The notes beneath the pieces were generated by a model. The model was not told the DNA's origin, did no database searches, and was given only the letters and a program-made list of their open reading frames with translations. From the NCBI GenBank assembly GCA_046339335.1, contig JBKDUV010000205.1:1-34523 (forward strand): 34,523 nucleotides of DNA, given 5' to 3'. The DNA comes from Planctomycetia bacterium. GTDB lineage: Bacteria; Planctomycetota; Planctomycetia; Pirellulales; UBA1268. Positions within the stretch are counted from its first letter, which is position 1. The number at the start of each line of letters is the position of its first letter. A program made the translations under genes and the position numbers. Shown piece after piece: positions 1 to 34,523 of this stretch.

Positions 1-119
1 CTCCATGGCTTTCAGCCTGCGCGTTTCCGCGTCTTTTCGTTTTCCGCTGTATGGCATGCATGGGGTATCGGCCACCCGGCCCATCGGCCATGAATCTTTT
101 TTTCAAGCGTCAATAAAGA

Positions 120-150
120 CACACAAACGCGATCCATGGACGTTTGTGTG
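120..150. repeat. Perfect 10-bp inverted repeat CACACAAACG-N11-CGTTTGTGTG; possible operator or hairpin
   Basis: Arms at 120-129 and 141-150; spacer contains palindrome TCCATGGA; lies in an AT-richer non-coding stretch. Function is inference. Confidence 0.6.
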
Positions 151-380
151 GTGCGTGCTCAGTAACAGCATACCGACAGGCCATCGCCCCCAGCCTCGTG
201 TCCGACGAGGCCTGCCACCCGTACGGCTTTGACCGCCGACTGGCTGCCCTACCCTCTCCCGTCCTCCCCGTCGGCCCCTCTGGCTACCGGGCATTTTTTC
301 CTTCTACCGGCCTGCTGCGTTGGCGGCCGGTGTCTGTGTTTGTGTCCCTGTGTTTCCCCCTTTCAGGAGATCGAGAACCC

Positions 381-680
381 ATGAGTGACTCTGACCTGTT
401 CGACGCCGTGGCCCTGAAGACCGGCGAGGATTCCCACGAGATTCGGCGTTGGGGCTTCGTGCTGACCGGCCCCGAAGACTCTGGCTCTGATCTGGACCCG
501 GAGTGCCTGCTGGACGTGCTGCTGGTCGATCTCCCGGAAACGGGCACGGTCGACTGGGACGCGGTGCTCGGTGACGGCGGCTTCCGGTCGCCGTTCTATA
601 CCCGTGCGCAGCAGGCCCGCCGGAAGGCCAAGGCCGACATGAGGGCCAGTACCACGAAGCAGGTGGCCCGAGCGGCGTGA
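381..680 (+). CDS. Small hypothetical protein (99 aa), planctomycete-type
   Basis: AGGAGA RBS then ATG 381 inside ORF 144..680; GC-biased third positions from 381 on; 'AVALKTGE..EIRRWGF...VDWD' resembles a small planctomycete family (recollection, unverified). Confidence 0.7.
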   Translation: MSDSDLFDAVALKTGEDSHEIRRWGFVLTGPEDSGSDLDPECLLDVLLVDLPETGTVDWDAVLGDGGFRSPFYTRAQQARRKAKADMRASTTKQVARAA

Positions 681-919
681 CCTGCTGACCGTCTCGAAGA
701 TTCCCCGCGACCCGCCGCAACCCGGACCGCATGCTCACGACCTCCGGAAAGCGGAACCGGCCCGCATCCACACCGTCCATCACGCATGCTGCAGCATCCC
801 GGCGGAGGCTCGGGCAGCCTCGATGGCGATGCAGCGACGCATCGCGTACAACACTCTGATCGACCCGCGGGCGTGGCGGAGGCCACCGCGACTGCAAACG
901 CATTGAAGGGAACCAGTTC

Positions 920-1270
920 ATGGACGAGTTCGTCGAACCGCTGGGCATGCGGGTGCTGATTCGCAAGGACGAGAGCCGGCAGAAGACCAGGGGAGGGATC
1001 GTGCTTCCGGACCAGGCGGAGATCCCCACGATCACCGGCCGCGTCGTCGAGGTCAGCCTGCAGGTGGAGCGTGACGCCGACTTCCCGATCGAGAAGTACG
1101 ACAAGGTGCTGTTCCACCCGAAGAACTCGATCCCGGTCGACTTCGAGCAGGACAACCTGCTGTATGTCGTGCCGATCGAGGACGTCGTGGCGGTGTTCCG
1201 CCGCCACGACTCGGGCAAGCCCCGTCGGCGCGGGAAGACCGATCCCGAAGACCAGTCCCCGCCGAACTGA
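920..1270 (+). CDS. groES: GroES/Cpn10-family co-chaperonin (no adjacent groEL)
   Basis: EPLGMRVLI, mobile loop KTRGGIVLPD, GRVVEV, DKVLF, EDVVAV motifs; GAAGGG upstream. Confidence 0.85.
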   Translation: MDEFVEPLGMRVLIRKDESRQKTRGGIVLPDQAEIPTITGRVVEVSLQVERDADFPIEKYDKVLFHPKNSIPVDFEQDNLLYVVPIEDVVAVFRRHDSGKPRRRGKTDPEDQSPPN

Positions 1271-1362
1271 TACGTCTCACCCATGATCCTCGCGCAGCAA
1301 GCCCCGGGCAGGAATCGTCTCGTCCGGCGTGTCGTCGGGCCAGCGTCGGGCCTGGGTGCCAC

Positions 1363-2268
1363 TCACCCTGGCCGGACGCGGGCCTGAAGCACCCGTGGCA
1401 GGCCGGCCATGTCGCGGAGCGTCGGCCCGGCCTCGAGGGCCGGCTCGGCAGCGACGACAGCCTCGGCGGCCGCCACGACGTTCGGCCCGATCTCCACCAG
1501 GAGCCAGCCGCCCGGCACGAGGACGCGGGGCGTCGCCGCCACGAGGCGTTCGATGACCTCCACGCCCGTCGGCCCGGCCACGAGCGCGGTCCGCGGCTCG
1601 TGCAGACGCACATCCGGAGGCAACGCCGCGAACTCGTCCTCGCGGACATAGGGGGGATTGCTGACGATCAGATCGAAGGGGCCGGACGCGGCCGGGGCGG
1701 CCAGCAGGTCGCAGAGCACGAACGCGATCCGCTCGGCCACGCCGTGCCGGGCCGCATTCGCGCGGGCCACCTCCAGCGCCGAGGGGGAGATGTCGGTCGC
1801 GACGAACGTGGCCGCCGGCAGGCGACGGGCGAGCGTGACGACGATCGCGCCCGACCCGGTGCCGACGTCGAGGATCCGCGGCGCCGCGGTGCCTGCGGAC
1901 AGATCGAGGGCCCGGACCACCAGGCCTTCCGTCTCGGGCCGCGGCACGAGCACGTCCTTCGAGACCGCGAACGGCAGCGAGAAAAACTCCCGGTTCCCGA
2001 CGAGATACGCCACGGGCTCACCGCCGCCGCGTCGCTTCACGAGCGCGCGGAACCGGTCGCGCTCGTCGTCCGACACCGGCACGTCGAAGGCCGTGTAGAG
2101 GGCGATCCGCGGGCAGCCGCGGACGTGCGCCAGGAGCACCTCCGCGTCGAGCCGTGGTGACTCCGCCCCACGGGCGGCGAGCCACTCGGTCGTCCAGGCG
2201 AGCAGCCTGCCGACGGTCCAGGGCTGCTGATTGCCGCCTTCGGCGGCGGTCGATTCCTGGTCGCTCAA
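1363..2268 (-). CDS. prmC: Release factor glutamine N5-methyltransferase
   Basis: RLDAEVLLAHV, GEPVAYLVG, VLVPRPETE, LDVGTGSG SAM motif, SNPPY; GGAGA RBS before TTG; directly downstream of prfA. Confidence 0.96.
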   Translation of the reverse strand: MSDQESTAAEGGNQQPWTVGRLLAWTTEWLAARGAESPRLDAEVLLAHVRGCPRIALYTAFDVPVSDDERDRFRALVKRRGGGEPVAYLVGNREFFSLPFAVSKDVLVPRPETEGLVVRALDLSAGTAAPRILDVGTGSGAIVVTLARRLPAATFVATDISPSALEVARANAARHGVAERIAFVLCDLLAAPAASGPFDLIVSNPPYVREDEFAALPPDVRLHEPRTALVAGPTGVEVIERLVAATPRVLVPGGWLLVEIGPNVVAAAEAVVAAEPALEAGPTLRDMAGLPRVLQARVRPG

Positions 2269-2304
2269 CGAACGTTCTCCTGGAGAGCCAAGGCGGGGCG
2301 GGCG

Positions 2305-3417
2305 TCAGCCGGCTGGGGCACCGGCGGCGGACCGCTCCATCTCCGACCGGCGTTCGCGACGGGCATGCTCCTCGAGCGCGTCGATGACCAGCCCCAGCCG
2401 TCCGGCCATCACCTGGTCGAGGGTGAAGCTTTCATTGATGCGATGGTCGGTGACGCGGTTCTGCGGGTAGTTGTAGGTGCGGATCCTTTGGCTGCGGTCT
2501 CCCGAGCCGACGAGCGTCTTTCGCTCGGCCGACCGCTTGTCATGCTCGATCTGCCGGCGGTGCTCATAAAGCCGCGTCTTCAACACGCGAAGCGCCTTGG
2601 CCAGGTTCTTGTGCTGGCTCTTTTCGTCCTGGCACTGGACGACGATCCCCGTCTCGAGGTGCGTGAGCCGCACCGCCGAGGCCGTCTTGTTGACGTGCTG
2701 CCCGCCCGGGCCGCTGGCGCAGAACAGGTCCTTGCGATATTCGTCAGGGGCGATCGAAACCTCCACGTCCTCCGGCTCCGGCAGCACCGCGACCGTGGCA
2801 GCCGACGTGTGGATGCGGCCCTTCGTCTCCGTGTCCGGAACCCGTTGCACGCGATGGCCGCCGCTCTCGTGCCGCAGCCGGCGGTAGACGGCGTCCCCCG
2901 AAACGCCGAGCACGAGATCCTTGAAGCCACCGAGTTCGGTGGGGCTGGCATCGAGCACCTCGAAATCCCAGCCGAGCTCGGCGCCGGCCCGACGGTACAT
3001 CTCGTAGAGGTCCCGTACGAAGAGCGCCGCCTCGTCTCCGCCGGTGCCGGCCCGCAGTTCCATGATGCAGCGGGTGCGATCGGCATCGGCATCGGCGGAA
3101 CAGAGGTCGAGGAGGGCGTCCCACTCGGCCTCGCGGCGGCGTTCCAGATCGGGAAGTTCGGCCTCGGCCAGATCCCGCAGGTCGCGGTCGGCGCCGGCCA
3201 CAAGCCCGCGGAGGTCGGCGATCTGCCGCTCGAGGGCGACGAAATGCCGGTACTTCAGTGCCAGCTTGGCCAGGGTGCCGTGCTCGCGGGCCGCCGTCGA
3301 GAGCCGCTGCGGATCGGAGAGCAGAACTGGGTCGACGAGCGCCCGCTCCAGCTCTTCAAACCGTGCGAGCCGCTCGCCCAGCAGTTCGCGGACCCCGCCG
3401 GCCGGGTGTTCGCCCAT
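2305..3417 (-). CDS. prfA: Peptide chain release factor 1
   Basis: [23 protein letters not shown] (PxT motif of RF1), [32 protein letters not shown]. Confidence 0.98.
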
Positions 3418-3420
3418 GGA

Positions 3421-3681
3421 TCAGGAGGCGGACGGCTCTGCCGTCGCGGCCCCCGCCTTTTTCTTCTTCAGGCTGGCGTAGCCGGCCCCGGCGAACTTGC
3501 TCTTGAACTTCTCGATCCGCCCGGCAGTATCGACGAACTTCAACTTCCCGGTGAAGAAGGGGTGGCAGAGGTTGCAGATGTCCACCTTGATCTCGGGCAC
3601 GGTGCTCCGCGTGGCAAAGGTGTTGCCGCAGCCGCAGCGCACGACCGTGTCGATGTAGCGGGGATGAATGTCGTCCTTCAT
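3421..3681 (-). CDS. rpmE: 50S ribosomal protein bL31 (Zn-binding type, Lys-rich C-terminal extension)
   Basis: MKDDIHPRY...CGCGN...[12 protein letters not shown]...DTAGRIEKF; start re-set to ATG 3681; classic rpmE-prfA-prmC order. Confidence 0.97.
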
Positions 3682-3906
3682 GGTCCTCGAACCTGCTGGG
3701 AAACTGGCTGGGAGAAACAAAACGTCGATCGGGAACACAACCGAGCCGCTGCGTGCAACCGCCCTCCGGTCATCGCTCCGCGGATTCCCGAGGATACACG
3801 GCCGGGCAGCGCAGGACAACGCGAACCGCGGCCGGGGCCGAATTCACCGGGACGCGGCCTCCGGTCGCCGGCCCGGAGCACCGCGGAACGCCGCAACCGC
3901 TCGTCG

Positions 3907-5544
3907 TCAGGGCCGCTCGGCGTTCGCCTGCAGCCGGCTGCCGAACCGCTGGGGCGACTCGTCCGCGCGGAGATACTGCGTCGCCTCCTTGATTTTCCCG
4001 AGACCGATCAGGGCCGCGGCGAGATTGACGCGGGCGGCATCCGTCCACCGTCCCTGCGGATGCTCGCCAAGGGTCACGCGCTGCAAAAAATCGACCGCGG
4101 ACCGATCCTCGCCGGCTGCCAGCGAGAGAATGCCGAGCCAGTAGCCCGCGTCCTCCCGCATCCGTTCCAGGGTCCGCGTCAGGCCGTCACGTGCCTGCGG
4201 GGGCACGGTCGCCACGGCCTCGGCGATCTCCCGCGGACTCGGCCGGGAGGCAAGGTAGGCCTCCCGCGCGCCGGCGATGTCCCCGCGGAACTCGCGGACC
4301 CGCGCGGCGAACAGTGGCCGGAGAAACCGCGGCCCATCCGGCCGCTCCTCGATATCGAAACGCGATTCCTCGCGGTCGGCGCCCGTGCCGACCGGCGGCC
4401 GCCTCGCATATTGCCTGATCACGGACGGCAGCGTCGGGATGTCGAGCGGCGCGAGGTCGGCCTGCACGGCAGACCGCAGGCGGCCCGGATCCGCGCGCCG
4501 GCGCGAAAGCGTCTCGAAGGGAAACTCCCAAAAGCCGCCACGACCCTGAACCGCGCCCGGAATCCCCTCCCGGGCCCGGTCGAGCACCCCGGCCGTGTCG
4601 AGCGTCACCCTCGGCCCGTGGAGGCGATCGAACGCCGCCGCCATGTCGGCGCCGCGGCCGCTGACGAGCCAGTGATCGGCCGCCACGAGTGGCACGAGAC
4701 GAGTGACGTCGGCGGCCTGGACCGGGTACGGTCGGTCCGGCAGGGACAACGCCCGGAGGATGCCCGTGTCCGCGGCTGCCTGCCGGGCCGTGGCGATTCC
4801 GACACCGCCCGGCCCCGGCACCGGCATGCCGTAGGCGGGATCGAAGAGATATGCCTCGCCGTCGATGATGGCAGCCGGCAGCCAGGGCCGCAGGCCGTCG
4901 TCACCGCCGGTCGCGAGCATCACCCCGTCGATGCCGGCCTGACGCAGCAGTTCGAGAAAGATCCAGGCCCGCTGCGGACCGCTCGCCCGGCCGGAGAGCA
5001 GAATCTCGCCGGGCAGCAGCCACCGGCTGCCTGGTGCGTCGGCGGTCGGCACTGCCGGGGGATCGGCAACGCTCGCCAGGGAACGCACGGTCCAATCAAA
5101 GAGTTCCGCGGCCACCGCGACCGCGTCCTCCCCGGCCCGGCGTTCTCGCGCCTGCCGAGCCACGCCGGCAAGCCAACACAGATCGCGCAGGCCCCGGAAG
5201 TCTTCGCTGCCGTGAACGCCTTGTCGAGCCTCGGCGTCGACCCGGAGCCGCTCGGGCAACGCGAACAGAAGCGGATCGGGATGCGGGCCGGCCACGGCCG
5301 GCTGCAGCCGACGCCATTCAGTGATCCGCTCGGACACCTGGCGGGCGGCCTCGTCGTCGAGATACTCGTCGAGCCGCTCGATCACCGCCAACGCGCCGGC
5401 GAGGATCGAATCCCCGGCGGTCTTGTTCGACACCGTCGCGCCGGCGGGCAGGCGCGACTTGGGAACGGCCGCCGGCCGCCCCGAGCAGCCGGCCAGCGAA
5501 ACGGAAACCGTCCAGGTGACCGCCGCGATCGTGGCTGCCCTCAC
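3907..5544 (-). CDS. Predicted lipoprotein with transglutaminase-like segment and C-terminal TPR-like helices
   Basis: Lipobox LAGC after a hydrophobic stretch; '[14 protein letters not shown]...YLFDP' TGase-like pattern; '[14 protein letters not shown]', '[14 protein letters not shown]' TPR-like; GTGA overlap with kdsA stop. Confidence 0.65.
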
Positions 5545-6380
5545 TGCCGCCCTCCGTGGAGTCGCGCCTCGTGGATCAGGAGCACCCGCTCGACCACGGC
5601 CGGCAGGGCATCGAGCGGCACCATGTTCGGCCCGTCACTGGGACTCCGGTCCGGGTCGGGATGCGTCTCGAAAAACAGGCCGTCGATGCCGACGGCGGCC
5701 GCAGCCCGGGCGAGCGGTTCCACCAGGTTTCGATCCCCGCCGGTGGCCTCGCCGAGGCTGGCCGGCTGTTGCACGGAGTGCGTCGCGTCGAAAATCACCG
5801 GCACTCCCAAGCCGCGCATCAACGGCAGGCCGGTGAAATCGTTGACCAGGCGGCCGTAGCCGAAAAAGGTGCCCCGCTCGCAGAGGAGCACGTCGCGGCA
5901 ACCACCGGCAAGAAGTTTCGCCACCACATGTTTCATGTCGCCCGGCGCGACGAACTGCCCCTTCTTGACGTTCACGGCCTTTCCGGTCGCTGCAGCTGCC
6001 AGGAGGAGATCGGTCTGCCTGCAGAGGAACGCCGGCACCTGCAGCATGTCGCAGACGCCACCGGCCGCGGCGGCCTGCTCGGGCAGGTGGACGTCGGTGG
6101 TGACGGGCAACCCGGTGACCGTTCGCACCTTGTCGAGGACCGCGAGTCCGTCGTCGAGTCCCGGCCCGCGAAACGCCGCGCCGCTGGTGCGGTTCGCCTT
6201 GTCGTACGATGCCTTGAACACGACCTGCACGGGCAGCCGCGCGGCGAGCGCGACCAGCCGGTCGGAGATCCGCAGGCAGAGGTCTTCGGTCTCGATGACG
6301 CACGGGCCGGCGATCAGCACCAGCGGCTGGTCAGGGCCGCAGCGATGCGGACCGATGCAGGCGGGGAGGCGGGGATTCAC
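5541..6380 (-). CDS. kdsA: KDO-8-phosphate synthase
   Basis: [61 protein letters not shown]; GAGGT RBS before GTG 6380. Confidence 0.97.
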
Positions 6381-6414
6381 GGCACGGACCTCACTGAACA
6401 AAAGGAGGCATGGA

Positions 6415-6453
6415 GGCAGTGTTGGGATGGGGGCAGTATTGGGATGGGGGCAG
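6415..6453 (+). repeat. 17-bp tandem repeat (GGCAGTRTTGGGATGGG x2.3) forming a four-G-tract motif
   Basis: Units 6415-6431, 6432-6448 and partial 6449-6453, one mismatch. Confidence 0.85.
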
Positions 6454-6471
6454 CCGCCCGTCTCGCTGGCA

Positions 6472-6477
6472 ATCATA
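6472..6477 (-). promoter_or_regulatory. Putative -10 box (TATGAT) for kdsA
   Basis: Near-consensus -10 on minus strand ~90 nt upstream of kdsA start; no clear -35. Confidence 0.4.
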
Positions 6478-6784
6478 CCGCGACCCCGAAGCGACCTGCC
6501 GCGCGGCCGTCCGTCGGCTCACTCGTTCACCGCGGAGGCACGCCGTGCAAAATGCAACGCACTGCCGCGAAATCGAGCGCTGCGGACAGACTCTGGCGAC
6601 GGCGAAGTCGCCTCGGCAGGTCCGCGGCCCGCTGCCGCGAGCCGGCGGATTCGATCGGGAAACAGAGAAAAAGCGGCATGGGACGCCGTACCGCACCCCC
6701 TCATGTGTCTGCGGCTCACGAAAAAACCGGGCTGGCACGCGGGATGCTCAGATGTTTGTTGCGGCAGCGCGGCTTTCGCGTTGC

Positions 6785-6907
6785 CCCCACCGATCGACAT
6801 GCAAAGGTGGGGCCTCCGACTTGATTCCGGGCGTGCGGTCGCCTTGCCCCTGACCCGCATTCCCTCAGACAGGATGCTCCTGTCGGGTCAGAGGCCCCAC
6901 TTTTTTT
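6785..6907 (+). ncRNA. Candidate structured RNA / attenuator ending in U7
   Basis: 10-bp closing helix 6807-6816/6891-6900 followed by T7; inner helices 6817-6820/6838-6841, 6851-6857/6884-6890, 6868-6874/6878-6884; alternative helix 6785-6791/6806-6812. Family not recognised. Confidence 0.4.
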
Positions 6908-6973
6908 CTCCTCCTCCGCGGCCCGATCAGTGGCGACGAAGCCCATCGAAAAGACTAGAAAAACAGGGCTCTC

Positions 6974-7003
6974 TTGACGGTCCATGGGGTCCGACGATAG
7001 CCT
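6974..7003 (+). promoter_or_regulatory. Putative sigma-70 promoter of tRNA-Thr locus (TTGACG-N18-TAGCCT)
   Basis: -35 at 6974-6979, -10 at 6998-7003, A-tract upstream (UP-like), ~65 nt before tRNA. Confidence 0.55.
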
Positions 7004-7066
7004 GCGGAGTTCTGGCCTGCTGTCTGGCGGATTCCCCCCGGGACAGTCCGGCCTGACAGCCACCGC

Positions 7067-7140
7067 GCCAGCGTAGCTTCAATTGGCAGAGCACCGCATT
7101 CGTAATGCGGGGGTTGCGGGTTCGACTCCCGCCGCTGGCT
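7067..7140 (+). tRNA. tRNA-Thr(CGT), CCA not encoded
   Basis: Acceptor GCCAGCG/CGCTGGC+T; anticodon arm CCGCA-TTCGTAA-TGCGG; T arm GCGGG-TTCGACT-CCCGC; D arm with GG. Confidence 0.95.
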
Positions 7141-7186
7141 TTCCGGTTCCAGAAACGTCCGTTTGCAGCATCAGGAGAGTCTCTCG

Positions 7187-8521
7187 ATGGCAGCCACCAG
7201 CGCCGCACCGCGGCTGGACATCCGCGAAATGATCACCGGCAACGGCCCCTTCGGCCCGGCGGAAATCCGTCGTCTCGTGGACGGTCTGGGGGCAGATTCC
7301 GGCGTGCACCGGGATCTCCGCGCCGCCGTGCGCGAACTCGAGTCGCAACCCGACCGCAGCCCGGCCGCTGCGGTCAAACTCGGCGTCTGCCAGTTTCTCC
7401 TCGGCCGCAGCAAGGAGGCGTTGGACACGCTCCGGACCGGCGACGGCGGAGCGCTCGCGCTTTTCTACCAGGCGTCGGCGCACGCTGCCCAGCAGGCACA
7501 CGACAAGGCGCGGGAATCGTTCGAGGCGGCCCGCAAGGCCGGCTACGACGCCGCCGCCTGCGCGGCTGGCATCGCCGAGGCGTTCCGGGCCTGTGGCAAG
7601 GCACAGGACGCCCGCCGGGAAATCGAACTTCTCGGTGCACAGGCTGACTCCTCGGCCGCCGCCCTGACCGCCCGCGGGCTGATTGCCTCCGATCTTGGCC
7701 AGCCGGTCGCCGATTCTGTGGCGGCTTTTGAGAAGGCCCTGGCCATCGATCCCGGCCATTCGGAGGCTCTGTTCGCGCTCGGGGTGATCAACGATCGGCT
7801 CGGCAACGACGCAGAAGCCCGCGAATGCTACGAGCGGTCGCTGAAGCGGTATCCGCAGAGTGTCGGCGCCCTCCTCAACCTCGGCATCATGTTCGAGGAT
7901 GGCGATGACTTCACCCACGCCCAGCAGTGCTACCGGCGGATTCTCGAGGTCTATCCGGATCATCCACGGGCCCGGCTGTTTCTCCGGGATTCCTCGGCGT
8001 CCGGCGACCTGCATCTCGACGAGCAGGAGCAGCGGCAGCGGGACCGACTCGACCAGGTGATGCAACTCCCGGTGAGCGATTTCGAACTTTCGGTCCGCAG
8101 TCGCAACTGCCTGCAGAAGATGGGCATCCTGACGCTCGGGGACCTTGCCAGGACGACCGAGGAAGAAATTCTTGCCAGCAAGAACTTCGGCGAGACAAGC
8201 CTCCAGGAAATCAGGGAGATGCTGGCTTCGAAAGGCCTGTCGCTCGGGCAGGCGGTCCGGCCCACGGCCGTCGGGGAGCCTGAGCCGGAGCCGCTGGAGG
8301 CCGAGGCCGTGGATCAGGAGATCAACGCCCTGCCGATCACCGAACTGAATCTGTCGGTCAGGGCGCGGAAGTGCACGACGAAACTCGGCATCAACACCAT
8401 CGGCGACCTCGTTCGGAGGACGGCGGAGGATCTGCTGGAATGCAAGAACTTCGGCGTCACGAGCCTCAACGAAGTCCGGGAAAAACTGGCCGAGCGCGGC
8501 CTCAAGCTCCGCGGAGAGTGA
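7187..8521 (+). CDS. TPR-repeat protein with two tandem RNA polymerase alpha C-terminal domains (not true RpoA)
   Basis: AGGAGA RBS, ATG 7187; TPR motifs (AFEKALAIDPGHSEALFALG, CYERSLKRYP, CYRRILEVYP); two alphaCTD copies LSVRSRNCL..KNFGETSLQEI and LSVRARKC..KNFGVTSLNEV; no alpha N-terminal domain. Confidence 0.9.
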   Translation: MAATSAAPRLDIREMITGNGPFGPAEIRRLVDGLGADSGVHRDLRAAVRELESQPDRSPAAAVKLGVCQFLLGRSKEALDTLRTGDGGALALFYQASAHAAQQAHDKARESFEAARKAGYDAAACAAGIAEAFRACGKAQDARREIELLGAQADSSAAALTARGLIASDLGQPVADSVAAFEKALAIDPGHSEALFALGVINDRLGNDAEARECYERSLKRYPQSVGALLNLGIMFEDGDDFTHAQQCYRRILEVYPDHPRARLFLRDSSASGDLHLDEQEQRQRDRLDQVMQLPVSDFELSVRSRNCLQKMGILTLGDLARTTEEEILASKNFGETSLQEIREMLASKGLSLGQAVRPTAVGEPEPEPLEAEAVDQEINALPITELNLSVRARKCTTKLGINTIGDLVRRTAEDLLECKNFGVTSLNEVREKLAERGLKLRGE

Positions 8522-8750
8522 CGCACGCCCGCATCTGGACCCGGGTCCGGGACCTGCGCGGAACGGCCTGCGATCCGCCCCGGGTGTCGCTCCACGGAAG
8601 CGGCCAGGAAAGGCTTTCCCCCCGTTTCGTAAACCCTTGTCGAGCAACGTGTTCCGACACGACTGCTGGCGTCTCGAATTTGCCGCGAGGCTTTTTCGTC
8701 GGTAGCCTTGCCGGGATAGCAGAGACGCATCTCCCAGGAATTTCACGCGC

Positions 8751-9860
8751 ATGACGACGGCGAGCCTCAAGGACAAGCGGGTCAGGGATTTGGCAAGGTT
8801 GGCCAAGCAGCACGGCGTCTCAGGCTGGCACTCGATGCGCAAGGATCAGCTCATCAAGGCACTGGTTCGCAAGGCGAAGGGATCGTTGCCGCGGTCCTCC
8901 GGCGACGGCGAGCACCGGCAGGGAGTTTCCCCGGCGGTTGCCGTACGGACCGCTCCCTCGTGTGATCCCCGCGTGGCGGCCCGGATCGCCGAGGCCCGCG
9001 ACCGGCTGTCGCGGGTCAAGGATCTCGCCACGCGGCCCGAGCAGGCGCGGGGCGCGCGGCGGGACCGCGATCGGCTCGTGCTCATGGTCCGCGGGCCGCA
9101 CTGGCTGCACGCCTTCTGGGAGGTCACCTCCCGAAGCATCGACCGTGCCCGGGCCGCGCTCGGTCAAGAATGGCACGCGGCCAGGCCCGTGCTCCGGGTC
9201 GTGCAACTCGACAACGAGGTGCCCAACTCGCCGGCGGCGAAGGTGATCCGCGAAATCGAGGTCCTTGGCGGCGTCAAGAACTGGTTCATCGACGTGCGCG
9301 ACCCGCTGCGGTGCCGGGTCGAACTCGGATATCGGGCGGCGAGCGGCCGGTTTCATGCCCTGGGTCGCAGCAATGCCGTCAACACGCCGGTGGCTTCGCA
9401 GGGGGACACGCTCGATGCCCACTGGGGAGACATCGCCGGCGACTGCGACCGGATCTACTCCTTGAGCGGCGGCTTCGCCGCGGAGAACGGCCCGGCCGAA
9501 CTCCAGGAACTGTTCGAGGAGCGACTGCGACGGCCGATGAGCCCGCCCAATTCCCGGCACGCGGTCGTGGAGCCCGAGGAACCCGAGGCGGTGGCCTGCG
9601 ACTGCGAACTGCAGGTCGATGCGGAGATGGTGATTTACGGAGCGACGCGGCCTGACGCCTATGTCACCCTCCATGGTGAGCCGGTGAAACTGGCGGCCGA
9701 CGGGACGTTCCGCGTGCGGGTCGAGATGCCGAACAGGCGGCAGGTGATCCCGATCGTTGCCAGCGCCCCGGAAGCCGGCGGACGGAGGACGGTCGTCCGT
9801 GCGGTGGAGCGCAATACGAAGACCATGGAACCTTACGGCCGCGACTCGGGCGAGTACTGA
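8751..9860 (+). CDS. Rho-N-terminal-like domain + DUF4912-like protein
   Basis: N-term LKDKRVRDLARLAKQHGVSGWHSMRKDQLIKAL (Rho-N pattern); DRLVLMVRGPHWLHAFWEV, NWFIDV, ELGY, RSNAVNTP; C-term VDAEMVIYGAT Ig-like part. Confidence 0.8.
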   Translation: MTTASLKDKRVRDLARLAKQHGVSGWHSMRKDQLIKALVRKAKGSLPRSSGDGEHRQGVSPAVAVRTAPSCDPRVAARIAEARDRLSRVKDLATRPEQARGARRDRDRLVLMVRGPHWLHAFWEVTSRSIDRARAALGQEWHAARPVLRVVQLDNEVPNSPAAKVIREIEVLGGVKNWFIDVRDPLRCRVELGYRAASGRFHALGRSNAVNTPVASQGDTLDAHWGDIAGDCDRIYSLSGGFAAENGPAELQELFEERLRRPMSPPNSRHAVVEPEEPEAVACDCELQVDAEMVIYGATRPDAYVTLHGEPVKLAADGTFRVRVEMPNRRQVIPIVASAPEAGGRRTVVRAVERNTKTMEPYGRDSGEY

Positions 9861-10163
9861 CGTCGCACGACCACGATTGGTCACGGATGGGAAAGGGGGC
9901 CGGCGGCGATAAGTTTTCTGCCATGTTCGTGATGCTGTCGATCCATGCCGGTGAGCTCTTAACGAGGCTCGTTGGGGGCCGATCGATGGTTGCTGTCGCG
10001 CGTCACGCCGGCTCGTTCCGGATCACGCGCCCCGCAATCCAAGGCACCCCCGTTTTTCCTAAACGAGCTCTCCGCATCACACGACACCACGGCATCGCGG
10101 TGGAAGACTTATCGCCCCCGGTCCCGACCGTTGTTCGGGCGGCCCGCGAAGTTCCCCGACATG

Positions 10164-11798
10164 TCAACGGCCCCGGCTGCGGGCAGCCTTCGTGGCCCAG
10201 GCATCGAAAGCCTGCGTTGGCGGCATCTTGAAGACCTGCGTGAAGGCGTCGTCGAACGAGGCCCCGTTCTCCACGCTCGCTACGACCTGGCGAAGCCGGG
10301 ATCCCGTGGCGATCGCCCCCACGAAGGCTCCCCCGACCACCGCGGCGGCGACCGGATCGGATTGGTCGCTGAAGTAGTCCTTCGGCAGGCCGACCCTGCC
10401 GACCGCCATCGGGATCTCCTTTTTCCACTCCTGGGCCAGCGGTGCCTTGGGAACGATCCGTATGGCCACGGCCCGGCCCGCCCCGCGCACGAACCAGGGG
10501 GGCAGTTCACGCCCCGCCAGCGCCGCGGCGGCGCTCTGTTCGGCAAGCAGCCGCCTGGTCTCCGGTTCATCAACCCGCCCCGCCCCGATCGCGACCGCCC
10601 CGTAGGCGACGTCCCCGGAAACGCCGGCATGACCGAGCATGCCGCGCGGCCGTTCGACGCCGACCACCTCCTGCCAGAAGGCCGAGTAGTCGTACGGCTT
10701 GGCGAACGCGAAGACGACGACGCCCCCCTTGAGCAGCTGCCCGTCTTCGGCTCCGAGTTCGCCTGCCACCCGGTCCAGTAGACTGGCGGCCTCGACGTCG
10801 ACCGCCTCCATCCGCTCCGCGGCGAGGTTGCCGATCAGGCAGACCTGCTCCCGGCTCGCGACCAGCGGTTGTTCGTCGGGAATCGCCCGCTGCCAGACCT
10901 TTTCGGCCGCGGCAAACCGAATCGCGGCGAGTTCCTTGCCCGAGAGCCGGCGGGCCCGGCCCGCGGCGGCCACCGCATCGAGCGGGCTCTTGCCGGTGAG
11001 CACGTCGATGCGGGCTCCCTCATCGATCCAGCGCTCGATCAGGGTGATGACGTCGTCGGCGAGCGGATTCTTGTTGAGCGGCATCCGCTGCCCGTCGATG
11101 CCGCGGCCGCGGAGTTTTTTCACCAGCAGGCTCTCGGCCCCCTTGCCGATCACGACCGGCGACTTCGACCGTCCCCCGGCGAGCAGGGCGTCGAGGCTCG
11201 TCATCCGCAGGTTCGCCTCGGGGTCGCGGTCGTCGTGACAGGTGACGCAATGGGTGATGAAGATCGGTGCCACGTCGGTCGAGAAAGCCACCTCGCCGGG
11301 GCGGACGACGGCGGCCTTCACCGGCGCCGAAGGCGGGGCAGCGGGGGCCGCACCCCGGGCCAGGACGTCGATCGACACCGTCTGATCCGGGCCGTCGAAC
11401 GGGGCGCCGGCGGCGATCCATTTCGTGATCACCGCGACCTCGTCGGCCGTCACCTTGCCACCGCCCCGCGGCATGTCGCCCGTGAGGATCACCTCCAACA
11501 GACGACTGCCGCTCGGATTTCCCCGTTGCACGAATCCGGAGGCGAGCAGCGCCGCATGCGACGGCATGGCGAAGTTGCCCTTGTTGCCGGCGACGTGACA
11601 AGCACCGCACTTGGTCGCCAGGATCGGTGCGACGTGCCGGCTGAACGACGTGCCCCTGCCGGCGGCGGCGTCTTGACTGCGGGCCGGCGGCAGGGCCATC
11701 GCCCGGGCTGCGGTCATGGCCACCGCGCCGGTCAGGCGAAGCCCGACGCCGCCTCGGCCAACGAGCACAGTCCGCTCCGCGGCTTTGACGCGAGTCAT
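10164..11798 (-). CDS. Exported planctomycete-type dihaem c cytochrome domain protein
   Basis: Two repeats SF..VAPI...CxxCH...MP...I..WI..GA (CGACH 11595-11609, CVTCH 11235-11249); N-terminal signal-like region; start uncertain. Confidence 0.85.
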   Translation of the reverse strand: MTRVKAAERTVLVGRGGVGLRLTGAVAMTAARAMALPPARSQDAAAGRGTSFSRHVAPILATKCGACHVAGNKGNFAMPSHAALLASGFVQRGNPSGSRLLEVILTGDMPRGGGKVTADEVAVITKWIAAGAPFDGPDQTVSIDVLARGAAPAAPPSAPVKAAVVRPGEVAFSTDVAPIFITHCVTCHDDRDPEANLRMTSLDALLAGGRSKSPVVIGKGAESLLVKKLRGRGIDGQRMPLNKNPLADDVITLIERWIDEGARIDVLTGKSPLDAVAAAGRARRLSGKELAAIRFAAAEKVWQRAIPDEQPLVASREQVCLIGNLAAERMEAVDVEAASLLDRVAGELGAEDGQLLKGGVVVFAFAKPYDYSAFWQEVVGVERPRGMLGHAGVSGDVAYGAVAIGAGRVDEPETRRLLAEQSAAAALAGRELPPWFVRGAGRAVAIRIVPKAPLAQEWKKEIPMAVGRVGLPKDYFSDQSDPVAAAVVGGAFVGAIATGSRLRQVVASVENGASFDDAFTQVFKMPPTQAFDAWATKAARSRGR

Positions 11799-11801
11799 GG
11801 G

Positions 11802-12164
11802 CTACCCCGCTCCAGAGGCCCGCTCCGTTGCGGAACGCACGGCGGCGAACGTTGGCGTCTGTTCCTGAACCGCCGGCTCCGGCCGCACGCGGCGACGCCT
11901 GCCGCGCAACCGGCGGCGGCGGCCGGCACGGGCATCGTGGCCAACCAGCGTCAGCACGGCGTTGGCGGCCACGGAGACGACCAGGGACCCGATCCAGGCG
12001 ATGCCGCCGATGAGTGCCCCCCGGCCGCAGGCGATCGCCCCCGTCCGGTCGCCGAGGACGTCGAGCAGGGCGGCCAGACCGAGCAGCACCACGAGCAGGA
12101 CGGGCAGCAGCAAGGCCGCCACGATTCCCCACGCCAGCAGTCGCCGCAGACCATCGCGCGTCAT
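11802..12164 (-). CDS. Small membrane protein (2 TM, Arg-rich tail)
   Basis: Two hydrophobic helices; stop 3 nt from the next start. Confidence 0.65.
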   Translation of the reverse strand: MTRDGLRRLLAWGIVAALLLPVLLVVLLGLAALLDVLGDRTGAIACGRGALIGGIAWIGSLVVSVAANAVLTLVGHDARAGRRRRLRGRRRRVRPEPAVQEQTPTFAAVRSATERASGAG

Positions 12165-12387
12165 GAAACTTCCGCAGGGTTCGTCGCGGGGGCATCGCCC
12201 GGCCTTGGAACGCCGGACGGGGCGATCACATGGAAACGGGATTGTCCTGTCCGGCGCTGCCCAGCGTCAAGGAATTCCCTGCACGGCCGGGCAACCACCT
12301 TCGCCGCCTCGCGTTCCCGGCGTTTTTCTTTTCGCGTGCCTAGGGCAGAATGATGTTTTCTTCGGTCAGCGCCCCGGAGGCTGCATC

Positions 12388-14895
12388 ATGGCTCGAGCGT
12401 CGTGCGGCATGATCGCAGGCCATCGCCCGGACCGCCCCGCGCGGTCGGCACGGCCGGCGGCCGCGGTGTCGCCACCGTTTCGGGCCCCCGACCACGGGTA
12501 TCGCCGTGTCACATCCCGCGCGGTCCACGCCGCGGCGTGGATCGCGCTGCTGGCCGGCCCGGCCAGTCCCGACGAGGTGCAGTTGCGCGACGGCCGCGTG
12601 CTGGCGGGACGATTCACGTATCTGCCGAGCGTTCTCGTCGACCCGCTGCAGGCGGCAAGACAGGCAGCGGAGGCGGGCAACACGATCCTCGTCTGCGACG
12701 ACGAACTGACGCGGACCATGGTGGCGCGGCGCCAGGTCGTCAAGGTGGAGGAGGGACCGGTCGACCTCGGGCTGGAGCGAATCCGCATCCAGCAGAACGT
12801 GCCGGAAAAGGGCAGGGCCGTGATCGGCATCGGCGGCGCCATCCGGGCGACGCCGTTCGACGAGTTCGGCCGCCGGATCCTCTCGCTCGACACGGCCGGG
12901 GGCCGTGTCGACGTCGTGCAGGGGATCACCGAGATCACGCCGCGTTGGACGCGCATCCAGAGCATCGTCACCGAGCAGCCGATCCTGCTGGACATGCGGC
13001 TGGCCACGAACATCATCCCGCGAGAGGAACTGCGTCGGGTGATCGTGCAGGGCACGGCGCGAACGAATTCCGACGAACGGCTGCGCGTCGTGCGGCTGCT
13101 CATCCAGGGCGAGCGGTACGACGAGGCCCGCCGGGAGCTCGACGAGGTGCTCCGGGATTTTCCCGAACTCTCAGGAATCGTGGACCAGCGCCGCAAACTG
13201 GCCGAGTTTTCCGCCCGGCAGATCCTCGCCGAACTCTCCCTCCGCGGCCGCTCCGGTCAGGACCGGCTGGCCATGCGGCTGCTGGATGCGTTCCCCATCG
13301 ACAACCTCGGTGGCGAGACCCTGGAGGCGATCCGCGAGGCCCGCGACCGGTACCAGGAACGTCAGACGCAGGCCCAGCGGCTCGTCGCCCGGCTCGAGGA
13401 GCGGGTGGCGGGCATCGAAGACGAAGTCAGTCGGCGGACCGCCGCCGAAGTCGTGGCGGAGATCCGCGAGCAACTGACGTTCGCCACCGTGGAACGACTG
13501 GCAACGTTCGAGCAGCTCTCGGCCGACGCGGGGGCACCGGCGGACCGGCTCGTGGCGATCGCCATCGGCGGCTGGCTGCTGGGGGTCGGGGGAGGCACCG
13601 AAAACCTCAAGTTGTCCCTGTCGGCATTTCGTCTCCGGGGGCTGATCCGCGACTACCTCCGCGCGGCCGAGCAGGCGAACCGAGACGAACTGTTTGCCCG
13701 GATGCGTGAGCAGGAGGCGTTCGAGCCGGCGACCGTCGCCGCCATCGCCGCGCACATGCGGCCGCCACTCGACGCCCCTGCGGCCGTGTCGCCGGGACTG
13801 CACTCACTGACCCTCTCCGGCCTCCCCCACGGCGACACGGCGGCCTGCCTGGTGCAACTGCCCCCGGAATACGATCCGCTGCGTCGCTACCCGGCTGTCG
13901 TCGCCCTGCATGCCGCCGGCATGACGCCGCTCTCGCAGGTCGAGTGGTGGGCCGGGATGCCCGCCCGCGACGGAAGCCGGGCCGGCCAGGCAACCCGCCA
14001 CGGGGTGATCGTGATCGCTCCGGCCTGGACCCGGCCTGACCAGGTGGGCTACGAGTACTCCGCCCGCGAACATGCGGTCGTGCTCGGCGCCGTCCGCGAG
14101 TCCTGCCGCCGGTTCGCCATCGACACCGACCGGGTGTTCATCGCCGGGCACGCGCAGGGGGGCAACGCGGCCTGGGACATCGCCCTCGCCCATCCGGACA
14201 CGTGGGCCGGCATGGTGGGCATCTCGGCCACGGCCGACAAGTACGTCCGCTTCTCCATGAAGAATGCCCGGCGCCTGCCCCTGTACCTCGTCGGAGGTGA
14301 ACTCGACGGCGGCACGCTGAAGCGGAACGCGGTCGAACTGGACGAGTATTTCGAACGCAGCGGTCCGGCGGGCAGTCCGGAAGACTTCGACGTCACCTAC
14401 GTGGAGTACCGGGGACGCGGGCACGAGCATTTCGCCGACGAGCAACTGCGCATCTTCGACTGGCTGGGCCGCAAGAAGCGGTCGCTGTTTCCCCAGAAGA
14501 TCGAGGCCGTGTCGCTGCGGCCCTGGGACCGTTTTTTCTGGTGGGTCGAGTACGACGGCCCGCCGGAACGAACCGTCGTGCTCCCGGCCATGTGGCCACC
14601 CGTCAAGGGAACGACCGCCTTCGAGGTCGAGGCCAAGACACTGACCGCCAAGCCTGGGAACATCGTCAGCGTCCAGTGCGGTGCGCAGAGCGTGCGGATC
14701 TGGCTGAGTCCCGAACTCATCGACTTCTCACTGCCGACGACGGTGAAACTGGCCGGCACGAAGCTGTTCTCCGGCCAGGTGATCCCCGACCTGCGCGTGA
14801 TGCTCGAGGACCTCCGGCTGCGGGCCGATCGGCAGCATCCGTTCTGGACGGTCGTGGAGAAAAAGCCCGCCGCTGCCGGCCGCGGCCGGGACTGA
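12388..14895 (+). CDS. Large exported protein with C-terminal alpha/beta-hydrolase (esterase/peptidase-like) domain
   Basis: GGAGG RBS before ATG 12388 (start uncertain); signal-like AWIALLAGPASP-DEV; LPPEYDP.RRYPAVVALH, IDTDRVFIAGHAQGG, GELD, GRGHEHF. Confidence 0.8.
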   Translation: MARASCGMIAGHRPDRPARSARPAAAVSPPFRAPDHGYRRVTSRAVHAAAWIALLAGPASPDEVQLRDGRVLAGRFTYLPSVLVDPLQAARQAAEAGNTILVCDDELTRTMVARRQVVKVEEGPVDLGLERIRIQQNVPEKGRAVIGIGGAIRATPFDEFGRRILSLDTAGGRVDVVQGITEITPRWTRIQSIVTEQPILLDMRLATNIIPREELRRVIVQGTARTNSDERLRVVRLLIQGERYDEARRELDEVLRDFPELSGIVDQRRKLAEFSARQILAELSLRGRSGQDRLAMRLLDAFPIDNLGGETLEAIREARDRYQERQTQAQRLVARLEERVAGIEDEVSRRTAAEVVAEIREQLTFATVERLATFEQLSADAGAPADRLVAIAIGGWLLGVGGGTENLKLSLSAFRLRGLIRDYLRAAEQANRDELFARMREQEAFEPATVAAIAAHMRPPLDAPAAVSPGLHSLTLSGLPHGDTAACLVQLPPEYDPLRRYPAVVALHAAGMTPLSQVEWWAGMPARDGSRAGQATRHGVIVIAPAWTRPDQVGYEYSAREHAVVLGAVRESCRRFAIDTDRVFIAGHAQGGNAAWDIALAHPDTWAGMVGISATADKYVRFSMKNARRLPLYLVGGELDGGTLKRNAVELDEYFERSGPAGSPEDFDVTYVEYRGRGHEHFADEQLRIFDWLGRKKRSLFPQKIEAVSLRPWDRFFWWVEYDGPPERTVVLPAMWPPVKGTTAFEVEAKTLTAKPGNIVSVQCGAQSVRIWLSPELIDFSLPTTVKLAGTKLFSGQVIPDLRVMLEDLRLRADRQHPFWTVVEKKPAAAGRGRD

Positions 14896-15069
14896 TGGCC
14901 CACTCGATCCCCGCGCACACCACGATCCTGCTGAGCCATCGTATCGGGACGGCAGGCCCGTGCCCCCGGGAGCCGGCGTCGGCTCGGGCACCGACCCGGG
15001 CCCCACGCGAAGCGATCGTTCCAGCCGGATGACCGGGCTCGAGGATGACGGCGCCGATTCGGGCCGGGG

Positions 15070-17115
15070 TCACTGGCGTGCCGGAGGATCATCCGGCTGA
15101 ACGGCCACGTTCGGCTGCTGCCCCTGCCGCGGGATGACCGCGCCGGCGACGTACCAGCCATCGACGGTCGTCTGCAGGACCAGTCAGCAGACGCCGAGAT
15201 GCCGGCGGATTGCCTCGAACGGCGGCAGCGTCTCGCCGTCGAGCCGCTGCTCGCGGACGGCTCCGGGCTTGGCCTCGCCGAGCGCCCCGTTGAGCACCTG
15301 CCCGAGGAGGCTCTTCGACTTCGGCATCGAACCCTCCCGCAGGAGTTCGTAGGAGGGACGCAGCGAGTCCTCCTCCCGGACGAACGTCCGGACGGCCGTC
15401 TTCCCCGGCAGGAGGCCGTCGAGCAGCGTGGCTGCGGCCCGGTAGTCGGCCGCCGCCGCGAGCGGACCGCCCGCGGGCGGCGCGAGGACCTTCTCGAGGA
15501 TGTCCCGGTGCGAGGCGATCAGCAGGTGCCCGTGGGCCACTGTCACCGTCGAGTGGGGCAGGAGCCGCTCCTCCTTCTGCCGCATCCGCTGCCGGCGCCG
15601 GTGCGCCGCGTCATCGTCCCCCTCGTGTCCGTCCGCGTGGTTGACGCCGCCGCCCGACAGTTCGACCTGAACCTGGAGTTCATCGTGGGAGCGGTCGATC
15701 AGTTCCCAGACCCCGTGTCCGGCCACCTCGATGCGACGCATGTCCGAGTCGGCTTTCATGAGTTTGTCGATCGTCTTGGCGAGCCGTGTTGGATCGGTCG
15801 ACTCGATCGCGATCACGATCCGTTCGCAGTCGGTGCCGAGCGGCTCGGTGTGACCCGACAGGAACACCACCCGACTCCCCAGCACGCCGATCAGGTCGGC
15901 CTCCAGGTCGACCTGCGGGCCGTCCGGCTCCTCGCGAATCGAGTCGACGACGTCCTTGAAGACGCCTTTCTCGCCGATGACGTCATCCACGAGCCCGTCG
16001 GCCGACATGAATGCCTTGCGGATATCCCATTGGATCTCCGTCCAGCCGGCGAGGCTGCCGCCGGCCCAGGCGGGGGGCGCGACGCCGGCCGCGTCCGGGA
16101 ACCGCAGGATCCGTGCACCGAGATCGAACCGGTCGGGCCCGAACGGATCACGGCCGGGAAGGGCGGGGGCGTGGATGAGCGTGTGGTGACGGATCGCCTG
16201 GCCGTTGGCGGCGAAGACGAGCGTGCCCCCGGCCCCCTTGATGGCGTCGAATCCCTGCCGACCGAGGATCGCCACCATGTCGGGCCCCTTGCGCTTCTCG
16301 CGCGGCGGATTGGTCACCTGGTAAGCCTTTGCGAACCGCAACGGGTCGATGAACCAGCGGGCCGGGGCCTCGGCTGCCGTGACTTTGCCGCCGCATGTCT
16401 CGGCGACCTTGGCGAACGACGGATTCGTCGCCAGGCAGTCCTTGCGGCCCTGGGCCAAGGACTGAAAGGCCTGTCCGACCTGGACCGCGTCGTCGCCGAC
16501 GACGAGCGCCGTCGGCGCCAGAGCCAGCGCGACCTGCCGAGGCGGTCGGCCGCCGACTTCCTTGTCGTCCGCGGGCAGTTGGTAGACCACGAGTTGCGGC
16601 GGAGCGGCCTTGATGTCCACCCGTGTCGCCATCTTCTCGACCAATCCCTTCGTGATCCTGTCGACGACCGTCCTGGCCTCGGCCTCATGCCCGGTCGTGT
16701 CGACGAGCAGAACGGTGCAGAGCCGCCCGGGCCGCCCCTCGATTCCCGGTGCCTCGACCGCCGCAAGGGCCACCTCGCCCCCCGGAACCTTCTCCAGATC
16801 CTCGAGCGTCACGCCCAGGCTCGCCAGCCGATTCCTGCCCTTCTTGGCCACTTGTTCCCGCAGGCCGTCGAGAAACGGCTTCATGGTCGGATCGGCGAGC
16901 AACTGACCGTAGGAAGACCGTTCAAACCGCTCACGGGCCGCACGAAAGTCGCCCGCACTCACCCACGCCCTGGTGGTTTCGGGCAGCACCTGCTCGCTCG
17001 GCGCCATCCCGGCGCCATTCCCCGGCCCGGCGATGCCGAGTGCGGCCAGCACCACGGCGACTGCGATGCGCCGCCGGATCCGGCCGGCGATCGACCCACG
17101 GAAGCAAGACGGCAT
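15070..17115 (-). CDS. Large exported hypothetical protein with in-frame TGA at 15184-15186 near the C-terminus
   Basis: Signal peptide after ATG 17115; ORF track stops at 15184 but the frame stays open with coding-like codons for 37 aa (LVLQTTVDGWYVAGAVI...) to TGA 15070-15072. Confidence 0.7.
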
Positions 17116-17170
17116 GTCAGAAATCCTTGCGGAGGGCGGGGAACGGAGGCATCCCGACAGGACCACCTAG

Positions 17171-18475
17171 TTATCGTTCCAAACGCGACATTTTCTCAAC
17201 CGCGGTTTCGGCCCGGGAACCCCTCGGGGCGGAACCAGTGCCAATGGCCCGCGGTTTCCTTGGTCCGGAAGCCGCATCGACACCGGCAACGGCTTTCGCG
17301 ACCGCGACGCCGGCCGCCGGCGAACCGCGCGGCCCAGGCAGGCGAGGCAGGCTGGCGAAGGGAAGCAGTCCTGCCATCGCAGCCACTGCGCAGGCGACCG
17401 CTCGACTGGTCTGGGACCGGAGACGGAACCGGTTGGCCAGCCAGGAAAGCCAGGTCACGGAGGCGGCTGCAACGGCGAGCACGACGAGCGTCAGCGCCGG
17501 CCAGATGGCCATGTCCCGGCGCGACGAAGTCACGCCCCCCGAGAGGCCGAGAGACACCACCGCCGGCCACCCGAGCACCAGTGCGTGAGTGAGCGCCGAA
17601 ACGCGAGCGCGCCGGACGGGGGGCGCGGTCCAGGCTCCGTCGACACCGGGAGCCGAGCGGACCAGCACGCCGGCGCGCCCGGCGGCAGACAAGCTCGTCG
17701 CCTGGGGGACGACCAGCGCCACGAACCAGGCCACGGCCAGAAGCGGATACCACGAGCCGCGGACCGGGTCGAGGAAGAACCAGGCCACCATGCCCGCAAG
17801 TGCCGTCGCCATCGCGAGCGTCGAGAGGGCCGCTCGGGCGGAACCGTGCGTCAGGAGCGCTGCCGCCAGGGAGGGGCGATCTCCGGGAGTCCCCGGCCCT
17901 GAACCGGGCAACGAACGACCCTGCAGAAACGACGCTGCACCGGCCGCCGCGCCCCAGGCGGCAACCGCGCCTGACACCGTCTGGACGATCCCGGCGCAGA
18001 CGCCTGCCGTGGCTGCCGCAGCGGCCGTTGTCGACAGGCCGATGCTCATGGCGTCAGCAGGCGGAATGCCGCGGCGCTCGCAGGCTTTCGCCACCGCAGC
18101 CGTGGCCAGTGCCGCGGCGCACGCTGCCGCGGCGAGTATCTCCCACGGCCCCGGTCCGCCGGCCCATCGACCCACGACGGCCGGGAAACACGCGCCGCCG
18201 AGCGGCCAGACGGTCCGCGTCAGCCATGCCCCCGGCACGCCGCCGTCTCCCGCTGGACGCGACACGAACGCCCCCGTGGCCGCCTGGGCAAGTGCGCCGG
18301 CGAGCAGTGCGGCGGCGAACCGGGCCCCACCCACGTCCGCCGGCTCGTGGCCGGCAGACGCCAGGGTCAAGACGGCCCCGGCGGCGATCGTCGCTCCAAT
18401 CCACGGCGCCGCGGTGCGGGCGTGCATCCGCACCAGGAGCCGCAGCACGGCGAGCGGCGGAGGGATGCCAGCCAT
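17171..18475 (-). CDS. Polytopic Ala-rich membrane protein, unknown function
   Basis: Many hydrophobic segments; GGAGA RBS before ATG 18475 (alternative ATG 18520); co-oriented between argG and the next gene. Confidence 0.6.
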   Translation of the reverse strand: MAGIPPPLAVLRLLVRMHARTAAPWIGATIAAGAVLTLASAGHEPADVGGARFAAALLAGALAQAATGAFVSRPAGDGGVPGAWLTRTVWPLGGACFPAVVGRWAGGPGPWEILAAAACAAALATAAVAKACERRGIPPADAMSIGLSTTAAAAATAGVCAGIVQTVSGAVAAWGAAAGAASFLQGRSLPGSGPGTPGDRPSLAAALLTHGSARAALSTLAMATALAGMVAWFFLDPVRGSWYPLLAVAWFVALVVPQATSLSAAGRAGVLVRSAPGVDGAWTAPPVRRARVSALTHALVLGWPAVVSLGLSGGVTSSRRDMAIWPALTLVVLAVAAASVTWLSWLANRFRLRSQTSRAVACAVAAMAGLLPFASLPRLPGPRGSPAAGVAVAKAVAGVDAASGPRKPRAIGTGSAPRGSRAETAVEKMSRLER

Positions 18476-18541
18476 GGTAGGGTCTCTCCAGAACGACGGT
18501 CGTGTCCGGACCGACGACATCGGTGAAGCCCGAACTGCAAC

Positions 18542-19762
18542 CTACGCCTTGCCCCGCGGGCGAACCTTCCCCTGCACGCGAAGCGGGAGGCCGAGGATGC
18601 GCAGGAAGCCCTCCGCATCGGTCTGGTCGTACGACCCGCCCCCTTCCATCGAGGCGATGGCCGCGTCGTAGAGGCTCTGGCCGCTCTCGCGGCTTTTCAC
18701 GAGCACGTTGCCCTTGTAGAGATTGAGTTCGACCGTGCCCGTGACGGGACGCTGGGCCTCGCGGATGAACGCGGAAAGCGCGTCCATTTTCGCGCAGTAC
18801 CAGAAGCCGTAATACACCATTTCGGCAACCTCCGGCGCCAGCCGGTCACGGAGGTGGACGAGGTCGCGGTCGAGCGTCATCTGCTCCACGAGCCTGTGGG
18901 CCTCGTAGAGGAGCGTCATGCCGGGCGCCTCGTAGACGCCGCGGCTCTTCATGCCGACGAGTCGGTTCTCGACGATGTCGGAGCGGCCGACGCCGTTGCG
19001 GCCGCCGATCTCGTTGAGCGTCAGGACGACGTCGTGGGGAGCGAGCGTCTTGCCGTTGACTCGCACCGGCAGGCAGCGGTCGAAATCGATCCGCACCATC
19101 TCAATCGCGTCGTGTGCCTGCTGAGGCGCGACCGTCATCCCGAATTCGACGAGGCCGAAGCCATCGGTGGTCAATTCTTCGAGCGCTCCGGCCTCGTAGC
19201 TGGTGTGCAGGCAATTTTCGTCGGAACTGTAGGGCTTCCCCTTCGATGCCTTGACCGGGATGTTTTTCTCCGCACAGAACTCGATCAGTTCCTTGCGGCC
19301 CGGAAACCGGTCGCGGAACGCGGCGATCCGCCACGGGGCCAGCACGCGGATGCCCGGATCGAGCGCCTCCGCGGCGAGCTGGAACCGGCATTGGTCGTTG
19401 CCCTTGCCGGTGGCGCCGTGGGCGAAGACCGAGCACCCCTCGCGATGGGCGATCTCCACGCACACCTTGCTGATCAGCGGCCGCGCGATCGACGTGCCCA
19501 GCAGGTACGTGCCCTCGTAGCGGGCCTGCCACTGCATGACGGGGAAGGCGAAATCCCGGCACAGCTCCTCGCGGACGTCCACGATCAGCGACTTGACGGC
19601 ACCGCAGCCGCGGGCCTTGGCGAGGATCGCCTCGCGATCCTCGCAGGGCTGCCCGAGATCGACGTACACGGCCACCACCTCGTAGCCCTGCTCGATCAGC
19701 CAGCCGAGGATCACCGACGTGTCCAGCCCGCCCGAATACGCCAGCACGCACCGCTTGCCCAT
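18542..19762 (-). CDS. argG: Argininosuccinate synthase
   Basis: LAYSGGLDTS, YLLGTSIARP, HGATGKGNDQ.RF, ENRLVGMKSRGVYEAPG; AAGGAG RBS before ATG 19762. Confidence 0.97.
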   Translation of the reverse strand: MGKRCVLAYSGGLDTSVILGWLIEQGYEVVAVYVDLGQPCEDREAILAKARGCGAVKSLIVDVREELCRDFAFPVMQWQARYEGTYLLGTSIARPLISKVCVEIAHREGCSVFAHGATGKGNDQCRFQLAAEALDPGIRVLAPWRIAAFRDRFPGRKELIEFCAEKNIPVKASKGKPYSSDENCLHTSYEAGALEELTTDGFGLVEFGMTVAPQQAHDAIEMVRIDFDRCLPVRVNGKTLAPHDVVLTLNEIGGRNGVGRSDIVENRLVGMKSRGVYEAPGMTLLYEAHRLVEQMTLDRDLVHLRDRLAPEVAEMVYYGFWYCAKMDALSAFIREAQRPVTGTVELNLYKGNVLVKSRESGQSLYDAAIASMEGGGSYDQTDAEGFLRILGLPLRVQGKVRPRGKA

Positions 19763-19898
19763 CGTCGCTCCTTGGCTCGAAAGTTCCCGGGGATGTTCCC
19801 TGTGATGTTCGCGAACCGCAGCATTCGGGCCGAACGGCACGGCGGATGCAAGCCGGCCCGAAAAACCCCGGCGGAAACCGACGCCGGCAGCACGACGG

Positions 19899-21398
19899 TC
19901 AGACCTCGTGGACGAGGGCCATGTTGTGCCCGCCGGCGCCGAACCCCGCGCCGGCCACGAGGATGATCCGGTCGCCGCGCCGCAGCCGTCCCTCGCGCAG
20001 ACCCCACGTGCAGACCTGCTCCAGCAGACCGCTGGTGTCGGCACCGGCCGCGACGGCCAGCGGCGTCACGCCCCAATAGAGGGCCATCTGCCGGAGCGTC
20101 TCCGGGCTGTCGCTCAGCCCCACGGTCGGCACCGCACCGCGCCGCTTGGAGCGGGCGATGGCGGCGATGCCCGTCTTGCTCGCCACCACGACCAGCCGGG
20201 CGTCGAGCTGGGCGGCGATCCGCCCGGCACCGTCGACCACGGCCTGGGTGATCGGATGGAGCCCGTCGACGAGCTTCTCGGGCGGCGGGGGAAATTCCGC
20301 CGCCGCGACGGCCGTGCCGCTGCGGTCGCGGCCGAACCGTCCCTCCAGGTACTGCCAGCGGTCGGCGAGGTACTGCCGTTCGGTGGCCTCGGCGATGCGG
20401 CGCATCATCGCCACGACGAGGTGCGGGTGGTCTCCGATCGCCGTCTCGCCCGAGAGCATGCAGGCGTCGGCGCCGTCAAGGATCGCGTTGGCGACGTCGG
20501 TGGCCTCGGCCCGCGTCGGCCGCCGCGCGTGCTGCATGCTGTCGAGCATCTGCGTGGCCACGATCACCGGCGTCTGAAACCGCTGGCAGGTGCGGATGAT
20601 CTGCTTCTGCACCATCGGCACCGTGGCGACGTCGATCTCCACGCCGAGGTCGCCCCGGGCCACCATGACGACGTCGGCAGCCTCGACGATCGCGTCGAGG
20701 TCGTCGATCGCCTCGCGCTTCTCGATCTTGGCGACGACACGGGCCCGCGAGCCACGGGTCCGGAGCAGTTCCTTGAGCAGGTGGACTTCGACCGGCGACC
20801 GGACGAACGACAGGCTGACGAAGTCGGCACCCGCCCCGGCCGCCCATTCGGCATGCAGCCAGTCGTCGGCGCTCATCGCCGCCACGGACAGCTTCACGCC
20901 CGGCAGGTTGACCCCCTGGCGGCTGCGGACCACGCCCCCCTGGATGACGCGGCACCGGGCCCGGTCGGCATGCACCTCCTCGACGACGAGGCTCACGGTG
21001 CCGTCGGCGAGCATCACCGAGTCCCCCACGGCGAGTTCATCGAGCAGCCGGGCATAGGTGACGGTGAACCCGTCCGGTCCTGCCACGGTGCCGCGGACGA
21101 AGGTGAACGCTCCCCCCTCGACGCAGTTCACCTGTCCGCCCGGGATCTCCCCGAGGCGAATCTTCGGACCGGCGAGGTCGACGAGCACGCCGACCGGCCG
21201 TCCCGCGGCGGACGAGACCTGCCGCACCCGGTCGAGCGTCTCCTGGTGCTCGGCCGTCGATCCATGGGCCATGTTGAGGCGAAACACGTCGACGCCGGCG
21301 GCGAGCAGCGAACGGATGGCCTCCGCGGATCTGGTCGCGGGACCGATCGTGGCCACGATCTTCGTGCGCACTACCGGCGCGGGGGCGGGGAACGACAT
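19899..21398 (-). CDS. pyk: Pyruvate kinase
   Basis: RTKIVATIGPA, FRLNMAHG, DLAGPKIR, AKIEK, MVARGDLGVE, ATQMLDSM, RPTRAEATDVANAILDGADACMLSGETA; GAGGAG RBS. Confidence 0.97.
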   Translation of the reverse strand: MSFPAPAPVVRTKIVATIGPATRSAEAIRSLLAAGVDVFRLNMAHGSTAEHQETLDRVRQVSSAAGRPVGVLVDLAGPKIRLGEIPGGQVNCVEGGAFTFVRGTVAGPDGFTVTYARLLDELAVGDSVMLADGTVSLVVEEVHADRARCRVIQGGVVRSRQGVNLPGVKLSVAAMSADDWLHAEWAAGAGADFVSLSFVRSPVEVHLLKELLRTRGSRARVVAKIEKREAIDDLDAIVEAADVVMVARGDLGVEIDVATVPMVQKQIIRTCQRFQTPVIVATQMLDSMQHARRPTRAEATDVANAILDGADACMLSGETAIGDHPHLVVAMMRRIAEATERQYLADRWQYLEGRFGRDRSGTAVAAAEFPPPPEKLVDGLHPITQAVVDGAGRIAAQLDARLVVVASKTGIAAIARSKRRGAVPTVGLSDSPETLRQMALYWGVTPLAVAAGADTSGLLEQVCTWGLREGRLRRGDRIILVAGAGFGAGGHNMALVHEV

Positions 21399-21505
21399 GG
21401 CGGACACTCCTCGGGGGACGTGGTGGGAAGGCCTGATCCGCCTGCGGGCATTGTGACGCCGCCGGCGCAGCGCGTCGATGCCCCCCGGCGTCCTCGCGAC
21501 CGACG

Positions 21506-21511
21506 TATACT
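21506..21511 (+). promoter_or_regulatory. Putative -10 (TATACT) in pyk/SDR divergent region
   Basis: Near-consensus hexamer in a very GC-rich intergenic region, ~65 nt before SDR start; the same hexamer precedes two other genes. Confidence 0.4.
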
Positions 21512-21576
21512 GCCGCCGCCGCGACGGGTCGGGCCCGCGGCCCGCCCGGCGGGGAACACGCCGGCGAGGCCCGAGT

Positions 21577-22407
21577 ATGTGGAAGAAGCGTCGCATCATC
21601 GTCACCGGCGGCACGGCCGGCTTCGGGTTCGTGCTGGCCCGGCACCTCGCCGCGGCCGGGGCCAGGGTGCTCGTCGTGGGCCGGTCGGCGGAAGGCGTGC
21701 GGCTCGCCCTCGCCGCCTGCGATTCCGTCGCCGGCCTCGATCTGCGCGGCCTCGCCGCCGACCTTGGTCGGACGGGTGAGGGAGAACGGGTCGCGGGCGA
21801 GTGCCAGCGGATGCTCGGCGGCATCGACGACCTGTTCTGCTGTGTGGGACGGTCGGGACGGCAGCGGATGCTGGACACGAACGCGGAGGAGCTGCGCGGG
21901 TTCCTCGACGCCAACTTGTTCGCGGCCGCGGAGATCACGCGGGCCGCAGCCGCCGACGTGGCCGCAGCGCGTGGGCACGTCGTCTTCATCGGCAGCCTGG
22001 CCGGCAAGCTCGCCGCCCCGTTCATGGGGCCGTACGGCGTCGCCAAGGCGGCGCTGGCGGCCTACGCGGACGCCGTACGGCTGGAACTCGCCCCACGCGG
22101 GTGCCACGTGCTCCTCGTCTCCACAGGGCCGATCGCCCGGGCCGCCGACGACCCGGCCGCGGACCGGGAAACGGACCGATATGCGGCCGACGTCGCCCGC
22201 GCGAACCTGCCGGCGGCAGCCAGCGCGCCGGGTGGCACCGCGCGGCGTCGCCGCCTCGACCCCGACCAGCTTGCACGCGCCGTCCTCACGGCCTGCCGGC
22301 GGCGCCGCTGCGAACTCGTCGTACCCCGGTCCGCGGGGCTGCTGGCGGGATTCATCGAGTGGTTTCCCGATCTCGGCCGCCGCATCCTCGCCCGGTTCAC
22401 CGGCTGA
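21577..22407 (+). CDS. Short-chain dehydrogenase/reductase
   Basis: VTGGTAGFG, ADL, IGSLAG, catalytic YGVAK; start ATG 21577. Confidence 0.9.
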   Translation: MWKKRRIIVTGGTAGFGFVLARHLAAAGARVLVVGRSAEGVRLALAACDSVAGLDLRGLAADLGRTGEGERVAGECQRMLGGIDDLFCCVGRSGRQRMLDTNAEELRGFLDANLFAAAEITRAAAADVAAARGHVVFIGSLAGKLAAPFMGPYGVAKAALAAYADAVRLELAPRGCHVLLVSTGPIARAADDPAADRETDRYAADVARANLPAAASAPGGTARRRRLDPDQLARAVLTACRRRRCELVVPRSAGLLAGFIEWFPDLGRRILARFTG

Positions 22408-22494
22408 ATGCGGCCATTTCGTTCAGCCGGCGGTGTCCACCACCGATGGACAGCCTATGGTTTCGCCGGGAACGTTCCATCGACGGTCGTCCGC

Positions 22495-22935
22495 ATGAAG
22501 CACTCAGCCTCTCCCCCGCGACGATCCGCGGCACCGTGGATGCGGCACGCGCTCATCGCCGCGGGCATCTACAACCTGGCTTGGGGCTCCCTCACCGTGG
22601 CTGTCCCGGACTGGCTCTTCGATCTCACGGGCATGGACCACCCGAACTATCCGTTCATTTGGCAGTGCGTCGGGATGATCGTCGGAGTCTACGGCATCGG
22701 CTACCTGGCCGCGGCCCGCGATCCGCTGCGGCACTGGCCGATCGTCCTCGTCGGCTTGTTGGGCAAGGTCTTCGGCCCGGTGGGATACGCTCTCGGTGTC
22801 GCCCGGGGGGACGTGCCGCCGGCTTTTGGCTGGACGCTGCCGACCAACGACCTGATCTGGTGGATCCCCTTCGGACTGATCCTGGTCCGCGCCTGGCAGG
22901 AGCGGCCCGACGCGACGGGAACGGCGAAGCCGTGA
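22495..22935 (+). CDS. Conserved 4-TM membrane protein
   Basis: AAGIYNLAWG, PNYPFIWQCVGMIVGVYGIGY, RHWPIVLVGLLGK, NDLIWWIPF; recalled as the membrane module often fused to AhpC/TSA-like domains (unverified). Confidence 0.75.
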   Translation: MKHSASPPRRSAAPWMRHALIAAGIYNLAWGSLTVAVPDWLFDLTGMDHPNYPFIWQCVGMIVGVYGIGYLAAARDPLRHWPIVLVGLLGKVFGPVGYALGVARGDVPPAFGWTLPTNDLIWWIPFGLILVRAWQERPDATGTAKP

Positions 22936-22937
22936 CG

Positions 22938-23369
22938 ATGGAAACCGTTCTCTACGCCCAGGCCGCCGCCTCGGGCACGATGTGCGGGCTGATCTGGTTC
23001 GTGCAGCTCGTCCATTATCCCCTGTTCGGTCGCCTGCCGGCCGACATCGCGCCGTCCTACTGCCTGGAAAACCGGCGCGTCACGCCGCGGTGCGTCCTGC
23101 CGCCGATGCTGGTCGAGGGGTGTGCCGCGATCCTGCTCGCGATCGCTCCACCGCCGACCATCGGCCGAGGCCCCGCGGTATTCGGCCTGCTGCTCGTCGC
23201 GGTGGCCTGGTGGTCGACCGCCGCGGTGCAGATGCCGCTGCATGCCGGGCTCGGCCGGGCAGTTCCCGATCCCGCCCTCGTGCCCCGCCTCGTCCGCACG
23301 AACTGGCTGCGGACGGCCGTCTGGACGGCCCGGGCAGCGGTCGCGCTCTGGATGCTGCGGATCGGCTGA
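22938..23369 (+). CDS. Conserved membrane protein (GLIWFVQ.VHYP family)
   Basis: MCGLIWFVQLVHYPLF, PPMLVE, STAAVQMPLH, LVRTNWLRTAVW; 3' part of ORF 21801..23369; alternative GTG 22932 overlaps the upstream stop. Confidence 0.8.
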   Translation: METVLYAQAAASGTMCGLIWFVQLVHYPLFGRLPADIAPSYCLENRRVTPRCVLPPMLVEGCAAILLAIAPPPTIGRGPAVFGLLLVAVAWWSTAAVQMPLHAGLGRAVPDPALVPRLVRTNWLRTAVWTARAAVALWMLRIG

Positions 23370-23490
23370 CCGGCGGGCGGCTGCCCGCGGCCCGGCCCCC
23401 GACCGCGACACCCCCGCGACAAACGGCGGGCGTGCCGGTATATCTTGAAGCCTCAAGGATTCGTCTTTCAATTCAGCAGGAGCACTCTCG

Positions 23491-24816
23491 ATGGCAGCGG
23501 CACTGGGCGAGGCATTCGCGGGGATCGGCAGGATCAGGTTCGAGGGTCCGGCGACGAAGAACATGCTCGCCTTCCGCCACTACGACGCCGACGCGGTCGT
23601 GGAGGGGAAGCCAATGCGGGAGCACCTGCGGTTCGCCGTCTCCTACTGGCACGCCTTCCGCGGCACCGGCGGCGACCCGTTCGGGCCCGGCACCATGCTC
23701 CGTCCCTGGGAGAACGAGAGCGACCCGCTGAAGATGGCGGTCAAGCGGGTGGACGTGGCATTCGAATTCCTGGAAAAGCTCGGCTGCGGCTTCTACTGCT
23801 TTCATGACCGTGACGTGGCGCCGGAGGGGGCGACGCTCGCCGAGAGCAACAAGAACCTCGACGTCGTCGTGGACGCCCTGGAAAAACACCAGCACCGGAC
23901 GGGCATCAAACTGCTGTGGGGAACGGCGAATCTGTTCAGCAATCCGCGGTACGTCCACGGCGCGGCGACGAGCCCGAACGTCGAGTCGTTCGCCTACGCG
24001 GCCGCCCAGGTGAAGAAGGCGATCGAAGTCACGCACCGCCTCGGGGGCGCGGGCTACACCTTTTGGGGCGGACGCGAGGGCTACCAGTGCCTGTGGAACA
24101 CCGACATGAAACGCGAGATCGACCACCTCGCTGCGTTCATGCACATGGCGGTCGACTACGCGAAGCAGATCGGTTTCAGCGGGCAGTTCTACTTCGAGCC
24201 CAAGCCGCGCGAGCCGATGAAGCACCAGTACGACTTCGACGCGGCCACCTGCATCAACTTTCTCCGTGCCTATGGCCTGGAGAAACACGTGAAGATGAAC
24301 CTGGAGACCAACCATGCCACGCTCGCCGGCCATGAGATCCAGCACGAACTGGAGTATGCCGGCATGCAGGGCTTCCTCGGCTCGGTCGACGCCAACACCG
24401 GTGACACGCTCGTCGGCTGGGACACCGACCAGTTCCCGACCAACATCTACATGACGACGCAGATGATGTACTCGATCCTCAAGTACGGCGGCCTCGCCCC
24501 GGGGGGCATCAACTTTGACGCCAAGGTGCGCCGCGAGAGCTTCGAACCGGTCGACCTGTTCCATGCCCACATCGGCGGCATGGACGCCTTCGCGCGGGGC
24601 CTGAAAATCGCGGCCGCGATGCGGGCCGACGGCGCGATCCGGAAACTGGTCGAGGAACGATACGCCTCCTGGTCGGGACCGCTCGGCAAGCGGATCGAAG
24701 CCGGCGGCGAGTCGTTCATGTCACTGGAGAAGGAGATGCTCGCCAAGGGCGAGGCCGCGGCCTGTACCAGCGGCCGGCAGGAACTCTTCGAGAACGTCAT
24801 CAACACGTATCTCTGA
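23491..24816 (+). CDS. xylA: Xylose isomerase (class II)
   Basis: [64 protein letters not shown]; AGGAG RBS. Confidence 0.98.
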
Positions 24817-24841
24817 ACCGTACCGGGAAAGGAATGCAGCG

Positions 24842-26287
24842 ATGCGTCGGGGCGTCGGCGGAGTGGCCGCGGCGATCCTCGCCGTGGCGTCGTGCCACTG
24901 CGACCCGGCGCTGGCGCAGGGCGGACTGGGCATGGAGCCGTGGCGGCTCGAAGCGGTGGAATTGAGCGATGGCGTCCGGCTCGAGGGGCTGATCGACGAA
25001 GTCGGCCAAAACGTCATTTTCGTCGACGTGGTGAAGCGGCCGCCGGGCCGGCCGATGTACATCGTCTCCTGGGGACCGATCAGCCGGGAGCGGATCCGGA
25101 AACTGGAGACGCTCCCGGCCGCCGATCACGAGCGGCTCGCCGCCCGGGTCGAGGACTTTCTCGCCGGCCGGGAAGCCGCCGCCGCGGGGGCGAAACCGGC
25201 CGGCCTGCGCCGCGACGGGGAATCCGGCCCGTGGCGGTACGAAGCGGCGGCATTCACGTTCGAAAGCACGGCCGATGCGGCCTCCAGCCGCGATGCAATC
25301 GTGCGGCTGGAGGAGGTGTTCGGGGCGTTCGAAGTGCTCGTCCCGCCGACGGTCCGCGCCGCGGACGCCGCCCGGCCGCACGTGCGCATCTGCGGCACGG
25401 CGGCCGAATACCGGGAACTGCAGCGGCTCCTCGGCGTGCAGTTGGAAAACCCGGCCCTGTACGCCGCTGGCCGGCGACTGCTGGCTTCGTCGAGCGACCT
25501 GCCGGGGGTGGCCGCCAGGCAGGGTGCAGCGGCCGAAGCGAACGCCGCAGCAATGCGCCGGCTCAAGGAACTCGACCGCGAACTTGCCGACCGGCTCAAG
25601 GCCCTGATCGCCGACCTGGAGCGTGAGCGGGTGCTCCCCGCCGCCCGAGAACAGCTCGTCCAGCAGGTCCGCGCCCGATGGAAGAAGGAACGTGAGGCGG
25701 AGTCGCTGCGGATAGAAGCGGCCAACCGTGTCAACGTGGGGCGGCTGACCGCCGTGCGACGCGAGTTCTACGGCCGGCTCGCCCACGAGGCCTGGCATGC
25801 CTACGCCGACACGCGGCTCCGCGCCGGCGGGGAGGGTCGCCTGCCAAGCTGGCTCGACGAGGGTCTGGCTCAAGTCCTCGAGGGAGCGCCGATCGATGCC
25901 GGCGAGATCCGGCTCGGCGATCCCGACCCGCGCCGGCTGGCCGCGGTCCAGCACGGCCTGCGCGACGGGAGCCTGCCGGCCGTGTCCGACGTGATCCGCG
26001 CCGGACCGGAGCAGTTCCTGGCCGGGCACGCCCAGGCCGCCGCCCGCTCGGAACGAATGTATCTGGTCAGTTGGGCATTGGCCCTCGATCTGGCGATCGT
26101 CGCGCCGGTCCTGTCCCCGACTGCCGTCACCGCACTTTGTGCCGAGCCCCCCGGCGGCGATCCGGTGCGACAGTTCGAGACGCTCGTGGGCATGCCCGTC
26201 GCCGCTTTCGAGCCCGCCTGGCGGCGCAGGATCCTCGACCTCCGGCCCCGGACTCCGCCCCTGCGGCAGGTCATCCCGGCGCCGTGA
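24842..26287 (+). CDS. Exported DUF1570-like gluzincin metallopeptidase with coiled-coil insert
   Basis: Signal peptide; HEAWH (25784-25798) followed by LPSWLDEGLA; MYLVSWAL; AAGGA RBS. Confidence 0.75.
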   Translation: MRRGVGGVAAAILAVASCHCDPALAQGGLGMEPWRLEAVELSDGVRLEGLIDEVGQNVIFVDVVKRPPGRPMYIVSWGPISRERIRKLETLPAADHERLAARVEDFLAGREAAAAGAKPAGLRRDGESGPWRYEAAAFTFESTADAASSRDAIVRLEEVFGAFEVLVPPTVRAADAARPHVRICGTAAEYRELQRLLGVQLENPALYAAGRRLLASSSDLPGVAARQGAAAEANAAAMRRLKELDRELADRLKALIADLERERVLPAAREQLVQQVRARWKKEREAESLRIEAANRVNVGRLTAVRREFYGRLAHEAWHAYADTRLRAGGEGRLPSWLDEGLAQVLEGAPIDAGEIRLGDPDPRRLAAVQHGLRDGSLPAVSDVIRAGPEQFLAGHAQAAARSERMYLVSWALALDLAIVAPVLSPTAVTALCAEPPGGDPVRQFETLVGMPVAAFEPAWRRRILDLRPRTPPLRQVIPAP

Positions 26288-28946
26288 GCGGCGCGGCTGC
26301 CCGCTCGATCGCCCCGCGAACCTGTGCCAGCACCGCGGGATCGCCGACCTTTCGCCCCTGTCGGTCGGTGACGTGAAAGGCGTCGACGACCTGATCGAGG
26401 TAGGTGCCGATCCGGGCGGAGCGGACCGAGAGTCCGGCATCGAAGACCGCCTTGGCGATGCCGTAGAGCAGCCCCGGTGCATCGTGGGCGAAGACCTCGA
26501 TGATCGTGCTCGCGGAGGAACTCTCGGTGTCGAACGTGACCCGCACCGGCACCACGCCGGCGGGGCTCGGCAGTGGTGCGAATGGATTCCAGACCCGGCT
26601 GAAGACGGGCGGCTGGTCGGCCTTGACGGCCACCCGCAGCGCGGCGGCGATCTCCGCGAGCCTGTCGGCCGGCGGCTCCCCGGCGAAGTCGGGATCGAGG
26701 GCGGTGAAGTGGTCGAGCACCAGGCCCCCGTCGAGGGTGTGGATGTCGGCGGCCAGGATCTCCAGCCGCAGGGCGGCAAGCGCGCCGGTCACGCGGTGAA
26801 AGATGCCGGGAGCCACCTCCTCGCGGGTGCCCACGCTCACCGCCACCGTCCCGGTTTCCGGCTGCCACCGGGCCGCGGCGAAGACGCCGTCCGCGGGAAG
26901 CCGGGCGAGGCGGCCGATCTCCTCGATGAGCCGCGGCAGGGGCGTGTCGCGGAGCACCGCCGGCGGCAGGCGGCGGGCGATCCGCACCACGGGGTCGTCG
27001 GGATCACGTCCCTCGAGCAACGGTGCCAGCGCCCGGCGGCCGCGGTCGCCTGCCACCGACGGCGCCTCGCCGTCGAGGTGGCCGAGAGCGCGATAATGGA
27101 GGTCGCCGAGCAGGTCGGCCTTCCATTTCGTCCATGTCCCCGGTCCGACGGCGGAGACGTCGGCCGCGGTGAGCAGCGCGAGCATCCGCAGCACCTCGGG
27201 CGACCCGACGTCGCAGGCGAACCGCACGACGAGCCCGGCGTCGCCGACGTCGCGGCGAAAGGCGAGATGGGCCATGGCCAGATGGCGGAGCACGAGGTAC
27301 TCGACGATCTCGGCCTCGTCTTTCGGCAGGTCGAGCCGCGCCGCGACGTCCCGCGCGATCTGAGCTCCGACCAGGGAGTGATCCTCCTCGAAGCCTTTGC
27401 CGAGATCGTGGATCAGAAGTGCGAGGAGGAGCGGCCGCTTGCGGTTGAGCTCGCGCCACGTCGCGCCGAGCCAGCCCGGGTCGGAGGCGAAGGCCACGGC
27501 CCGTTCGACCGCGACGATGCAGTGCTCGTCGACGGTGAACTTGTGATAGTTGTTGAACTGCAGCAGGTCGCGGGCGTGGCTGAATCCCGGGATCAGCATC
27601 TCCAGCACGCCCACCTCGTGGAGCCGGCGGAGGGCCTGGCCCAGCCCCTCCGGCCGGGAGAACAGGGCGAGGAAGGCGTCGCGGTCGGCCCGTTCGCACT
27701 TCGGCACGAGCGCAGGTGCCGCGGCCCGCACCTTCTCCCAGGTCGTCTGATCGATCGGCAGGTCGTAGAGCGTGGCCAGTTCGACGAGCCGGATGACGCC
27801 ACGGATGCTTCCGACGGCGCGGTCGGTCCGGCCGGGCAGGGCGGCGACGCCGCCGGGGCCGACGCGATAGAGCCCGTCCACCTCGTGGCCGAAGAGGCCG
27901 CTGGTCAGCGCCCGCAGCCGCGCCGGCCGACGCACGCCCGCTTCGAGCGCCTCGACCACCCGGGCCACGCGCCGGGCATGGCCGAAGTAGTCGCGCATGA
28001 ACCGCTCGACGCCGAGCAGTCCGGGGGTGGACTCGATGCCCCGGGCCTGCGCGATCCGCAGCTGCTGGTCGCGTGTCAGGTCGTCGGCCGGCTTGCCCGC
28101 GGCGATGTGCAGGTCGTTGCGCACCCGCACCAGAAACTCCTCCGCCTCGCGGACGGCGGCCGCATCGGCCCGGGAGATCACCCCCGCCAGCGCCAGCTCC
28201 TCGGGCGTTCCGACATCATGGAGCACCATGCCCAGCCAGCGAACGAGCTGGACGTCGCGCAGGCCGCCACGGGACCGCTTCACGTTCGGCTAGAGGAGGG
28301 CGACGCTGCGGCCGAAGCGTTCAGCCTCCTCCCCACGGGCTGCCAGCAGCCGCTCGGCAGCCCGACGCCGCCCGCGGGCGATTCCCCTGCGCACCCGCAG
28401 GGCGAGCGCATCGACGAGGCCCGCCGGACCGGCCAGCGGGCGGCTGTCGAGCAGTGAACTGAGGACCGTCGCGTCGGCGCGGGCCAGCTGAACGGCCTCG
28501 GCGAGCGATCGCACGCTCTGGCCGACGGTGAAGCCAGCGTCACACAGGTCCTGAAGCAGCCGCTTCGCCGCTGCCGCGACCGCCCGCGTGGCGACCGCAC
28601 TGCCGTCGTGGAGCAGCATCAGGTCGACGTCGGAGCCGGGGGCCATCTGCCGGCGACCGTAGCCACCATGCGCGACGATGGCCACGCGGTCGGCGACGGC
28701 GGCCCGGTCGGCGGCGGTGAGGTCGGCGACGACCGCCTCCCACAGCTCGACGATCGCCGCGTCGAACATGTCCGCGGCGAGCCCGCAGGCCTGGATGCCG
28801 GGACTTCCGGCCGCGTGCTGGGCGGCGATGCGGTTGCGGATCTCGGCCAGCGCCGCCGCGGCCCGGGCCACGGAGGGGCGAAACACGGGCGCGGCGATGG
28901 CGGCCGGGCCGCCGTCTGTGGCCGGTCGGGTCAGGGATGAATCCAC
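26271..28946 (-). pseudogene. glnD: Bifunctional uridylyltransferase/uridylyl-removing enzyme GlnD with a single in-frame TAG (28290-28292); pseudogene or sequence error
   Basis: NT motif AHGGYGRRQMAPGSDVDL; LL*PNVKRSRGGLRD; YHKFTVDEH; HD motif LIHDLGKG; two ACT domains. Both halves are in one frame, 891 codons from GTG 28946. Confidence 0.9.
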
Positions 28947-29470
28947 GGGTCGTCCGCCAGGTCCGCCTGCCGATTGGCCACCCGGGCCATCACGAAGAGC
29001 AAGTCGCCGAGCCGGTTGAGGTATTCGATCGCGTTCGCCGGAATCGTGACGCCCTCCTGGAACCCGAGCGTGACCACGCGCCGTTCGGCGCGGCGGCAGA
29101 CGGTCCGGGCGACGTGAATCGCCGCCGCCAGCGCGGTGCCGGCCGGCAGGATGAAGCACTTGAGCGGCTCGAGTCCGGCCTCGTGCCGGTCGATTTCGGT
29201 CTCGAGGGCCGCGACGTGGGCCATCGTGATCCGCTCCTCGTCGGCGCCGGGCGTGGCGAGTTGGGCACCGAGGTCGAAGAGTTCGCACTGCAGGCGGCGC
29301 AGGAGTGGATCGAAGCCTGACGCGGGGCCGAGCGTGCGCACGACGCCGAGCTGGCTGTTGAGCTCATCCACCGTGCCGAAGGCCTCGATCCGGGCGTGGT
29401 CCTTCCGCACCCGGGGACCACCGAACAGCCCTGTTTCCCCGGCATCGCCGGTCTTGGTGTATATCTTCAC
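28931..29470 (-). CDS. PduO-type ATP:cob(I)alamin adenosyltransferase
   Basis: KIYTKTGDAGETGL, RIEAFGTVDELNS, LFDLGA, FILP, ARTVCRRAER, YLNRLGDLLFVMAR; AGGAG RBS before GTG 29470. Confidence 0.95.
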   Translation of the reverse strand: MKIYTKTGDAGETGLFGGPRVRKDHARIEAFGTVDELNSQLGVVRTLGPASGFDPLLRRLQCELFDLGAQLATPGADEERITMAHVAALETEIDRHEAGLEPLKCFILPAGTALAAAIHVARTVCRRAERRVVTLGFQEGVTIPANAIEYLNRLGDLLFVMARVANRQADLADDPWIHP

Positions 29471-29512
29471 ACGCGTCGCTCCTGCGGCCGGAAACCCTGC
29501 GGCTATGGCGGC

Positions 29513-29518
29513 TATACT
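29513..29518 (+). promoter_or_regulatory. Putative -10 (TATACT) 7 nt before ATG; leaderless-type promoter
   Basis: TATACT-ggacttc-ATG(29526), no SD sequence. Confidence 0.5.
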
Positions 29519-29525
29519 GGACTTC

Positions 29526-30692
29526 ATGCGGCAAACCTGCAACTTCGTCCGGTTCGGATTCCGGTTCGGAATCCCCCTTGGAGGCCTGTCTCTCGCCTGC
29601 GCGACGGTCCTGCTGCTCCCCGCGGCCGCGACGGGCGATCAGCCGGCCACGGCTTCGGCCATCGAAGCCGGGTTCCTGTCCCCTCCGATCCAGGTCACGG
29701 CCGGGATGCCCAAGGCGGGAGAGGGCTATTTTTCGCCCGACGCCCGCCGGATCTGCTACCAGGCCGTGCCCGACCGGTATCCCTTCTATCAGATCTACGT
29801 CCAGGACTTCGACGCCGCCGCGATCCAGCCCACCCCGCCGCGACGGGTGAGCCCGGGCCGCGGCCGGACTACGTGCAGTTGGTTCTCACCCGACGGCACC
29901 CGGCTCCTGTTCGCATCGAGCCACCTCGATCCGAACATCGACGCCACCGAGACGCGGGCCCGCGAGCAGGCGGAGGAGGACCGCCGCACCGGAAGGCGCC
30001 GACGGTATCAATGGGACTTCGATCCCTGCATGGACATCTTCACCACGCGGCTCGACGGCACCGACCTCGTGCGCCTGACCCGTGAGCCTGGCTATGACGC
30101 GGAGTGCTCCTTCTCCCCGGACGGGAAGCGGATCCTGTTCGTCAGCGACCGCGACGGCGATCCCGACGTCTACGTGATGGACGCCGATGGCGGCAACGTC
30201 CGGCAACTGACCGACGCTCCGGGCTACGACGGCGGGCCGTTCTTCTCCCCCGACGGCCGCTGGATCACCTACCGCACCGACCGGCTGGAGAAGGACATGC
30301 TGCAGATCCACGTCATGCGGGCCGACGGCAGCGGCGACGTGGCGATCACGGCGGGGAAGGGTGTGCGCTGGGCGCCCTACTGGCACCCGCGCGAACCGTG
30401 GCTTATCTGGACCGGCGCCGACCACTCCGATCCGAACGCCCGGCCCAACTACGACCTCTGGATCGCCCGCTACTCGGCCGACGACGGCGGCTTCCGCATC
30501 GGCACGCCGGTCCGGCTCACCGATCACGAGGGGGCCGACGTGCTTCCGGTCTTCTCTCCCGACGGCAGCCTGCTGATGTGGACGGCGAGCCGCGGAGGGG
30601 ACGGCGGCGGCCGCTCGGCACCGAGCCAGCTCTGGGCCAGCCGGCCGGACAACGCGGCGATCCGCGACGCGGTCGGCGAGGTGCCGCGATGA
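29526..30692 (+). CDS. TolB-like PD40 beta-propeller protein, exported
   Basis: Repeated FSPDG motifs (AGEGYFSPD, TCSWFSPDG, YDAECSFSPDG, YDGGPFFSPDG, LPVFSPDG); signal-like N-terminus. Confidence 0.88.
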   Translation: MRQTCNFVRFGFRFGIPLGGLSLACATVLLLPAAATGDQPATASAIEAGFLSPPIQVTAGMPKAGEGYFSPDARRICYQAVPDRYPFYQIYVQDFDAAAIQPTPPRRVSPGRGRTTCSWFSPDGTRLLFASSHLDPNIDATETRAREQAEEDRRTGRRRRYQWDFDPCMDIFTTRLDGTDLVRLTREPGYDAECSFSPDGKRILFVSDRDGDPDVYVMDADGGNVRQLTDAPGYDGGPFFSPDGRWITYRTDRLEKDMLQIHVMRADGSGDVAITAGKGVRWAPYWHPREPWLIWTGADHSDPNARPNYDLWIARYSADDGGFRIGTPVRLTDHEGADVLPVFSPDGSLLMWTASRGGDGGGRSAPSQLWASRPDNAAIRDAVGEVPR

Positions 30693-31534
30693 CGGCTCGG
30701 GCGAACGTCGCCGGACACAACGCGGCTGAGCGGATCGCGATGATCGGCGGCGGCCAGATGGCGCTGGCGCTGGCCGAGGGATTCGTGCGGTCGGGGCTCG
30801 TCTCCGCGGCGGCGATCACGGTCTTCGACCCGCACGCACCGGCGCGGGAGCGGCTCGCGGCCCGCCTCCCGGAGATCCGCTTCGCGGACTCCGCTGCGGA
30901 GGCCGTAACGAGTACCGACACCGTGATCCTCGCAGTCAAGCCGCAGCAGGCGGCCACGGCATGCCGCGGCCTCGCCGTGCCCGCCGACGCGGTCGTGGTG
31001 TCGATCGTGGCCGGCCTTTCGCTGGCGGCGATCGCCGACCTGACGGACACGCGCCGCGTCGTCCGCGTCATGCCCAACACGCCGTGCCTCGTGGGCCGGG
31101 GCGTCTCCGTGGTCTGCCGCACGCCCGACGTGCCGGCGGATCGCTTCGCGCGGATCGGCGACCTGCTCCGGGCGGTCGGCAGCGTCCACGAGGCGGACGA
31201 ATCGCTGCTCGACGCCGTGACCGGCCTGTCGGGCTCGGGTCCCGGCTTCGTGGCCGTGCTCGTCGAGGCGCTTGCCGATGGTGGCGTCCGCGCCGGCCTG
31301 CCGCGGCCCTTGGCGCTGGCGCTGGCGATCGAGACGCTCGCCGGCACGGCCGCGCTCCTCGAGCAGACGGGAGAGCATCCGGCGCAGATCAAGGACCGGG
31401 TGACGAGCCCCGGCGGGACGACGATCGCGGGCCTGGCGGTGCTGGAGCAGCGCGGGGTCCGCGGCGCGGTCGGAGACGCGGTGGTCGCGGCCGCGGCCCG
31501 GGCCCGGGAACTCGGCCGGCCGCCGGCGTCGTGA
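30689..31534 (+). CDS. proC: Pyrroline-5-carboxylate reductase
   Basis: IGGGQMA, LAVKPQ, SIVAG, RVMPNTP, TGLSGSGPG, VTSPGGTTIAGL; ATGA overlap with upstream gene. Confidence 0.97.
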   Translation: MTARANVAGHNAAERIAMIGGGQMALALAEGFVRSGLVSAAAITVFDPHAPARERLAARLPEIRFADSAAEAVTSTDTVILAVKPQQAATACRGLAVPADAVVVSIVAGLSLAAIADLTDTRRVVRVMPNTPCLVGRGVSVVCRTPDVPADRFARIGDLLRAVGSVHEADESLLDAVTGLSGSGPGFVAVLVEALADGGVRAGLPRPLALALAIETLAGTAALLEQTGEHPAQIKDRVTSPGGTTIAGLAVLEQRGVRGAVGDAVVAAAARARELGRPPAS

Positions 31535-31573
31535 TTCAGCGGGCACGCGAGCCGCCCTCAGCGACGCGGCGAC

Positions 31574-31801
31574 CTACCTTTTCTTCGCGCGGCCCGGCTT
31601 CTTCTTCGCCGCCTTCGCCTTGGCCGCCTTGGCCTTTGACTTGGAGCCAGGCTTGGCCGACGCAGACGTGCCGGCCTTCGCGCGGTTCTCTCCGGACTTC
31701 TTGGTTCCGCTTTTTGTCACGCTCTTGGTTCGACTCGCGCCGAAGATGTGGTCCCAGCCGGCGGCGTACGGGCCGGAACTGCCCACGCGAATGATCGACA
31801 T
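31574..31801 (-). CDS. Small very basic protein (75 aa) with Lys/Ala-rich tail
   Basis: GGAGGGAG RBS; MSIIRVGS..YAAGWDHIFG head, then KAKAAKAKAAKKKPGRAKKR; AAG/GCC codon bias. Confidence 0.8.
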   Translation of the reverse strand: MSIIRVGSSGPYAAGWDHIFGASRTKSVTKSGTKKSGENRAKAGTSASAKPGSKSKAKAAKAKAAKKKPGRAKKR

Positions 31802-31853
31802 CTGATGCACTCCCTCCAGGAACGGTGAATTCGCTCAACACAACTTCTGCCCG

Positions 31854-31886
31854 GCGTTCCTACCGCTCGGAACGCTTGGATGTCAA
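31854..31886 (-). promoter_or_regulatory. Putative promoter TTGACA-N18-TAGGAA with overlapping 7-bp inverted repeat
   Basis: Perfect -35 at 31881-31886 (minus); GCGTTCC 31854-31860 / GGAACGC 31869-31875. Confidence 0.45.
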
Positions 31887-32293
31887 GAACGGTCGGCGCC
31901 GTTGTCGCCCGCCGTCTCGTCGATCTCCAACCAGACGCGGCCGCATGCGGCCGGCAACGGCACCCGACCCGAGCCGACGGCCGTCGGCACGGCATCCCGC
32001 ACCGCCCGATCCAACGCCACCACCGGTTCCAGCAACAGATCGTTGCGCAGGCCGATCCGTCCACCGACCTCGTGGCGATAGTCGCACCCCGCCGCGGCGG
32101 GCGGCAGCTCGCGGCCGTTGAACACCACGGCGCATGCCGCCGGATGCTCGATGACGAGCCAGACGCTCGTGCCCGGCTCGAGGCCCGCGGGCCGGCCGAA
32201 CCGACGCCGCCAGCCGGCCCGCCGGCCGGGGACGGCGACAGCCGGCACCGGCTCCCAGGCGTTGCCGAGATGGATGCGATGGGGCGGATTCAT
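31883..32293 (-). CDS. Hypothetical protein, resembles a GH2 sugar-binding-like beta-sandwich
   Basis: HRIHL...W, RRRFGRPAGL, VWLVIE, VVFNG, RNDL, VWLEI pattern. Confidence 0.65.
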   Translation of the reverse strand: MNPPHRIHLGNAWEPVPAVAVPGRRAGWRRRFGRPAGLEPGTSVWLVIEHPAACAVVFNGRELPPAAAGCDYRHEVGGRIGLRNDLLLEPVVALDRAVRDAVPTAVGSGRVPLPAACGRVWLEIDETAGDNGADRS

Positions 32294-32327
32294 GCACCGA
32301 ATTCTGCCGGATTCGAACCCCGGTCGC

Positions 32328-32333
32328 TATACT
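32328..32333 (+). promoter_or_regulatory. Putative -10 (TATACT) for trxA
   Basis: GCTATACT, same context as 29511-29518; ~90 nt upstream of trxA. Confidence 0.45.
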
Positions 32334-32423
32334 TCGCGGGACCGCAGGTCCGTCCGGCCCTGCGACCGCCCACACCACCATGGCCGGCACAGCCGGCCGA
32401 CAACCCAGGAGACCGCCACGACG

Positions 32424-32753
32424 ATGGGATCCGCCCTCGAATTCACCGACGCCAACTTCCAGAGCGAAGTGCTCCAGTCTCCGGTTCCCGTGCACGTCGA
32501 CTTCTGGGCACCGTGGTGCGGTCCCTGCCGGATGATCGGACCGATCATCGAGGACCTGGCCAAGGAGAACGCGGGGTCTTTCAAGGTCGGCAAGGTGAAC
32601 GTCGACGACAACCAGCGGCTGGCGATGTCGTACAACGTGGCGAGCATCCCCACGATCATGATCTTCAGCGGGGGCTCCCTCGTGCAGCAGTACATGGGCG
32701 TGCAGCCCAAGGCCACGCTGCAGCGGGCGCTCGATGAGGCCAAGCCGGTCTGA
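32424..32753 (+). CDS. trxA: Thioredoxin
   Basis: VDFWAPWCGPCR, KVNVD, SIPT; AGGAGA RBS; 109 aa. Confidence 0.97.
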   Translation: MGSALEFTDANFQSEVLQSPVPVHVDFWAPWCGPCRMIGPIIEDLAKENAGSFKVGKVNVDDNQRLAMSYNVASIPTIMIFSGGSLVQQYMGVQPKATLQRALDEAKPV

Positions 32754-32774
32754 CGCGAAGACCGTCGCGGCCGG

Positions 32775-34304
32775 TCAGGGCGCCCCCACGCCGACGAGCG
32801 CGGAGGCGTCCTCCCGGCCGCCGGCAGACCGTTCGCCGGCCGGCGGCGACCGCCAGCGATCCACGAGCGCGTCCGGCACGAAGCCGGCCAGGTCGATCTC
32901 GGCCCCCGGTTGGCGGAGTTTCTCCACCGCCTTGGCCTCGATCTGCCGGACCCGCTCGCGAGTCACGTCGAAGATCGTGCCCACCTCCTCGAGCGTGTAT
33001 GAATATCCGTCGGCGAGCCCGAACCGGAGGCGGATGATTTCCCGCTCCCGATACGACAGGCCGTCGAGCGCCCGGGCGATGCTCGACCGCAGCGACGTCT
33101 GGTTGACCGTCCGCAGCGGGTCCTCCTCGCGTTGGTCGCGGACGAAGTCCCCCACGGCCCCGTCGTCCGAATCACCGAGCGGCTGATCGAGCGACATCGG
33201 TCGCCGGGACATCCGCCAGACGCACTCGGCATCCTCGAGCGACAGGCCCGCCAGATCGGCCAACTCCTCCACCGTGGCCTCGCGACCGTTCCGCTGCAGG
33301 AACGTGCGGGCGATGTTGCGCATCTTCGTCATCGTGTCGATCATGTGCACAGGGACGCGGATGGTGCGGCTCTGATCGGCGATGGCCCGCGTGATCGCCT
33401 GACGGATCCACCAGGTCGCGTAGGTGGAAAACTTGAAGCCCCGCGCGTGCTCGAACTTGTCCACCGCCCGCATCAGCCCGGAGTTGCCCTCCTGGATGAG
33501 GTCGAGGAAGGACAGGCCGCGATTGCGGTATCGCTTGGCGATCGAGATCACGAGCCGGAGATTGCCGGCCGCCAGGGCGCTCTTGGCATCGTCGTAGCGG
33601 CGCTGCAGATCGGAGAGCCGCTCCAGCCGCCGGCCGAGCGTCACCCGGCTTTCGCGGGTGGCGAGCAGGATCCGACGCTGCTCGGCCGCCGCGTCCGCGC
33701 CGGCAGCGGAGCCGAATGCCCGCAGGGCCTCGTACCGCGCCGCCATGTCCCGCAGCTGCTTGAGCAGCGGGTAGAGCCGCTGGATGCGCAGGTGCATCTC
33801 CTCGACCAGCCGCACCGCCTTGTTTCGCTGCCGCACCAGACGCCGCCAGGCGTCGTGCCGCTGTGCCAGCGGCACGCGCCGCGACATGGCGATGCGAAAC
33901 AGCCGTCGCTTCTCCCGTTCGATGAGCCGCAACGTCACCAGGTTCGGCCCCAGCCGCCTGAGGAGCCGCTTCTTTTCCGCCGTGTTGGTGACCGAAACCT
34001 CGATCGTCCGATCGAGCCGCACGGTGCCCGCCTGCACCTTCTCGAGCAGGGCCACCGCCCCGGCGAGCACGAAGTCGTTCGCGAGCAGCGTCCTCCGGAA
34101 CCGCCGCCGCCAGAGTTCGATCTGCTTCGAGTTCGAGACTTCCGTCTCGCGTGAGAGCAGCGGAATGCCCCCCATCTGGAGCAGATAGAGCCGCACCGGG
34201 TCGTCGATCGCGGCGGTCACCTTGCGACGCCGGGACTGGACGGCGGCGGGCCGGACTGCCGGCCGGGGAGCGGGGCGATCGGTGGGGGCGGCGAGCGGTT
34301 TCAT
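32775..34304 (-). CDS. RpoD/SigA-family sigma-70 factor lacking region 1.1
   Basis: r1.2 [12 protein letters not shown]; r2 [27 protein letters not shown]...[30 protein letters not shown]; r4 [21 protein letters not shown]; start uncertain. Confidence 0.93.
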
Positions 34305-34494
34305 GGCAGGAACGTCCGGGTGGAGAAGGATGCCGTGGCCCGACGGCCGGCGGTCCCCGGAACACGGACGCAGATTCGGTGCCGAACCCGGACGCCGGCC
34401 TGCGAAAAACACGCCGCACGAGCTTTTTCCCCGGCATTCACCGAACGGTTGGCCAGACCGGGCCGGCTGCCGGCAAGGTCCCCCGGCCGGCGGC

Positions 34495-34523
34495 GGGGGG
34501 GGGCCCCCGCCCCCCCCCCCCCC
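34495..34523. repeat. G/C homopolymer low-complexity tail, probable contig-end artefact
   Basis: G run followed by C runs at the window end. Confidence 0.6.

Follow-up and report, generated by a model that had tools for sequence, protein, structure and literature searches.

RNA polymerase recognises UP elements, and is contacted by activators, through the C-terminal domain of its alpha subunit (alphaCTD). In E. coli, residues of this domain contact DNA, and a patch formed by D259 and E261 contacts sigma region 4. alphaCTD folds also occur outside RNA polymerase, in the PRK07758-type stand-alone alphaCTD proteins and in BREX PglW, and we know of no functional characterisation of either. The TPR superhelix, built of tandem 34-residue helix-turn-helix repeats, is a protein-binding scaffold. 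6S RNA is a regulator of RNA polymerase in other bacteria, where it binds the sigma-70 holoenzyme and serves as template for product RNA. With respect to gene order, tRNA genes are co-transcribed with a protein gene in the thrU-tyrU-glyT-thrT-tufB operon of E. coli, and the E. coli queA-tgt-yajC-secDF genes are an example of a conserved housekeeping gene order without a functional tie. For proteins that carry a Rho_N domain together with DUF4912, the closest known system is the group formed by plant RHON1 and the cyanobacterial Rho_N-only DUF4912 proteins. Of the latter, called 'Rho-like', a passage of PMC13613805 says that they are conserved among Cyanobacteria and that their function is unknown. 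A passage of PMC5673643, citing a 2014 screen, states that relatives within the order Pirellulales are without 6S RNA.

The window analysed in this study is a stretch of 34,523 nt from a Planctomycetia bacterium of the order Pirellulales (contig JBKDUV010000205.1). It carries a tRNA-Thr gene, a gene that we refer to as F and whose product combines a TPR array with two tandem alphaCTDs, and a gene for a Rho_N-DUF4912 protein. This layout had been read in the initial annotation and was confirmed with ARAGORN, Rfam, open reading frames, Pfam and NCBIfam; the view that both genes carry detached pieces of transcription proteins is likewise borne out by Pfam (RNA_pol_A_CTD in the first, Rho_N in the second). 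The 6S RNA gene that follows is a new point, which the initial annotation had missed. The features are collected in Table 1.

Table 1. Features of the tRNA-Thr, F and Rho_N-DUF4912 locus (positions in the window)
Feature	Position	Strand	Basis
sigma-70-type promoter candidate	6974..7003	+	motif and conservation; 63 nt before tRNA-Thr
tRNA-Thr, anticodon CGT	7067..7140	+	ARAGORN; Rfam RF00005, 60 bits
gene F, TPR-(alphaCTD)x2, 444 aa	7187..8521, stop codon included	+	ORF, Pfam, NCBIfam, AlphaFold2, phylum orthologues
TPR superhelix and linker helix (~aa 12-292)	7220..8062	+	AlphaFold2 helices, Pfam TPR, Foldseek
alphaCTD copy 1 (aa 287-347)	8045..8227	+	PF03118, 74.5 bits
alphaCTD copy 2 (aa 375-436)	8309..8494	+	PF03118, 78.1 bits
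Rho_N-DUF4912 gene, 369 aa	8751..9860	+	Pfam, structure model
Rho_N domain PF07498 (aa 6-39)	8766-8867	+	29.5 bits, cut-off 24.9
DUF4912 domain PF16258 (aa 106-221)	9066-9413	+	86.6 bits, cut-off 29.4; profile positions 3-116 of 118
small C-terminal beta domain	~9624-9806	+	conserved in Planctomycetia orthologues
6S RNA (ssrS) candidate	9885..10135	+	Rfam RF00013 match 9912-10110, conservation, covariation

Gene F and its relation to the alpha subunit

The reading frame of F has two possible starts (7163/7187-8521, plus strand); the ATG at 7187 is preceded by AGGAG ten bases upstream and is the position at which the orthologues begin. Together, the two alphaCTD copies score 141.8 bits with PF03118 (cut-off 23.8). 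The N-terminal part matches TPR_1, TPR_2 (71.1 bits), TPR_6 and related families, all above their Pfam cut-offs. The AlphaFold2 model (mean pLDDT 84.8) is helical from H12 to H292 and has a low-confidence linker between the two alphaCTDs (aa 357-373, pLDDT <50). A Foldseek search with this model returned designed and natural TPR superhelices (best E 2e-9), which are generic matches that give no functional lead.

Databases name F 'RNA polymerase subunit alpha', as the initial annotation had anticipated. However, Pfam found no alpha N-terminal (dimerisation/core-assembly) domain in F, which therefore cannot be a core subunit, and the rpoA equivalog models TIGR02027 and NF003513 (NCBIfam) reach only 131-136 bits on F against cut-offs of 228-302, matching C-terminal positions 220-322 alone. 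A canonical rpoA is indeed present elsewhere in the genome, on contig C43, where it encodes a full-length alpha of 329 aa and adjoins an ORF that was read by eye as a putative ribosomal protein S4; canonical RpoA orthologues were found in 41 of the 41 Planctomycetota genomes checked. The single, essential gene for RpoA in general lies within the ribosomal-protein/rpoA cluster, whereas the F gene lies outside it, and F differs further in that its two alphaCTD heads sit on one chain behind a TPR array. PRK07758-type proteins and PglW resemble F in having the alphaCTD fold outside RNA polymerase but do not have its TPR-plus-tandem-alphaCTD layout. The genome also encodes a stand-alone alphaCTD of 95 aa on contig C380. 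No longer, fused form of F turned up in a search for such proteins, which returned only four unrelated long alphaCTD proteins, e.g. an Omnitrophota protein of 1297 aa.

The first alphaCTD of F (alphaCTD1) aligns with residues 244-318 of E. coli RpoA, the F number being the E. coli number plus 39, and the two proteins have common residues at E. coli positions 259, 261, 265, 268, 269, 294, 296 and 299. At the position of E. coli alpha K298, F has T, as does canonical planctomycete alpha. Among 12 diverse F orthologues, the segments P295-L309 and K332-L339 are invariant or nearly so, and D298, E300, R304, N307, C308, N333, G335 and S338 are invariant. D298 and E300 correspond to E. coli D259 and E261, and R304, N307, C308, G335 and S338 align with E. 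coli DNA-contact residues. On average, the commonest residue has a share of 0.76 in alphaCTD1 (38 sequences), 0.66 in the second copy, alphaCTD2 (39 sequences), and 0.66 in the canonical alphaCTD (27 sequences). In one lineage (f34) the second alphaCTD of F is degenerate, so not every F has two putative DNA-binding heads.

The conservation of these residues bears on the possibility that F is a decoy or anti-activator, in which free alphaCTD pairs, gated by the TPR, would titrate the factors that dock on the alphaCTD of RNA polymerase (activators, NusA-like and Spx-like proteins, sigma region 4), with DNA binding being secondary. Such a role would be consistent with the retention of D298 and E300, with an alphaCTD1 that is more conserved than the canonical domain, with the flexible linker that carries both heads in the AlphaFold2 model, and with the phylum-wide occurrence of F as one gene per genome (see below), which would be typical of a core regulator. 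For a decoy of proteins alone, however, the invariant residues that align with DNA contacts would be unnecessary. In addition, our literature searches found no planctomycete alphaCTD-dependent activator described, and the place of F behind a tRNA promoter would suggest high constitutive expression, which would be easier to reconcile with a structural factor than with a gated inhibitor. We consider it unlikely that F acts mainly as a decoy.

Distribution and neighbours of F

Of the 201 Planctomycetota genomes sampled, 192 carry F, as do 125 of the 128 that are of high quality; all but one of the genomes with F have a single match. The nearest ESM Atlas clusters, of which the best ten were shown, are all from Planctomycetota (10/10). 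F is a widely kept, single-copy, cytoplasmic planctomycete protein. The statement of the initial annotation that it knew of no functional characterisation agrees with our literature searches, which found no functional study of F; the main text of PMC10632474, a Planctopirus limnophila TraDIS study, does not mention the gene.

In a survey of the neighbourhoods of F across Planctomycetota, no neighbour gene was universal. ruvA-ruvB follow F in 5 of 20 phylum-wide loci, in three families; tgt lies downstream of it in 35 of the 52 assessable Pirellulales loci outside the window's clade, and in the f34 loci tgt comes after F with queH and yajC further along. These neighbours could be taken to mean that F is not a transcription factor and that its alphaCTDs are generic helix-hairpin-helix binders of DNA or RNA, with a role in nucleoid organisation, recombination and repair, or the handling of tRNA and other RNA. 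Weak Pfam and NCBIfam matches of F to HHH_5, DNA polymerase IV and PglW, beside one to PRK07758, point to a fold that is common to non-transcription proteins, and a passage of PMC10632474 describes the DNA of Planctomycetia as highly condensed. In contrast, all solved-structure sequence matches of F (43/43) are RNA polymerase alpha subunits, the family for which alphaCTD structures such as 1COO and 1LB2 are available, and its PF03118 scores are three times the cut-off. The neighbours, moreover, are ordinary housekeeping genes whose order is kept elsewhere without a functional tie. A role of F outside transcription is in our opinion improbable.

The tRNA-Thr gene upstream of F

The tRNA-Thr(CGT) of the window is the sole one of standard length that ARAGORN found in the genome. 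A second tRNA-Thr(CGT) call, on contig C61, is 92 nt long. The order of tRNA-Thr followed by F noted in the initial annotation is conserved across Pirellulales, the tRNA lying upstream of F on the same strand in 19/19 loci of the clade and in 41 of 53 other loci of the order, with spacers of 14-270 nt. The spacer of the window measures 46 nt to the ATG at 7187, and a scan of the plus strand found no terminator in it, as originally described. Outside Pirellulales the link to tRNA-Thr was found in none of 28 loci of the phylum with 1.5-kb flanks, so the F family as a whole does not have co-expression with this tRNA as a common property.

The tRNA had also been credited with a good sigma-70-like promoter, and this claim holds in part. 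The candidate consists of a -35 element TTGACG (6974-6979), an 18-nt spacer and a -10 element TAGCCT (6998-7003). Its conservation is in favour of the claim: the pattern TTGACN-N17/18-TANNNT, chosen post hoc on sequences that had already been inspected, precedes this tRNA in 16 of 19 close relatives, against 0.03 expected from shuffles, and the corresponding figures for other Pirellulales loci are 12 of 44 and 0.11. A sigma-70 consensus scan of 6000-11000, on the other hand, listed no site, because the -10 element matches only three of six consensus positions. Apart from one marginal hit, nhmmer found no conservation within the clade in the tRNA-F spacer, the F-DUF4912 spacer or the region upstream of the tRNA. 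The arrangement is similar to that of E. coli thrU-tyrU-glyT-thrT-tufB in that a tRNA-Thr with a strong promoter directly precedes a protein gene with no terminator between them. Unlike the tufB product, F is not a translation factor, and co-transcription is suggested here by the layout.

RNA evidence was provided by Logan contigs from two metatranscriptome runs, which cover small shares of the window. Contigs without mismatch lie on 7593-7870, inside F, and on 8564-8779, which takes in most of the F-DUF4912 spacer and reaches into the beginning of the Rho_N-DUF4912 gene; both could reflect DNA carry-over. The RNA-library contigs on the tRNA continue into sequence unlike that of the window and were therefore assigned to other organisms. 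None of the contigs of these runs connects the tRNA with F, or F with the Rho_N-DUF4912 gene, and they speak neither for nor against co-transcription; runs X3 and X4 gave no contigs on the window.

The Rho_N-DUF4912 gene

The second protein gene is the only match to PF16258 in the genome. The RNA-binding (cold-shock-like) domain and the RecA-type ATPase of Rho are absent from its product, which scores 13.6 bits with the full Rho model TIGR00767 against a cut-off of 509. In the structure model the Rho_N domain has a pLDDT of 92-96 and the DUF4912 beta sandwich one of 80-90; a fold search with the latter returned fibronectin-III and Ig-like sandwiches, again generic and without a functional lead. 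The 'Rho-like' proteins of Cyanobacteria (PMC13613805) have the Rho_N and DUF4912 layout in common with this protein, without the Rho RNA-binding and ATPase domains. The Planctomycetia form differs from the cyanobacterial one in its extra conserved C-terminal beta domain, and the Pirellulales gene, unlike the cyanobacterial comparison system, lies upstream of a 6S RNA gene.

DUF4912 is present in 79 of the 201 Planctomycetota genomes. In classes other than that of the window it adjoins, or is fused to, GH57 and BE_C (e.g. in an 837-aa protein at locus L162), and the GH57 alpha-glucan branching-enzyme clusters carry the same domain as the window gene; at one locus (L164) a Rho_N-like text and DUF4912 adjoin GH57. 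In the window's class DUF4912 was near a listed GH57 in none of eight genes, and the GH57 gene of the window genome is on another contig.

F and the Rho_N-DUF4912 gene as one module

The initial annotation had proposed that F and the Rho_N-DUF4912 gene form one module and had itself named conservation of gene order as the test; the order is not conserved beyond the window's family. Within this genus and family, F is followed by the Rho_N-DUF4912 gene in the same orientation in 15/15 genomes and 17/17 assessable loci. In the rest of Pirellulales DUF4912 follows F in 0 of 52 assessable loci, and the pair is adjacent in none of 11 genomes from other families of the order; the two genes are ~1.48 Mb apart in one complete genome (G229) and ~597 kb apart on a single contig of another (G190). 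The 229-nt spacer between them is not conserved even within the clade. In an unrelated Pirellulaceae MAG (L128) the DUF4912 gene is directly upstream of tRNA-Thr-F-tgt, which looks like a second, separate juxtaposition of DUF4912 and F.

Were F and the Rho_N-DUF4912 protein to work together as a single device for the control of transcription, the task of F would be to imitate the pair of alphaCTDs and that of the Rho_N protein to serve as partner or co-regulator of F, with 6S RNA as a third part in the window's family. The constant adjacency within the clade, the L128 locus, the 6S RNA gene directly after the DUF4912 gene and the RNA-library contig that runs over most of the spacer into the second gene can be read in this way. 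They have to be weighed, however, against a pair that is separated throughout the rest of the order, where tgt and not DUF4912 is found after F, and against a spacer that is not conserved within the clade, the much wider occurrence of F (192 against 79 of 201 genomes) and the recurrent association of DUF4912 with GH57 in other classes. We find a single device of this kind very doubtful.

The 6S RNA gene

The RF00013 match covers 187/187 model positions with 36.9 bits (E 3.5e-6 to 4e-5), which is below the Rfam gathering score of 46.4. It is the only RF00013 match in the genome, and between 6400 and 10200 Rfam found nothing else beyond the tRNA. The homologue in a related genome (G223) reaches 54.5 bits, above the gathering score, and a clade model (R1) matches the same place. 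The region is kept at the same place in 23 related loci, and 23 of 71 predicted pairs show compensatory changes (22 sequences). Covariation supports the fold of the candidate, an irregular long hairpin that has a closing stem, a central bubble and an apical stem, and searches of this genome and of the order gave one locus per genome; the candidate has in common with RF00013 6S RNA the closing stem, the large central bubble and the blocks GUUCGU, GGCACCC and ACGGCA.

Model R1 found one 6S copy in 55 of 101 Pirellulales genomes. Of 54 Pirellulales genomes, 24, which belong to 10 families, have the 6S gene at most 3 kb downstream of DUF4912 and on its strand. The gap is at most 750 nt in 15 of these 24, and G221 provides one further case of DUF4912 followed by 6S. 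By Rfam, none of 10 other Planctomycetia loci has a 6S gene within ~6 kb of DUF4912; at L153, model R1 found a 6S near DUF4912 after Rfam had missed it. No 6S match was found near F in 60 other Pirellulales F loci. In several relatives a -10-like element stands directly before the 6S gene, so the DUF4912-6S unit need not be one transcript. Order-level synteny of DUF4912 and 6S is, by itself, no proof of a functional tie.

Discussion

Our results are explained in a simple way if the locus consists of two separately conserved units that have been joined, rather than of one two-protein module, with F tethering a partner to DNA or RNA polymerase and being co-expressed with tRNA-Thr. We consider this explanation probable, if far from certain. 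The first unit would comprise the sigma-70-type promoter, tRNA-Thr(CGT) and, 46 nt later, F, whose expression would come from the tRNA transcript or, at the least, be driven by the tRNA promoter. The two flexibly linked alphaCTD heads of F may bind DNA in the manner of the alphaCTD pair of RNA polymerase, with A/T-rich minor grooves like those of UP elements as their presumed target, and they may likewise bind proteins that have alphaCTD as their usual docking site. A partner would be held by the TPR and in this way be tethered to DNA or to the transcription machinery. The second unit would be the Rho_N-DUF4912 gene and the 6S RNA gene after it, an order that recurs across Pirellulales and that appears behind F only in the window's family. 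Judged from gene order, the Rho_N-DUF4912 gene is not the partner of F, and our survey corrects the first picture of the neighbours of F in this respect.

A more far-reaching proposal, which we regard as quite unlikely, would make F a trans-acting second alphaCTD pair, i.e. a phylum-specific accessory subunit whose TPR docks on polymerase or sigma and whose heads read UP-like DNA or capture regulators, and would see in the window's family one RNA polymerase-control island, under a growth-rate-sensitive tRNA promoter, that also includes 6S RNA and the Rho_N-DUF4912 protein as a factor binding or processing it.

Taking the locus as two joined units, each unit has its own significance. Two associations of the Rho_N-DUF4912 gene recur, one with GH57 glycogen-branching enzymes, seen in other classes, and one with the 6S RNA gene, seen in Pirellulales, and the presence of a covariation-supported 6S RNA in 55 of the 101 sampled Pirellulales genomes bears on the statement of its absence in that passage of PMC5673643. 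Few genes of Planctomycetota are as widely kept as F, which is made with the very domain through which RNA polymerase reads UP elements and is reached by activators. Genetic tools exist for Planctopirus and Gemmata, in which F is directly testable. Should F bind DNA or polymerase, transcription or nucleoid biology in planctomycetes would have in it a core component specific to this lineage.

Locus layout and neighbouring genes

The window has a G+C content of 70% and comes from a genome that is 89.7% complete in 410 contigs. ORF calls together with Pfam and NCBIfam matches confirm, coordinates included, the two-gene architecture described in the initial annotation. The first gene, F, encodes a TPR array followed by two tandem alphaCTDs, with no alpha N-terminal domain found by Pfam, and the NCBIfam rpoA equivalogs score far under their cut-offs against it, with a match confined to the C-terminal ends of the models. 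The second, the Rho_N-DUF4912 gene, carries neither the RNA-binding nor the ATPase part of Rho according to Pfam and NCBIfam. A canonical rpoA had been expected elsewhere, and a full-length alpha subunit of 329 aa is encoded on another contig of the same genome (C43), with orthologues in 41/41 sampled genomes of the phylum. The tRNA-Thr(CGT) that precedes F is the only one of standard length in the genome.

Features of the window, with coordinates, strand and supporting evidence
Feature	Position	Strand	Evidence or remarks
Pfam-less ORF, 545 aa	3910-5544	-	
Candidate promoter	TTGACG (6974-6979), 18 nt, TAGCCT (6998-7003)	+	sequence
tRNA-Thr(CGT)	7067-7140	+	ARAGORN and Rfam
F ORF, 444 aa	7187-8521	+	start 46 nt 3' of tRNA, AGGAG upstream
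F alphaCTD1, RNA_pol_A_CTD	nt 8045-8227	+	Pfam 74.5 bits, cut-off 23.8
F alphaCTD2, RNA_pol_A_CTD	nt 8309-8494	+	Pfam 78.1 bits, cut-off 23.8
Rho_N-DUF4912 ORF, 369 aa	8751-9860	+	Rho_N 29.5 bits, DUF4912 86.6 bits
6S RNA (ssrS) candidate	9885-10135	+	directly 3' of Rho_N-DUF4912; Rfam, conservation, covariation
Pfam-less ORF, 977 aa	11962-14892	+	
Pfam-less ORF, 660 aa	15187-17166	-	
Pfam-less ORF, 772 aa	26139-28454	+	
Sigma-70 family protein, 545 aa	32778-34412	-	regions 1.2, 2, 3, 4

Besides rpoA and F, the genome has a third alphaCTD gene, which encodes a stand-alone alphaCTD of 95 aa (contig C380, L003:1465-1749, + strand) that matches the rpoA models over their C-terminal part only. Elsewhere in the window, the sigma-70 family protein, whose long N-terminal part has no family match, is probably the housekeeping sigma factor. 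The pyruvate kinase encoded at 19902-22046 (-) is 715 aa long, with the kinase barrel from residue 227 onward and no Pfam match in the N-terminal ~225 residues. In the four Pfam-less ORFs the third codon positions have a coding-like G+C, and the ORF at 3910-5544 adjoins kdsA upstream of the tRNA, an arrangement kept in the window's genus or family (hereafter the clade).

F is a single-copy protein of the Planctomycetota

When the F of the window was used as query against evenly drawn Planctomycetota genomes at E<=1e-20, matches were found in 192/201 genomes, including 125 of the 128 high-quality ones, with one match per genome (a single exception) and an identity of 33-54% outside the genus. 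Thousands of relatives of 441-452 aa are present in a large protein collection, and the nearest 10 ESM Atlas clusters shown for F are all from Planctomycetota. As the initial annotation had supposed, such relatives already stand in databases under alpha names, 'DNA-directed RNA polymerase subunit alpha' and 'alpha C-terminal domain-containing protein', as well as under 'TPR protein'. The domains of F are known and its architecture is already database-listed; our literature search, like the initial annotation, found no functional study of it. A search of long alphaCTD proteins found no longer, fused form of F. It did show four long proteins unrelated to F (P0241-P0244, 844-1297 aa, one of them from Candidatus Omnitrophota) that have an alphaCTD beside Sigma70_r4 or Rpb1/Rpb2-type polymerase domains.

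Twelve diverse orthologues were used for an AlphaFold2 model (mean pLDDT 84.8), in which a TPR superhelix (aa 12-275) and a linker helix (279-292) precede alphaCTD1; a disordered linker (357-373) then leads to alphaCTD2. F has 43 sequence matches in solved structures, every one of them an RNA polymerase alpha subunit. alphaCTD1 aligns with residues 244-318 of E. coli RpoA, the F number being the E. coli number + 39, and residues D298, E300, R304, N307, C308, N333, G335 and S338 are invariant in the F alignment (n=12), corresponding to E. coli D259, E261, R265, N268, C269, N294, G296 and S299. These E. coli positions include the DNA-contacting '265 determinant' and the patch touching sigma region 4. 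Phylum-wide, the commonest residue at a position has a mean share of 0.76 in alphaCTD1 (n=38), 0.66 in alphaCTD2 (n=39) and 0.66 in the canonical alphaCTD (n=27), the genome samples differing among the three sets. Members of one lineage, f34, have a degenerate alphaCTD2.

This anatomy, a TPR array with two flexible alphaCTDs, leads us to lean towards reading F as a tether. The two alphaCTD heads on their flexible linkers would bind DNA like the polymerase's own pair, or alternatively would bind alphaCTD partners, and the TPR scaffold would hold another protein. That F serves as a decoy seems improbable to us, and we give a role outside transcription about the same small chance.

The promoter and tRNA-Thr upstream of F

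The order of tRNA-Thr and F, whose conservation was tested, is kept in Pirellulales: a same-strand tRNA-Thr(CGT) lies <=600 nt upstream of F in 19/19 assessable loci of the clade and in 41/53 assessable loci in the rest of the order, where the spacers span 14-270 nt. Outside Pirellulales it was found in 0/28 phylum-wide loci (1.5-kb flanks); L007, the one positive among 29 such loci, belongs to Pirellulales. The sigma-70-like promoter claimed for the tRNA is partly upheld: a consensus scan listed no sigma-70 site in 6000-11000, but the pattern TTGACN-N17/18-TANNNT, picked after sequence inspection and sought <=150 nt upstream of the tRNA, precedes the orthologous tRNA in 16/19 close relatives (0.03 expected from shuffles) and, elsewhere in Pirellulales, in 12/44 loci (0.11 expected). 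The same scan found no + strand terminator in the interval between tRNA and F, in line with the initial annotation.

F and the Rho_N-DUF4912 gene are neighbours within one clade

In the window's genus 18 genomes were searched and both genes were found in 15; in all 15, F and the Rho_N-DUF4912 gene stand side by side in the same orientation. They are also adjacent in 17/17 assessable loci of the wider clade. The conservation of this gene order, which was set beforehand as a test of the proposed single module, ends there: DUF4912 lies 3' of F in 0/52 assessable Pirellulales loci outside the clade, where tgt takes that place in 35, and the two are adjacent in 0/11 genomes from other families of the order, so that a two-protein module, for all the constancy of the pair within the clade, is the least probable of the readings that we weighed. 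In the complete genome G229 about 1.48 Mb separate the two genes, and in G190 both sit on a single contig with about 597 kb between them. Among 20 phylum-wide loci no universal neighbour of F was found; ruvA-ruvB lies 3' of F in 5 of them, and the f34 loci have ruvA, ruvB, queH, spoIID, tgt and yajC downstream. In L128, a locus of a Pirellulaceae MAG (1477-5427), DUF4912 is followed by tRNA-Thr(CGT), F and tgt. This is a second case of DUF4912 next to the tRNA-Thr/F unit, here upstream of it and so unlike the juxtaposition in the window; no 6S match was found in this locus.

Two metatranscriptome runs, searched as assembled contigs from libraries in which DNA carry-over is possible, gave contigs that match without mismatch at 7593-7870, within F, and at 8564-8779, which covers most of the spacer between F and the Rho_N-DUF4912 gene and reaches 29 nt into the second ORF. 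No contig in these two runs joins the tRNA to F, or F to the second gene.

The Rho_N-DUF4912 gene and a 6S RNA candidate

In the model of the Rho_N-DUF4912 protein, Rho_N is a three-helix unit predicted with confidence and DUF4912 is a beta sandwich that Foldseek finds fibronectin-III-like, a generic match. DUF4912 occurs in 79/201 genomes of the phylum. In the classes of the phylum to which the window does not belong, at least 37 of the 77 above-cut-off DUF4912 matches lie <=8 kb from a GH57 gene, a lower bound that rests on 150 of 317 GH57 matches listed, and Pfam places DUF4912 directly 5' of branching enzymes with GH57 and BE_C or, in one 837-aa protein with the order DUF4912-GH57-BE_C (L162:5611-8121), fused to them. 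The loci L158-L165 and the phylum-wide coordinates from these classes likewise have DUF4912 before, and in some genomes fused to, GH57+BE_C, and one gene neighbouring such DUF4912 genes encodes a 1040-aa protein in which GH57, BE_C and glycogen synthase are fused. In the window's class, 0/8 DUF4912 genes are near GH57 among the GH57 matches listed; there the gene is often divergent from atpBEFHA and its protein has an extra conserved C-terminal beta domain. Among the papers searched, PMC13613805 alone has passages on this protein type, which it describes as a 'Rho-like' protein of Cyanobacteria with function unknown; only a cotton transcriptome study otherwise names DUF4912.

Within the 6S RNA candidate, which the initial annotation does not mention, the Rfam 6S model aligns to 9912-10110 along its full length of 187 positions, scoring 36.9 bits against a gathering score of 46.4 (E 3.5e-6 to 4e-5); the genome has no second match to this model. 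The whole interval is conserved in 23 related loci, each time in the corresponding place (nhmmer E 1e-32 to 1e-42 for most), the neighbouring spacers not being conserved. RNAalifold on 22 sequences predicts 71 pairs, with compensatory changes in 23. The alignment of these homologues served to build a covariance model, which in an order-wide search found one 6S locus in 55/101 sampled Pirellulales genomes, including all five places where Rfam has a 6S match in other families, one of these at 54.5 bits and above threshold. PMC5673643 reports no 6S RNA for Thermogutta terrifontis and, citing a 2014 screen, says that relatives in Pirellulales are without it. Of the 54 genomes with both features, 24, from 10 families, have the 6S gene <=3 kb downstream of Rho_N-DUF4912 and on its strand, with a gap of <=750 nt in 15 of these 24; laxer filters add one further case. 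In several relatives a -10-like element stands just 5' of the RNA, whose gene may therefore have its own promoter.

The locus is best read as two units, promoter/tRNA-Thr/F and Rho_N-DUF4912/6S RNA, that are each conserved on their own and became neighbours in one family.
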